Assembly (NCBI GenBank): GCA_965261085.1
Contig: OZ253442.1
Coordinates: 3,488,001-3,552,000, forward strand
Origin: a bacterium
GTDB lineage: Bacteria > UBA8248
Reading direction: 5' to 3'
Length of the DNA stretch: 64,000 nt
Shown: positions 1-64,000 of the stretch, piece by piece
How the letters are laid out: the number at the start of each line of letters is the position of its first letter
Numbering within the stretch: the first letter of the stretch is position 1
Position numbers and translations under genes: made by a program
The notes under the pieces: model-generated
The model's database searches: none
What the model saw: the letters and a program-made list of their open reading frames with translations, nothing else
Told to the model about the DNA's origin: nothing

Positions 1-124
1 TGAAGAACTCATCCGTCTTCTCCTCGAAGCGGCGGATCCGCAGCATGTTGCGGTACATCGCGTTCAAGTCCTTTTTCGTCAACCTTTTCGGCTTGGCCGA
101 TCTTCGCTTCGCCCTGGTGGCCAC
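1..124 (-). CDS. TPP-dependent dehydrogenase E1 alpha subunit (pyruvate/acetoin dehydrogenase family), 5' fragment running off the window edge
   Basis: Hand translation from GTG at 124 (GGAGGAGG RBS upstream) gives MATRAKRRSAKPKRLTKKDLNAMYRNMLRIRRFEEKTDEFF. The MYRxMLRIRRFEE motif is typical of E1-alpha N-termini. Confidence 0.8.
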   Translation of the reverse strand, partial: MATRAKRRSAKPKRLTKKDLNAMYRNMLRIRRFEEKTDEFF

Positions 125-248
125 GGCTTCCTCCTCCCGGCGACATCATCAGAATGCAACCGTTGGAATGTCATGAGAACATGATTTTTAGACTTCCATG
201 AGTATCACACGGGGCGGTGGTGGTTCAATCGGCGCGGTGGGCGGGGCG

Positions 249-935
249 TCACGCAGGCTTCGCGGCGTAGCGCAGGAACAACTCATCCCCGACGCGCCGG
301 ACCTCCACTAAGTTAAGCCCCAGAAATTCGCCCGAGCGGAAGCCCGGCCCGTCCATGAGCGTCGGAGCGGATGCTCCTCCCGCCAGCCAGGGGGTGAGCG
401 TCACGTGAAACGCATCGATATAACGGGCGAACTCCCAAATCAGGGAACCTCCGCCCTCTATCAACACGTTCTTCATCCCGCACTCCCACAGATGGGCCAG
501 CACCTGGGGCGCGAGGGAATCCGCCTCATCGAGAACGACAATTTGCGCGTCCCCGGTTTGGGTTTCCTCAAGACGACGTGCCCCTTCCGGAGCGGTGAAG
601 ATGAACCGCTCGACCTCATCATTCTCGAACCAGGGCAATTTCTTGGGGAAAACGCCGCTTTTCGTGATGAGGGCGTTCGCCGGATGCGGCGGGAGGCCGC
701 GTTCTACGCGCTCGCGCACGAGGGATTCCTCACGCACCCGCGCGGGATGGCGCGCGGTCCTGAGCGTCTGGCCGCCCCATATCACGACGTCGGCCTTGGC
801 TCTCAGGCGATCCATCTCCAGGCGATCCGCTCCCGAACCCAGAGAGAAGTCCTCGTGGTCGTGGCCCGCGATTTTTCCGTCGAGCGTCATCGCCAGATTC
901 GCGAATACGAAGGGTTTGTCCATGAAAATTCTCAT
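249..935 (-). CDS. RibD C-terminal domain / dihydrofolate-reductase-fold protein
   Basis: Motifs AMTLDGKIA, DVVIWGGQT, VLIEGGGSL, LAGGASAPT. Confidence 0.85.
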   Translation of the reverse strand: MRIFMDKPFVFANLAMTLDGKIAGHDHEDFSLGSGADRLEMDRLRAKADVVIWGGQTLRTARHPARVREESLVRERVERGLPPHPANALITKSGVFPKKLPWFENDEVERFIFTAPEGARRLEETQTGDAQIVVLDEADSLAPQVLAHLWECGMKNVLIEGGGSLIWEFARYIDAFHVTLTPWLAGGASAPTLMDGPGFRSGEFLGLNLVEVRRVGDELFLRYAAKPA

Positions 936-1031
936 CCTGCGGTTGTGGTCCGCCCGCTTAAGGCATTAAAGTTCGTTGTCACCTCATGCTCGTGAAAGCT
1001 GGCATTCATCAGACAAAGGAGAGAAAACGCC

Positions 1032-1682
1032 ATGGGTGAATTCGACCAAAGGGTGGACCTTCCCGCACTCGATTTTCAAAAGCTCAACATCGGCCCCTAC
1101 AGCAACAACGTATACGTGTTGACGTGCAAGGCGACGAAGGAATGCGTCATCATCGACACGTCTCACTCCGCCGAGCCGATTCTCGCCGCGAGCGAAGGCG
1201 CCACGCCCAAATACATTCTACAGACCCATTGCCACGGCGACCACATCGACGCGCTCGACGAGGTGCGCAGCCGGACGGGCGCGCCGCTGGGCCAGCACGC
1301 CGAGGACGCCAAAGAGTTCGGCATCAGCCCTGATTTCACCATCGCGGACGGCGAGGATATCAAATTCGGCGAGATCACGCTCAAGGCCATCCACACGCCC
1401 GGCCACTGCAAGGGCATGTTGATGTTCCACTACCCGGGCCACTGCGTCTGCGGGGATACGATTTTCCCCGGCGGCCCCGGCAAGACCTGGAACCACGGGC
1501 AACTGCTGACGCTGATCGATTCCATCCAGACCAAAGTGTTCGCCCTGCCCGACGACACGGTACTCTACCCCGGCCACGGGGCGAACAGCACCGTCGCGCA
1601 GAGCAAAGAAGAGGTCGCCAGATTCCAGGCCGCGGGAAGGCCTGCGCCGGATGAATTCGGGGACGTGACCTGGGACGGCTAG
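1032..1682 (+). CDS. MBL-fold metallo-hydrolase (glyoxalase II-like)
   Basis: THCHGDHI, HTPGH, GDTIF and PGHG motifs. AAGGAG RBS upstream. Confidence 0.9.
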   Translation: MGEFDQRVDLPALDFQKLNIGPYSNNVYVLTCKATKECVIIDTSHSAEPILAASEGATPKYILQTHCHGDHIDALDEVRSRTGAPLGQHAEDAKEFGISPDFTIADGEDIKFGEITLKAIHTPGHCKGMLMFHYPGHCVCGDTIFPGGPGKTWNHGQLLTLIDSIQTKVFALPDDTVLYPGHGANSTVAQSKEEVARFQAAGRPAPDEFGDVTWDG

Positions 1683-1883
1683 AGATAAAACGCTACGGGA
1701 TGAATTCGGAGCGCGCGATCCTTTCAATCGCGCGACTTGGGACGGCTAGAGATAAAACGCTACGGGATGAATTCGGAGCGCGCGATCCTTTCAATCGCGC
1801 GACTTGGGACGGCTAGAGATAAAACGCTACGGGATGAATTCGGAGCGCGCGATCCTTTCAATCGCGTGACTTGGGACAGCTAA
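1671..1883 (+). repeat. Tandem repeat, three 67-bp units plus a partial unit, each containing a hairpin
   Basis: TGGGACGGCTAGAGATAAAACGCTACGGGATGAATTCGGAGCGCGCGATCCTTTCAATCGCGCGACT starts at 1671, 1738 and 1805, with a partial copy at 1872. Internal inverted repeat CGCGCGAT/ATCGCGCG. Confidence 0.95.
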
Positions 1884-1902
1884 ACAACAAAGGAGCCACA
1901 CA

Positions 1903-2295
1903 ATGAGTTCAGCCGGCATCGTATTCGATCACGTGCACGTCATCAGCAAAGACCCCGAGGCGAGCGTGAACTGGTTCGTCGAGAACTTGGGGGGCGAGCG
2001 CGGAGATGGCGGCGTATTCAAGGGCGCGCCGCAGATTCCGGTAAAATTCAACGGCGCCACGGTCATCGTTCGCGGAGAAAGAACGGGCGAGAGCGCCGGA
2101 ACCAAGGGCGGCCTCGAATGGGGGACGGATCATTTCGCCTTCCAGGTCGCAGGGGATTTCCAGGCCTATTGCGACGACCTCAAGGGAAAAGGTGTGAAAT
2201 TCACCGTGGAACCGGTACAATTCAACCCGGCGACGCGAATCGCCTTCATCGAGGCGCCCGATGGCGTCAGCATCGAGTTGCTGCAAAGAGCATGA
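1903..2295 (+). CDS. VOC/glyoxalase family protein
   Basis: FDHVHV, DHFAFQV and AFIEAPDGVSIEL motifs. AAGGAG RBS. Confidence 0.9.
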   Translation: MSSAGIVFDHVHVISKDPEASVNWFVENLGGERGDGGVFKGAPQIPVKFNGATVIVRGERTGESAGTKGGLEWGTDHFAFQVAGDFQAYCDDLKGKGVKFTVEPVQFNPATRIAFIEAPDGVSIELLQRA

Positions 2296-2335
2296 CGCCG
2301 CGGAGCCTTTGCTCCGCCCTCCAAGACCGCCCGGT

Positions 2336-3412
2336 TTGAAGAGGAACACCTTGTTTCACCTCGCGCGTATCGCAGCGCCGTGTCTCCTGGTTGCGGCGCT
2401 CGGGTGGATTGTTGCGCCGGTGGCGCATCCGCAGGATAAGCGCGCTCATGAACAGGAGGAACTCCCTCCGGAACCGCCTCTGGGCCTCGACGACGTGCCC
2501 GTGCCCGAGAACAACCCCATGACGCGGCCCAAGGTCGAACTCGGCAGAATGCTGTACTTCGAAAAACGCTTCTCCGGCGACGGGAAGGTCTCCTGCGCTA
2601 CGTGCCACATGCCCCGGCGCGGATTCTCGAACGCGCGCCAGTACGGAACGGGCTTTGACGGCAGGCTCACGCTGAGGAACGTGCCCACGGTCATCAACGC
2701 CGCCTACAACGAATCCCAGTTCTGGGACGGACGCGCCGGAAGCCTTGAGGAGCAGGCCAAAGGCCCCATTCTCCACCCGAGCGAGATGGCCTCGAGCGAG
2801 GCGAAAATCATCCGGACGCTCGGCGCGATTCCAGAATACCAGGAGCGATTCGCAGAGGCGTTCGGAAGCCCCGTCATCAGCCTTAAGCGTGTGGCGCAGG
2901 CCATCGCCACCTTCGAGCGCACGGTCCTTTCCGGCAATTCCCCCTTTGACCGCTGGAAATTCGGGGGCGACAAATCCGCGCTCTCGCCTCGTGCGATCAA
3001 AGGGTTTAAGGTCTTTACAAGCAATGGAAATTGTGTGAAATGCCACTTGGTGGATGAATTCAGCGCACCCTTCACGGACGATAAGTTCCACAACATCGGC
3101 ATCGGGATGGACAAGAAGCCTTTAGAGATCGGACGAGAGAAAATCACCAGAAAAATAAAGGACCGGGGCAAATTCAAGACGCCCACGCTTCGCCACATCA
3201 ACCAGACGGCGCCCTATATGCACGACGGCCGCTTCAACACGCTGGAGGAAGTGACCGATTTCTACGACAAGGGTGGGCACCCGAACCCTCACCTCGACCC
3301 GGACATGAAGCCCTTGAAACTCACGAAAACCGAGAAACAAGACCTAATCGCCTTCATGAGCGCGCTCACGGGCGATCTCCCGGAAATCAAGGCCCCCGAG
3401 TTGCCGAAATGA
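2336..3412 (+). CDS. Diheme cytochrome c peroxidase superfamily protein, MauG-like. Start uncertain (TTG 2336; open frame from 2261).
   Basis: Signal-peptide-like N-terminus, CATCH and CVKCH heme motifs, QFWDGRA, FKTPTLR, TAPYMHDG..TLEEVTDFY. Confidence 0.9.
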   Translation: MKRNTLFHLARIAAPCLLVAALGWIVAPVAHPQDKRAHEQEELPPEPPLGLDDVPVPENNPMTRPKVELGRMLYFEKRFSGDGKVSCATCHMPRRGFSNARQYGTGFDGRLTLRNVPTVINAAYNESQFWDGRAGSLEEQAKGPILHPSEMASSEAKIIRTLGAIPEYQERFAEAFGSPVISLKRVAQAIATFERTVLSGNSPFDRWKFGGDKSALSPRAIKGFKVFTSNGNCVKCHLVDEFSAPFTDDKFHNIGIGMDKKPLEIGREKITRKIKDRGKFKTPTLRHINQTAPYMHDGRFNTLEEVTDFYDKGGHPNPHLDPDMKPLKLTKTEKQDLIAFMSALTGDLPEIKAPELPK

Positions 3413-4209
3413 AGATCGATAAGACGAATGCTACGGCGTCACCGGAGCCGATGGGAGTGAACTCCAAGACTGCCCAAGCGAGGCTGCTGAAAACGCATTT
3501 CGCGGGGATTTTTTTCGTCACCCTGGCGGGAATTTTCTCACTCCTCCTCGCGCCCGCCCTCTCGTATGGCGCAGATGTCGAGGAAGGAAAATCCCTTTTT
3601 GAGAAAAACAATTGCGGAAGCTGCCACACCCTGAAAGGACCTGAAGCCAGAATACTCCCGCCCGCACGCCACGGAATCAAAGGCCCCTCGCTCTGGTATG
3701 CGGGCAGCAAATTCCGGCCCGGCTTTCTGTCGAAATGGCTGGCCAAACCCGACCCTTTTCGCGGCGTCATCTACGGAACCATGAAGCGGGGAAAATTCCC
3801 GCATCCCGTCCTCCCCGAAAAGGAGGCGGCAAAAGTCGCGGCCTATCTGGAATCCTTAAAGGACCCCGAAATGCCGGTGGGCGTGGTTCCGGGCTGGAAG
3901 AAAATCCCCAGAAAAGTGCTTAGGCGGGCGAGAATCCTGTTTCAGAAAAAACAGCCCTGTTATTCCTGCCACATGGTCGCGATTCGAAAGACGGTTTACC
4001 GGGCGAAAGTCGAGGTGGGCGGCCACAGCGCGCCTCATTTTAGAGAGGCGGGACGCAGGCTGAACGCCGATTTCATCGTGGCTTTCCTGAAAAAGCCGGA
4101 GCGCTACAATCCCAACGGCAGAATGCCGGTGTATGGGGAGGAGGCGTTCACGAAGCTGAGCGAGAAGGACTTCATCGCTCTCGCCGCATACATCGCGAGT
4201 TTCAAATGA
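3409..4209 (+). CDS. Diheme c-type cytochrome
   Basis: CGSCH and CYSCH motifs, hydrophobic N-terminal signal/anchor, GPSL and RMP cytochrome c motifs. ATGA overlap with the upstream gene. Confidence 0.85.
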   Translation: MKIDKTNATASPEPMGVNSKTAQARLLKTHFAGIFFVTLAGIFSLLLAPALSYGADVEEGKSLFEKNNCGSCHTLKGPEARILPPARHGIKGPSLWYAGSKFRPGFLSKWLAKPDPFRGVIYGTMKRGKFPHPVLPEKEAAKVAAYLESLKDPEMPVGVVPGWKKIPRKVLRRARILFQKKQPCYSCHMVAIRKTVYRAKVEVGGHSAPHFREAGRRLNADFIVAFLKKPERYNPNGRMPVYGEEAFTKLSEKDFIALAAYIASFK

Positions 4210-4649
4210 AGCGTTCATTTTCATCGCATCGCGTGAGCAGAATACTCGCTCTCGCTTTCATCATGGTTGCAACGGCGAGCGCCCCCCTCCTTGTCAGTGC
4301 GGACGAACCGCCAAGCCGCGTGAGTGCGCAGGAGAATTTCCGCTGGTACTGCATCCAGTGCCACGGCCCCAAGGGAGACGGCAAGGGGGTGAACAACACC
4401 AAGAAGCTGCCTGTGAGCCCCCGCAATCTCACCGACGGCAAGGACATGGCCCAGTTCTCCGATGAGGACATGGTGCGCACCATCACTCGCGGAGGCGGGG
4501 CGAGCGACCTATCCCCCATCATGCCGCCCTGGGGCAACGTGTTTACAAAACAGGAGATTCGTGATTTGGTGGCCCTGATACGCAAGATGTGCAATTGCCG
4601 CTTCGACCCCAAGGCGAAAGAGGCGTTTTTGAAGCAACAAGGCCGGTAG
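4206..4649 (+). CDS. Monoheme c-type cytochrome
   Basis: Signal peptide, CIQCHG, MPPWG distal Met motif, C-terminal CxC. ATGA overlap. Confidence 0.88.
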   Translation: MKRSFSSHRVSRILALAFIMVATASAPLLVSADEPPSRVSAQENFRWYCIQCHGPKGDGKGVNNTKKLPVSPRNLTDGKDMAQFSDEDMVRTITRGGGASDLSPIMPPWGNVFTKQEIRDLVALIRKMCNCRFDPKAKEAFLKQQGR

Positions 4650-4660
4650 GTTCTTCCAGA

Positions 4661-5631
4661 ATGCGCGACATCATGCTCTCTCTTGTCATTCTCGCTCTTT
4701 TAATTTCGATGCCTGCGTCCGCGCTGGCGGCGGGAGAGCGGATTTTCGTCACGAACACGCGCGACGGCACCCTGAGCGTCATCTCGCGCGATACCCACGA
4801 GGTCATCAAGACGATCCCCGCGGGCAGGAAGGCGAACCGCCTCTCGCTCGCGCCCGACGGACGCCACGCCTACCTCATCAACGACGGCAGCGCCTATGTG
4901 CGCGTTTTCGACACGCATACGCTCAAATTCATTCGCCGCGTGGCGCAGGACGCGACCCCTACAACCTGGCGTTCTCCCCAGACGGCGCGCGCGCCTATTT
5001 CGTGAACACCTATTCGGACAACGTGACGATTCTCGACGTGGCGGCCCGTAAGGTCATCGGCCTCATCAAGCACGGGGGGAACAACCCGGTGAACATCAAG
5101 CTGAGCCCCGATGGACGCTTTGCCTTCGTGGCGAACGAGTTGAGCGAGGATGTTTCCGTCGTCGATCTCGAAACTGGAAAGCCGATCAAACAAATCGATG
5201 CGGGCCATTACATCGAGGGCATCGACGTGACGCGCGACGGTAAACACCTCTACGTCATGAACGGGGAGCGCCACTCCTACAGCGTGGTCGATCTCGATAC
5301 CTTGGAAATCATCCGTACCATTAAACTCTCCGGCGAGCCGCACGACGCCCTCATCACGCCGGACGGAAAGTTCCTCTACGTCACCCTCCCGCACATCAAC
5401 AGGGTGTCCGTCTTCTCGCTCCCCTCGCAAAAGCGCGTCGCCAGAGTGAAGCAGGGCGTGCGGCCCGACCTCATCGCCTTCACGCCCGACGGCGCGCTCG
5501 CCTACGTGACGAACAGGGATTCAAAAGAAGTGTTCGTGATGGATGCGAAAAGCCACAGCAACATCAAGAAAATCCGCGTGGGCAACGGGGCGCACGGCGT
5601 GCTCGTCGTGCCGCCCGCGCCGACGAATTGA
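4661..5631 (+). pseudogene. YVTN/YncE-type beta-propeller protein split by a 1-bp frameshift near 4944 (pseudogene or sequencing error)
   Basis: First part (from ATG 4661) has a signal peptide plus IFVTN and APDGRHAYL repeats. The continuation AGRDPYNLAFSPDGARAYFVN lies in the frame of ORF 5002-5631, which carries further PDG/YVTN repeats. Confidence 0.8.
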
Positions 5632-5796
5632 TGGTTTTTTAAGTAAGACCCGGTGGTAATTTCAACAAAATGAAAACAACCACTCATCACGAATAAACGG
5701 CATGACACGAGCGATGGGAAAGTTGCTTTTCCCGTCCCCGTGTATCATATTCGAGAGGCGACTCCACTCCCAATCGACACCCGAGGAGAGGAAAAG

Positions 5797-6066
5797 ATGA
5801 CGGAATTTGAAATGGCAACGCTTACGATTTCACGGGTTGGACTCGATATTTCACGGACTGGGCTTTGGATTTCGGGCATTCACGCCTTGATTACGCTTGT
5901 CGTGGGCGGCGTTCAATGTTTTCTCATCTTGTATGGACTAAAACAGATGAACCGCACTTCGGTAGCCAGAGACAAGCAGCATGAGGAAACCATGGCCGCT
6001 TTAGACACCCGCCACCGCGAAAACATGAAAGCTCTGGAAACCTTGATCGAAAGAACGTCGAAGTAA
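5797..6066 (+). CDS. Small hypothetical membrane protein, copy 1 (89 aa; one TM helix plus coiled coil)
   Basis: GAGGAGAGG RBS, ATG 5797, hydrophobic segment IHALITLVVGGVQCFLILYGL. Reading frame conserved with the paralog, with many synonymous changes. Confidence 0.8.
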   Translation: MTEFEMATLTISRVGLDISRTGLWISGIHALITLVVGGVQCFLILYGLKQMNRTSVARDKQHEETMAALDTRHRENMKALETLIERTSK

Positions 6067-6373
6067 ACGGAGGAAAAGACCGGCGCTTCACCTGATTTCC
6101 TTTGGCATTCCTTGAGTATGCGTCCTCTCAGGTGTGTGCGCGGCACCACTAAAAGGAACAGCAACCCGCCACGAGAATCCCGTTGCCCGACCCGCCATTT
6201 TTTGTTGGCTCCTTTTTAGCGCGGTTTCGCTCCATTATCCCGATGCAATCCGTTCTACCGGAAATCCGAACAACGGCAGGATGCGGAAGATGGCGAAAGT
6301 TGCTTTTCCCGTCCCCGTGTACCATATTCGAGGGGCGACTCCACTCCCAATCAACACCCGAGGAGAGGAAAAG

Positions 6374-6622
6374 ATGACGCAGTTTGAAATAGCGACGCTT
6401 GAGATTTCACGTATAGGGCTTTGGGTATCGGCCGTTCACGCCTTGATTACGCTTGTCGTGGGCGGCGTCCAATGCCTTCTCATCTTGTATGGTCTGAAAC
6501 AGATGAGCCGCGCTTCGGTAGCAAGAGACAAGCAGCATGAAGAAACCATGGCCGCTTTGGATACCCGCCACCGCGAAAGCATGAGAGCTCTGGAAACCTT
6601 GATTGAAAGAACGTCGAAGTAA
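6374..6622 (+). CDS. Small hypothetical membrane protein, copy 2 (82 aa)
   Basis: Paralog of 5797-6066 with the same RBS context and ATG 6374. Confidence 0.8.
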   Translation: MTQFEIATLEISRIGLWVSAVHALITLVVGGVQCLLILYGLKQMSRASVARDKQHEETMAALDTRHRESMRALETLIERTSK

Positions 6623-6822
6623 ACGGAGAAACAGACAGGCGCTTCGCCTGATTTTCCTCATCATTCCCTAAATATTCAAAAATCTACCGCCGGGCGCAGC
6701 CCGTCTTTTCCCCTCAACGACCCTCGTGTTGCGCGATTCCGGCCCTGATATTCGCCCTCTCCCACGCGCAGCTTTACTCTCATTCACTCACCGCCGCTCA
6801 TTCCCACGCAACGCGGGCCCTA

Positions 6823-7707
6823 TTAACCACCCTCGCCCGTGGCGCAGCGAAAGCCGATCTTGTTGTTCCTGTAATCGGGGGGGCGATGGTAGCGGTTGTG
6901 CGCCGTGGCCCAGGCGATGGGGCTGCCCCAGGATGCGCCTCGAACGACTCTGGTTTTTCCCTTTGACGGCCCGTGCGGGTCGCGCTCGGCCATTTTTTTA
7001 TACGCTCTCGATTGATAGCGGTCGGCCGCCCATTCCCAGACGTTGCCGGACATGTCGAGCGCGCCGAACGGGCTCGCGCCTTTCGGAAAGCGGCCCACGG
7101 GCGCGACGACGGGGAACCCGTCCTTGCCACCTTTGAGGTTGGCTCTCATCACATCGCGTTCCTTGCCCCAGGGGTAGCGCCTACCGTCTCCGCCGCGCGC
7201 CGCGCGCTCCCATTCCGCTTCGGTGGGCAGGCGCCTGCCCGCCCACTGGCAATACGCTTCCGCATCGGGCCAGCTCACGTGGGATACGGGTTGTTTCGGA
7301 ACGCTTTTCCAGCTTGATTTCGGGCCTTCGGGCCGACGCCAGCTCGCGCCCTTCGTTTTTCGCCAGCCGCCTTTTCCTTTTCTCAGAGAAGCGTCCCATG
7401 TCCAGGACCATTTCCGCTTCTCGGCCGTCGTCTTGTATCCCGTTTGGGCGACGAAACGAGCGAAGCGCTCCGCCGTCGCCTCTGTCTGGCCGATCCAGAA
7501 ACCCGGAACGAAAACCTTTCTGGGCGGACGCTCATCCTTATCGCCGGATTTGCTGCCCATCACGAACCACCCCGATGGAACGTGGACCAGCGTGGCGCCG
7601 TCGAAGCCGGATATTTTCTGGCTGGCCTGCTGCGCCTGTGCAAACGAGCCGGTGACGCCCAGGAGGCAGGCGACCAGTAGATAAACGAAGGGTCTCATGG
7701 GATACAT
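6823..7707 (-). CDS. Formylglycine-generating enzyme (FGE-sulfatase/SUMF1) domain protein, exported
   Basis: [43 protein letters not shown] motifs. Signal peptide. Confidence 0.9.
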
Positions 7708-7774
7708 CGCGTACTTATCTCCTGTGCTCGGGCGATGGTGGGAAAGGTAGAAAACGACCCCCAGCGGAGAAGCC

Positions 7775-8203
7775 TTAATCCCTCAGCGGGTCTCTGGGGT
7801 CGTCCACGAACGTCGTGCCCGCTGCTTCCTTGTTGGGCATGCCGCCGTAGGTGAATATCAACTCCGCCGGCTCGTCTCCGCTCGGATTCTCCTGGCCGTG
7901 GATGCACCCACACGGAAAATAGACGAAATGGCCGACGGGCACCTCTTTTCTGGTGATCTCCTCCCCCTCTTTCCAGTAAATGTTGATGGGGCCTTTCGCC
8001 ACGTAAATCGTGGTGTCGCAGTTTTTGTGAAAATGAAGCGCGTTGCGCCCCCTGGGCGGGATGATGGTTCTGCCCATCGTGATGGTATCGGTGCCCGTCG
8101 TCTCGCGATTCACGCCCCAACGGATATCGTAGGGCGGCTCATAGGCCTTGTCCTCGTCTACGTCCAGGGAATTTACGACTTGCGGGATCGGCAAATCCGC
8201 CAT
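7775..8203 (-). CDS. Cupin domain protein
   Basis: [14 protein letters not shown] and [13 protein letters not shown] cupin motifs. Confidence 0.85.
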
Positions 8204-8257
8204 GATGATGCCTCCGAAAATGTGGGTAAAAATCCAAAAAACCGGAAAATTCCCGCT

Positions 8258-9484
8258 CTAACCTTCGGGCGGAACGCTCCAGGAAACGATGTTCTTCTCT
8301 CTCAAATCCTCGAGTTCGTCAGACCCCATGCCGAGAAGATCGCCCAGAACCTCTCTCGTGTGCTCTCCCAGATAAGGCGCCCGCGTGTACTTCATCTGCG
8401 CGCCCGGCATTCTGATGGGCGGCCCCAGGACCTTCATCCTCCCCGCCACGGGGTGGTCCATCTCCACAATCATGTCCCGCGCCAGAATCTGGGGGTCTTC
8501 CATCGCCTGCGCCACGGTGTTCACCGGCGCGAAGGGAACGAAGCCCTGAAGCAGTTCGGTCCACTCCGCGTTCGTTTTCTCCCTGAACGCCTTTTCGAGG
8601 ATGTCCAGCAGCGCTTCACGGTTCTCGAAACGATCCTGGGCCATTTGGAAGCGCGGGTCCTCGGCCACCTCCCCAATACCCATGCGCTCGACGAGGATGG
8701 GGAAGAAACTCTGCTTGAGGCAAAGCACGCTTATCCAGCCGTCTTTCGTCTCGAAATTCTGTGCGGGCACCATCGAGGGGTGCGCGCTCCGGGAAAATTT
8801 TTGCGGCACGTAGCCGCAGTTGAGCGCCCAGGTGGCCATGTATGCGAGTTGAACCAGGGCGCCGTCCATCAGCGCCACGTCGACGTCCCTGCCCTTGCCG
8901 GTGCGGCCGACTTCCCACAGCGCAGCCAACAGGCCCACGAGCGATATGAAACCACCGGTGAAATCGACAAAGCTCACGCCTGCCTTGGTGGGGGGGCCGT
9001 CAGGCTCTCCCGTTAAATCCATGATGCCCGCGTAGGCCTGCATGAGGTAATCATAGGCCGGCTCACCCGCTCTGGGGCCCGTCATCCCGTAGCCAGAGAG
9101 AAAACAGCACACGATTTTCTCGTTGTAGGGACTCAGATGCTTATACGTTATTTCGAGTTTCTCGGGCGCCGTGCCCCTGCAATTCGCATAGAGCGCATCC
9201 GCCTTGGGCACGAGTTTGCGCAATATCTCCCTGCCCTCGGGCGTGCGAATCCTGAGCGCGACGCTCTTCTTGTTGCGGTTGAAGGACTGAAAATAGTAGC
9301 TGTCGTTACCCGGAAGGGCGTACGGGGGAACGGGCCGCGCGGAATCGCCACCCACGGCGTGATCCTCTATCTTGATGACTTCGGCCCCCATATCCGCCAA
9401 CAGTTGCGAGGCCAGCGGCCCCGCCCCGAACTGCTCGACCGCCAGTATCCGCAGCCCTTCCAGCGGAAGTCGACCATCCATCAA
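8258..9484 (-). CDS. Class III CoA-transferase (CaiB/BaiF family)
   Basis: LLADMGAEVIKIE, FNRNKKSV, GYGMTGP, AYD, APYLGEHT motifs. Confidence 0.93.
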   Translation of the reverse strand: MMDGRLPLEGLRILAVEQFGAGPLASQLLADMGAEVIKIEDHAVGGDSARPVPPYALPGNDSYYFQSFNRNKKSVALRIRTPEGREILRKLVPKADALYANCRGTAPEKLEITYKHLSPYNEKIVCCFLSGYGMTGPRAGEPAYDYLMQAYAGIMDLTGEPDGPPTKAGVSFVDFTGGFISLVGLLAALWEVGRTGKGRDVDVALMDGALVQLAYMATWALNCGYVPQKFSRSAHPSMVPAQNFETKDGWISVLCLKQSFFPILVERMGIGEVAEDPRFQMAQDRFENREALLDILEKAFREKTNAEWTELLQGFVPFAPVNTVAQAMEDPQILARDMIVEMDHPVAGRMKVLGPPIRMPGAQMKYTRAPYLGEHTREVLGDLLGMGSDELEDLREKNIVSWSVPPEG

Positions 9485-9551
9485 TCACACCCTTTCCGGA
9501 ATCTCCGCCCCGGGATTCACCTCACCACCCGTGGCAAATCTATTTTACAAG

Positions 9552-9577
9552 GCTTGAGATTCACCCGAATCTCAAGC
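9552..9577. promoter_or_regulatory. Perfect 11-bp inverted repeat, putative operator in a divergent promoter region
   Basis: GCTTGAGATTC-ACCC-GAATCTCAAGC lies between the divergent CoA-transferase and ABC ATPase genes. Confidence 0.5.
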
Positions 9578-9768
9578 AATATCAACGCTTTTCGGCTTTG
9601 AATCACTCACCTGCATGTATGAGCGCACATGAGATTATTACAAAACATCACGAAAGTATATTTGCCGTTTCTTTCGCGCCCCGGATTTTGCTAGAATTAA
9701 CGTGATCCGGCTCGATTTCACTACACCTGAAAGACAAAGTCTTTCGCATCTTAGGAATACATTCATTT

Positions 9769-10515
9769 ATGGTCACGAAAATATCGATTCAAAATCTGAG
9801 AAAAGTCTATGACACTCCCGAGAGAAAGGTGCATGCCTTGGAGGGCGTGAACCTCAACATCGAGGACGGCGAGTTCATCTGCCTCGTCGGGCTTTCGGGC
9901 TGCGGGAAGACGACGCTGCTCAACATGCTCGCCGGTTTCGTCGAGATCACCGCGGGCACAATCACCATGGACGGAAGAACGCTCACCCAGGACTACGACA
10001 AGGGCGTCGTGTTCCAGGAATACGCCCTGTTCCCGTGGCGCACGGCGAGGCAGAACGTGGAATACGGTCTCGAAATCAGAAACTTACCCGAGGCTGAGCG
10101 CACGAAAATCGCGCTCGATTACCTGCGCCTCGTTCGCCTCGAGGAATTTGCGGATTTCTTTCCCCACAACCTCTCGGGCGGCATGCGCCAGCGGGTGGCG
10201 GTGGCGAGAGCCATGGCGTTCGACCCGCAAATTCTCCTGATGGATGAGCCCTTCGGCGCGCTCGACGCCCAGACGCGCGAGGAATTACAGGAGTTGACCG
10301 TCGACGTATGGCAGAAGACGAAAAAGACGATTCTCTACGTCACCCACAACTTGAGCGAAGCCGTCTACCTCGGGAGCCGGATCGTGGTTTTCGTTCCGAA
10401 TCCGGGAAGAATTCGCGAGATCGTGAACGTCGATCTCCCCAGACCCCGCGACGATCTCGCGCCCGAGTTCATCAAACTCCAACGACACGTCAACGATTTG
10501 ATTCGTGATTTTTAG
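9769..10515 (+). CDS. ABC transporter ATP-binding protein, NitT/TauT family
   Basis: GLSGCGKT, VFQEYALFPW, LSGGMRQR, LLMDEPFGALD motifs. Confidence 0.93.
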   Translation: MVTKISIQNLRKVYDTPERKVHALEGVNLNIEDGEFICLVGLSGCGKTTLLNMLAGFVEITAGTITMDGRTLTQDYDKGVVFQEYALFPWRTARQNVEYGLEIRNLPEAERTKIALDYLRLVRLEEFADFFPHNLSGGMRQRVAVARAMAFDPQILLMDEPFGALDAQTREELQELTVDVWQKTKKTILYVTHNLSEAVYLGSRIVVFVPNPGRIREIVNVDLPRPRDDLAPEFIKLQRHVNDLIRDF

Positions 10516-10528
10516 AGAGGAATAATCC

Positions 10529-11455
10529 ATGCAGACATCTCAGGCAGCACCCTCTCCCCAGATGTTGGACGAGAAGAAAAAAACAGTGAGAAGGCCGATA
10601 TGGGTGAAGCTGCGACCGACCTACCCGTTCATCGTCATCCTGGCCCTCTGGCAGGTCGCCGCCATGCAGGCACAGGGCAACCAGGGAAGACTCTTTCCCA
10701 CCGTCGACGCCATCGTCTATCGGGCATGGGAGCTGGTGACGGGCCCATTGTTCCGGGAGTTGGCCGAAAACCCGAACTTAGGACTCATTGACCAGTTCTT
10801 GAAACTCCTGGAGAGTCCGATTCTGCTGCATACGATCAACACCGCATGGCGTCTTCCGTTCGCGTTCTTCATCGCCGCTGTCGTCGGCACCATCGTGGGC
10901 ATAATGATGGGGCGCTTCGCTTTCTGGGAGGCGTTCTTCGTGCCGCTTCTCTCGGTGCTGCTGCCGATTCCGGCTATCGCGTGGACGCCCATCGTCGTCA
11001 TCTGGGCGGGCATCGGGAATCAGACGGTCATCGTCATCACGGCCTTCGCCTCCTTCCTGCCCATCGCCATGGCCGTGTGGACGGGCGTGAAAACCGTGAA
11101 CCCGGTATGGATACGCGCGGCCCAGTCGATGAACGCGGACAAGATGACGATTTTCCGCACCGTCGTCCTGCCCGGGTCGCTGCCGATGATCCTGAGCGGT
11201 CTGCGCATCGGCCTGGCGCGCGCCTGGCGCGCAGGGGTCGGAGCCGAGGCGTTCGCCGGAATCCGATGGGGACTTTCCGCCGGCATCTTCGACGCGCAGG
11301 AATACCTGGACATCGCGTTCATGATGGTCGCGCTCTCCGTCCTCGGTCTCTTCGGTTTCGTTCTCGAAAAGATGCTCTTCCAGCCCATCGAAAGCCGCAC
11401 CGTCATCCGCTGGGGCATGATGGAAGCGATGGGCGCGCAGGACAAGAAAGTGTAA
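10529..11455 (+). CDS. ABC transporter permease, NitT/TauT family
   Basis: PIPAIAWTP, AAQSMNA (EAA-like), VVLPGSLPMILSGLRIG. Multiple TM segments. Confidence 0.9.
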   Translation: MQTSQAAPSPQMLDEKKKTVRRPIWVKLRPTYPFIVILALWQVAAMQAQGNQGRLFPTVDAIVYRAWELVTGPLFRELAENPNLGLIDQFLKLLESPILLHTINTAWRLPFAFFIAAVVGTIVGIMMGRFAFWEAFFVPLLSVLLPIPAIAWTPIVVIWAGIGNQTVIVITAFASFLPIAMAVWTGVKTVNPVWIRAAQSMNADKMTIFRTVVLPGSLPMILSGLRIGLARAWRAGVGAEAFAGIRWGLSAGIFDAQEYLDIAFMMVALSVLGLFGFVLEKMLFQPIESRTVIRWGMMEAMGAQDKKV

Positions 11456-11484
11456 TCAAGGCAAGAACGACAAACGCTTACCGG

Positions 11485-11517
11485 CCGGGCGCGGCGAGAG
11501 TCGCGCCCGGTTTTTTT
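11485..11517 (+). terminator. Intrinsic terminator after the permease
   Basis: Stem CCGGGCGCG/CGCGCCCGG followed by T7. Confidence 0.85.
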
Positions 11518-11784
11518 GTGTCATGGAGGATGATTCGCGCGCGCCATTCCCGCCACTCACCGCTATCCCGTCCCGCCACGCATTGCTGCGGCGCATGGGC
11601 GCGTAGCGGGCGCCTCGGGTAACGCCTTCGGCGCGAACGAGGCAGCGCAGAAGAGTAGGAGCCGAGAGAGGAGAGACATCCTCGAAATGCGAGTTGAACT
11701 CCCGGCCCCGGCAATTGGAAGTGTCGTGCTTGTGGGCGCGAAACTCCTCGAAATATCGGGGGAACACTCGGCTCCAGCAATAAG

Positions 11785-11818
11785 AAACCCCCGGGAACTT
11801 CTCGCCCCCGGGGGTTTT
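11785..11818. terminator. Probably bidirectional intrinsic terminator after the substrate-binding protein gene
   Basis: AAACCCCCGGG...CCCGGGGGTTTT. Confidence 0.7.
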
Positions 11819-11841
11819 GGTGTTGCGTCTGCTCCGTTCGC

Positions 11842-12831
11842 CTAGTTGAAGCCGATGTCCTTCGCGGCCTTGCGGAGGATGGAGTCATCCAGGAACGGAC
11901 TCTTGGTGAAGTCGGGGTGGCTCTTGATCCAGCCGAGCTTGATCTGCTTATCCCCCATGTCGTTCAGGTATTTCTTCACCTCGTCACTCAGGAAAACCTC
12001 CGTCTTGAGCTTTTTAACGACCTTGAGAGTGGTGCTCACCTTGGCCTTGTCGCCGACTTCCTGCAGCGCCCTAGTGTAGACCTTGGCGTAGGTCTTCGGG
12101 TCATTCTTGAGCAACTGGTGCGCCTTCAGCCAGCCCCTGAAATACTTGTAATAGAGATCGGGGTGCTTCTTGATGGTCTGGGGGTTGCCCACGTGCATCA
12201 TTCTCGTATTGTCGTACTTGCACAGATCCTCCAGATAGCGAATCAGGCCCTGCTCGCGGGCGATCTCACCCTGCGGCTCGCCGACCATGGCCGCCTGGGC
12301 GGCGCCGGATATCAGAGCGGCGATGCGCTCTGTGGTGCGGACGCTCAGGAGCTGGAAATCCGAACTCTTCAGGCCATGCGAGGGAATCACGTAGGACTGA
12401 AACGCGAAGTCCGTGCTCGTGCCCTTCTTGTTGGCGAACACCGAACCCTTGAGGTCCTTCAAGCTCTTGGCCTTCGAGTTCACAGGCACGATAATGGCGA
12501 CCATGCCGCAGATGTTCGCCGTCACCCCGATGGCCGTCACCCTCGCCCCCTTGGATATCGCCGTGGTGAAGGGCGAGAAGCCCGTGGTGCCGGTATCCAA
12601 GTTATTCTGGATGATGGCGTTGCGCATCAGTTTGCCCTGCTTGAAGTGGCCCATCGTGTACTTTAAGCCCTCTTTTTTCCAGTAGCCCATGCGGTCGGCG
12701 ATGACCTCGAAAGACCCCATCAGGGCCCTGTGCGCGCCGATGCGCAGCGTCGCCGAATCGGCCGGTGCGACCACCACGAACGTACCCGCTACGAAAGCGG
12801 CGGCCAGTGCGAAACCAACTAATCTTTTCAT
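11842..12831 (-). CDS. ABC transporter substrate-binding protein, NitT/TauT (SsuA/TauA/NMT1-like)
   Basis: AGGAGG RBS, ATG 12831 with signal peptide MKRLVGFALAAAF, KSLKDLKG..KKGTST motif. Confidence 0.88.
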   Translation of the reverse strand: MKRLVGFALAAAFVAGTFVVVAPADSATLRIGAHRALMGSFEVIADRMGYWKKEGLKYTMGHFKQGKLMRNAIIQNNLDTGTTGFSPFTTAISKGARVTAIGVTANICGMVAIIVPVNSKAKSLKDLKGSVFANKKGTSTDFAFQSYVIPSHGLKSSDFQLLSVRTTERIAALISGAAQAAMVGEPQGEIAREQGLIRYLEDLCKYDNTRMMHVGNPQTIKKHPDLYYKYFRGWLKAHQLLKNDPKTYAKVYTRALQEVGDKAKVSTTLKVVKKLKTEVFLSDEVKKYLNDMGDKQIKLGWIKSHPDFTKSPFLDDSILRKAAKDIGFN

Positions 12832-13138
12832 GCTTGTTTCTCCTCCTAGTGAATGAAGACTTCCATGGATAGCCCAAGGCATCCTAAGAAGACGCAAGAC
12901 CCGCCGCGCCGGGATATCATCGGCCCCGATCAAGCCATACGCCAGTGAATTGAAAATATCCGCTTACTATGTAGGAAAGCGAAATTCCATCTATATATAA
13001 ATTCGATATACTTATAAATTAGTATACCAAAATCTCGCCGAAAACCAAATCTCGCACAAAGCTGATATCGGGATGGGGATCGGCGGCGTCTTGGTCCCGA
13101 ATCCACAAGAAGCGGAGAATGCATGACGGCGGAAGAAG

Positions 13139-13216
13139 TGGCGGGGCTGACGGGACTCGAACCCGCGATCTCTGGCTTGACAGGCCAGCGCGATAACCAA
13201 ACTTCGCTACAGCCCC
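13139..13216 (-). tRNA. tRNA-Asp (GTC)
   Basis: GGGGCTGTAGCGAAGTTTGGTTATCGCGCTGGCCTGTCAAGCCAGAGATCGCGGGTTCGAGTCCCGTCAGCCCCGCCA folds as a cloverleaf with GTC anticodon and encoded CCA. Confidence 0.96.
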
Positions 13217-13254
13217 CACGGGAAAAATTTTGAAAACCGCCCGAAGAATGTCGG

Positions 13255-13284
13255 TTTATATCCCGCTCTCGGGCTCTAAGTCAA
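13255..13284 (-). promoter_or_regulatory. Sigma70-type promoter for tRNA-Asp
   Basis: TTGACT-18 bp-TATAAA on the minus strand. Confidence 0.6.
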
Positions 13285-13347
13285 CACGAAAGGCTACGTT
13301 TCGCCTCAAAAGGACAAACGTGACGCCTTCGCATGATGTAACGCCGC

Positions 13348-14406
13348 TCAGCCCAGGACCAAGCCGAGAGACTCTCCTCGCGCGAGGCGCACCATCCCCT
13401 TTTCCGTCACCAGGGCGTCCACGAAACGCGCGGGCGTCACATCGAACGCGGGGTTGAAGACGCGCACGCCCTCGGGAGCGACGGGCACGCCGCCAAAGGA
13501 GCGAACCTCCTCTTCGGGGCGCTCTTCTATGGGAATATCCGCTCCCCCTTTCGCCTCCATGTCGATGGTGCTCGTCGGCGCCGCCACATAAAAGGGCACT
13601 CCGTGCTCCCTGGCGAGCACCGCGAGGCCATAGGTGCCGATTTTGTTGGCGACGTCCCCGTTTGCGGCCACGCGGTCCGCGCCGACTACGATCGCGTCGA
13701 TTCTTCCCAGGCGCATGCAATGCGCGGCCATATTGTCGGTGATGAGCACGACGGGAATGCCGTCGCGGCTCAGTTCCCAGGCGGTGAGGCGCGCTCCCTG
13801 CAGAAAAGGCCTCGTCTCGTCCACGTAAACCTCGCGCACACGCCCATCCCGGAAGCCGCTGCGAATCACGCCGCCCGCCGTGCCGTACCCGGCGGTCGCC
13901 AGCGCGCCCGCGTTGCAATGGGTGAGAACACTGCTCCCCTCCGGCAGCAGCACGGCGCCAAGGTCGCCAATCCTGCGGCAAACCGCCACGTCCTCTTCAT
14001 GCATCTCTTTCGCCAGGCGGAGGAGTTCTTCGGCCAACGCGTGAGGCGCGGTGTCGCTTTCGCGGATATGGGCCTTCATTTTTTCAATCGCCCAGAATAG
14101 ATTGACCGCCGTGGGGCGCGTGGCGCCCAGCACCCGCGCCGCCCGTTCGAGCGCCTCACGCTGCGCATCGGCCCCTGAACCCGCGTGGCGGGCGGCTGCC
14201 AGGGCCATGCCGTAGCCCGCTGCTATCCCGATGGCGGGCGCGCCGCGCACCACCATGGTCTTGATGGCCTCGGCCACCTCCTCTTCCGTGCGGAATTGGA
14301 GATAAACCTCTTCGCGGGGAAGTTTCCGCTGATCGATCAAGACGAGCGCGCCGCCTCGAAACGCGATGCTATGGAAGTTCCCCTCAATCTCTTTTTTCTC
14401 GCCCAT
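13348..14406 (-). CDS. mtnA: S-methyl-5-thioribose-1-phosphate isomerase
   Basis: IDQRKLP, MVVRGAPAIG, RPTAVNL, THCNAGALAT, DETRPFLQGARLT, NPAFDVTP. Confidence 0.96.
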   Translation of the reverse strand: MGEKKEIEGNFHSIAFRGGALVLIDQRKLPREEVYLQFRTEEEVAEAIKTMVVRGAPAIGIAAGYGMALAAARHAGSGADAQREALERAARVLGATRPTAVNLFWAIEKMKAHIRESDTAPHALAEELLRLAKEMHEEDVAVCRRIGDLGAVLLPEGSSVLTHCNAGALATAGYGTAGGVIRSGFRDGRVREVYVDETRPFLQGARLTAWELSRDGIPVVLITDNMAAHCMRLGRIDAIVVGADRVAANGDVANKIGTYGLAVLAREHGVPFYVAAPTSTIDMEAKGGADIPIEERPEEEVRSFGGVPVAPEGVRVFNPAFDVTPARFVDALVTEKGMVRLARGESLGLVLG

Positions 14407-14448
14407 TCAGATTCTCTCATTCACAACGTCGCGCGAGCGCATGGGATT

Positions 14449-14742
14449 CTACGCCATGTCGCTCAGAATCTTTTTTACCTCCTCGATGCCCAAGCCTGAG
14501 ATTTTCAGGCGTTTCCTGCGCGTGCTCACACCTGAGGTGATTCGTATGGAGCGCTTCGGAATCTTCATCTTCCGGGAGAACAACTCGATGCACTGCTTGT
14601 TGGCGGCCCCGTCCACGGGCGGCGCCGAAAGCCGCACCCGCAGGGCGCCATCGTGAACTCCACTGATTTCGGTTTTGGATGAGCGCGGCTGGACCCGAAC
14701 CTCAAAGCTGACGCCGTCCGCCTCCTCGCGGAGGCCGATCAC
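14449..14742 (-). CDS. yggU: DUF167 family protein
   Basis: VRVQPRSSK and APPVDGAAN motifs. Synteny with yggT/yggS. Confidence 0.9.
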   Translation of the reverse strand: MIGLREEADGVSFEVRVQPRSSKTEISGVHDGALRVRLSAPPVDGAANKQCIELFSRKMKIPKRSIRITSGVSTRRKRLKISGLGIEEVKKILSDMA

Positions 14743-15317
14743 GACGCATCGCCCTCCGCTTTCTGGTTCAACTTGATGACGTTTTCATTTTCCTCGTCTG
14801 CAACTTCTTCGCTTTCCTCTTCCAGGAAGCGTGGGAGGTCGACCCCCATGCGGACGCCCTCGATTTCGAGCGTCCGGATTTGGGAGAGAAACGTCCCATA
14901 TAGCTCCATCAGAAGTTTGTCCCTCAAATCCTTTATATCCAACACCTCTTCGCGCAACTTTTCGGTATCCTTTTCGGCTTTCGCGAGGATATTCTCGGCC
15001 TCGGCCTTGGCCTTTTTGATGATCTCCTCGGCGTCGGTTTCCGCTTTCTCCACCATTTCGCCGGACTTGGTCGTGGCCTGATCCCTCAGTTCATTAACGG
15101 AGATGAGGATTTTTTGCAGATTGGCGTGCTCTTCTCTCAAACCATTGTATTGCTCGAACAGGTCCTTGCATTGCAGGCTGAGCTGCTCGTTCTTCCGCAC
15201 GGACTGATCCAGCCAGTCGGCCACCTTGAACAGGAACGCGTCGACTGCGAGACGATCGTAGCCCCGCATTTTATTCGAAAAGCTATGGCTTCGAACGTCG
15301 TTGCCAGTGTACTTCAT
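14739..15317 (-). CDS. divIVA: DivIVA domain protein
   Basis: N-terminal FSNKMRGYDRLAVDAFL followed by a long coiled coil. Located between yggT and yggU. Confidence 0.85.
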   Translation of the reverse strand: MKYTGNDVRSHSFSNKMRGYDRLAVDAFLFKVADWLDQSVRKNEQLSLQCKDLFEQYNGLREEHANLQKILISVNELRDQATTKSGEMVEKAETDAEEIIKKAKAEAENILAKAEKDTEKLREEVLDIKDLRDKLLMELYGTFLSQIRTLEIEGVRMGVDLPRFLEEESEEVADEENENVIKLNQKAEGDAS

Positions 15318-15339
15318 CTGCAGGCTCCCAAAGCGAAAA

Positions 15340-15636
15340 TCAACGCAACATCTTGGCCAGATCAAAAATACTCTGTACCACGAAACTTTGCAAAAAGAAT
15401 ATGATCAGCAAAACCACAATCGGACTCGCGTCGATGCCTCCGATATTCGGCATCCGGTAGCGCACGGGCGCCAGCACCGGCTCCGTCAGGCGATACAATA
15501 TCTGGACTATCGGATTGTAGGGGTCCGGATTCACCCACGACAAGAGCGCGCGAATGATGATGATCCAAATGTAGATGGTGAGCAGATAGCTGAGAATCAC
15601 GCCGATTCCGTTCATGAAATTCGATATCAAGAACAC
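15340..15636 (-). CDS. yggT: YggT family membrane protein
   Basis: ALLSWVNPDPYNP, LTEPVLAP, GIDASP. Confidence 0.93.
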   Translation of the reverse strand: MFLISNFMNGIGVILSYLLTIYIWIIIIRALLSWVNPDPYNPIVQILYRLTEPVLAPVRYRMPNIGGIDASPIVVLLIIFFLQSFVVQSIFDLAKMLR

Positions 15637-15663
15637 GGCCGAACTCCCGTTTGAAAAAATGGG

Positions 15664-16470
15664 CTAGCCACGGCCCAGCTCCTCGCTCCTGCGCGCGGCG
15701 GCGCTCACGGCGTTCATGACGGCGGAGCGCAGCCCCCCGTTTTCCAGCGCGTGCAAGCCTGCGATGGTCGTTCCCCCGGGCGAGGCCACCATATCCTTCA
15801 AGCGGCCCGGATGCTCCCCTGTTTCGAGCAGCATCTTGGCGGAGCCCAAAACGGTTTGGGCCGCCAGAAGCATCGCCTCCTCACGCGGCAGGCCCGCCAT
15901 CACCCCGCCGTCCGCCAGCGCCTCGATGAACTGAAACACGTACGCGGGGCCGCTGCCCGACAAACCCGTCACGGCGTCCATCAACGACTCAGGCAGAACC
16001 ACAGCCTTGCCGACGGACTCCAAAAGCTGTCTCGCTTGCGACAAATCCGCCTCCGACGCCCCTCCGCCCGCGCACAGTCCCGCGGCGCCTTCTCCCACGA
16101 GGGCGGGCGTGTTCGGCATGACGCGGACGATCCGCGCCTCATCGCCCAAAATCCCCGTAAACCGGCTCGTGGGCGCGCCTGCGACGATGGAAATCAGGAG
16201 CGGGCCGTGCGCCAGGGCGTCCTTCAGTCCATCCAGAACAACGTCCAGCACCTGCGGCTTCACGGCGATCACCACCGTTTGCGCCTTAGGAGCGGCTTCC
16301 GCCCCATCGGGCGCCACCTGAAACCCCGACGTTTTTCTGAGATATTCGGCGCGCTCGGCCAGGGGTTCCGCGATGACGATGTCATCGACTTTCGCATAGG
16401 CGGAATTCACCATGCCCATGACGAGCGCTTCGCCCATGTTTCCACCACCGACTACAAGGATTTCCGCCAT
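15664..16470 (-). CDS. proC: Pyrroline-5-carboxylate reductase
   Basis: GGGNMG, AVKPQ, RVMPNTP, TGLSGSGPAY, SPGGTT. Confidence 0.96.
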   Translation of the reverse strand: MAEILVVGGGNMGEALVMGMVNSAYAKVDDIVIAEPLAERAEYLRKTSGFQVAPDGAEAAPKAQTVVIAVKPQVLDVVLDGLKDALAHGPLLISIVAGAPTSRFTGILGDEARIVRVMPNTPALVGEGAAGLCAGGGASEADLSQARQLLESVGKAVVLPESLMDAVTGLSGSGPAYVFQFIEALADGGVMAGLPREEAMLLAAQTVLGSAKMLLETGEHPGRLKDMVASPGGTTIAGLHALENGGLRSAVMNAVSAAARRSEELGRG

Positions 16471-16563
16471 TTTTCAAGCACCTTCCGCATGTGAGTTCGA
16501 AATCGTCCCGATACCCGGAACCAGCTCATCCTACTGAAATGATTGGTCTGTTTCAAATTCGCT

Positions 16564-17268
16564 TCAGTTCGTTCCTCTCGGTCCAAAAACGGCCGTGCCG
16601 ATGCGGACGAGCGTCGCTCCCTCGGCTATCGCGACTTCAAAGTCGTTCGACATGCCCATCGACAACTCGCGGACGTGGGAGAAGCCGGCGTCTTGGATAT
16701 CATCCCTCAATTTTCTCAACAATTCAAAATGTGGGCGGCTCTCCTCCGCCTCCCTTCCCAGGGGAGGAATGCACATCAAGCCGACCACCCGCAAGGCTTC
16801 CAGCGCAGACGCCTCCCGCACGAGCGTCATCGAATCAGCGGGAGAAACTCCACCCTTCTGGGCTTCTTCCCCGGTATTGACCTGGATATACACGTCCAGG
16901 GGTTCTACCCCCGCGCAATTCACGCGCTTGTTCAACTCCCGCGCGAGGGCTAGAGAATCCAGAGATTCCACCACGTCGAACAGCCCGGGCACGGCGCGGG
17001 CCTTGTTCCTTTGCAGACTGCCGATGAGATGCCACCTTGCTTTGCCTGCCACTTCAGGGTCAATCTCGCCCCTCTTGCGCTGGGCTTCCTGCACCCGGTT
17101 CTCCCCGATGATGTCGACGCCCGCCTCGATTGCTTCGACGACCCGCTCGGGGGGCTGGGTCTTGCTCACGGCCAGAAGGCGAATTTCATCCGGATTCCGG
17201 CCACAGGCCAGGGCGGCATCCGCCACGCGCCCCTTCACCATCTCGTATCGCTGCCATATAATGCTCAC
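16564..17268 (-). CDS. yggS: PLP homeostasis protein YggS (start GTG 17268 or ATG 17292)
   Basis: LLAVSKT, GENRVQE, WHLIGSLQRNK, LSMGMSNDF, VRIGTAVFG. Confidence 0.94.
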   Translation of the reverse strand: MSIIWQRYEMVKGRVADAALACGRNPDEIRLLAVSKTQPPERVVEAIEAGVDIIGENRVQEAQRKRGEIDPEVAGKARWHLIGSLQRNKARAVPGLFDVVESLDSLALARELNKRVNCAGVEPLDVYIQVNTGEEAQKGGVSPADSMTLVREASALEALRVVGLMCIPPLGREAEESRPHFELLRKLRDDIQDAGFSHVRELSMGMSNDFEVAIAEGATLVRIGTAVFGPRGTN

Positions 17269-17276
17269 CGTCTTTC

Positions 17277-18080
17277 TCACGCTCCTATCCATATCGCCGA
17301 CAACAATCTCCCCGTGGACGGCCCGTCTCGGCGATAGGAGAAAAATCTCGACGATTCCGAGAACGTGCAGGGGCCCGGCGCGCCAATCCGGCTTTCGGGA
17401 ATCCCCGCCGAGGCCAACTGAAGCCTCGCCGCAAGGGGAAGGTCCAGCAGCCATTTGCCCCGCCCCAGTGGCGTGGTGAAATCTCTCCAGTTTCGGTGCC
17501 GTTCGCGAAAAGGCGGCAAGCACTCCTCGTCCACCTCGTAGCGCTCCCCGGAAATGGCGGGGCCGAGGGCGGCCCGCATGTCCCGTGGCTCGCAGCCGTA
17601 TTCCTCCCTCATCCGCTCGATGGTCCCGGGCAATACGCCGCCGGCCACCCCCTTGCGTCCCGCATGCACGGCGGCGACGACCATCTTCCGGGCGTCTGCG
17701 ATGAGCACGGGTATACAATCCGCCGTCTGAACCGCTACGCCTAAGTCAGGGACATTCGTAACCAGGGCGTCGCCACACGCTTTTTCATCGGGGGAAACAT
17801 CCTCGGCCACGAGAACATCGCACCCGTGCACCTGTTTTACTTCCACCAGGCGTTCCGCCGGAAAATCGGCGGCTTCAAAAAAACGCCTCCTGTTTTCCGC
17901 TACATTTTCGGGGACTTCACACCTGGCGCGCCCGAGGTTCAGGGAACGGAAGCCGCCCTCGCTCACCCCTCCTCTTCGGGTGCTGAACCCGTGACGCAGG
18001 AAAGCGAGTTCTTCCAGCAGCGGTGATCTCAGAAATTCAACGCCGCCGGATTCGTGACGCTCCAAAGAAATCATCCACAA
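17277..18080 (-). CDS. pgeF: Peptidoglycan editing factor / purine nucleoside phosphorylase (YfiH/PgeF)
   Basis: HGFSTRRGGVS, QVHG, TADCIP, HAGRKG, FFSYRR. Confidence 0.93.
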   Translation of the reverse strand: MWMISLERHESGGVEFLRSPLLEELAFLRHGFSTRRGGVSEGGFRSLNLGRARCEVPENVAENRRRFFEAADFPAERLVEVKQVHGCDVLVAEDVSPDEKACGDALVTNVPDLGVAVQTADCIPVLIADARKMVVAAVHAGRKGVAGGVLPGTIERMREEYGCEPRDMRAALGPAISGERYEVDEECLPPFRERHRNWRDFTTPLGRGKWLLDLPLAARLQLASAGIPESRIGAPGPCTFSESSRFFSYRRDGPSTGRLLSAIWIGA

Positions 18081-18197
18081 CCCATCCCGGACGAGAAGAA
18101 ATCATCGAACACCTCTGCATAAACTCCCCTGCTCTGCTCACATTATAAAGAGAGGTCCGTGACGCCACAAGAAACAGGCTCATGCTCTCGAGAAAGG

Positions 18198-18231
18198 CGC
18201 GACTGGGGGAGAATGCTCTCCCCCAGTCGCG
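18198..18231 (-). terminator. 15-bp perfect hairpin downstream of ftsZ (terminator or stability element)
   Basis: CGCGACTGGGGGAGA-ATGC-TCTCCCCCAGTCGCG, with only a weak U tract on the minus strand. Confidence 0.55.
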
Positions 18232-18294
18232 TCCATGGGGAATGCGTCGTCAGGCGCGAGAGAGGCCCCCCCGGCCGAACGACGTTGGGGAGTT

Positions 18295-19443
18295 TCAGTC
18301 AACCTGCTTTCGCAGGAAGGTGGGCACGTCCAGATCGTCATCCTCCAGATTATCGGGGACACCGGATTGCGTTTTAGTGTTTTTCAGTCGGATATACGTG
18401 GGAACCGAAATTTTTCCGCCCTCGGTGCCCGTGGCTTCCGCTTCCAGAGGGGGAACCTCTCGAATCGATTCCCGCCCAAAGCCCGTCGCGATGACAGTCA
18501 CGCGAATCTGGTTCTCCAGGTTCGGGTCAATCACCGAACCGAAAATAATGTTGGCGTCCTGGTGCGCTTTTTCATGGACGAGTTTGCAGGCCTCGTTCAC
18601 CTCGAAGAGCGCCAGATCATTACCTCCGGTGATGTTGATGAGCACGCCCCGGGAACCCTCGATGGTCCCCTCCTCGAGCAACGGGCTGTTGATGGCGTTT
18701 TGCGCGGCGATGACGGCGCGATTCTCGCCCTGGCCCGTACCGCTGCCCATAAGCGCCTTGCCGCCCATGTCGCGCATGATGGTGCGCACGTCGGCGAAAT
18801 CGAGATTGATCAGGCCTGGCGTGGTGATGAGGTCGGCGATTCCCTTACACGCCTGCAACAAGACGTTGTTCGCCTTCTGGAAAGCTTCCATCATCGGCGT
18901 GGAACGCTCGACCATTCCCAGGAGACGCTGATTGGGGATGGTAATGAGCGTGTTCACGGCCTCGCGCAACTCATCGATCCCCTCGTCGGCTTGACTCATC
19001 CGGCGAGGGCCCTCGAACTCGAAAGGCTTGGTGACGACGCCCACCGTCAGCACGCCCGCCTCTTTCGCGATGCGCGCGATGACGGGAGCGGCGCCCGTGC
19101 CCGTACCGCCGCCCATCCCTGCGGTGACGAACACCATCTCGAGTTTCTGCATGAATTCAGAAAGACGCTCGGTGTCCTCCAGGGCGGCTTTCCGGCCGAC
19201 ATCGGGGTTTCCGCCAGCCCCCAGGCCGTTCGTCAACTCCTGGCCGATCTGAATTTTCTCGGACGCCAGAGAGCGCTCCAAAACCTGGGCGTCCGTGTTT
19301 GCAGCCACGAACTGAACACCCTCCATGCCCTCTGAAATCATGGTGTTGACGGCGTTGCCTCCGCCGCCTCCTACGCCGACGACCGCGATTCTCGCGCTAC
19401 ACGGCGGCCCCTGATCCAGTGTGAAAAACGTCGAATCACTCAT
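18295..19443 (-). CDS. ftsZ: Cell division protein FtsZ
   Basis: [27 protein letters not shown]-terminal [10 protein letters not shown]. Confidence 0.98.
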
Positions 19444-19490
19444 TCTCCCCCCCTTCGATCTTGGGAAGCTCTCCCTGCTCCCCCTCCTGA

Positions 19491-20732
19491 TCATTTGAAT
19501 ACACTAGCAAAAACATGGCGGATTTTTTGTGTTGTTTGACGAATCGGGCCGTGCGACGCCCCGTTCGTGAGGCCCCGGCGCTTTGGGGCGCCTGCTTTCA
19601 TGGCGTAAATCACCAGGCCCACGGCGGTGGAGTACATGGGTCCGTTGACCATATCCACGAGCCCGCCGATGCCGCTGGGAACGCCCAGTCTCACCGGAAG
19701 CTGAAGCACGTTCTCGGCCAGTTCATCGGCGCCCTCGATAATGCTTGCCCCACCCGTGAGCACGACCCCGGCGGGAAGGAGATCCTCCATGCCGCTTTTT
19801 TGTATCTCACGGCGGATGAGCGTCAATATCTCCTCCATGCGGGGTTCGATGATCTCGGCGAGCATCTGGCGGCTCAATATGCGCGGCGGGCGGCCTCCCA
19901 CGCTGGGTACTTCGATCTCCTCATCGTTCGACACACGGGCGGCCATCGCACAGCCGTGCTCCTGCTTGATTCTCTCCGCCTGGTAATCCGGCGTCCGCAA
20001 TCCTATCGCCATATCCCGCGTGATATGGCTGCCGCCCACGGGGATGACGGCCGAATGGCGCAGCGCGCCCCCGCTGATGACGGCGACGTCCGAGGTGCCG
20101 CTCCCGATGTCCACGATGGCCACGCCCAGGTCGCGCTCATCATCGCTCAGCGCGGCCAGTGAGGAGGCGAAAGGCTGAAGCACCAGGCGCTCGACATTCA
20201 AGCCCGCCTTCTCGACGCTGCGGGTGATGTTCTGAATCGCAGGAATCGCGCCCGTCACGACGTGGACCTTGCACTCCAGGCGAACGCCCGCCATTCCCGC
20301 GGGTTCGGTAATTCCCTCTTGATCGTCGACGATATATTCCTGCGGCAGCACATGAATGATTTCGTGATCCGTCGGCATCGTAACCGCGCGCGCCTGCTCG
20401 ACGACGCGATCAATATCCTCTTGCGTCACAATCTTGCTCTTGATGGCCACGATACCGTTGGTGTTGAAGCTGCGAATGTGCCCCCCCGCCACACCAACGA
20501 ATGCGGAGCGAATGGGGGAGCCGCTGATGAACTCCGCCTCTCCCACCGCCGTTTGAATCGACTCCACCGTCTGATCGATATTCACCACCGAGCCTCGGTT
20601 GAGCCCTTTCGAAGCGGTTTTTCCCAGACCTACGACTTCAAGGGAACCGTCCTCGTTCACCTCGGCCACGACCACACAGATTTTCGAGGTGCCGATGTCC
20701 AAACCCACCAGCACGTCGCTTCGTTTGCTCAT
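19491..20732 (-). CDS. ftsA: Cell division protein FtsA
   Basis: [23 protein letters not shown]. Confidence 0.97.
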
Positions 20733-21643
20733 CCTATTGTCCCTCCATCCTTTGTGAGCGGCCGAACGATAACCCTGCCGGGAAATCTCAGATCGAACTG
20801 GAGGCCGCCCCCTCCGAATTTCTCCTGGCGGAGAACGTCATCCGCAACGGCCCGGAGCCGACCGGCCTGACTCTCCATCCTTTCTTCACTGACCATGAGT
20901 TCCACCTTTCCCTCCAAGGCGCGAAGCCGGAGTTGACCCGATCCGGTGTTTCGCACGGAAACGCACTCGCCGCGAATCACCGGAGAATCCTGGAATAAAA
21001 AGACCGCTTCGATGGAGCGCGCCAGGCGCGGGTCGCGAACAACGTCGCCCGGCCGCCGGCGTCTCGAGTCGAATCCCTCGACCATGGGCAAGCATCCCGC
21101 GAGCGGCGTCACGGGCTTGCCGAGCACGACGCCATCCTCATCCACCACGAGGGCTTCAGCGCCCATGATGAGTGCGGCGGGTTTGCGCTCGAGGATATCG
21201 ACCTGGAGGAAATGGGGCGGACGCATGCGCACGCTCGCGCGCTTTATCCACGGATGAGAGGCCACGCGCGCGCGTACGGCCGCCAAATCGGCGTCGAATA
21301 TGTTCGTTCCCGGTTCGACCCCCACGAGTTTTTCGATGTCCTCGGCTCGAAGCGTCTGATGCCCCGTCACCACCACCTTGCTCAACTCGAAATGACGGCT
21401 GCTCTTCGCCCACCGGACCGCGTGCCCGCCCAGGAGAAGCACCTCCACCAAAACCAAAAAACCGATTGCGGGCCATATCCAGTTTGCGCCTGCTCTTATT
21501 TTGCCACCTCGCCCGACTCTTTTTTGGGTGTCTCGCTTGACGCTCTTTTTGACGATCCGGGGGAGTTCGGCCGTCTGGGCGAGATTCAGGAAAACTTCCC
21601 GGCTCCTGGCTTTCCCTCTCCACTTGAACGATAAACGCCTCAC
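20729..21643 (-). CDS. ftsQ: Cell division protein FtsQ
   Basis: TM helix plus POTRA (HPWIKRASV, ERKP), C-terminal DLRF. Position before ftsA. Confidence 0.88.
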   Translation of the reverse strand: MRRLSFKWRGKARSREVFLNLAQTAELPRIVKKSVKRDTQKRVGRGGKIRAGANWIWPAIGFLVLVEVLLLGGHAVRWAKSSRHFELSKVVVTGHQTLRAEDIEKLVGVEPGTNIFDADLAAVRARVASHPWIKRASVRMRPPHFLQVDILERKPAALIMGAEALVVDEDGVVLGKPVTPLAGCLPMVEGFDSRRRRPGDVVRDPRLARSIEAVFLFQDSPVIRGECVSVRNTGSGQLRLRALEGKVELMVSEERMESQAGRLRAVADDVLRQEKFGGGGLQFDLRFPGRVIVRPLTKDGGTIG

Positions 21644-22593
21644 GCCGGGTCCTCCCCGATGACGTTCAACTCCAGGATCAGCTCGATGCCCTTTTGCTCC
21701 AAAATCGTTCTTTTCACTTCGCCGATGAGCGCCAGCACATCCGCCGCCGTGGCCCCACCGAGGTTCACCATGAAATTCCCGTGCACCTCGCTCACTTGCG
21801 CGCCGCCGACGCGCATCCCCTTGAGGCCCGCCGCTTCGACGAGCACGCCTGCGCGCTCGCCGGGTGGATTCTTGAATATGGACCCCGCGCAGGGCACCCC
21901 CCAGGGCTGGCGCTCCCGCCTTTGAACGGCGCTTCGCCTCAATTGCTCCCGCAACTCATCGGCGTCCGCCGGCCGGAGCGAGAAGCGAACGGACAACACC
22001 ACGCCCGGCGCGGGCAATTCGGCGCGCCGATACGAGAAACGCAAGTCCTTCGCGGAGAGCCGCTCGGGAGCGCCCCCATCCAGAGGCGCCCAGCGAACGC
22101 TCTCCACGGCGTCTTCGATGTATGATTCGGCGGTACCCGCGTTCATGGCCAAGGCGCCTCCCACGGTGCCGGGAACCCCCGCCAGACATTCGGTTCCCGC
22201 CCAGCCGCGCTCGGCGGCGAAGCGTACCAGCGCCGGAATCTTCTCTCCCGCGCGCGCTTCGAGCAGTATGCGCTCCGCGCTCTCCTCGACCACTTCGATT
22301 CCCCTGAAGGCCTTTGGAAACGCGATGACCACCCCGCGGACGCCTCCGTCGCGCACCAGGGTGTTGGCGCCGCCGCCCAAAACCGTGACCGGCAACGCCT
22401 CGCTCCGGCATCTCTCAATCAACTCCACCAGTTCGTCTTCCGTCGCGGGCAGCGCGAGGGCGTCCGCCGGACCACCCACCTGAAACGTGGTGTATGCGGC
22501 CAGCATTTCATCGAAAAGAATCTCGCAATCGAGACCTTTGAGCTTTTCCGCCATCTCCAGCGCCATGACTTCCTCCGCCGACCCGATGCTCAT
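21640..22593 (-). CDS. murB: UDP-N-acetylmuramate dehydrogenase
   Basis: TTFQVGGPA, GVPGTVGGALAMNAG, AGSIFKNP, HGNF. Confidence 0.96.
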   Translation of the reverse strand: MSIGSAEEVMALEMAEKLKGLDCEILFDEMLAAYTTFQVGGPADALALPATEDELVELIERCRSEALPVTVLGGGANTLVRDGGVRGVVIAFPKAFRGIEVVEESAERILLEARAGEKIPALVRFAAERGWAGTECLAGVPGTVGGALAMNAGTAESYIEDAVESVRWAPLDGGAPERLSAKDLRFSYRRAELPAPGVVLSVRFSLRPADADELREQLRRSAVQRRERQPWGVPCAGSIFKNPPGERAGVLVEAAGLKGMRVGGAQVSEVHGNFMVNLGGATAADVLALIGEVKRTILEQKGIELILELNVIGEDPA

Positions 22594-24020
22594 ACCGCTT
22601 CCTCTGATTCGCCATCTCTACGCTCGAGCCTTCCGAGCAGATCCCGGCCCGCCTTCCAGACGTCGCCCGCGCCCAGCGTGAGAACAATGTCGCCGCTCCC
22701 CGTCTCCTCGAACAGGCGATTCGAGGCATCCTCCAGACCGGCCACCGCATCGCAACTCCGGTGGCCGTGCGCCCTGATCCCCTCGGCGAGTTTTTCCGAA
22801 CTCACGCCCTCGATGGGCGCCTCGCCTGCGGCGTATATGGGCGCGACGAGCACCCTGTCGGCATCGTAAAAAGCGGTGTGGAAGGCTCCTTCGAGATGAT
22901 GCGTTCTCGTGTAGCGATGCGGCTGAAACAACACCACCAGGCGATTTTCCGGCCAGGCCTCGCGAACGGCGCGGAGCGTGACCTTGATCTCCTGGGGATG
23001 GTGCCCGTAGTCATCGAAAATCGTGACCCCCGATGTCGCGCCAATCCGCTCCAGGCGGCGGCCGATGCCGTCGAACTCGTGGAGTCCTCTTTGAATGTCC
23101 CCGAAGGAGACGTCGAGCTCCATCGATACGGCGGCGGCGGCCAGGGCGTTGTCCGCGTTGTGGCGCCCGGGCATGAGGAGGCGAATCTCGCCGAGTCGCT
23201 CTCCATGTCGTTTGACGCCAAAGACCGCCTCTCCGTTTTCGTAGCGAAACTCCTCGCCCACGTAATCCGCCTGGGTGCCGAACCCATAGGTGAAGAACTG
23301 CTTCTCCACGTGAGGGATGATCTCCTGAACCGCGGGATGATCCAGGCACAAGACCGAAAAACCATAAAAGGGCACCTTGTTCACGAATTCCAAGAACGCG
23401 GTCTTGATCGCGCCGTAATTCTCATAGAAATCCAGATGCTCCTCGTCGATGTTCGTCACGATCGCAATCGTGGGGGTGAGCCTCAAGAACGTGCCGTCAC
23501 TCTCATCGGCCTCCGCCACCAGATAGTCGCCCTCGCCCATTCGCGCATTCGAGCCCAGGGCGTTGATGCGTCCGCCCACGACGACCGTGGGGTCGAGACC
23601 GCCGGCCGCCAAGGCCGCCGCGATAAACGAGGTGGTGGTCGTCTTGCCGTGCGTCCCCGCCACGCCGATGCTGTATTTCATGCGCATGAGTTCGGACAAC
23701 ATCTCCGCGCGCTTGATGACGGGGATTTTCCGTCGCCTGGCTTCCGCCACTTCGACGTTCTCATTCGTAACCGCCGAGCTGTAGACCAAAACGTCCACTC
23801 CCGCCACGTTTTCCTTTTTGTGTCCCAGAACCACCTTGGCGCCCAGTCCGCGAAGCCTGAATATCGCCTCGTTGCTCGCGATGTCCGAGCCGCTGATCTC
23901 ATAGCCCAGGTTCAGCAAGACCTCGGCGATGCCGCACATGCCCGTCCCGCCGATGCCCACGAAATGAACGCGGTTCGAGTGCCTGAACATAGCGTGTGTG
24001 GCGTATGGTCGCGCTATCAC
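22590..24020 (-). CDS. murC: UDP-N-acetylmuramate--L-alanine ligase
   Basis: HFVGIGGTGM, AGTHGKTTT, EADESD, DDYGHHP, FQPHRYTRT. Confidence 0.97.
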   Translation of the reverse strand: MIARPYATHAMFRHSNRVHFVGIGGTGMCGIAEVLLNLGYEISGSDIASNEAIFRLRGLGAKVVLGHKKENVAGVDVLVYSSAVTNENVEVAEARRRKIPVIKRAEMLSELMRMKYSIGVAGTHGKTTTTSFIAAALAAGGLDPTVVVGGRINALGSNARMGEGDYLVAEADESDGTFLRLTPTIAIVTNIDEEHLDFYENYGAIKTAFLEFVNKVPFYGFSVLCLDHPAVQEIIPHVEKQFFTYGFGTQADYVGEEFRYENGEAVFGVKRHGERLGEIRLLMPGRHNADNALAAAAVSMELDVSFGDIQRGLHEFDGIGRRLERIGATSGVTIFDDYGHHPQEIKVTLRAVREAWPENRLVVLFQPHRYTRTHHLEGAFHTAFYDADRVLVAPIYAAGEAPIEGVSSEKLAEGIRAHGHRSCDAVAGLEDASNRLFEETGSGDIVLTLGAGDVWKAGRDLLGRLERRDGESEEAV

Positions 24021-24039
24021 TCTCAGGCTCCTTTCCTCA

Positions 24040-25125
24040 TCACGCCGCCATCGCCTGTTGACGGCATAAGGCGGCGACTGCTTCTGAAGCGTTCGCGCGG
24101 GCCAGGGATTTCGTCCGCTCCGACATGGAGACGAGCTTTCCCCGCTCCGCCTCGTATTCGAGCCAGATATCCGCCAGAACCCGGCCGCTCAAATCTTTTT
24201 GAAGAACCATTCGCGCCGCCTCGCGCTCCGCGAGATAGCGGGCATTCGCCTCCTGATGCCCGTGGGTGGCGCTGGGCAGCGGAATCAACACGGCGGGGAG
24301 CGACATCGCGGACAACTCCGCCACGCTCACCGCTCCCGCGCGCGAGAAGCATACCTGCGCCCAGCGATAGCGATCCGCCATGTCGTGCAGATAAGGCGCC
24401 ACGTCCGCTTGCGCGCCGACCTGCTCATAGGCCGCGCGCACGCGGGGGAAATCCGCCTCTCCCGTCTGGTGAACGAACCGCATTTTCCCGAGCGCCTCAC
24501 CCAAGAGGGGCAACGCCTCCATCACCGCCTCGTTGATGGCTCTCGCCCCCTGGCTTCCGCCGAAGATGAGCACCTTCAAAGGCCCGCCCCAGGAATCTTC
24601 GCCGCGTTCGAAATTCTCTGAAAACTCGCTCCTGAGCGGCAGGCCCGTCTCGACGATTTTCCCGCGAGCAAAGCCTGCGTCCCGAACTGGCAGACCCACG
24701 GCGACCCTGGACGCAAAACGCGACAGCAGCCGGTTCGCCACACCGGGAACGACGTTTTGCTCGATCAGGACAATCGGCTTTCTCCAGAGCCCGGCCGCAG
24801 CGACCGAGGGAACGCTGGAATAGCCGCCCACCCCCAAAACGACATGGGGACGAAAGCGCCTCAGGATTCCCATCGCCTGACAGAATCCATAACTCACCAT
24901 GGCCATCGCCTTGGCCCTTTGGCCCACCGAGCGTCCCAGAACGCCTGCGGAGGAAATCGCCTGAAACGGCAGGTTCTCACGCGGCAGAACCCTGGCCTCG
25001 ATCCCGCGGGCGGTGCCCACGAACAAAACTTCGTTCGCCTCTCCGCCAGCCAGCCAAGCCCTGGCCACCGCAATACCCGGGTACAGGTGTCCGCCCGTAC
25101 CGCCGCCCGCAACGAGGAGTTTCAT
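24040..25125 (-). CDS. murG: Undecaprenyldiphospho-muramoylpentapeptide GlcNAc transferase
   Basis: GGGTGGHLYPG, GGYSS, EQNVVPG, GGSQGA, HQEANA. Confidence 0.96.
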   Translation of the reverse strand: MKLLVAGGGTGGHLYPGIAVARAWLAGGEANEVLFVGTARGIEARVLPRENLPFQAISSAGVLGRSVGQRAKAMAMVSYGFCQAMGILRRFRPHVVLGVGGYSSVPSVAAAGLWRKPIVLIEQNVVPGVANRLLSRFASRVAVGLPVRDAGFARGKIVETGLPLRSEFSENFERGEDSWGGPLKVLIFGGSQGARAINEAVMEALPLLGEALGKMRFVHQTGEADFPRVRAAYEQVGAQADVAPYLHDMADRYRWAQVCFSRAGAVSVAELSAMSLPAVLIPLPSATHGHQEANARYLAEREAARMVLQKDLSGRVLADIWLEYEAERGKLVSMSERTKSLARANASEAVAALCRQQAMAA

Positions 25126-26309
25126 GAGCGCGCCCTCCTGCGGAGGACCGGCTTGCGTGCGCGCGAAATCCACCCGACTGCCGCGTCGAGCGGACTCCTC
25201 CCCCCCGATTCTCCGGGGGCTTGGTTCGATGATTCTATGGAAATCAGCACTCCCAGGGAGATGAGCGTAAACACCAAAGACGTTCCGCCCAGGCTGATCA
25301 GCGGCAGGGGTATGCCCGTGGTGGGCAGAAGGCCCGTCGCCACCGCCATGTTCAGGAAACCCTGCGCGGTGACCAGAAAAGTCACGCCCGCCGCCAGCAG
25401 GGCGCTGAAGGAATCTTCGCAGCGCATGGCTATCTGAAAACCGCGCCAAAGCAAGACAACGAACGCCGCCGCGACGCACAAGGCGCCGATGAGTCCCAAC
25501 TCCTCGCCCACGACCGCGTAGATAAAATCCGTGTGGGGTTCGGGCAAATAGAAGAGTTTTTGCTTGCCCTCGCCCAGACCCAGACCCCCAAAACCGCCTC
25601 GCGCGATGGCCAGCAAAGACTGAATGAGCTGATAACCCGCGCCTTTCGCCGCGGCGAAGGGATCCCAAAAGGCGAATATCCGCTTCATGCGCCAAGGTGC
25701 TAAGACCACCATGCCGAGCAGTACGAATCCCGTCGCGAGCGCGCAAACGCCCAGGTGGGACGTCCTCGCGCCCGCCAGGTACAACAAAACGCCGACGACC
25801 GCGGCGGTCAGGGTGGCCGTGCCCAAATCCGGTTGAATCAGTATGAGGCCCAGAATGATCCCCGCGAATCCGACCGGCGGGAGAAAACCATACATCCAAT
25901 GATTCAGGCGCTCGCCCTTGAGCGCTAAAAAATGCGCCAGAAAAATCACCAGCACCAACTTTGCGGCTTCGGCCGGCTGAAAAGAAACGGGACCCAGCAT
26001 CAGCCACCGGCGCGCGCCGCCCGCCTCTTTTCCGATGCCCGGCGCAAACACCATCAAAAGCGCGATGACGGAGGCGAACATCAAGGGAAATGCGATTTTG
26101 CGAAGGAGGCGGGGGTCCGTCTGGGTGATGACCAGCATACAGGCGAACCCGACAACGGCCCATAAAACATGGCGTTTCACGAAGTAGAACGCATCGCCGT
26201 ACCTGTCCAGCGCCAGAATATGGCTCGCGCTGAACACCATGACGACGCCGAAAGCCACCAGCCCCAGCGAGACGAAAAAGATGACGGGGTCGATTCGTTT
26301 GCGAATCAA
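25122..26309 (-). CDS. ftsW: Peptidoglycan glycosyltransferase FtsW
   Basis: GARRWL, FQPAEAAK, QPDLGT, LPEPHTDFI. Confidence 0.96.
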   Translation of the reverse strand: MIRKRIDPVIFFVSLGLVAFGVVMVFSASHILALDRYGDAFYFVKRHVLWAVVGFACMLVITQTDPRLLRKIAFPLMFASVIALLMVFAPGIGKEAGGARRWLMLGPVSFQPAEAAKLVLVIFLAHFLALKGERLNHWMYGFLPPVGFAGIILGLILIQPDLGTATLTAAVVGVLLYLAGARTSHLGVCALATGFVLLGMVVLAPWRMKRIFAFWDPFAAAKGAGYQLIQSLLAIARGGFGGLGLGEGKQKLFYLPEPHTDFIYAVVGEELGLIGALCVAAAFVVLLWRGFQIAMRCEDSFSALLAAGVTFLVTAQGFLNMAVATGLLPTTGIPLPLISLGGTSLVFTLISLGVLISIESSNQAPGESGGRSPLDAAVGWISRARKPVLRRRARS

Positions 26310-27703
26310 TTCGCATCCCTCCCCGTCAGCCCCTGCACCATTTCGCGAAACGCGTCGCCCCGGTGGGCGTAGTCGCGAAACTGATCGAAACTCGAACAAG
26401 CGGGCGAGAGAAGAACCGTATCGCCCGCTCTCGCCTCTTCTTGCGAGATGCGTACGGCTTCATCCAGCGTTTTCGCGTAGGCTAGAGGCGCGCATCCATC
26501 AAAAAAACGGCCAAAACGCTCCGCCGCCTCGCCGATGAGAATCATGCGCCTGACTTTCCGCTCCACACCGGTGCGCAAGGGCGTAAGGTCGCCTCCCTTA
26601 TCCACACCCCCGGCGATCAAGAGCACATCCCCCGTCACACTCTCCAGGCTCATCGCCGTGGCGCCCACGTTCGTTCCCTTCGAATCGTTCACCCAGCGAA
26701 CGCCTCCCATCTCGCCGACGATCTCCATGCGGTGGGGGAGTCCCTCGAAACTGCGCGCCACGCGCGCCATCACACCCACGTCCGCGCCCAGAAAATGCGC
26801 CGCCGCACATGCCGCCAAAAAATTCTCCAGGTTATGAAGGCCGGGAACCAGAAGCTCATCCGCGCCGCAAACGCGAGTGGAGCCCCCTTCATCGGCCAAA
26901 AATACATCGCCCTTTTCGACATAAGCGCCCCGGCGCACACGCCCTTTCCGGCTGAACGCCAGGACGCTTTGCGGGCCGGGGGTCATGTAGCGCGCCGTCA
27001 GGGGATCGTCGGCGTTCAGAATTTTGGCGTCCCCCTCACCCTGGTTGGCGAACAACCTCGCTTTGAGGCCTGCGTATTCATGAATGTCCGGATGCCTGTC
27101 CAGATGGTCGGGCGTCACGTTGGTCATCACGCCCACTTTCGGCTTGAGCGTGGGCGCCCATTCGAGTTGAAAGCTGCTCACCTCGCCGACGATGAAATCG
27201 GCCCCATCACCCTCGGCCTCGACCACCTCGACGAGCGCTCTTCCGATGTTTCCGCCCACCGGCGCGCGAAAATCGCTTTCCTCCAGAATCCGCCCCAGCA
27301 TAGTAGTCACCGTCGTCTTCCCGTTCGTTCCGGTGACGGCGGCGATGGGCGCGGAACAAAGGCGAGAGGCCAGCTCCACCTCGCCGATTACCTCAGCGCC
27401 TGACGCCTTCGCCAGGGCGATGTAGCGATTCGTCGCTGGAATCCCCGGACTCACCACCAACAAATCGCACTCCTCGAAACGCGCCTCATCGTGGCCGCCG
27501 AGTTCGAGAACCACGCCCGGGGGCAAGCGCTCGCCCAGGCCCGGAACTTCCTCCAAATCCGTGGCCACCACCTTCGCGCCCAGGCGCGCCAGCGCCCCCG
27601 CCGCGGCAATGCCGCTCCTCGCCATTCCCATGACGAGCGCTCGCCGCGCGGGCAGTGCTTCTATCCACGTCGTGGCCTTGTTGTCCAAAACAAGATTCCT
27701 CAT
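26306..27703 (-). CDS. murD: UDP-MurNAc-L-Ala--D-glutamate ligase
   Basis: VSPGIP, TGTNGKTT, EVSSFQL, NDSKGTN, LLSPACSSFDQF. Confidence 0.96.
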   Translation of the reverse strand: MRNLVLDNKATTWIEALPARRALVMGMARSGIAAAGALARLGAKVVATDLEEVPGLGERLPPGVVLELGGHDEARFEECDLLVVSPGIPATNRYIALAKASGAEVIGEVELASRLCSAPIAAVTGTNGKTTVTTMLGRILEESDFRAPVGGNIGRALVEVVEAEGDGADFIVGEVSSFQLEWAPTLKPKVGVMTNVTPDHLDRHPDIHEYAGLKARLFANQGEGDAKILNADDPLTARYMTPGPQSVLAFSRKGRVRRGAYVEKGDVFLADEGGSTRVCGADELLVPGLHNLENFLAACAAAHFLGADVGVMARVARSFEGLPHRMEIVGEMGGVRWVNDSKGTNVGATAMSLESVTGDVLLIAGGVDKGGDLTPLRTGVERKVRRMILIGEAAERFGRFFDGCAPLAYAKTLDEAVRISQEEARAGDTVLLSPACSSFDQFRDYAHRGDAFREMVQGLTGRDAN

Positions 27704-28785
27704 CTCAGCTTCAGCGTCGCCAAACTCATGAGCGCCAAAACGACCGCCACAATCCAGAAGCGGACCGTCACCTTGGGTTCGGACCAACCCTCTTCCTCGA
27801 AATGGTGATGCAGCGGCGCCATGCGGAAGACACGCCGGCCGGTGAGCTTGAAGGAGACCACCTGCACGATGACCGAAAGCGTCTCGACTACGAACAAGCC
27901 GCCCACCAACAACAAAAGGATCTCCTGCTTGATCGCCAGCGCCACCGTGGCCAACAGCGCGCCCAGCGAAAGCGCGCCCACGTCGCCCATGAACACCTGC
28001 GCCGGATATGCGTTGAACCACAGGAATCCAAGCCCCGCGCCGAACATGGCGCCGCAGACGACGGCCAGTTCTCCCGCGCCCCGAACGTGGAGGATGAGCA
28101 AATACTTGGAGATGCCCGCATGGCCCGAGACGTAGCTGAAAACGAGATACGCCCCCGCCGCGATCAGCAGCGGGCCGATGGCGAGACCATCCAGGCCGTC
28201 CGTAAGATTCACGGCGTTGCTCGTCGACACGATGACGAGGGCGGCGTAGGGCACGAACCATATCCCGATGTCGGGTTGTAGGTTCTTAAAAAAGGGCACC
28301 ATGACGACGGGCTTGAAATCCATCTCCACGAAACCACTATAAAGGGCGTAACCCACGACGAGGCCGATGCCCCCTTGGATCAGGAATTTCATGGAAGGTC
28401 TCACGCCGTTTTTATCTTTCAGGATCACTTTCGTGTAGTCATCCCAGAAACCCAGAAGGCCGAAGGCGAGCAGAACGAAGAGGGCGAGCCAGATGTAGCC
28501 GTTTCCGAGGTCGTTCCACAGCAATACCGGCACGGCCACGCACAAGAGGATGAGAAGCCCTCCCATGGTTGGCGTTCCTTTTTTCGCCATATGGCTCTGG
28601 GGCCCATCGTCGCGGATAACTTCGCCGATTTGACGTTTCTGGAGATAACGAATCAGGAGAGGCCCCAGCAACAGCGACATGACGAGGGCGGAGAGCACCG
28701 CCGTCGCCGTCCTGAACGTGATGAAGCGAAACACGTTGAGCGCCGAGATCGTCTGACTCAAAGAAATGAAAGCGGAATAGAGCAT
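27700..28785 (-). CDS. mraY: Phospho-N-acetylmuramoyl-pentapeptide transferase
   Basis: KKGTPTMGG, NAVNLTDGLDGLA, FMGDVG, MAPLHHHFE. Confidence 0.98.
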   Translation of the reverse strand: MLYSAFISLSQTISALNVFRFITFRTATAVLSALVMSLLLGPLLIRYLQKRQIGEVIRDDGPQSHMAKKGTPTMGGLLILLCVAVPVLLWNDLGNGYIWLALFVLLAFGLLGFWDDYTKVILKDKNGVRPSMKFLIQGGIGLVVGYALYSGFVEMDFKPVVMVPFFKNLQPDIGIWFVPYAALVIVSTSNAVNLTDGLDGLAIGPLLIAAGAYLVFSYVSGHAGISKYLLILHVRGAGELAVVCGAMFGAGLGFLWFNAYPAQVFMGDVGALSLGALLATVALAIKQEILLLLVGGLFVVETLSVIVQVVSFKLTGRRVFRMAPLHHHFEEEGWSEPKVTVRFWIVAVVLALMSLATLKLR

Positions 28786-30200
28786 CAGATTTCCAATCCT
28801 TTCACGACGCGTTCCATCATCATCGAGCGCGACCCCTTAACCAAAACCCAATCACCGGAGAGGAGCACCCCGGCCAGCGAGTAGGCGGCCTCCTCCGGCG
28901 TGTCGAAATTCATCAGCCGGGCGCCGTCCATACCCTCCCGGCGCGCTTCATCGGAAGCGAGCGTCATCAGCGGTCCCACGCCCACGAACAGGTCCACACC
29001 GCAAGCAACCAGTTTCCGGCCCACTCCCCGGTGCGCGCTCTCGGCGGCCGGCCCCAATTCCGCCATGTCGCCGAGAACCGATATGAGCCGCCCATCGCCC
29101 CTGAGGGCGCTTGCGGTTTCCAGCGCCTGGGAAACGGACCCAGGATTCGCGTTGTAGGAATCATCCAGAAGATGCACGCCCGCGCGTCCTGGTATCTCGC
29201 GCGCCTGCAAGCGCATTTCGGGGAGAACGGCCCGGAAAAGTCCGGAAGCTATCTCATCCAGGGCGACACCCAGCGCAGACGCGCAAGCCGCGGCGGCCAG
29301 CGCGTTCAAGACGTTATGCCGCCCGAGCGCCTTGATTCGAACCTCGCTCTCACCGTCGGGGCAGCGGAGCGTAAAGCGAGTTCCATCGGCTGAGATATGA
29401 ATTCCATCCGCCCAAAATTCGCTTTGCGGAGAAAAGCCGAAGTGAATCACACGCCCGCCCATCGCCTCATATCTCTCGGCCAAAACGCGACTGTGCGCAT
29501 CCTCGTTCGAGAGCACGGCCACTCCGCCAGGAGGCATCGCCTCGAGTATCTCGCCTTTCGCGTCGCGCACCGCCTCCACGCTGCCCAGCCCCTCGATGTG
29601 GGCAGGCCCCACGTTCGTGATGACGGCGACCTGGGGCCGGGCGATTTCGGCAAGCCTCCTGATTTCACCGGCCTCGCTCATCCCCATCTCGAAAACGGCG
29701 CTCGCATGCTCCTCGTCCAAACGGAGAACCTGGCGCGGCAGACCCACCAGGTTGTTGAGGTTCCCTTCGCTCTTGCACGCCTCGCCGCTGGTGGAGAGCG
29801 CCGCGGCAATCATCTCCTTCGTCGTCGTCTTCCCGTTGCTGCCCGTCACCCCCACCACGGGTATATCGAAGCGGCTCCGGTGCGCGCGCGCCAGATCGCC
29901 CAAGGCTCGCAGCGTGTCCGCAACCTCGATGATGAAAATCGAATCCCAATCGAGCGCGTCTGTGCCCTGCTCAACGACGACGCCCGCAGCTTTTTTCTCC
30001 ACCGCCTGGGCCAGGAATTCCGCCCCGTCGAAATTGGGGCCCTTGAGCGCGATGAACAACTCGCCCGCTCTCAGCGTGCGCGTATCCGTGCTCGCACCTG
30101 CGGCATGGGCCGAACCGTCTCCGCGGATGAGCCTCCCATTTACGGCCTTCGCGATTTCATTTGCGCTGAAAACAGCCGCCATCGATTCCGCCCCTATCAT
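28785..30200 (-). CDS. murF: UDP-MurNAc-tripeptide--D-Ala-D-Ala ligase
   Basis: TGSNGKTTTKEM, EMGMS, DDSYNANP, LVKGSR. Confidence 0.96.
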   Translation of the reverse strand: MIGAESMAAVFSANEIAKAVNGRLIRGDGSAHAAGASTDTRTLRAGELFIALKGPNFDGAEFLAQAVEKKAAGVVVEQGTDALDWDSIFIIEVADTLRALGDLARAHRSRFDIPVVGVTGSNGKTTTKEMIAAALSTSGEACKSEGNLNNLVGLPRQVLRLDEEHASAVFEMGMSEAGEIRRLAEIARPQVAVITNVGPAHIEGLGSVEAVRDAKGEILEAMPPGGVAVLSNEDAHSRVLAERYEAMGGRVIHFGFSPQSEFWADGIHISADGTRFTLRCPDGESEVRIKALGRHNVLNALAAAACASALGVALDEIASGLFRAVLPEMRLQAREIPGRAGVHLLDDSYNANPGSVSQALETASALRGDGRLISVLGDMAELGPAAESAHRGVGRKLVACGVDLFVGVGPLMTLASDEARREGMDGARLMNFDTPEEAAYSLAGVLLSGDWVLVKGSRSMMMERVVKGLEI

Positions 30201-31705
30201 TTTTCATATCCCGCGAGGCGCAGCGCCGTGCGGGCCTCTTCGCGATCGTCAAACGCAGTGCGCTCGGTTCCCAGAATCTGATACGTCTCGTGCCCCTTGC
30301 CGGCGATGACCACGGCGTCTCCCTCGCGCGCCTCCGCGATGATCGCCCGAATCGCCTCGCGCCTGTCCAGAATGCTGCGCCAACGCCCATCACTCGCAGG
30401 CGCGAGAGCGGCGCCGGATTCCACTTCCCTCAGAATCGATGCAGGATCTTCCGTGCGCGGATTGTCGGAGGTCATCACCACGTAATCGCTCCCCCGCAAG
30501 GCGGCGGCGGCCATGAGCGGACGTTTTTTTCTGTCCCTGTCGCCCCCGCATCCCATAAGGGTGAGAATTCGCCTCTCCGTGATAGGCTGGGCGAACTCCA
30601 GCACACGGGCGAGAGCGTCCTCGGTATGCGCGTAATCCACCACCACCAGAAAGGGCTGGCCCGAATCTATCTTTTCAAAACGCCCGGGTATGTTCTTCAA
30701 AGACGTGATGCCCGCCGCCACTTCATCGAGCGTCAGACCCTGCGATAGACACGCCGCCGATGCGGCCAGGATATTGCTCAGGTTATGGCGGCCGATGAGC
30801 GCCGTTTCGACCCTCACTCCTCCGGCGGGCGTGAACATCTTGAAATTCATGCCCGCAGGAGAACTCGAGAGGTTCTCCGCGCCGAAGTCCGCCCTGGCGT
30901 CCAAAGCGTAGGTCCAGACTTTTCCCCTCGCCTCCGCAGCGATTCTTCTTCCGTAGGCGTCGTCGGTGTTGACGACGGAATTTGCGGGCGAGAAGTCTTG
31001 GAACAGCCTCAGTTTCGCCTGGAAATAAGACTCCATTTCGCCATGAAAATCGAGGTGGTCCTGGGTGAGGTTACTGAACACCGCCGCCTGAAACTCACAG
31101 CCGAGCAGCCTGCCCAGGGCCAGCCCGTGGCTCGACACTTCCATCACGGCATGGGAGGCGCCGGCGTCCGCCATCCGGCGCAGATACCGCTGGAGGTCGG
31201 GGCCTTCCGAAGTGGTGCGCGGCTCCTCGAACACCTCATCGCCCACACGGTAATGAATCGTCCCCATCAAGCCGGTGCGCCTGCCCGAGGATCGGAGAAT
31301 CGAATCGATGAGAAACGCGGTGGTCGTCTTCCCGTTGGTGCCCGTGACGCCGATGAGCGCCAGCTCTCCGGAGGGATGCCCGAAAAACGCATCGCCGATG
31401 CGGGATAAGGCCTCACGACACGAAGGCGCGACGAACTGGGGGATTTCAGGAGAGATGCCCTCTATTTTTCTCTCCACGACGAGGGCGGCGGCGCCCCCCT
31501 CAACCGCGTCTTTGGCGAAACCGTGCCCATCGGCCTGGAAACCCGCCACCGCGACGAAAACGTCGCCTGAGCGGACGAGGCGCGAATCGTAGGCCACGCC
31601 GGAGATTTGCGCGGAAAAATCTCCAGCGGCCTTCGCGCCGGGCATCGCCCGGGTCAATTCCTCGAATGAGGCGCTTTTCTCACTCACAACCATCACCCCG
31701 CTCAA
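30197..31705 (-). CDS. murE: UDP-MurNAc-dipeptide--meso-DAP ligase
   Basis: GTNGKTT, DYAHT, GCGGDRD, SDNPR (DAP-type), AGKGHE. Confidence 0.96.
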   Translation of the reverse strand: MSGVMVVSEKSASFEELTRAMPGAKAAGDFSAQISGVAYDSRLVRSGDVFVAVAGFQADGHGFAKDAVEGGAAALVVERKIEGISPEIPQFVAPSCREALSRIGDAFFGHPSGELALIGVTGTNGKTTTAFLIDSILRSSGRRTGLMGTIHYRVGDEVFEEPRTTSEGPDLQRYLRRMADAGASHAVMEVSSHGLALGRLLGCEFQAAVFSNLTQDHLDFHGEMESYFQAKLRLFQDFSPANSVVNTDDAYGRRIAAEARGKVWTYALDARADFGAENLSSSPAGMNFKMFTPAGGVRVETALIGRHNLSNILAASAACLSQGLTLDEVAAGITSLKNIPGRFEKIDSGQPFLVVVDYAHTEDALARVLEFAQPITERRILTLMGCGGDRDRKKRPLMAAAALRGSDYVVMTSDNPRTEDPASILREVESGAALAPASDGRWRSILDRREAIRAIIAEAREGDAVVIAGKGHETYQILGTERTAFDDREEARTALRLAGYEK

Positions 31706-33555
31706 CGCACCGCATCCTGTAAAGCCGCCATCGAGCGGTCGCCATGCAGATAAAGGCGAACCTCCCTTGCGGCGTCAAAAATCTTCTCGCCTATCGTTCG
31801 ATTCCCATTCTCCAGGTTGGCGCGAACACGGACCCGGGGGCGCAAATCCGCCACCTGCAGAATCCTCGTCCCCTTCGGGGGCACGCGCATATAGCGCAGC
31901 GCCTGCCAGGCGATTCGCCGCCAAACCGGCGCCGCGACCGTTCCCCCCCACGCGCCTCCAGGCGCCTTCCCCTCATCGAAGATGACGATGAGGGCGAAGC
32001 GGGGGTTCTCGTAGGGGGCAAAACCCACGAACGACATGATGAAATCCGACCGACTGTATCCCCTCCGGCCCGGGAGAACCTTCTGCGCAGTACCCGTTTT
32101 CCCCGCGGCGCCATAGCCTGGAATTTCGGCATTTCGCCCCGTGCCCTCGGCCACGACCTTCCTCATTAAAGCGCCGAGGCGCTTCGCCACGCGGCGAGAG
32201 AGGACGCGCCTGAACTGCGGTCCCTGGGCCGGAATCGTCCTTTTTCCGTCGCGTTCGATGGACTCGTGCAAAACGGGCTTGGGCATCTGGCCACCGTTCG
32301 CCACCGCGGCTACGGCCATCACCATTTGAAGCGGGGTGACACCCACTTCCTGGCCGATGGCTACCGCCGCCAATGAGGTTTTCGACCATTTCTCCGGTGA
32401 GCGGAGCACGCCCCGGGCTTCTCCGGGGAAATTGATTCCCGTCTTGCGGCCAAAGCCGAACCGGTGCGCCATGAAGTAGAGTTGGTGCTCGCCGACATCC
32501 CTCGCCATCTTAAAAGTGCCGATGTTCGATGATTTCACTATCGCCTGCTCGGCGGTGAGCCAGCCGTATTTTTTGTGATCGCGGAGGGTGTAGCGCCCCC
32601 CTCCAAACTTGTAGGAGCCATTTTCCGCGAAATACTTTTTAGAGAGCGATTCGCCCGCGTCCAGATAGGCCGCCGCCGTGACGATCTTGAACGTCGAGCC
32701 GGGTTCGTAGAATTCCTGTATGGTGGGTTCTTTCCAAAGGGATGCGCCATAAAGTTTATACGTGTTGGGGTTAAACCCCGGCACCGACGCCAAGGCCAGA
32801 ATTCTTCCGCTGTGGGGCTCGACCATCACGCCGATGGCGCGCCGCGCGCCCACCCGGCGGACCTGGGCGCTCAACTCTTTTTCGACGATATACTGAAGCA
32901 CCTCATCGATGGTAAGGCGAACGTCCGCGCCCGGACGCGCGGCCACGAGAACCCGCGCTTCGGGATGAACCGACCTGCCCTTCGCGTCGCGCTGGATGCG
33001 GATGCGGCCCACGCGCCCGCCCATGTGCTCCTGGTAGGATTGCTCCACGCCGTACATGCCCGCATCATCCACGCCAACGAAGCCGACCAGAGAGGATGCG
33101 AGTTCACGCTTGGGGTAAAAACGCCTGCTCTCGGTAACGAAGCCGAGGCCGTCGATCCCCAATTTTTCGATTCTTCTTTGTTGATCCGGATTGATTTTCC
33201 GCTTGAGCCACACATATCTGCGGCGGCCTTTCAATTTTTTGAAATAATCTTCTGTCGAGCCGCCCAGGATTTCCTTGAGCGCCAGCGAAGTGTTCCAGGG
33301 GTCGGCCACCTCCCTGGCGTTGGCGAAAAGAGAGGGCGCGTTGATGCTCACCGCCAGAGGCCGGCCCCTCACGTCCACGACGTCCCCTCGCCTGGGACGC
33401 ACCACGAGCGTGCGGCGCAACTGGCGCTCTGCGTAGGCCACGAGGCGGTCGCGGTCACGGATCTGGATGATGGAGAGCTTGACGCCCAACATGCAGAATC
33501 CAAAAACCACCAAGGCGCCGCAAACCATCAAGCGACGAGAGAAGCCCTGCTTCAT
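31702..33555 (-). CDS. ftsI: Penicillin-binding protein 3 (FtsI)
   Basis: EPGSTFK (SxxK), SSN, GKTGTAQ. Located in the dcw cluster. Confidence 0.93.
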   Translation of the reverse strand: MKQGFSRRLMVCGALVVFGFCMLGVKLSIIQIRDRDRLVAYAERQLRRTLVVRPRRGDVVDVRGRPLAVSINAPSLFANAREVADPWNTSLALKEILGGSTEDYFKKLKGRRRYVWLKRKINPDQQRRIEKLGIDGLGFVTESRRFYPKRELASSLVGFVGVDDAGMYGVEQSYQEHMGGRVGRIRIQRDAKGRSVHPEARVLVAARPGADVRLTIDEVLQYIVEKELSAQVRRVGARRAIGVMVEPHSGRILALASVPGFNPNTYKLYGASLWKEPTIQEFYEPGSTFKIVTAAAYLDAGESLSKKYFAENGSYKFGGGRYTLRDHKKYGWLTAEQAIVKSSNIGTFKMARDVGEHQLYFMAHRFGFGRKTGINFPGEARGVLRSPEKWSKTSLAAVAIGQEVGVTPLQMVMAVAAVANGGQMPKPVLHESIERDGKRTIPAQGPQFRRVLSRRVAKRLGALMRKVVAEGTGRNAEIPGYGAAGKTGTAQKVLPGRRGYSRSDFIMSFVGFAPYENPRFALIVIFDEGKAPGGAWGGTVAAPVWRRIAWQALRYMRVPPKGTRILQVADLRPRVRVRANLENGNRTIGEKIFDAAREVRLYLHGDRSMAALQDAVR

Positions 33556-33953
33556 GGGTCAACCTGATATGGGCGGTAGGAGGAAGGTACGTATTTTACA
33601 CTTCCGGGCCCTACTTTTACATACACTATTTGTCCGGGTTCCGGAAAAACCATTTCCATTTTTTTTCGCGCAATCGACTCGATGCGATCCAGCTGACGAA
33701 GCGCGGCCACTTCTATTCGCAAGACGCGCCTGTCCTGCAAGAGCTTTTCCCTTTGGCGCTCCAGATTCGCCAGACGATACCCGATCTTCACTATTTCCAG
33801 ATGCGGCCAGACCAAGGCGGCGGCGCTGCACGCGATGAAAGTAATGCACAAACCGGCCTTGAGCAGCGAAACACCCGGGCCGGCGGATGCCTTGCCGTAA
33901 AAACGCGCGCCGAATCTCTCTCTCCATCCGCTCCGGGTTTTCGAGCGCCTCAT
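33552..33953 (-). CDS. ftsL: Cell division protein FtsL
   Basis: TM helix plus leucine zipper, RIESIARKKMEM. Located between rsmH and ftsI. Confidence 0.85.
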   Translation of the reverse strand: MRRSKTRSGWRERFGARFYGKASAGPGVSLLKAGLCITFIACSAAALVWPHLEIVKIGYRLANLERQREKLLQDRRVLRIEVAALRQLDRIESIARKKMEMVFPEPGQIVYVKVGPGSVKYVPSSYRPYQVDP

Positions 33954-34873
33954 CTCCCAGAATCCCCGAGGCGTTCGGCGGCGCGCAGTTTCGCGCTGCG
34001 GCTGCGCGGGTTTTCTCTCACTTCCGACTCACCGGGCCGAACGACCTTGCGCGTCAGGAGCTCCAGGGTCGGCTCCTCGCCGCCGGAGAGTTCGCGAAAG
34101 AGATTCTTGACGATTCTGTCCTCGAGCGAATGAAAGCTGATGACGACGATGCGCCCGCCCGGGCGCAGGAGGTCCACCGCATCGCGCAAGGAATCCTCGA
34201 GCGTCTCCATCTCGCGGTTCACGGCGATCCGCAGAGCCTGGAACGTCCGGGTCGCGGGGTGAATGCGCCAACTCCTCCCGCGGCGGCCGCTCCTTTTGGC
34301 GGCGACCGAAGCGATGAGCGATGCGAGTTCATCGCAACGCCTGACACCTCCATCCGCGCGCGCCCGTCCGATGGCGCGCGCGATGGCGCGGGAGTGGCGC
34401 TCTTCCCCATATCGATAGATGAGATCGGCGAGTTCTTCTTCCGGCAATTGCTGGATCAAATCGGCCGCGGACGTCCCCTGCGTTTGGTCCATTCGCATGT
34501 CCAAAGGCTCGGGCGCGTTCATGCGGAATCCACGGCCGGGCGTGTCGAGCTGCATCGAGGAAAGGCCGAGATCGAACAAAACGCCATCGACCGACTCATA
34601 CCCCTCGGCCCTTACGATGCGCTTCATCTCGCCATGATGCGCATGATGAATCCTGGCGGCGGACCCGTATTTCGCCAGCCGCTTTCTGCAGATATCGACG
34701 GCATCTCTGTCCCGGTCACAGCCGATCAGCACACCCGATGGCTGAACCGCATCCAAAACCGCGTCACTATGTTCCCCTCCGCCCAAGGTAGTATCCAAGA
34801 ACACAGTTCCCGGAGATGGCTCCAGGAAGCACAAGACCTCCTGAACCATGACCGGGACGTGAGATGCCGTCAT
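33950..34873 (-). CDS. rsmH: 16S rRNA m4C1402 methyltransferase
   Basis: HVPVM, DLGLSSMQLD, PLDMRMD, HPATRTFQALRI, SFHSLEDR. Confidence 0.96.
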   Translation of the reverse strand: MTASHVPVMVQEVLCFLEPSPGTVFLDTTLGGGEHSDAVLDAVQPSGVLIGCDRDRDAVDICRKRLAKYGSAARIHHAHHGEMKRIVRAEGYESVDGVLFDLGLSSMQLDTPGRGFRMNAPEPLDMRMDQTQGTSAADLIQQLPEEELADLIYRYGEERHSRAIARAIGRARADGGVRRCDELASLIASVAAKRSGRRGRSWRIHPATRTFQALRIAVNREMETLEDSLRDAVDLLRPGGRIVVISFHSLEDRIVKNLFRELSGGEEPTLELLTRKVVRPGESEVRENPRSRSAKLRAAERLGDSGR

Positions 34874-34972
34874 GTTTACGTTTTCACCGCAAAAGTCGTT
34901 CTCTGCGGCATATTCGCTTGAAATTGATTTTTCCAGTGCGGCAAACACACCCGCTCCCCCTTTGAGCCCGCA

Positions 34973-35422
34973 TCAGAATTCGAAATCGATCAAATCCTCA
35001 TCTGGAAGTTCTTCGGCTGCCCCATCGTGCACCTCGCCCATTTCCTTGCCCCATCTTCCCTTGTCCCAAATTTCGAGTTTGTTCTCGATGCCCACGATAA
35101 CGGCCTCTTTCTCGATGGAAGAACTCGCACGCAGTTTGGCGGGCAGCAGGATCCTGCCCTGCCGATCGAACTCGCATGATTCTGCGCGGCCATAGAGCCT
35201 TCGGAGTGTGCGGCGAACCTCTTTGGTGGAGGTGGAGAGATCGCTGAGTTTTTCGCTGAACCTGCGCTTCCACTCCTCCAGGGGATACGCAAATATGCAG
35301 CCGTCCTTGCCGAGAAGAACGACTTGGTCGCCGTACGTGGCGCTCAGATATTCTCTGAAACGCGCCGGAATGCTGACACGACCCTTCGCATCCACTGAGA
35401 CCGCATGGGAACTGATGAGCAT
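34973..35422 (-). CDS. mraZ: Transcriptional regulator MraZ
   Basis: DAKGRVSIP and DRQGRILLP repeats, KLEIWD. Confidence 0.95.
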   Translation of the reverse strand: MLISSHAVSVDAKGRVSIPARFREYLSATYGDQVVLLGKDGCIFAYPLEEWKRRFSEKLSDLSTSTKEVRRTLRRLYGRAESCEFDRQGRILLPAKLRASSSIEKEAVIVGIENKLEIWDKGRWGKEMGEVHDGAAEELPDEDLIDFEF

Positions 35423-35435
35423 CCTGACTGCACCT

Positions 35436-35460
35436 CCCACTTTACCCCATATTCTCCCAC
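35436..35460 (-). promoter_or_regulatory. MraZ operator (three TGGG repeats at 10-bp period)
   Basis: GTGGG-AGAAT-ATGGG-GTAAA-GTGGG between the -10 box and mraZ start. Confidence 0.8.
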
Positions 35461-35471
35461 TTAGGTTTATC

Positions 35472-35500
35472 TTTATACCCCGGCATATGATCTCTGTCAA
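35472..35500 (-). promoter_or_regulatory. Sigma70 promoter of the dcw operon
   Basis: TTGACA-17 bp-TATAAA. Confidence 0.8.
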
Positions 35501-36116
35501 CACGAAAATTTAAAAAAGTAAGAAAAAACAATGATTTCCATAAGAAAAAATGAAGGGATGCATCAAATTCTTCACACCAATTTCAGTGTTAAAATATAAT
35601 GTATTTCTTTAATAAAATAGATATAATATATTGAAATTTAAATTAGATTAAAATTTAGTGGGGAGTAGTGGGGATAATTTTAAATCGGAAAAGAAAAGAA
35701 GGGAGAAGCGAGCGTCATGGGCTCGACGAATTCGATCGTGGCGCCGGGCGCATCTCTCACCTCTTTGACCGATTTATCGAGGAAGCCCTCCAAACCCTAT
35801 CTGATGCATAGGGCGACGACGACAAGGAAGAGGCCCCGGAACCATCACAACGAAAGCAGAGCAAAAAAGACCAGCCCAGCGCGAAATATCTTTTTCGAGG
35901 GCTTGATGGTCGAGCGAACCCCCGACTGTCGGCCTCCACTTCCCGCATGGATGATGATGACGTGATGAGGCGCCCTATCTCCGCGCGGGTGAAAATAGGC
36001 GACAACTGCAGAACTCTACGATTGGTGAGCAAGACGAAACAGGGGCGGGAAATTCCCCTCCAGAGAATCCGCCTTCCGTATAAAACCCCGAGGCCAAGAA
36101 GCCCAGAAGGAGAAAA

Positions 36117-36989
36117 TCAAAAACAATGCTCTTCCGCGGGAAACGCGCCCTCTCGCACCTCGCGGCAATAGCGCTCTATCGCCTCCGTGGTCATTTGCCC
36201 GACATCGGCATACACCCTGACGAATTTCGGCGTGAAATCGCTGAACAGGCGAAGCATGTCGTGGGTGACGAGCACCTGGCCGTCGCAATCGGGACCTGCG
36301 CCGATGCCAATGGTGGGAATGTCGACTTCTTGCGTCACGCGAGCGCCCAGGGATGCCGGTATGCCCTCGAGCACGAGGGAGAACGCGCCGCCTTCCTGCA
36401 CGGCCACCGCGTCGCGCAGCACCTGGTCCGCACCTGCATCGGTTTTCCCCTGGACCTTGAAGCCACCGAACGCATGGACGCTTTGGGGCGTGAGGCCCAC
36501 GTGTCCCATCACGGGAATCTGGCTGTCCACCACCGCGCGTATCTCGTCTTTGACGCGAACGCCGCCTTCGAGCTTCACCGCCTCCGCGCAGCCCTCCTGG
36601 ATGAGACGGCCCGCGTTCAGGATGGTGTCGCGCACGCTGACGCCGAAGCTCAAAAACGGCAGGTCGGCCACGAGCAACGCCTTGGGTTTCGCGCGGCTCA
36701 CCGCTCTAGTGTGGTGCACCATGTCGCCCAGAGTCACCTTCGTCGTGTCGGGATACCCCAGAACAACCATTCCCAAGCTGTCACCAACCAGGATGACGTC
36801 CACATCGGCGTCATCTACGAGTTTCGCCGTGGGGTAGTCATACGCGGTGACGGAGGTGATCTTCTTCCCGCCCTTGCGCGCCCGAATGGTGGCGGTAGTG
36901 ACTTTCTTGCGCGTTTTCTTGTGCGCGCCGTTTCCGTTGATGGAGTTTTTACCGTTTGAATACAGCTTGGCGGGGCTTTTTGTGCTCAT
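36117..36989 (-). CDS. panB: 3-methyl-2-oxobutanoate hydroxymethyltransferase
   Basis: TAYDYP, LVGDSLG, AVKLEGG, GHVGLTPQ, IGIGAG. Confidence 0.96.
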   Translation of the reverse strand: MSTKSPAKLYSNGKNSINGNGAHKKTRKKVTTATIRARKGGKKITSVTAYDYPTAKLVDDADVDVILVGDSLGMVVLGYPDTTKVTLGDMVHHTRAVSRAKPKALLVADLPFLSFGVSVRDTILNAGRLIQEGCAEAVKLEGGVRVKDEIRAVVDSQIPVMGHVGLTPQSVHAFGGFKVQGKTDAGADQVLRDAVAVQEGGAFSLVLEGIPASLGARVTQEVDIPTIGIGAGPDCDGQVLVTHDMLRLFSDFTPKFVRVYADVGQMTTEAIERYCREVREGAFPAEEHCF

Positions 36990-37095
36990 GGTCGCTCCCT
37001 CTTGAGGTGAACGCCTGCGAAATGGCCGATTTTGATGCTTTGTCTTGCCCGTCAATGTGTCCAGGGCCAGCGGCTCCCGGCACGACTTGCAAAGA

Positions 37096-38088
37096 TTAAG
37101 AATCCTGCCCCTCGATGTCAAGGCGTGTATCGCCATGAGCACCGGATGTGAAATCTTTTTCAAGAGACAATACCCTATAATACAACGATTTATGTGTGGA
37201 AAACAAGATGCCGCGCGCATCCGCGCGCTTGATGAAGCGTCCCGTGACTTCGCGAATCTCGCTTCGGCGGCCCCGCATCAAATCCTGCCACATGGAATTT
37301 CTGTTTCCGGCCGTGGCGCGGGCGGTTTCCCGGACAATCTCCAGAGCATCGAGCGTCATTCCCTCCGCATCGATGAGCGCTTGCAACTCTTTCGACAGGG
37401 CGTCCACGAGCACCGCGGCGGATGGCGTGTCCAGCAATTCGCCGTTTCTGAGTTCAAGCGCGGCTCCGAGAGGGTTGATGACGGCGTTGGCCACCGCCTT
37501 TCTCCATTCCGCCTCTTTGCCGTCACGTTTTTGACGAACCCGAACGCCCAGAGGTTCCAAAAATTCCGCCAATCGCCTCACGAGAGCAGCGTCTTCCAAG
37601 GCCTCAGGCTCCGGAGCCAAGGTGACATCCAGCGCACCGAACTGGTTCACGTGTCCTGGTTTCGTGATCTCGGCCCCTGTGTTGACGAGACCCCTCACAA
37701 TCCCGCGTCCCCGATAAGAAGGCGGAAGATCCTTACAGACGTCCAACCCGTTCGAGAAAATGGCCGCGATTGTTCCCTCTCCCGCCATTTTTGAAAATTC
37801 CGCCGCCGCCGCTTCGATTCGTCCCGCTTTCACGGTGAAAAAAAGATGCGACGCCTTGAGGTCCATGGCTCCCCTGCACACGGAGGGGCGAGCCGTATAG
37901 GCCGCCTCGCCGTGAACCCTGACGCCGCTATCTTTTATTTCAGCCAGGTGTGCGGACGTCTCGGGGCTCGGGTCTTCGGAGCCCGCCAGATAAATTTTTT
38001 GCCCGGGGAGATTTTTTTGTAATTGCGCCGCAAGCATGGTTCCCACGGCGCCGGGGCCGATGACGACGACGGGACGGGTGTTATCCAA
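37096..38088 (-). CDS. panE: 2-dehydropantoate 2-reductase
   Basis: GPGAVG, FTVKA, WRKAVANAVINP, NSMWQD..GRRSEI. Adjacent to panB. Confidence 0.88.
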   Translation of the reverse strand: MDNTRPVVVIGPGAVGTMLAAQLQKNLPGQKIYLAGSEDPSPETSAHLAEIKDSGVRVHGEAAYTARPSVCRGAMDLKASHLFFTVKAGRIEAAAAEFSKMAGEGTIAAIFSNGLDVCKDLPPSYRGRGIVRGLVNTGAEITKPGHVNQFGALDVTLAPEPEALEDAALVRRLAEFLEPLGVRVRQKRDGKEAEWRKAVANAVINPLGAALELRNGELLDTPSAAVLVDALSKELQALIDAEGMTLDALEIVRETARATAGNRNSMWQDLMRGRRSEIREVTGRFIKRADARGILFSTHKSLYYRVLSLEKDFTSGAHGDTRLDIEGQDS

Positions 38089-38099
38089 GTGGACTCAGC

Positions 38100-38969
38100 C
38101 TAACCGCCGAAGGAGCGCCAGAGAAGCAGAACGCCCACGAAGATGAAGACGAAGGAGAGAAACACCTTCATCTTCTCGCCGTCGACGCGGTTGTTGATGA
38201 AGGGAGATATCTGGCCGCCGCAGGCGACCGCGGGAATCGTCATGAACAAGATGTTCCAGTGCACGTTCACCTCGCCGGATGAGAACACGTAGGCATGCAC
38301 CAGGGTGGCGGGCAGCACCGTCGCGAAAACGATCAGAATCCCCGTGCCCACCGCCACGCGAACGGGCAGTTTGTCTTTCACGATCAAGGCGGTGGTCGTG
38401 AGTTCACCGATGCCGATGCCCGTAAAACCCACGAGAATTCCCCCTAAGGCCGACCAGCTGTAGCCGAAGGCTCCATGCTCGTAGCGATACCAGTACCTCC
38501 GCCCCGCCGCATCCATGCGGGTGGGTTTTCCGGCGCCTTGCGCCTGTTCCGCTTCCTGGATTCCTCCCTGGAAGTAAGCGAAGAGCATGGCGACGGAGAG
38601 AATCACCATCATCCCGCCCAGCAGGCCCAGAATGAGCCTGGCGGATACCGAATGGGCCAGAAAACCGAACGCCATCCCCACGGGTATCGACACGACGAGC
38701 ACCTTTTTGGCGATGTCGTAATCCACCAGCCTCCTTCTCATGTAGCCGGTGAGCGCGCTGCCGAAACCGAAAATCTCGATGGAAAGCGCCAGAAAAACGG
38801 CCTCCAGGGGGACGATGGTCACACCCGCCGCCCAGGGGAAGAGGAGGATGAATATCGGTGCGAAGAAAACCGCGCCCTCCACGCTCGTGCTCGTCGCCGT
38901 GAGGCACACGCAAAAGGCGACGGGCAGCATCCACCAGAACTCGAAAATGTACTCGATCACGATATCCAC
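38100..38969 (-). CDS. TauE/SafE (TSUP) family permease
   Basis: About 8 TM segments, GIGIGE, AVGT motif, two-repeat architecture. Confidence 0.8.
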   Translation of the reverse strand: MDIVIEYIFEFWWMLPVAFCVCLTATSTSVEGAVFFAPIFILLFPWAAGVTIVPLEAVFLALSIEIFGFGSALTGYMRRRLVDYDIAKKVLVVSIPVGMAFGFLAHSVSARLILGLLGGMMVILSVAMLFAYFQGGIQEAEQAQGAGKPTRMDAAGRRYWYRYEHGAFGYSWSALGGILVGFTGIGIGELTTTALIVKDKLPVRVAVGTGILIVFATVLPATLVHAYVFSSGEVNVHWNILFMTIPAVACGGQISPFINNRVDGEKMKVFLSFVFIFVGVLLLWRSFGG

Positions 38970-39064
38970 TCTTTCTCTATGCCGGATGGATGCGTCCCGC
39001 TTTGGGGATGAAAACCAAAACCGACTTGTTTTGCTTTGGAACGGGGAGGCGGTATGGAGCGTCC

Positions 39065-39946
39065 TCAAGGGCCGACGCTTCCCCGGCGAATGGCCTCACC
39101 CATGCGCACCGCTTCGACAGCCGTCTCCACGTCGTGGGTTCGAATCATATCCGCCCCGCCGATCACGGCGAAGGCTTCGGCGACTTTCGAGCCGATCAAT
39201 CTCTCCCCCGCCGCCTCGACGCCCGTGATCGCCCCGATGAAACCCTTCTTCGAAACGCCGACGACCAGGGGATAGCCCAAATCCCTCAGCACGCCCATTC
39301 GCCTCAATATCTCGAGGTTATGATTCCACGATTTTCCAAATCCGATGCCCGGGTCGATGAGGACGGACGCGACCCCGTCCCGCTCGGCCTGGCGCGCACT
39401 TTCGCGGAGGTAGCCCGACAACTCGCCCATGAGGTCCTCGTATTCGGGATCTTCCTGCATCGTGCGCGGCTCGCCCTTCATGTGCATGGCGATGGCCGCG
39501 GCACCAGAATCTGCAATCACCGCGCGCATCCCGGGATCACGCAGGCCTGTGACGTCGTTTATCATGTGAACGCCCGCATCGAGCGCCGCCCGCGCCACGC
39601 CTGCCTTGGACGTATCGACCGAGACGAGGGGACCATTGTCCTTGTTCATTCGCTCTAAAATCGGGATGATCCGCCGGATTTCATCCGCCTCATCCACCCC
39701 CTGCGATCCGGGCCGGGTGCTCTCGCCTCCGACGTCGATGACGTCGGCTCCTTCTTCCGTCATCCGCGCGATCTGATCGAGCGCCATCCCGAGGTCCAGG
39801 AATTCCCCGCCATCGGAAAAACTGTCCGGCGTGGCGTTCAAGACGCCCATAATCCGTACACGATCGAAATCAAGTTCACGCCCGCGACACTTCACGGCGG
39901 GCGCAGGAACCCACTTCGCAGGTGCGAAGCGCAGGCCCTCCCTCAC
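39065..39946 (-). CDS. folP: Dihydropteroate synthase
   Basis: MGVLNATPDSFSDGG, GGESTRPG, DPGIGFGK, RTHDV. Confidence 0.96.
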   Translation of the reverse strand: MREGLRFAPAKWVPAPAVKCRGRELDFDRVRIMGVLNATPDSFSDGGEFLDLGMALDQIARMTEEGADVIDVGGESTRPGSQGVDEADEIRRIIPILERMNKDNGPLVSVDTSKAGVARAALDAGVHMINDVTGLRDPGMRAVIADSGAAAIAMHMKGEPRTMQEDPEYEDLMGELSGYLRESARQAERDGVASVLIDPGIGFGKSWNHNLEILRRMGVLRDLGYPLVVGVSKKGFIGAITGVEAAGERLIGSKVAEAFAVIGGADMIRTHDVETAVEAVRMGEAIRRGSVGP

Positions 39947-41376
39947 AGGCGCGCCTCTGGGGGAAACGCGCTGCCGCTCTCCACGATCCGCTCCTCGCTC
40001 ACCCAGCGGCGCCTGAGTTCTCCGGCGAGGAACATCGACCCCGTGATGATGATGAGATCGTTCTCCCCCGCCTCCTCGAGCGCCTCATCGAGCGCCCCCC
40101 ATGCGTCGATGCGCGTCTTTACGCCTCCGGCCCCCGCCTCTTCGAGCGCGTGCGCGAAAACGTCCGGCGCCAAGCCGGGCCTGGGCGCACTGGCCGGAGG
40201 AAGCGTGACGAAAAACCTATCGCCCACGGGTGCGAACACCTCCGCCATTCCGGCGAAATCCTTGTCGTTCACCGCCCCGAGAACGAAGATAAGGCGCTCG
40301 AACGCCCAGCCCGAGACGCCATCCACCAGCGCTTGCGCCTTATCGCGGTTGTGCGCGCCATCGAGCAGGATTCGCGGACCGGACTGCACCAGTTCCATCC
40401 GGCACGGCAGGCGCGCCGAGGCCACGCCCCACCGCACCTCACGATCATCCAGCCCCAAGAGTCGGCCTGCTCCGGCGGCGAGGCTCGCGTTTTGGGCCTG
40501 ATGGGCGCCGGGCATGGGGGTCGAGAAACCCTCCCACCGGACGCCGTCATCGAACCCCAGATCGAAAAAAGCGCCATCAGACGCCAAGTCCAGATTTTCT
40601 ACGCGGGGCGGAGAATACAAAACGGCTTTGCGCTCAAAGGCGACGCGCTCGATTTCGGCGCGCGCATCGGGCGAAACGATTTGCGAGATGACGCGGCCCT
40701 TCTCCGTGATGATGCCCGCTTTGTCGCGCGCAATCTGCGCGATGGAATCGCCGAGCAAATCGGTGTGATCCAAGCCAATCGAGGTGATCACGTCCAGGAC
40801 GGCGGGACCCACGGCGTTCGTGGCGTCGAACGCGCCGCCCAGCCCCGCTTCCAGAACGAGATATTCACACTCTTCCTCCCTGGCAATTAAAAGCAAAAGC
40901 GCGAGAGTGGACTCGAAAAACGAGGGCGGCCCGAACTCGGGTTCTCCCGCCATCTGCGCGGCGGCGTCGGCGAGTTCTTTCGCACTTCGCCCGATGAGGC
41001 CGGCCTCGGCGAAGCGGCCCCGAACCCAGAAACGTTCGAGGATCGAGGTGAGGTGGGGTGAGAAAAAAGCCGCCGTTCTCTTGCCCGACGCCAGGAGGGA
41101 GTGCGCTATCATCAGCGCGGTGGAGCCTTTGCCGCTCGTTCCCACGACGTGAACCACCGACTGGCCCGCTCCGGGAACTTTCAGGATTTCAAACAATCGT
41201 GCGGCTCGGGTGAGACCCGGCCCCTCCACCTTGATGCCGCGAGGATCAAAACGCGTGCGCCAGGATTTCTTGGGCAGCGCGGCCAGGGCGCTTAGAAAAA
41301 CCTCGACCCGCCGCAACGTCTCGGACGGCGCGAGCGAATCTTCCAGAACGGGAGGGGCTATGAATTCTTGGGACAT
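39943..41376 (-). CDS. folC: Folylpolyglutamate synthase / dihydrofolate synthase
   Basis: HVVGTSGKGST, SPHL, EAGLGGAFDATN, GLDHT, LDGAHN. Confidence 0.9.
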   Translation of the reverse strand: MSQEFIAPPVLEDSLAPSETLRRVEVFLSALAALPKKSWRTRFDPRGIKVEGPGLTRAARLFEILKVPGAGQSVVHVVGTSGKGSTALMIAHSLLASGKRTAAFFSPHLTSILERFWVRGRFAEAGLIGRSAKELADAAAQMAGEPEFGPPSFFESTLALLLLIAREEECEYLVLEAGLGGAFDATNAVGPAVLDVITSIGLDHTDLLGDSIAQIARDKAGIITEKGRVISQIVSPDARAEIERVAFERKAVLYSPPRVENLDLASDGAFFDLGFDDGVRWEGFSTPMPGAHQAQNASLAAGAGRLLGLDDREVRWGVASARLPCRMELVQSGPRILLDGAHNRDKAQALVDGVSGWAFERLIFVLGAVNDKDFAGMAEVFAPVGDRFFVTLPPASAPRPGLAPDVFAHALEEAGAGGVKTRIDAWGALDEALEEAGENDLIIITGSMFLAGELRRRWVSEERIVESGSAFPPEARL

Positions 41377-41377
41377 C

Positions 41378-42919
<1,542 letters not shown>

Positions 42920-42922
42920 GGC

Positions 42923-44173
42923 CTATGTTTCCTCCCGGCGCACTTCATATCCTTCCCGGAGCAGAATCTGTATCAGACGCTCGAGATGCTCCCGCCCGCG
43001 CACCTCTATGTGGAGGGTCGAGAGGGTATGGTTGATGGGCACTCCCGTCGAAAGCCTGTCGTGTTCGATGTGGATGATGTTCACCCGGCAATCGGCCACG
43101 ATTGCAGAAAGACGCATCAGCGCGCCGGGCGCATCGTGCAGCGGCACCTGTATCCGCGCGTAGCGGTTCGCGAGGGCGAGCCCCTTGCCGATGATGCGCG
43201 AGAGCAGGTTGACGTCGAGATTCCCGCCGCTGATCAGGGCGACCACCTTGCCGCTCACCCTGGTTTTCCTTTCGATGAGCGCCGCCAGGGAGGAGGCGCC
43301 CGCCGCCTCGCTCAGCATCCGTTCGCGCTCGAGGAGTCCCAGAATGGCGTTGGCCATCGCATCGTCGGAAACCGAGACCACCTGATCCACCAGGTCCTGA
43401 ATCAAGGGAAAACAAAGCTCTCCGTTTCTCTTGACGGCGATGCCGTCCGCAATCGTCTGAACCGTTTTCGACTCGACGATTCTCCCAGCATCGAGCGAGC
43501 GCATGAGCGCCGCGGCGCCCTGCGCCACCACGCCGATGATGCGCACATCGGGTTTTCGGGTTTTCACCACCGCGGCGAGGCCCGAGATGAGGCCGCCTCC
43601 TCCGACGGGGACGAGGATGGTCCCCACGTCGGGCACATCTTCGAGTATCTCGAGCCCCAGCGTACCCTGGCCCGCGATGACGTCGGGGTGATCGAAAGGC
43701 GGTATCATCGTCAGGCCGCGTTCTTCCTCGTATGCGCGCGCGCGCGCATAGGCGTCATCGAAGGATGCGCCGAACAGTTCGGTTTCAGCGCCCAGGGCCC
43801 GCACGGCGTCGAGCTTGGTGTTCGGCGTGGCTTCGGGCATCACCACCAGGGCCTTGACGCCCAGTTTTTTCGCCGCGAAGGCCACGCCCTGGGCGTGGTT
43901 CCCAGCGCTCGCGGTGACGACGCCCCACTGGAGTTGCGCGGGTTCGAGTTTTTGGAGCGCATACAGGGCGCCTCGCACCTTGAACGAGCCCGTCCGCTGA
44001 AAATTCTCCGGCTTGAGATATATCTCGACACCCAATTGTTCGGAGAAATGCTCGGTGAGACGGGCGGGAGTCGGCCTCAGATGAGAGGATATCGCCTCCG
44101 CCGCCCGAGCCGCCTCGGCGGCGATGAGCGATGGCTCCAGTGTTTTTTGTGATACTTCGGATTTCATTCGCAC
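42923..44173 (-). CDS. ilvA: Threonine ammonia-lyase with C-terminal ACT domain
   Basis: ENFQRTGSFKVRGA, SAGNHAQG, VGGGGL, SGGN. Confidence 0.9.
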   Translation of the reverse strand: MRMKSEVSQKTLEPSLIAAEAARAAEAISSHLRPTPARLTEHFSEQLGVEIYLKPENFQRTGSFKVRGALYALQKLEPAQLQWGVVTASAGNHAQGVAFAAKKLGVKALVVMPEATPNTKLDAVRALGAETELFGASFDDAYARARAYEEERGLTMIPPFDHPDVIAGQGTLGLEILEDVPDVGTILVPVGGGGLISGLAAVVKTRKPDVRIIGVVAQGAAALMRSLDAGRIVESKTVQTIADGIAVKRNGELCFPLIQDLVDQVVSVSDDAMANAILGLLERERMLSEAAGASSLAALIERKTRVSGKVVALISGGNLDVNLLSRIIGKGLALANRYARIQVPLHDAPGALMRLSAIVADCRVNIIHIEHDRLSTGVPINHTLSTLHIEVRGREHLERLIQILLREGYEVRREET

Positions 44174-44323
44174 CTGTCTTCTTTGTCCAGTTCGAGGGGG
44201 ATAAGCGCCCCTTCCTACCCCGAAGCTCGCCCTCTTCGTTCAGCCAACCCCTCAGCGACGCATCGGGAGACCCGAGGCGGGCGTTTTCGCGGCCTGCGGA
44301 GCGCACCCTTGATCTCATATCGA

Positions 44324-44686
<363 letters not shown>

Positions 44687-44763
44687 TAGATATTTTCATA
44701 CTCTCGCGCCATTGCCTGCACAACCGGCGGCCGGCAAACGGCGCGGTGCGCGACTAAGCCTCC

Positions 44764-45177
44764 TCAACCCATCCCGCTGTCGATGGCGCGATTTGCGGCG
44801 GCGTCGGCCGCCGTATTTTCTTCGCGACGCACGTGGCGCACTTCAATGGAGCCGAATTCCCTGGCCGCCTCCTTCGCCCGCTCATACAAGGGCTTGAGGG
44901 CCTTGTTCCTGACCCGATACTGACCGCTCCACTGGCGAGCCATGAGTTCGGAATCCGTCACGACTTCCACGCTCTCGGCGCCGAGCTTCACCGCGCGCTC
45001 CAGACCCAGCAAAAACGCCTGGTATTCCGCGACGTTGTTCGTCGCCGTGCCCAGATACCTGGTTTCCTGCGCCACGCAATTGCCCGCATCGTCATACAAC
45101 AAGGCGGCGGCGCCCGCAGGACCCGGATTCCCCCGCGCGGCGCCATCGGTGTGGATCCGCAGGTGGCCCGCCCTCAT
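44764..45177 (-). CDS. rnhA: Ribonuclease HI family protein
   Basis: TDGAARGNPGPAG, TNNVAEY, DSEL, HVRREENTAAD. Confidence 0.9.
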   Translation of the reverse strand: MRAGHLRIHTDGAARGNPGPAGAAALLYDDAGNCVAQETRYLGTATNNVAEYQAFLLGLERAVKLGAESVEVVTDSELMARQWSGQYRVRNKALKPLYERAKEAAREFGSIEVRHVRREENTAADAAANRAIDSGMG

Positions 45178-45923
45178 TCGGGGTCCACCGCCGGCAGGCT
45201 CAACTCCACGGTCTCACCCTCCTGATAATAGAGGATGCGTTTGCAATTCGAGCACGTGTAAATCCTGTCCTCAGAATCCCTGATCTCCAAAAAGCGCTTG
45301 ATGGTCTCCGCCGTGCGGCAGCCCTGGCAGGTACGATTGACGACGGCGCAAACGGCCAGCCCTTTCCGGGCTTTTCTCAATCCCTCGTAGCGCTTCATCC
45401 ACTCCTCGCTCACGCCGCTTGCGAGGGCTTTCGACTGATCGAGAAGCTCGTTTAATTCACGATCGAAATCCGCCCGATTGTTTTCATACTTCTTCACTTC
45501 GCCCTGCACCCTGCCCCGGGCCGTCTCCAAATCACCGCGCGCACCCACGAGCTTCTCCTCGTGGGCCGGCATGCCCTCCATGATCTCGAGAACGGTATCC
45601 TCAAGAGCGCTGATTCGGTTCTGGTATCCTTCTATCTCTGCGCCCAAGGCGCGGTATTCCTCGTTCGTCTTGACGAACGTCTGCTTGCCGCGCGTGTCTC
45701 TGAGCTTCTGATCGAAGGATTGAATTTCGCCCTCCGCTTCGCGCAACTTCTTCCTGGCGGCCTCCACTTCCTGCTCGAGTTCCGCTACGGACGATTCGAA
45801 GCCCGTCAAATACCGCTTTTCCTTTTTGATGGAGGCGGGAATCTTGGAAATCGCATCGCGGCATTGATCTATTTTGACATCTATCGCCTGAAGCTCCATC
45901 AAGGCCGACAATTCCGGGTACAC
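45174..45923 (-). CDS. C4-type zinc-ribbon coiled-coil protein (DUF164/CdsZ-like)
   Basis: Long coiled coil with C-terminal CQGC...CSNCKRILY. Confidence 0.88.
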
Positions 45924-45968
45924 TACGTCATACTCCTCGCATCGTTTGATATTCAAGCAGAAATCACG

Positions 45969-46043
45969 TGGTGGGCCCACCTGGATTCGAACCAAGGACC
46001 AGCCGGTTATGAGCCGGCGGCTCTACCGCTGAGCTATGGGCCC
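45969..46043 (-). tRNA. tRNA with CAT anticodon, most likely tRNA-Ile2 (lysidine) rather than Met
   Basis: GGGCCCATAGCTCAGCGGTAGAGCCGCCGGCTCATAACCGGCTGGTCCTTGGTTCGAATCCAGGTGGGCCCACCA. G1-C72 pair (not initiator), CTCATAA loop, position after rpoD. Confidence 0.92.
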
Positions 46044-46124
46044 GATAGCAACGCGACCGTTGAGAGGGGCGCAGCGGGAGACCAATTTATCCTCCGCCTC
46101 GGGCGCCGCCCATTCGACCGTGCA

Positions 46125-46153
46125 TATATGGCCCCGCGCGCTTTCAATGTCAA
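46125..46153 (-). promoter_or_regulatory. Sigma70-type promoter upstream of the tRNA(CAT)
   Basis: TTGACA-17 bp-CATATA. Confidence 0.55.
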
Positions 46154-46171
46154 TCACGCGGGGTTTTCGAC

Positions 46172-47953
<1,782 letters not shown>

Positions 47954-48030
47954 TGTCACTCTCCTCTTCATCTGGCCAGGCAGCCCGGCCACTGCGAATC
48001 CATGAAAATACAAATATCCCCAAAAACGCT

Positions 48031-49923
48031 TCAGCGCGGAGAGGCCGCTCGCTGCCGCTCGCGTAGAAGCGCGTTTTTCCGCTCCAGGAGTTTCCACATG
48101 TTTGGGGAATCTTCCCCTTCTTCCTTGCGCGTCTGCTCGATGCGCTTCAGCAAATCCTCTTCCATCTTTCGCCTGCGGCGGTCCTTGAGTCTATCAATGC
48201 AATCGAAAAGCTCCGCTTCGACTTCTTCAGGCTCTGGCTCCACCTCCACGACGGCCAGTTCCACGACCAGCGCGCGCGCTCCCGGACTCTCCAGTCTGTC
48301 CGCAATGGAAGCCGCAGTGGGCGAAGCCGCATCCCCAGATTTCAGGAGGGAGAGGACCTCGTTCACCGCCGGGTCGGTCATCAGGCCATCGGGCACCTCG
48401 GACGCCAGCTCCGGCCTCATGAGCAAAAGCTGCAAGGCGTCCATCTCGAATTTTGGACGCTCGAGGTTCTCCCCGAGCAGGTCTATTTTTTCTTCCTCTC
48501 TTCTGGGCGATCGTTCCCGGGCGTTTTCCGCCAGCATTCGCCTCACCATGGCCGTCAGCGTGGGATAGGGAATCCCCAGCTGATCCTCCAACAAAGCCAA
48601 ATATTGGTCCTGAACACTGCGATGACAAGCCCCGAGTATGGGCAAAAGCCTCTGGATGGCCTCGATTTTCTCGGCCTGACTCGCGCCCACGGCGATTCCG
48701 GCCATCGCGGTCTTGACGGTGTTCTCCAGTATGCCCTCGGCGTCGGCGAGGAGCCGGGTGAAGTCATCCGTTCCGTTTTCCCCTAAAAACGTGTCGATAT
48801 CCCGCCCTTCGGGCAGGTTCACCACCTTGAGGCGCACGGCGCCCGCCCCGTCGCGGTCGATGAAATCCTTACGCAGGACATCGCCCGCCACGAGTTGATC
48901 GGGCGCACCCGCAAGGCCGAGCATCCGCCCCGCCATGGCGCCCGCGCGCTCAGAGGCCGCGAGACCCGCGGCATCGGGGTCGAAGACGAATACGAGTTCC
49001 TCGGCATGCGCCCTGAGGCTCCTGATGTGTTCGGAGGTCAGCGCGGTGCCGAGCGGCGCCACGGCCTCCCGGAAACCATGCCGCCAAAGCGAGATGACGT
49101 CGAAATACCCCTCCGTCACCAGGACGCGCTTTTTCTCGCGAATCGACTCCCTGCCCTCATAAAACCCATACAGGGTCCTGCCCTTCTTGAAGAGCGCCAT
49201 ATCCGGAGAATTCACGTATTTCGCGGTGGCGTGGCGCGAATCGCTGTCGGGCAGCGAACGCCCGCCGAAGCCCACTATCTCGCCTTCGTGGTTGCGGATG
49301 GGGAACATGATGCGGTCTCTGAAGCGATCATAATATCCGCTCCCTTCCTCGCGCCGCACCGCGAGGCCCGCCTCCGCGAGGTCATCGGGAGATACCCCCC
49401 TTGTTCCCGCCGCCTTGATGAGAGAATCCCAGCGAGGCGGCACGAAGCCGATCCGAAACCTCTCTATCGCCTCGGGTGTGACGCCACGCTCGTCCAGATA
49501 CCGGCGGCCCCTCTCGCCCGGATTGCTCTCGAGCGCCGCCCTGAAGAAATCGGCCGCCATGCGGTTGATGGACAATATCTTCTGGCGAGCGTCCGGTTTT
49601 TGGGGGTTTCGCCCCGAGGATTCCTCATAGCGGGAGAGGTCTATGCCCTGGCGCTTCGCCAGACGCGAGAGCGCTTCCGGAAAACTCATCCCCTCGTGCT
49701 GTATCAGGAACTGAAAGACGTTCCCCCCCGCACCGCACCCGAAGCATTTGTAGATGCCCATGCGCGGGTTCACGTTGAACGAAGGCGTTTTCTCGTCATG
49801 GAATGGACAAAGCCCCTTGTAATTCGTCCCCGCTTTCTTGAGGCTCACGAACTCGCCGACGACGTCTTCTATCGGAGCGCCGTCTCTTATCTGATCGACC
49901 ACATCGTCAGGTACTCGTCCCAT
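48031..49923 (-). CDS. dnaG: DNA primase
   Basis: [44 protein letters not shown]. Confidence 0.97.
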
Positions 49924-49953
49924 TCCACCATCCTCATCCCGAAAAGCAAAGCA

Positions 49954-52311
49954 TCAGCGCAGAGCCAACTCCACGTTCGTAACACCCCAGCCGCCTTCCT
50001 CCGGCCGGGCGGGGCCGAACTTCGACACGAGCGCATGCTCCTGCAGGCGCTCGGCGATGATCTTGGAAAGAACCCCCTCGCCCTTGCCGTGGACGATGCG
50101 AACCGACGCTATTCCCACGAGCGCGGCGTCATCGAGATATTTCTCCACCATCTCAAGGGCGCGCTCGGCGCGCACGCCGCGCAGTTGAAGCTCGGGCGAA
50201 AAACCATTCCCCCTCGATTCGACGTCGTGCGTCACCGTGCTCTTATGGTGGGGTGCGCTCGAAACATCGTCCAGAACTTCCACCGCCCTGCAAGCCAGGC
50301 GCAGGGATTTTCCGTTCACCGACACGGTCAACTCATCCTCTCCGTGCAGGGCGGACACCTCGCCCGCGCAATTCATGAGCGGGATGCGGACCCTGTCTCC
50401 CACGCGAAGCGAAACCGGGGCGCGCATCGCCACCGCCTCCTCCCTCGGGGGAAGCGCTTCCTCGATTTTCACGCTCATCTCACGGATGCGCTCGCGCGCG
50501 ATTCGCTTGGCTTCCTCCATTTCGAGCGCCCCGCGCATCTCATTCAGGAGATCATCGGCCTCGCGCCTCAAGTCTTTAAGGAATTGCGCCGCCTCATCGC
50601 TTTTTTCGAGCGCCTCCTCGCGTATCCGGCGCTCGAGTTCGGTCTCGCGCGCCTCAATCCGCGTCTGGCGGGTTGAGAGGTCGGCCTCTTTTTCTTCTAT
50701 CTCGCGCTGCTGATCGGAGAGGTTCGCCATCAGACGATCCACCTGAACGGGGCCTTTCATCAGCAGCGTATCCGCGCGAGCCAGCACGGATTCGGGCAAA
50801 CCCATCTTCTCGGCCACCGACATGGCGTTGCTCGGTCCCGCCGCCCCCATGCGGATCCGGTAGGTGGGCGAAAGATCCTCGGCGTCGAACTCCACCGATG
50901 CGTTCTCGGCGTGCGCAGCCTGATAGGCGTAATGCTTGAGGGCGTCGTGGTGCGTCGTCACGATGCAAAGCGCGCCGCGCGCCGCCAGATGTTCAAGCAC
51001 GGAGACGCCGATGGCGGAACCCTCCGCCGGGTCGGTGCCGGAGCCCAACTCGTCCAGGAGCACCAGCATGCCTTCTTCCGCCTCGCGCACCGCGCCCGAG
51101 ACCCGCGCCATGTGGCCCGAGAAGGTGCTCAGGTTTTGCTGAATATCCTGCTCATCACCGATGTCGGCGACGAGCGTCTTGACGATGGGCAGTTTGCTCT
51201 CGGGCGCAGCCGGTATGGGTACGCCGCACTGGTGGAGCGCCACGCAAAGGCCCACCGTCTTGAGCGCCACGGTCTTACCGCCCGTGTTGGGTCCCGTGAT
51301 GAGGAGCTGGCGCACCCCGTTTCTTCCCACGTCGAGGTCGATGGGCACCACCTGCTCTTTCGGCACCGCGCCGATACCAGCCGTGAGGAGGGGATGACGC
51401 GCGGCTCTCAACCGGATACTCCCGTCCGCGCTCGCCTGAGCGCGCGCACCGCGCCAATCGACCCCCAGGCGCGCTTTCGCCCAAATGAGGTCGAGCGCCG
51501 CCAAGCACTTCACCAGATAGTCTATAGACTCGCGCGCCGCCATCACCTCCGCGGTCAGTTCGCGCAGGATTCTCTCCACCTCCGCGCGCTCGGCCTCACG
51601 CTCCTCGGCGATGGCGTTGTTGACGGGCACCGCCGAAAGAGGTTCGACGAACAACGTCTCCCCGCTCGCAGAACGATCCTGTATCACGCCCTCGAACGAG
51701 CGCCTGAAAACCGTTTTCGCGGGAATCAGATACCGCTCGCGACGCTGAACGATTAAATTTTCCTGAATCGCATTCGGGTGCGCGGCCATCACCCTATCGA
51801 GCAGACGGCGTATCTCGGCCCTGAGCGCGCGCTGCTTCGCTCTCGATTCCTGGAGCTCGATGCTCGCATCATCGCGCACCTCGCCGCGTTCATCGAGAAT
51901 ACGCCGTATTCGCGCGGCCAGAGGATATTGCATATCCGCGCCGTGGATGCGCATCCTGAGCCTGGGCAGCCTCTCGGCGCGCTCCTCCACGAAACGGCGT
52001 ACGCCGGAGGCGAGGTTCAGCAAGGAGAGAATCGAGAGGAATTTCTCACCCTCAAGGTTCCCTCCCCGGCGTCTGACGTCCTCGAGCCATTCTTCGGGAT
52101 CATCGAACGCGGAAAGCGGCATGTACTCCCCGGCGCCGATGAGCGTCGTGGCTTCATCCGTCTCATCGAGTAGGGTATCGACCTTGAAAGACGAGATGGC
52201 CGGAAGGAGCGCTGCGGCTGCATCCGCGCCGGATGCGGAGGCGCAACGAGCCTCCAGCAGCTCCAGAACATTAGCGAATTCAATGCCTTGCAGTGTGCGG
52301 CTATCCATCAA
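49954..52311 (-). CDS. mutS2: MutS2 family protein with C-terminal Smr domain
   Basis: ITGPNTGGKT, DIGDEQ, LSTFSGH, DELGSGTDP, IVHGKGEG. Confidence 0.95.
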   Translation of the reverse strand: MMDSRTLQGIEFANVLELLEARCASASGADAAAALLPAISSFKVDTLLDETDEATTLIGAGEYMPLSAFDDPEEWLEDVRRRGGNLEGEKFLSILSLLNLASGVRRFVEERAERLPRLRMRIHGADMQYPLAARIRRILDERGEVRDDASIELQESRAKQRALRAEIRRLLDRVMAAHPNAIQENLIVQRRERYLIPAKTVFRRSFEGVIQDRSASGETLFVEPLSAVPVNNAIAEEREAERAEVERILRELTAEVMAARESIDYLVKCLAALDLIWAKARLGVDWRGARAQASADGSIRLRAARHPLLTAGIGAVPKEQVVPIDLDVGRNGVRQLLITGPNTGGKTVALKTVGLCVALHQCGVPIPAAPESKLPIVKTLVADIGDEQDIQQNLSTFSGHMARVSGAVREAEEGMLVLLDELGSGTDPAEGSAIGVSVLEHLAARGALCIVTTHHDALKHYAYQAAHAENASVEFDAEDLSPTYRIRMGAAGPSNAMSVAEKMGLPESVLARADTLLMKGPVQVDRLMANLSDQQREIEEKEADLSTRQTRIEARETELERRIREEALEKSDEAAQFLKDLRREADDLLNEMRGALEMEEAKRIARERIREMSVKIEEALPPREEAVAMRAPVSLRVGDRVRIPLMNCAGEVSALHGEDELTVSVNGKSLRLACRAVEVLDDVSSAPHHKSTVTHDVESRGNGFSPELQLRGVRAERALEMVEKYLDDAALVGIASVRIVHGKGEGVLSKIIAERLQEHALVSKFGPARPEEGGWGVTNVELALR

Positions 52312-52628
52312 CCATCACCCACGGATAATTATTCAACGATGAATCATGCGCTTCGTCCCGGCATCGGGACAGGGCGGCGTATTCTGAAAATCTCGATCGA
52401 AGATTAGGCGATTCTTTTCCAGCATCCCTCTCTGGAGTCACCGGGAATGCCAGTGGAGCGAAGTGGTGCTCGGAGTCCTTTTGCTGGTCGCTCTTCAAGA
52501 CGAGCCGAAGAACGTAACGTCCACGAAAAAATAAGGGGGACGACTCTTGCCATCCCGTATCTTTTTAAAATTCAACAGCTTTTAAACATCAAAGCCCAAA
52601 TTGCGCACTCTACCCATTGTCAGGAACC

Positions 52629-52657
52629 AATATAGGGCCCAAGTCTGAAATTGTCAA
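52629..52657 (-). promoter_or_regulatory. Sigma70 promoter upstream of mutS2-dnaG-rpoD
   Basis: TTGACA-17 bp-TATATT. Confidence 0.7.
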
Positions 52658-52723
52658 ACATAATGAAAATAATTAAAGTTCTGATTTGGGAGTCAAAATA
52701 ATGGGCTTCCGGCGAAACGTCCT

Positions 52724-53398
52724 CTATCTCTCGGACTCGGGCCTGCCCCCGCGTCCGAATCGGCGTGCGAGTTCCGCAAAAACCCGACCGGGCGGCACGT
52801 CGTGCGCGGCCATCCCCACCAGAGCGTGGAACCACAAATCGGCTACCTCGTTCGTAATCGCCCCCACGTCGCCGTCTTTCATCGCCATGACGACCTCGGT
52901 GGCTTCTTCGCCTATCTTCTTCAGTATCCGATCCTCGCCCTTGGAGAACAGGCGCGCCACGTAGCTCGAATCCGTATCGCCCGCCTCTTTTCTCTCCAGG
53001 ATCAGGCGATAGATCGATTCGAGCAGGTTCTGATCGAAATCGAGCGCCGCCTCACCCCCTTCCTGCCCGGGTGTGAGAACTTCGTTGAAAAAACACGACA
53101 TCCGGTTCGTGTGGCAGGCCGGCCCGTCGGGCTTGACGATGAACACCAGCGCATCCGCATCGCAATCGAGCCTCGCCGAGACCAGGCGCAGATAATTTCC
53201 CGACGTTTCGCCCTTGTGCCAAAGCTCCTCGCGAGAGCGGGACCAGAAGTGGACGGTTCCCTTCTCCAGCGTAAGCCTGAGCGATTCCTCGTTCACCCAG
53301 GCGAGGGTCAGGACCTGTCCCGTCCCAGCATCCTGGCAAATGGCGGGGGCCAGACCCTGCTCGTTCCACTTGATCTCGGGGATTTCTATTTCACTCAC
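52724..53398 (-). CDS. hisIE: Bifunctional phosphoribosyl-AMP cyclohydrolase / phosphoribosyl-ATP pyrophosphatase
   Basis: [34 protein letters not shown]. Confidence 0.96.
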
Positions 53399-54165
53399 AG
53401 CCTCACCTCCACGCCGCGCTCGCGCAGATAGACTTTCACCTCCTCCACCGAGTAATCGCCGAAATGAAATATCGAAGCGGCCAGAACGGCGTCGGCGCAG
53501 CCCTCCTCCAGACCCTCGTAGAGATGCTCCAGATTCCCCACGCCGCCCGAAGCGATGACGGGCACGCTCACCCGCTCCGCAATCGTGCGAGTGAGCGCGA
53601 GATCGTAGCCGTCCTTGGTTCCGTCCCTGTCCATGCTGGTGAGGAGAATCTCGCCTGCGCCCAATTCACACGCCTCCTCCGCCCAGGCCACGGCATCCTT
53701 GCCCGTGGGGCGCGAACCCCCGTGCGTGAAGGCCTCCCACCGGAGCGTATCCGCATCGCCCGAGACGCGCTTGGCGTCTATGGCGCACACGATGGTGGAA
53801 CTCCCGTAGCGCTCCGCCGAGCGTTTGAGGACGCCCGGGTCCCTGAGAGCCGCACTGTTGACGCTCACCTTGTCCGCCCCCGCTCTCAGTAAATCGCGCA
53901 CGTCTTCTTCCTCGCGCACGCCGCCGCCCACCGTGAGGGGAACGAACACGCGCTCCGCCGTGCGGCGCACCATGTCGAGCAGGGTGCCGCGCTTTTCCTT
54001 GGAAGCCGTGATGTCGAGAAAACAGATCTCATCCGCTCCCATCTCATCATAATGCGCGGCGCACTCCACGGGGTCGCCCGCGTCGCGCAGACCCTCGAAA
54101 TTCACGCCCTTCACCACACGGCCTTCCTTGACGTCGAGACAGGGAATGATTCGCTTCGCTAGCAA
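53395..54165 (-). CDS. hisF: Imidazole glycerol phosphate synthase subunit HisF
   Basis: [30 protein letters not shown]. Confidence 0.97.
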
Positions 54166-54884
54166 GAGAGCATCTCCATCGCCTTTGGGAAATCCATGGT
54201 TCCTTCATAGAGGGCGCGTCCCACGACGGCGCCGATGACGCCTTTATTCTCAAGGCGAATGAGTTTTTCCACATCCTCTAGCCTGCTCACACCCCCTGCG
54301 GCGATGACGGGCAGGCCGCAGGCCTCGGCGAGCGCGGCGGTGGGACCGGGGTCGAAACCCTCCAGGGTGCCGTCTCGCCTGATGTCGGTGAAAATGATTC
54401 CCGCCAGGGGAAGATGGGCGAACCGGTTCGCCAGCGACTCGGGCGATACCGAGTCCCCTTCCTCCCAGCCCGAGATTCTGACTTCCCCGTCCTTGGCGTC
54501 AATGCCCAACAGAATTTTTCCGGGATTCGCGCGGGCGGCGGATTCCAAGAATTCAGGATTCCTGAGCGCGCTCGTGCCCAGGATGACGAAACTCGCCCCC
54601 GCCTCGAGCACGGCCGCAAGCGATTCCTCGGAACGCACGCCGCCGCCGAATTCCACGGGAACGTCCACCGCCTCCGCCACCTGCGCCAGAACGTCGACGT
54701 GGACGGGCGCGCCACTAAAAGCGCCGTCGAGATCGATGAGATGAAGCCGCTGCGCGCCTTGCTCAACCCAGCGCAAGGCCCACGCCACCGGGTCGTCGCC
54801 GTAGACGATCTCGCGTCCTTTCTGGCCCTGGATGAGGCGCACGCATTTACCGCCCTTGAGATCGACCGCCGGAATGAGAAGCAA
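54159..54884 (-). CDS. hisA: ProFAR isomerase
   Basis: [35 protein letters not shown]. Confidence 0.96.
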
Positions 54885-55017
54885 AACGCCACCCCCGAGA
54901 TGAATTTCCCGCAACTCTTGCGCCTCTCATTAAACCCAAACGGGTTTTATTGCAAATGCTTATGAGAATTTATCCCAGAAAAACATCGCCTGAGGGTGAG
55001 ACGATTCGATGTCGCCC

Positions 55018-55680
55018 CTATGAGGTTTGATGCGCGCTGCAGATGTCGACGAATTTCCTCAAAATCCCCAAACCGAGCGCGCCGCTTTTCTCGGGGTGAA
55101 ACTGGGTGGCGAAGAGGTTGCCCCTGTGGACGCTGGCGATGAAGGGCACGCCGAAATCACACGTCGCCGCAATCCAGGGCTGCGCCGCCTCGGAGGGCTC
55201 CGCATAGTAGGAGTGAACGAAATAGAAATGCGCGCCGCTCGGCACGCCCGCGAGAATCGGGGAGTGACTCTCAAACCGCGGCTGGTTCCAGCCCATGTGG
55301 GGGACCTTCAAAGGCAGCGCGCCGCCGTTTTCCATCATCCCCTCGGGGAAACGCCTCACGCGCCCGGGCAGGATGCCCAGACCCGGCGTCGAGCCGAACT
55401 CCTCGCTTTCTTCAAAAAGAATCTGGAGGCCCAAGCATATCCCGAGGTAGGGCACGCCGCGTTCGATGGCGCAGCGCAAAGGTCCGGTGAGGCCGGCGTC
55501 CTCCAGAGCGCGCATGCAATCCGGAAAACCGCCCACCCCCGGCAGGATGACGCCCGCCGCCGCCGCCAGGACCTCAGGGTCGTCACTCAGCACCGCCTTT
55601 GCACCTATTTTGGCCAGCGCGTTCCTCACGCTCAGGACGTTTCCCATGCCGTAGTCGACCACGACGATCTCGGCCGTCAT
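55018..55680 (-). CDS. hisH: Imidazole glycerol phosphate synthase subunit HisH
   Basis: DYGMGN, LGICLGLQ, PHMGWN, QFHPEKS. Confidence 0.96.
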   Translation of the reverse strand: MTAEIVVVDYGMGNVLSVRNALAKIGAKAVLSDDPEVLAAAAGVILPGVGGFPDCMRALEDAGLTGPLRCAIERGVPYLGICLGLQILFEESEEFGSTPGLGILPGRVRRFPEGMMENGGALPLKVPHMGWNQPRFESHSPILAGVPSGAHFYFVHSYYAEPSEAAQPWIAATCDFGVPFIASVHRGNLFATQFHPEKSGALGLGILRKFVDICSAHQTS

Positions 55681-55717
55681 ACCACTCCCCCTAGTGATGC
55701 GACCCCAAAAGGCCGCC

Positions 55718-56320
55718 TCATAAAACGCCCTTGGTGCTGGGCACGCTCGTGTCTCTCGGATCGAGCGAAACCCCGGCCCGCAACGCCCGCGCGAAGCCCT
55801 TGAAGACGGCTTCCACCATGTGGTGGCTGTTGTCCCCGTAGCAGACCTCGACGTGGAGGTCGACTCCCGCATGGGTGGCCACCGACCAGAAGAACTCGCG
55901 CACGAGCGAGGTGTCGAACTCGCCGATTTGCGCTTCGGGAAACGCGGCGCGGAAGACGAGGTTTCCTCTGCCGCCGAAATCCGCCGCCACGTGAACGAGC
56001 GCGTCCATCATGGGCAGGCGCACGTCGGCGTAGCGGGTGATGCCCGCCCGATCGCCGAGCGCCTTCGCCAGCGTCTGCCCCAGGATGATGCCCACGTCCT
56101 CCACAGTGTGGTGGCCGTCGACGTCGAGGTCTCCCTTGCCGCGAACGCTCAAATCCACCAGCCCGTGGCGGGCGATCTGGGCGAGCATGTGATCGAAAAA
56201 ACCGATGCCTGTATTGATTTCGGCCTCGCCCGCGCCGTCCAGGTTGATAGCGACGGAAAAGTCGGTTTCCTTCGTTTTTCTGCTCACACGCGCTTTTCTC
56301 TGCTTGGTTCTCGACGCCAC
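55718..56320 (-). CDS. hisB: Imidazoleglycerol-phosphate dehydratase
   Basis: [32 protein letters not shown]. Confidence 0.96.
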
Positions 56321-56414
56321 CTTCTCTCTCCCGGTGGATGGAAAATTTCAGTGAAAACGCCGCCTTTCGGCAGTGCGATTATGCTTGATCCGCGCCCGAC
56401 CCGCCAGCGTCCCC

Positions 56415-57710
56415 TCAGGAGGCGCCGCGCCTCAAGCGCAAGGCCCGCGCGTGCGCGGGCAGGCCTTCCAGATCGGCGAGCCTCGCCGCAGGCTCGGCCA
56501 GCCGCACGGCGGCCTGCTCGTCGAAACACACCTTGCTCGTCCATTTGATGAAATCATACACCCCGAGCGGCGAGGCGAAGCGCGCCGCTCCTCCGGTGGG
56601 AAGCACGTGGTTGGGACCTGCGATGTAATCCCCTAAGGGAACCGGACTCCACGGCCCACAAAATACGGCCCCGGCATTGCGAATCCCCCGGGCCGCCTCT
56701 TCCGCGCGCTCCATCAATATCTCCAGATGCTCTGGCGCAAGCATCTCCGCCACCTCGATCGCCTGCTCGCGCGAGGCCACCTCGATGATGGCGCCGCGAT
56801 TCTCCAAAGCCTGCGCTATCTCCTCGCTCCTCACAGCGATGCGCAACTGGCTCTCCGTCTCCCGCTCCAGAGCATCCGCTACTTCCGCGCCTAAGCAAAC
56901 GCCCACCGCCATCGCCTGCGCGTCGTGCTCGGCCTGGGCGAGCAGGTCCGCCGCCGCCCACTCGGCCAGAGCCGCATCGTCCAAGAGCACGACCACCTCG
57001 CTCGGCCCCGCCTCCTTGTCGATTTCCACGCGCCCGCGCACGATGCGCTTGGCTGCTGCGACGTATACGTTGCCCGGCCCCACAATCTTGTCCACACGGG
57101 GGACGCTCCTCGTGCCGTAGGCCATGGCGGCGACCGCCTGCGCCCCGCCTACGCGCACGACGCGCTCAAGACCCGCCAGATGGGCCGCCGCCAGCACTGC
57201 GGCGGGCACCTCGCCGTTTGGACCCGGCGGCGTGCACAGAACCAACTCGCCGACACCCGCTACGCGCGCGGGAACCGCGTTCATGAGCACCGTGGAGGGA
57301 TAGGCCGCCGTGCCGCCCGGCGCATAGAGACCCACGCTCGTGAGCGCTGTGGGCTCGAGCGAAAGCCGCTCGCCGGGTGTTTGCTCCACCATAATTTTTC
57401 GGGGACCCTGCGCCTCGTGGAACGCGCGAATCCGCTCCTCGGCGAGCTTTAGGGCGTCGAGCGTCTCGGGCGGCAGCGCCTCGAGCGCGCGCGCCATCTC
57501 CTCTGGGCCTACGACGAGGCTCTCGGGGTCGAGAGAAACGCCGTCGAACTTTTTCGTCAGTTCGACGAGGGCGTCGTCGCCTCCTGCGCGCACGCGCTCG
57601 ATGATCGCGCGCACGCCGTCCTCTACGCGGGAAAAGGCATCCTCCCCGCTCAAGGAAAGTCGTTCGATCTCGGCGCCGAAGTTCTCCGCCCCGTAGCTGA
57701 AACGCCTCAC
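56415..57710 (-). CDS. hisD: Histidinol dehydrogenase
   Basis: GLYAPGG, GPGNVYV, AGPSE, QAEHD, APEHLE, NHVLPT. Confidence 0.96.
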   Translation of the reverse strand: MRRFSYGAENFGAEIERLSLSGEDAFSRVEDGVRAIIERVRAGGDDALVELTKKFDGVSLDPESLVVGPEEMARALEALPPETLDALKLAEERIRAFHEAQGPRKIMVEQTPGERLSLEPTALTSVGLYAPGGTAAYPSTVLMNAVPARVAGVGELVLCTPPGPNGEVPAAVLAAAHLAGLERVVRVGGAQAVAAMAYGTRSVPRVDKIVGPGNVYVAAAKRIVRGRVEIDKEAGPSEVVVLLDDAALAEWAAADLLAQAEHDAQAMAVGVCLGAEVADALERETESQLRIAVRSEEIAQALENRGAIIEVASREQAIEVAEMLAPEHLEILMERAEEAARGIRNAGAVFCGPWSPVPLGDYIAGPNHVLPTGGAARFASPLGVYDFIKWTSKVCFDEQAAVRLAEPAARLADLEGLPAHARALRLRRGAS

Positions 57711-58417
57711 GCCTTCTCCTCACCGGAAGATGGCCTCTCACCATTGCCGGAGCGGTTCACGGCGGGGGGAATCACCCTCTTCAACTGTTCGATTATCGCG
57801 CTCACCTTCTTGTAGTTCGTCTTCAAGCTCGCCCGGTTGGCGATGAGCCTGGCCGTCGCGCTGAATATCTCGCGAATCGGGACCAGCCCATTGGCCCGAA
57901 GCGTTCCTCCGGTGTCCACCAAATCCACAATCAGGTCCGCCACCCCCGTGGCGGGCGCGATTTCCACGTTGCCGTACAGGCGGATGATCTTGGCCTGAAC
58001 CCCCATCCGCTCGAAAAAGCGGGTGGTGATGGCGGGAAATTTCGTCGCCACGCGCAGCGAAATTCGTCTGGTCAAATCCTCCCAGGCAATACCCTCGGGC
58101 GCAGCCACCATGAGGCGGCACGGCGCCATGTTCATGTCCAGGGGTTCGTATACGTCGCGCCCCTGTTCGAGCAATACGTCGCGCCCGATTATTCCCAAGT
58201 CTGCCGCGCCGCGCTCCACGTAGATGGGCACGTCGTGATTCCTGAGAATCAGGACCCGGATACCCGTTTTCGGGTCACGCAGGATGAGCTTTCGGGACTT
58301 ATCCGAGATCGACTTGGACAAGACTCCCGCCTTCACCAGACATTCGGTGGCTTCTGAGAAAATTCTCCCCTTGGGCAGGGCGATGATCAATTCTTTTTCC
58401 TGATTCTCTTTCATCAC
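57707..58417 (-). CDS. hisG: ATP phosphoribosyltransferase, short form (needs HisZ)
   Basis: ALPKGR, VATKFP, IVDLVDTGGTLRANGL. No C-terminal regulatory domain. Confidence 0.94.
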   Translation of the reverse strand: MMKENQEKELIIALPKGRIFSEATECLVKAGVLSKSISDKSRKLILRDPKTGIRVLILRNHDVPIYVERGAADLGIIGRDVLLEQGRDVYEPLDMNMAPCRLMVAAPEGIAWEDLTRRISLRVATKFPAITTRFFERMGVQAKIIRLYGNVEIAPATGVADLIVDLVDTGGTLRANGLVPIREIFSATARLIANRASLKTNYKKVSAIIEQLKRVIPPAVNRSGNGERPSSGEEKA

Positions 58418-59673
58418 GACTCCACTTCGCGCCGGATATCCGCGCCGAGTTCTCTCAACCTCTCCTCGAGCCGCTGATATCCCCTGTCGATATGATATAC
58501 GTTGCGAACAATAGTTTCTCCATGAGCCGCCAGACCCGCCAGAACCAGCGAGGCGCTCGCCCTCAAGTCGGTCGCCGTGACCGAGGCTCCGGCGAGATGC
58601 GCCACGCCTTCGATGTGGGCCGTCCGACCGTCGATATGAATCCGCGCGTTCATTCTGGCGAGCTCGGCGGCGTGCATGAAGCGATTCTCGAAAATGGTCT
58701 CCGTGAGCACGCAGGTTCCGCCCGCCAGCGTCATCAACGCCATGAACTGGGCTTGTAAATCCGTGGGGAATCCGGGATAGGGCGCCGTCTTCACGTTTAC
58801 GGGCCGCACGGAGCCATCACCCCTCACGCGAATCCAGTCCTCGCCTTCAGAAACTTCCAGACCCGCTTCGCACAACTTGTGCGTAAGCGCGTGCATCTGT
58901 TCGGGCTCGCAATTTCTTATCGTCAACTCCCCTCCCGTGATGGCCGCCGCAATCATCAAGGTTCCCACCTCGATGCGGTCCGCGGGAACGGCCACGTCGT
59001 ATCCCGCGAGGGAATCCACCCCCTCGATTTCAATCACGGGCGTGCCCGCGCCGCTCACCCTGGCGCCCATCTGGTTCAACAAATTCGCGAGCGTCACCAC
59101 CTCGGGCTCCAAGGCCGCGTTTTCCAAAACGGTGACTCCTTTCGCCAGGCAGGCCGCCATCATCAGGTTCTTCGTCCCCGTCACGGTCGTGAGATCGAAC
59201 GATATGCGCGCGCCGGTGAGTTTCCGGGCTTTGGCCTCGATATAGCCCTGCTCTATATGGATGTCCGCCCCCATCGCGATCAGCCCCTTCAAGTGCTGAT
59301 CGATGGGCCTGGCCCCGATGGCGCAGCCGCCCGGAAGTGAGACGCGGGCCGAGCCGAAACGCGCCAGCAAGGGCCCCAGCACCAGTATGGACGCCCGCAT
59401 CGCCTGCACCAGTTCATAGGGCGCGACCCCGCCGGTGATGTTCGTGGCGTCCAGGGAGATGCGCCCGGGCGATTCTTCACGCGTCTTTACGCCGAACTCT
59501 CCCAAAAGCCGCAATATGGTGTTCGTATCGCGCAAGTCCGGGACCCGCCGCGCATGGCTGACGCCATCGGCGAGAATGGCGGCGGCCAAAATCGGCAAAG
59601 AGGCATTCTTGGAACCGGACGCCTCGGCCTCCCCGTGCAGCGGCCTGCCTCCCCGGATTCGAAATCGCTCCAA
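58414..59673 (-). CDS. murA: UDP-GlcNAc 1-carboxyvinyltransferase
   Basis: [33 protein letters not shown]. Confidence 0.97.
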
Positions 59674-59676
59674 AAC

Positions 59677-60567
59677 CTAAACCCTCTGAAGTTCCAATAC
59701 CCTCTCGCGCCCGGCGAGATCCGTGCGGCATCTCGCTACGCGATAATTCCCCTGCTCCGCCGATAACGCCTCCGCCACGGCCATCTGGCGCGGGTCCATC
59801 TCGATCAACAAGAACCCCCCGCCCAAGAGGTATCGAGGCGCCTCCTCGATGATGCGCCGGATGAGGTCCATTCCGTCGGCGCCGCCATCCAGAGCGATTC
59901 GCGGCTCGAACGACGCAACCTCCGGCATCAAGCCTGCCAGTTCGCCAGAGGCCACATAGGGCGGGTTCGAGGCGATCAGGTCGAATTTATCTTCGCCGGC
60001 GAGAGCATCAAACAAATCGGAGGCCAGAAACCTCGTTCGGCCTCCGAGACCGAATTTTTTCGCGTTTCGCCTCGCCACGCCGAGCGCTCTTGGGCAGACA
60101 TCGAGCATGGTGACGCGCGCCTCAGCTAATTCGCGCGCAATCGCCAGCCCCACCGCGCCGCTGCCCGCGCATAAGTCCAGGACCCTGTACTCACTCCCTT
60201 TTCCCAATAGCGCCACGGCGCGCTCGACGAGCAACTCGGATTCGGGCCTTGGAATCAGCACGTCCGGCGAAACGAGAAAGGACATGGACCAGAACTCCCG
60301 CTCGCCCCGGATGTAGGCCATCGGCTCGCGCTGGATTCTCCTTTGCGCCAGCGCTTCGACTTGCGCCAGGGCTTCGGCCGGAACCACCTTTTCGGGATAC
60401 GCGTGGAGCTGCGCCCTGCCGCAGCCTAAAACCATCGCCAGGACGAGCCGCGCATCCAGCCCCGGCGCATCCACTCCCGCCCCGGCGAATTGCTCCTCCA
60501 GGCGGGAGAGCATAGCGCACACTTTTGTTCCTGATTCGCTTTGCGCCGCAGGAGGAGAAGTCGTCAT
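59677..60567 (-). CDS. prmC: Release factor glutamine methyltransferase
   Basis: [20 protein letters not shown]. Follows prfA. Confidence 0.95.
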
Positions 60568-61655
60568 TCCGGGGAGTGGGCTTCCGTGCTTTCTTCCAGT
60601 TCGGCCAGACGCTCCGCCTCGCGGCTCTCTATCACCCGTTTGACCATCTCGTCGATTCCCCCCTCCATGAACCCAGGAAGACCGTGGAGGGTGAGACCGA
60701 TGCGGTGATCGGTGATTCTGTCCTGGGGGAAGTTGTAGGTCCTTATCCTCTCGCTCCTGTCCCCACTGCCCACGAGGCTTTTCCGTTGCGCCGAACGCTC
60801 GGACATCTGCTTATGGATTTCCATGTCCAGCAGATGGGCCGAGAGGATCTTCATGGCCTTGGCGCGGTTTTTGTGCTGGCTCTTCTCGTCCTGACAGGTG
60901 ACGACGAGGCCGGTGGGCACATGGGTGATGCGGACGGCGGAATCCGTCGTGTTCACGCTCTGGCCACCCGGACCGGAGGAGCGATAGACGTCGATCCGCA
61001 AGTCTTTCTCCCCGATGTTGAGCGCAATCTCGTCCGCTTCGGGTAGCACGGCCACCGTGGCGGCGGATGTGTGAATTCTGCCTTGCGTCTCGGTGACGGG
61101 CACTCTTTGGACGCGATGCGTTCCGCTCTCATAGCGCAGGCGGCTGTAGGCGCCCGCCCCCTTGATCAACGCGGAGACTTCCTTCAAGCCGCCCAAGTCG
61201 CTCCCGCTCTTGCTCAACTCCTCCGCCCTCCAGCCCTGGGCCTCGGCGTAGCGCACGTACATGCGGTACAAATCGGCCGCGAAGAGCGCGGCCTCCCGAC
61301 CGCCCGTGCCCGCGCGAACTTCCAAGATGATGTTTTTCTCATCGTTCGGGTCCCTGGGCAGGAGAAGCTGGCGCAGCCTCTTCTCCACTTCTTCGATCTT
61401 CGCGCCTGCGTCTTCCAGTTCGGCTTGCGCGAGCTTGCTCATCTCCGGGTCCCCGTCCTCGAGCAGAACCTTCGCCTCCTCGATGGCGTCTTCGTATCCG
61501 CGCCATTCCTCATAAGCCTGGACGACCTGGGAGAGTTCCTTGTGCTCGCGCGCGGTCTGCTCGAACTTCTTGCGGTCCTTGAGCAAGGCCGGGTCGGACA
61601 AGCGCATCTCCAGCGTCTGATGTTTTTCGATGATTTGTACGATTTTTTCGAACAT
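60564..61655 (-). CDS. prfA: Peptide chain release factor 1
   Basis: PVT motif, [14 protein letters not shown]. Confidence 0.97.
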
Positions 61656-61777
61656 GGGGATCAACCGACGGGCAGCGAATAGGGTGGCCCGGCATGAAGC
61701 CCGGGACCATGAATCCGCGTTTGCCGGGGAGCCGCCGCCCAGGGCAGTCCCCAGGGCAAACACGGGAGGCTCCGGGC

Positions 61778-62326
61778 TTATGAGTCCTCGGGCTTTTCGG
61801 CTTCTCCGCTCGGTTCAGGCGCAGGCGATGCGTCGGGTGAAGCATCATCAACGGCAGCGACCGCCTCGGCATCTTTCGGTTCAGGATCGGGCGAAGCATC
61901 CTCGGCCACGGCAACCGCTTCGGCCTCGACGGATTCTTCTTTCTTCGCCTGGGCCGCTTGCCTGGCGGCGCGCTCCTCAGCCCGCTTCCGCCTGGCTTCT
62001 TCTCTGAGCGCTTTTTCTTCCGCCGCTTTCTCTTCGACCATACGCGCTTCTCTCTCCAGTAAGGCCGCTTTCTCCGCCTCTGCGGAGGCTTGCTTTCTCT
62101 TGCGCTTGGAGACCCGCACCTCCTTGCCTTCGAACTTCTTCATGAATTTTTCTACGCGGCCTTCGGTATCCACGATGCGCGCCTGTTTTCCGGTGAAGAA
62201 CGGATGGCACTGCGAACAAACCTCCACACGTATCTCACTGCGCGTGGAGAACGTCGTGAATTCGGCGCCGCAACCACTGCAGGAAACCCTGCACTCGAAC
62301 AACTCGGGATGAATCTCGGCCTTCAT
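61778..62326 (-). CDS. rpmE: 50S ribosomal protein L31 (Zn-binding type) with long C-terminal extension
   Basis: MKAEIHP, CSGC...[19 protein letters not shown]. rho-rpmE-prfA synteny. Confidence 0.93.
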
Positions 62327-62440
62327 AACCAGGCGCTCCAAAATCTCGGGGTCGAAATGTCGAAAACAATTCGATAAAAAACGATAAATTGAGGTGGTTT
62401 TTCGATAAATAAACCAGCCTCTCCTCTACTGAGAGAGCGC

Positions 62441-62469
62441 TTTATATCGAAACTCCAGCACCTTGTCTA
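62441..62469 (-). promoter_or_regulatory. Sigma70-type promoter for rpmE
   Basis: TAGACA-17 bp-TATAAA. Confidence 0.55.
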
Positions 62470-62508
62470 CCCCAAAAAACAGGTAAAAACAAGAGGTTGG
62501 CAATACCG

Positions 62509-63801
62509 CTAGTTGTTCATCGAAGCGAGGAAATCCTCGTTCGTCTTCGTTTCCTGGATTTTCTCGAGCAAAAGCTCCATCGAATCCACCACGCCCAGCG
62601 GCTGTAAGACCTTGCGCAACACCCATACGCGGTTGAGTTCCTGCGGGCTGAGCAACAACTCTTCTTTCCTGGTGCCGGACTTGTTGATGTCGACCGAGGG
62701 GAACACGCGCTTGTCGGAAAGTTTCCTGTCAAGGTGAACTTCCATGTTGCCCGTGCCCTTGAACTCCTCGAAAATCACGTCGTCCATCCGGCTGCCCGTC
62801 TCCACCAGGGCCGTAGCGAGAATGGTCAGGCTTCCTCCTTCTTCGAGGTTTCGCGCCGCGCCGAAGAAGCGTTTGGGCCGCTGCAACGCGTTCGAGTCCA
62901 CGCCGCCGGAGAGGACTTTCCCGCTCGGCGAGATGATGGTGTTATGTGCGCGCGCCAACCGTGTGATGGAATCGAGCAAGATGACGACATCCTGCTTGTG
63001 CTCGGTGAGCCTTTTCGCCTTTTCAATCACCATGTCCGCTACCTGGACATGGCGAGACGCCGGCTCGTCGAAGGTCGAACTAATCACTTCCCCGCGCACG
63101 GAGCGCTCCATGTCCGTGACTTCCTCGGGGCGCTCATCGATGAGCAGAACGATCAGATGCACTTCGGGGTGATTCGTCGCGATGCTCTTCGCAATGGACT
63201 GAAGCATCATCGTCTTACCGGTTCGCGGAGCGGCGACGATGAGGCCGCGCTGCCCGAAGCCGATCGGCGTCATGAGGTCCAGCACGCGCGAGCTGACCTC
63301 CTCCCCGGATATTTCGAGCTCTATCCTGCGGTCCGGATACAAGGGAGTCAGGTTATCGAACAGAACCTTGTCCTTGCTCGCTTCGGGGGGCTCGAAATTA
63401 ATCTTTTCGACTTTCAAAAGCGCAAAATACCGCTCCCCCTCTTTGGGCTGGCGAATTTCACCGCTCACCGTATCGCCGGTGCGAAGATCGAAGCGGCGGA
63501 TTTGACTGGGGGAAACATAAATATCGTCAGGACCGGGCAAATAATTGTATGCGGGCGAACGCAAGAACCCGAACCCGTCCGGCAAAATCTCCAGCACGCC
63601 CTCTCCGGTGATGGTTCCACCGCCACCGTTGCGATCCTTGTCGGACTGCGCCTCCAGTATCTTGTAAATCAGATCCTGTTTTCTGAGCCCACTGGCGCTT
63701 TCGGCACTGAACTCCTTTAGAATCTGGTTGAGTTCTCCAATGGTCTTTTTCTTCAGTTCCGCGAGGTTCAAACTGCGAGATTTTGTTTCTGATGTTGCCA
63801 T
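62509..63801 (-). CDS. rho: Transcription termination factor Rho
   Basis: [40 protein letters not shown]. Confidence 0.98.
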
Positions 63802-64000
63802 AACTTCCTTCTCCTTGGTTAGGTGGGCACCTGTTACCGCCTGGAACGTGAGATTATGCCTTCTGGTCGCACCACTCGCCACGTTCTGCGCGGGGAGACT
63901 TTTCCTCCTAGCCTCAAGCGGTAAGGTTGATGTGATGAAATTCCTTCATGTTCGATTCAAGAGCAGATTCTCATCGCCGGGTGCGATGCGAAGCGCGCAT

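Follow-up and report, generated by a model that had tools for sequence, protein, structure and literature searches.

We tentatively favour reading the five genes at 1903-5631 of the window (the whole 64,000-nucleotide stretch of DNA that was analysed) as a periplasmic module that consumes H2O2, with cytochromes c of its own as the feed and a ligand-binding propeller. The cluster probably serves electron transfer driven by peroxide, and not the modification of proteins. As to the catalytic steps and the direction of electron flow, we infer that H2O2 would react at the N-terminal haem of a di-haem enzyme, whose distal residues Gln165 and Glu175 are both present, and that this haem would be permanently open because a hydrophobic residue takes the place of the loop His that closes it in many canonical peroxidases. 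The oxidising equivalents would be shared with the Tyr335-ligated C-terminal haem via Trp155 and discharged by electrons arriving via the pair of class-I cytochromes c encoded in the cluster, which overall would amount to a cytochrome-c-dependent peroxide reduction in a bacterium without catalase. The propeller, which is co-inherited with the two cytochromes, may bind some small ligand, or a metal, that either supplies this chain or draws on it, and is not a protein substrate in the mechanism proposed.

Organization of the gene cluster

The preliminary description had listed a tightly packed operon of five co-oriented genes for a di-haem peroxidase, two cytochromes c, a propeller and a VOC protein, and the sequence bears this out as a whole. 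In fact, all five open reading frames share the + orientation (Table 1), both ATGA overlaps can be read off the sequence (3409-3412 and 4206-4209), and the five CxxCH motifs are found. Moreover, the translations display signal-peptide-like N-termini in four of the proteins and none in the VOC protein, and the CcP-like protein contains both QFWDGRA and TAPYMHDG..TLEEVTDFY. Overlooked in that description were the frame break in the propeller gene, the missing signal peptide of the VOC protein, and the lack of Cys and of a conserved Trp in the propeller.

Table 1. Window coordinates of the cluster genes, their motifs and the upstream neighbour.
Feature	Position	Strand	Basis
MBL-fold hydrolase gene (glyoxalase-II-like), directly upstream of VOC gene	1032..1682	+	Pfam Lactamase_B E 1.2e-18
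VOC/glyoxalase-fold protein, 130 aa	1903..2295	+	Pfam Glyoxalase E 5.2e-10
Tyr-type (MauG-type) di-haem peroxidase-like enzyme	2336..3412 (ORF opens 2261)	+	Pfam CCP_MauG PF03150 E 1.7e-57
CATCH, haem motif of N-terminal (putatively peroxide-reacting) haem	2594-2608	+	120/121 aligned rows
Trp155, inter-haem Trp (QFWDGRA)	2723-2725	+	W in 121/121 rows
CVKCH, haem motif of C-terminal haem	3032-3046	+	120/121 rows
Tyr335, predicted sixth ligand of C-terminal haem	3263-3265	+	alignment
Di-haem class-I cytochrome c, signal or anchor peptide	3409..4209	+	Pfam Cytochrom_C, two stretches, E 1.7e-16
CGSCH and CYSCH of di-haem cytochrome	3613-3627 and 3958-3972	+	
Mono-haem class-I cytochrome c, signal peptide	4206..4649	+	Pfam Cytochrome_CBB3 E 2.1e-8
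CIQCH of mono-haem cytochrome	4350-4364	+	
Seven-bladed YVTN beta-propeller, signal peptide, two frames in assembly	4661..5631	+	NCBIfam beta_rpt_yvtn
1-nt deletion breaking propeller frame	4942/4943	+	comparison with relatives and metagenome contigs

The overlap at 4206-4209, between the di-haem and mono-haem genes, is also kept in the relative G008. The overlap at 3409-3412 depends on the start codon chosen, with ATG 3451 as an alternative di-haem start, and at this place G008 has a 66-nt gap between the CcP-like and di-haem genes. Between the mono-haem and propeller genes there are 11 nt. The first 25-30 codons of the frame opening at 2261 are probably noncoding: in-match stop codons occur in 12 of its 39 match rows, 11 of these rows start within query residues 1-19, and close homologues of the CcP-like protein are mostly 353-358 aa long. 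The likely start is thus TTG 2336, and therefore the VOC and CcP-like genes do not overlap.

The VOC protein, on its sequence, is cytoplasmic, and because it lacks a signal peptide it is not a possible periplasmic partner. Its gene stands upstream of the CcP-like gene in 20/20 related loci, including two without the downstream genes, and is absent beside distant CcP homologues at 79/79 loci. An MBL-fold gene directly precedes it in 19 of the 20 related loci (the 20th ends at a contig end); the MBL-fold protein scores 91 bits against NCBIfam GSH_gloB, under the cut-off of 200.8. The VOC gene probably pairs with this upstream gene, which itself probably lies outside the periplasmic module.

The di-haem enzyme

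Alignments uphold the earlier assignment of the enzyme as a Tyr-type (MauG-type) di-haem protein with an inter-haem Trp. With two CxxCH motifs (CATCH and CVKCH) in a CCP_MauG fold, it belongs to the broad class, and Tyr335 occupies the column of the Met in 1iqc, the CcP of N. europaea, and that of the equivalent Tyr in MbnH (6e1c); equal-length arithmetic further pairs it with position 294 of the MauG chain. Among 121 aligned rows, this column holds Tyr in 116, Phe in three and a gap in two, such that 116 of 119 homologues carry Tyr once gaps are set aside. With Met in 0/121 rows, the His/Met ligation of the electron-transfer haem in canonical CcPs is predicted to be missing, and Tyr is predicted to replace Met as the sixth ligand of the C-terminal haem, as in the His/Tyr class. 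According to the accessible part of one source, Tyr instead of Met at this (E) haem defines the MauG-type class, and MauG, MbnH and BthA, of which His/Tyr ligation is the mark, all form bis-Fe(IV) (PMC11892367).

The motif around Trp155 aligns with its counterpart in 1iqc and 3o5c, and Q165, E175, N146 and W155 are invariant (121/121 rows). We take Q165 and E175 to be the distal residues of the peroxidatic haem, W155 the inter-haem Trp, and N146 presumably the Ca-site Asn; on this alignment, the enzyme retains the distal Gln and Glu and the Trp of canonical CcPs. The loop-His position is occupied by I, V, F or M in all 121 rows. For the predicted enzyme model (pLDDT 91.8), the folds that come nearest are those of canonical CcPs (TMq 0.80-0.83 for the ones listed as mixed-valence, active forms) and of MbnH (0.81), while MauG gives 0.73.

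The Tyr-type clade is very large, its members being found in many different contexts and fusions, and so far as sequences tell, being an orphan is commonplace for a Tyr-type enzyme, not the exception. To our knowledge, only three Tyr-type enzymes have been studied, against thousands of orphan homologues.

The propeller and the cytochromes

In the window, the propeller gene is split over two frames (4661-~4942 and ~4943-5631) as a result of a single missing base after 4942. It is a single frame in 18/18 relatives examined, which read CGCGTG-C-GCGC at the deletion site. Moreover, contigs from three of four sequencing runs (X16, X18 and X20, at depths of 55.7, 46.3 and 16) insert a C behind 4942, giving three near-identical populations without the deletion, and X15 alone, at a depth of 4.63 and possibly the source sample, agrees with the window.

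Against NCBIfam beta_rpt_yvtn (TIGR02276), the propeller scores 108.4 bits (cut-off 27.85), and the intact orthologue from G008, as modelled (pLDDT 95.8), displays 28 strands in seven four-stranded blades, as in the YVTN family. By fold, it comes closest to 1l0q (TMq 0.94) and resembles the cofactor-binding propellers NirN/NirF/cd1 and BtuG. Three more specific family models are not reached, namely the PQQ-catabolism-associated propeller (TIGR03866; 106.5 bits, cut-off 287.3), the MADH heavy chain (TTQ_MADH_Hv; 30.4 bits, cut-off 454.45) and QH-amine-dehydrogenase beta (55 bits, cut-off 223). Propeller orthologues have no Cys in 18/18 and no Trp in 14/18, and with neither Cys nor a conserved Trp the propeller is therefore not a TTQ, CTQ or kynurenine target.

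Here, we noticed that T8, N9, T10, N36, R37, Y78, N79, E137, E180, H205, D247, N262, R263 and H289 are invariant across the orthologues and a 35-39%-identical outgroup, and in the G008 model these residues sit at inner-strand starts and second-strand ends. The top face of the modelled propeller would thus carry a conserved polar pocket, the predicted ligand site. The di-haem cytochrome weakly matches a di-haem cytochrome chain (6h5l_B, E 3e-5).

Conservation of the gene set

A gene-neighbourhood search had been suggested for the five-gene set, and this revealed that the set is kept in related genomes, though confined to one family (20 loci, Nitrospinota by record labels). The full order of VOC, CcP, di-haem, mono-haem and propeller genes recurs in 18/20 family loci and in 10/10 metagenome contigs reaching far enough. 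However, the flanking RibD, MBL, FGE-like, cupin and CoA-transferase genes are equally syntenic, and one-family conservation is therefore weak proof of a functional unit. Among 41 other family genomes, the di-haem gene is found in 35 and the propeller in 32; six lack both, and in the three discordant ones the di-haem gene lies near a contig end. The G016 and G029 loci have kept VOC and CcP and lost both cytochromes and the propeller, and with the query used no propeller orthologue turned up elsewhere in either genome; the CcP-like enzyme can evidently work without them.

At 79 homologous loci outside the family, neither a VOC nor a di-haem gene (0/79) nor cytochromes of the cluster type (0/79) were found, and a YVTN propeller was found at four. 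Four Acidobacteriota loci repeat an order of Tyr-type CcP, small redox-like lipoprotein and YVTN propeller. In the best 120 long homologues, the Tyr-type CcP domain is fused to NHL/SGL propellers in two, to WD40 propellers in 11 and to SCO1/SenC in eight, and altogether the neighbours and fusions of Tyr-type homologues are heterogeneous.

Such a distribution could also arise, though we consider this unlikely, from two mere neighbours, with the CcP-like enzyme acting alone (with or without VOC) and the cytochromes and propeller making up a separate periplasmic unit, that is, a propeller that binds a cofactor or ligand and has electron carriers of its own. The G016 and G029 loci, the six genomes lacking di-haem gene and propeller alike, the equally syntenic flanks and the likeness to cofactor-binding propellers are all consistent with this, as is the coupling within the trio (ATGA, 11 nt), which is tighter than that between the CcP-like and di-haem genes (66 nt in G008). 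Arguing for a link, on the other hand, are the trio's position immediately after the CcP-like gene in 18/18 loci and all ten long metagenome contigs, the four Acidobacteriota loci, and the propeller fusions of Tyr-type domains.

Peroxide removal and candidate functions

In the 96%-complete single-contig genome, neither a catalase (PF00199) nor a KatG-type peroxidase (PF00141) was found, and the three full-length CCP_MauG genes all have the FY..GG motif and are all Tyr-type, which leaves the host without a Met-type peroxidase as well. For another catalase-free nitrite oxidiser, N. gracilis, a cytochrome c peroxidase was proposed for H2O2 removal in the available part of the genome paper (PMC3578206). 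The co-encoded c-type cytochromes suit an electron-fed peroxidase better than a MauG-like protein oxidant, though efficient turnover with cytochromes c is not a given. Counting against the peroxidase reading, plain peroxide reduction leaves the propeller without a role, and the G016 and G029 losses, the 0/79 count outside the family and the equally syntenic flanks weigh in the same direction.

It is rather unlikely that the cluster is instead a metal-linked (copper-type) module, an analogue of MbnH/MbnP in which the propeller would be a periplasmic metal binder and the MauG-type enzyme with its cytochromes would oxidise the bound metal or prepare its site. Pointing to a metal, the nearest propeller outgroup (35-39% identity, same pocket residues) stands beside copper genes at 10/10 long loci, namely CopD-cytochrome c-AhpC/TSA fusions (L158, L160, L198, L206), CusF (L154, L173, L176, L185, L188) and CopC (L185, L186). 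Moreover, two Acidobacteriota loci (L107, L120) have a multicopper oxidase immediately before CcP, lipoprotein and propeller, SCO1/SenC is among the fusion partners counted above, and the closest match of the enzyme's C-terminal domain is MbnH, for which the title of the PDB entry cites copper homeostasis. AztD, a periplasmic zinc chaperone, is likewise propeller-shaped. Yet a CcP-like gene occurs at 0/64 outgroup propeller loci, there is no cop, cus or SCO1 gene within the cluster, and the genome lacks MbnP (TIGR04052). The central residues also differ, with STWPAH and GDAMG (Trp, Met, His) in the outgroup versus NNPVN and GHYIEG in the window's family, and the ligand may therefore differ as well. 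Improbable, too, is the explicit form of this idea, in which the propeller binds copper or another redox metal that the enzyme and two cytochromes oxidise or hand on using H2O2, and which would amount to MbnH/MbnP-like metal acquisition or detoxification without Trp-to-kynurenine chemistry. The host in question is a catalase-free marine (possibly sponge-associated) Nitrospinota.

Less probable still is a MauG/MbnH-like protein modifier, whose bis-Fe(IV) enzyme would make a protein-derived cofactor in the propeller or a cytochrome: the His/Tyr ligation described above, the action of MauG and MbnH on partner proteins (as given in the available excerpt of PMC11951088) and the recurrence of beta-propellers beside or fused to Tyr-type enzymes favour it, but the Cys and Trp content of the propeller excludes TTQ, CTQ and kynurenine chemistry there, the MADH heavy-chain (30.4 vs 454 bits) and QH-amine-dehydrogenase beta models fail, the enzyme falls under the MauG and MbnH equivalog cut-offs, MauG does not require a cytochrome chain, and the VOC protein cannot reach the periplasm. 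Of the preliminary interpretation, the Tyr-type enzyme, the missing substrate gene and the conserved set thus find support; the co-encoded MauG-style target does not, the VOC protein being cytoplasmic, the propeller lacking Cys (18/18) and mostly Trp (14/18) and failing the MADH heavy-chain model, and the set being confined to one family. As for the substrate gene, MbnP (TIGR04052) gave 0 matches across the whole 4.27-Mb genome, and MauA (PF02975) likewise 0, though its control also matched in no genome.

His/Tyr ligation is currently taken as the mark of special chemistry with H2O2 as the oxidant (MauG, MbnH, BthA). Here, the cluster offers an orphan Tyr-type enzyme together with its probable native redox partners. 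If these nitrite oxidisers do rely on the enzyme as their functioning periplasmic peroxidase, as we tentatively propose, the rule that Tyr means protein modifier would be too narrow; if it acts on a propeller-bound ligand, a new partner class would be defined. Were the explicit metal reading true, part of the orphan FY..GG clade would gain its first physiological role, and it would become clear why propellers, SCO1, cupredoxins and multicopper oxidases recur as neighbours or fusion partners of such enzymes. With four soluble exported proteins, the system is easy to test.

Comparison with known systems

Of the known systems, hydrazine synthase beta-gamma from K. stuttgartiensis (PDB ID: 5c2v) likewise brings together a CcP-like di-haem subunit and a seven-bladed propeller, HZS-beta being the second-best fold match of the propeller model (TMq 0.80) and HZS-gamma a weak sequence match of the enzyme (E 3.4e-7). 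However, both proteins score far under the family cut-offs (gamma NF052341, 45.6 bits vs 625; beta NF052340, 93.5 bits vs 560), we see no alpha subunit among the cluster genes, and the sixth-blade insertion of HZS-beta, as described in the accessible text of PMC12758564, is not visible in the regular 28-strand pattern of the propeller model. BthA from Burkholderia thailandensis (PDB ID: 6nx0) is similarly an orphan Tyr-type di-haem enzyme without a known substrate, and combines bCCP-like with MauG-like chemistry in the available part of its description (PMC6405878). Its match is a weak N-terminal one (E 3e-13), and, going by the same partial text and that of PMC11892367, BthA is without the inter-haem Trp, which the window's enzyme keeps, and without the Ca site.

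MauG-preMADH from Paracoccus denitrificans (PDB ID: 3l4m) shares the Tyr, the Trp between the haems and a beta-propeller as neighbour (cf. the MADH heavy chain), though the sequence match reaches an E of only 1e-25, the fold is more distant, and the enzyme is not MauG proper (TIGR03791, 263.8 bits, cut-off 443.85). Its mau context is missing as well, the propeller being no MADH heavy chain and PF02975 giving 0 matches, as did the control in every genome. MbnH from Methylosinus trichosporium (6e1c) is the best PDB match of the C-terminal domain (E 3.3e-13), with a di-haem CCP_MauG fold, PYMHDG and the Tyr aligned, and the inter-haem Trp kept; the MbnH-MbnP pair likewise joins an exported enzyme to an exported non-haem partner. 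With 244.8 bits, under the cut-off of 362.85, the enzyme is not a member of the MbnH family (TIGR04039), and the window's partner is a Trp-poor propeller, accompanied by two c-type cytochromes.

Closest overall are the canonical CcPs of N. europaea (1iqc, the best PDB sequence match, E 8.6e-55) and S. oneidensis (3o5c, E 7.9e-54), with a TMq of 0.81-0.82. While the window's enzyme differs from these by Tyr for the Met ligand, no loop His and an extra propeller partner, it has the same distal Gln and Glu and inter-haem Trp and a conserved Ca-site Asn, and c-type cytochromes are at hand as donors.

Gene organization and surroundings

The five genes, two ATGA overlaps, and five CxxCH motifs of the preliminary description were all found in the sequence, and the signal-peptide-like N-termini that it assigned to four proteins are present in all but VOC.

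Features of the cluster and its surroundings (window coordinates)
Feature	Position	Strand	Remark
67-nt repeat array	1667-1882		3.2 units, 97% matches; fills the MBL-fold/VOC intergenic gap
VOC/glyoxalase-fold protein, 130 aa	1903-2295	+	
CCP_MauG di-haem protein (CcP-like enzyme)	ORF 2261-3412, likely start TTG 2336	+	
Di-haem class-I cytochrome c	3409-4209	+	
Mono-haem class-I cytochrome c	4206-4649	+	
YVTN beta-propeller	4661-5631	+	in two frames in window
Unit duplicated in tandem	5718-6119 and 6295-6675		87-90% identity
Secreted FGE-sulfatase-domain protein	6823-7707	-	Pfam E 2.1e-64; convergent to cluster

A scan for promoters and terminators over 900-7000 gave a site count no higher than in shuffles, and Rfam returned zero matches over 1-9000 (E ≤ 0.1), the repeat array included. 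This array is an expansion in the window's genome, because the same gap in a relative (G008) spans only 88 nt. The duplicated unit encodes a small single-helix membrane protein (~90-108 aa, no family match); in relatives, the interval between the propeller and FGE-like genes contains 0 to 3 copies of it. The FGE-sulfatase-domain protein shows weak similarity to SenA, EgtB, and PvdO, and 18 of the 20 fetched family loci have its gene on the downstream side of the cluster.

The preliminary description overlooked a break in the frame of the propeller gene, which is one base short after 4942 by comparison with three relatives. Since the gene is single-frame in 18/18 related loci, and since contigs of three other runs, whose DNA differs at just 4-13 of 801 bases (depths of 55.7, 46.3, and 16), have a C inserted behind 4942, the break most likely stems from misassembly or from a private mutation. 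The sole run that matches the window at 4942 has a depth of 4.63 and may be the window's source.

Ligand and active site of the enzyme

Pairwise alignments bear out the claim of a tyrosine at the canonical distal-Met site, as Tyr335 (codon 3263-3265), the predicted sixth ligand of the C-terminal haem, falls on the Met of N. europaea peroxidase (PDB ID: 1iqc) and on the Tyr of MbnH (PDB ID: 6e1c). The matches to MauG, which stop at query 343 and chain 302, have equal spans (C-terminal piece: query 16-57 against chain 261-302), and thus Tyr335 corresponds to MauG chain position 294; a 'Y294H-MauG' entry exists in the PDB. When the enzyme is aligned with 120 homologues, tyrosine fills 116 rows of the Tyr335 column, the rest being F (3) or gapped (2), and Trp155 (the inter-haem Trp), Gln165, Glu175, and Asn146 are all invariant. 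Here, the position of the 1iqc loop histidine is occupied by I, V, F, or M in 121/121 rows. Under the definition in PMC11892367, by which canonical enzymes are His/Met-ligated and MauG-type ones His/Tyr-ligated, the CcP-like enzyme is predicted from these alignments to be MauG-type with a canonical-looking peroxide site.

Conservation within the family and genome background

The window's genome is a single 4.27-Mb contig. CcP-like orthologues (E ≤ 1e-60) occur in 34 of the 36 other genomes of the window organism's family, as against 3 of 24 outside it. The conservation search suggested in the preliminary description found the five-gene set kept, in the order VOC, CcP, di-haem, mono-haem, and propeller, in 18 of 20 fetched family loci, and the same order recurs on 10/10 metagenome contigs reaching far enough. 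The remaining two loci (relatives G016 and G029) hold VOC and CcP only, and the propeller query used found no orthologue elsewhere in either genome. Of the family's 41 other genomes, 35 carry the di-haem gene, 32 carry the propeller, and six have neither; in the three discordant genomes, the di-haem gene lies near a contig end. Submitters' labels on the relatives' records read Nitrospinota, Nitrospinaceae, or 'Candidatus Tectomicrobia'.

Neither catalase nor a KatG-type peroxidase gave a match in the window's genome, and the CCP_MauG matches there number four: the cluster gene, two tandem paralogues of 379 and 368 aa (G000:C1:35500-37640; both FY..GGG by eye), and a weak partial one within a 663-aa frame (G000:C1:4029949-4030176). 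By eye, the paralogues (locus L002) adjoin a Tat-signal Rieske-type protein. For N. gracilis, described in PMC3578206 as without catalase and SOD, a cytochrome c peroxidase has been proposed for H2O2 removal.

Four coded runs contain 67-100% of the sampled words of window 4600-5400, and public runs X2-X5, labelled as sponge metagenomes, contain 31-40%. The window organism may be sponge-associated, with no habitat claim being based on X2-X14, the sponge or marine metagenomes with shares of 0.12-0.40.

Co-encoded proteins

The VOC protein is cytoplasmic, and we rejected it as a partner or target of the enzyme, given that it has no signal peptide and is absent beside 79/79 distant homologues. More plausibly, it belongs together with the upstream MBL-fold protein, which is glyoxalase-II-like (91 bits, under the cut-off of 200.8). 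Both cytochromes are ordinary class-I carriers. Their weak matches to di-haem chain 6h5l_B say only 'di-haem electron carrier', since 6H5L is the K. stuttgartiensis HAO structure, according to a preprint (10.64898/2026.07.28.741245). Searched against a library of 1.84 billion proteins, the di-haem protein gave 15 representative clusters at E ≤ 1e-30.

As modelled from the intact G008 gene, the propeller has seven regular blades (pLDDT 95.8), its top fold match being an archaeal S-layer YVTN domain (TMq 0.94), followed by hydrazine synthase beta (TMq 0.80); an ESM Atlas search returned generic YncE/lactonase clusters only. Residues shared without exception by the orthologues and an outgroup of 35-39% identity (T8, N9, T10, N36, R37, Y78, N79, E137, E180, H205, D247, N262, R263, and H289) sit in this model at the starts of innermost strands and the ends of second strands. 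By the usual propeller topology, they would ring the central channel on the top face, as a putative ligand or metal pocket. Co-folding of the propeller (alignment A3) and the enzyme (A4), run without controls, scored 0.01 against a mark of 0.32 and weighs neither for nor against an interaction.

The outgroup consists of ~320-aa YVTN propellers on soil-type metagenome contigs (L151-L214) within copper-homeostasis clusters of CopD-cytochrome c-AhpC/TSA fusions, CusF, and CopC, along with ZnuA and a P19-like Fe transport protein. These propellers have a conserved STWPAH/GDAMG pair at central positions and are candidates for a periplasmic copper protein not yet described.

Tyr-type homologues outside the family

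Our outside-family set covers 79 loci from many phyla, with Tyr-type homologues 38-52% identical to the enzyme. VOC and di-haem genes lie beside none of them, and one locus has a weak mono-haem-like match. In four Acidobacteriota loci, a YVTN propeller is encoded two genes downstream of CcP, and in two of these a multicopper oxidase is directly upstream; the two loci read fully (L057 and L107) have, between CcP and propeller, a ~240-aa lipoprotein with a CarboxypepD_reg domain and, by eye, an H...CxxHxxM pattern. Surveyed with Pfam, 123 co-directional neighbours proved to be of mixed kinds, among them CarboxypepD_reg proteins, metallophosphoesterases, DUF1264, periplasmic binding proteins, cupredoxins, an SBP56 protein, and NHL, PQQ-like, and PD40 propellers. 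A Nitrospira locus (L126), whose CcP homologue is followed 1.8 kb downstream by an FGE-like gene, was dropped for the unrelated genes between.

Among the best 120 long homologues, the Tyr-type domain is fused to SCO1/SenC in 8, to NHL/SGL propellers in 2, and to WD40 propellers plus a second CcP-like domain in 11, with further fusions to CN-hydrolases (as tandem CcP pairs) and Ser/Thr protein kinases (fusion proteins P0348-P0360, P0339-P0340, P0305-P0319, P0241-P0254, and P0316-P0347). Pattern searching found PYMH[DN]G in 29 of 30 fused proteins inspected, the exception being one kinase fusion, and all 29 carry an FY..GG-type Tyr motif by eye. Orphan Tyr-type enzymes are thus the norm, and their ties to propellers and copper proteins, though loose, keep recurring.

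Proposed function

Beyond the observed anatomy and conservation, the chemistry that we infer is put forward tentatively, at somewhat short of an even chance as a whole. H2O2 would react at the open N-terminal haem, and the oxidising equivalents would be shared with the Tyr-ligated haem via Trp155; the two co-encoded cytochromes would supply the electrons that quench them, with the propeller as a candidate binder of a small ligand or metal linked to the cytochrome/enzyme chain. Two points count against a cytochrome-fed mechanism, namely that MauG-type enzymes are reported in PMC11892367 as poor dye-linked peroxidases, and that the enzyme is kept without the cytochromes in two genomes. Moreover, as the RibD-like, MBL-fold, FGE-like, cupin, and CoA-transferase flanks of the family loci are equally syntenic, within-family conservation is only modest evidence for a functional unit. 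Two independent neighbouring units are an unlikely explanation. About as unlikely is a metal-linked module of the MbnH/MbnP kind: in its favour, the outgroup propeller adjoins CopD fusions, CusF, or CopC in 10/10 long loci examined; against it, the outgroup adjoins a CcP-like gene in 0/64 loci, and MbnP has no match in the window's genome. True protein modification by the enzyme is improbable, as Cys is absent from 18/18 propeller orthologues and Trp from 14/18, so that TTQ, CTQ, and kynurenine cannot arise on the propeller. MauA has no match in the window's genome, its control being silent in every genome. The preliminary interpretation was half right, in that the orphan MauG-type enzyme stands, but of a protein target there is no sign. 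Literature searches on MauG/BthA/MbnH, copper, YVTN, and Nitrospina themes, subscription journals not covered, found no publications on the cluster.

Comparison with known enzymes

Membership in hydrazine synthase, raised by HZS-gamma and HZS-beta matches, was rejected, with scores far under the cut-offs and the enzyme much nearer to real peroxidases. By sequence scores, the enzyme is placed outside the MauG and MbnH equivalogs, falling below the cut-offs of both models (263.8 bits against 443.85 for MauG, and 244.8 against 362.85 for MbnH). The cluster enzyme is no singular system; it offers one tractable example from an uncharacterised clade of very large size. Its model (pLDDT 91.8) superposes best on canonical peroxidases, with TMq of 0.80-0.83 for the mixed-valence (active) forms listed, and on MbnH (0.81), as against 0.73 for MauG and 0.70-0.72 for oxidised/closed peroxidase forms. 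Overall, the canonical peroxidases are also closest among PDB sequences (1iqc, E 8.6e-55), ahead of MbnH (2.8e-41), MauG (~1e-25), and BthA (3e-13).
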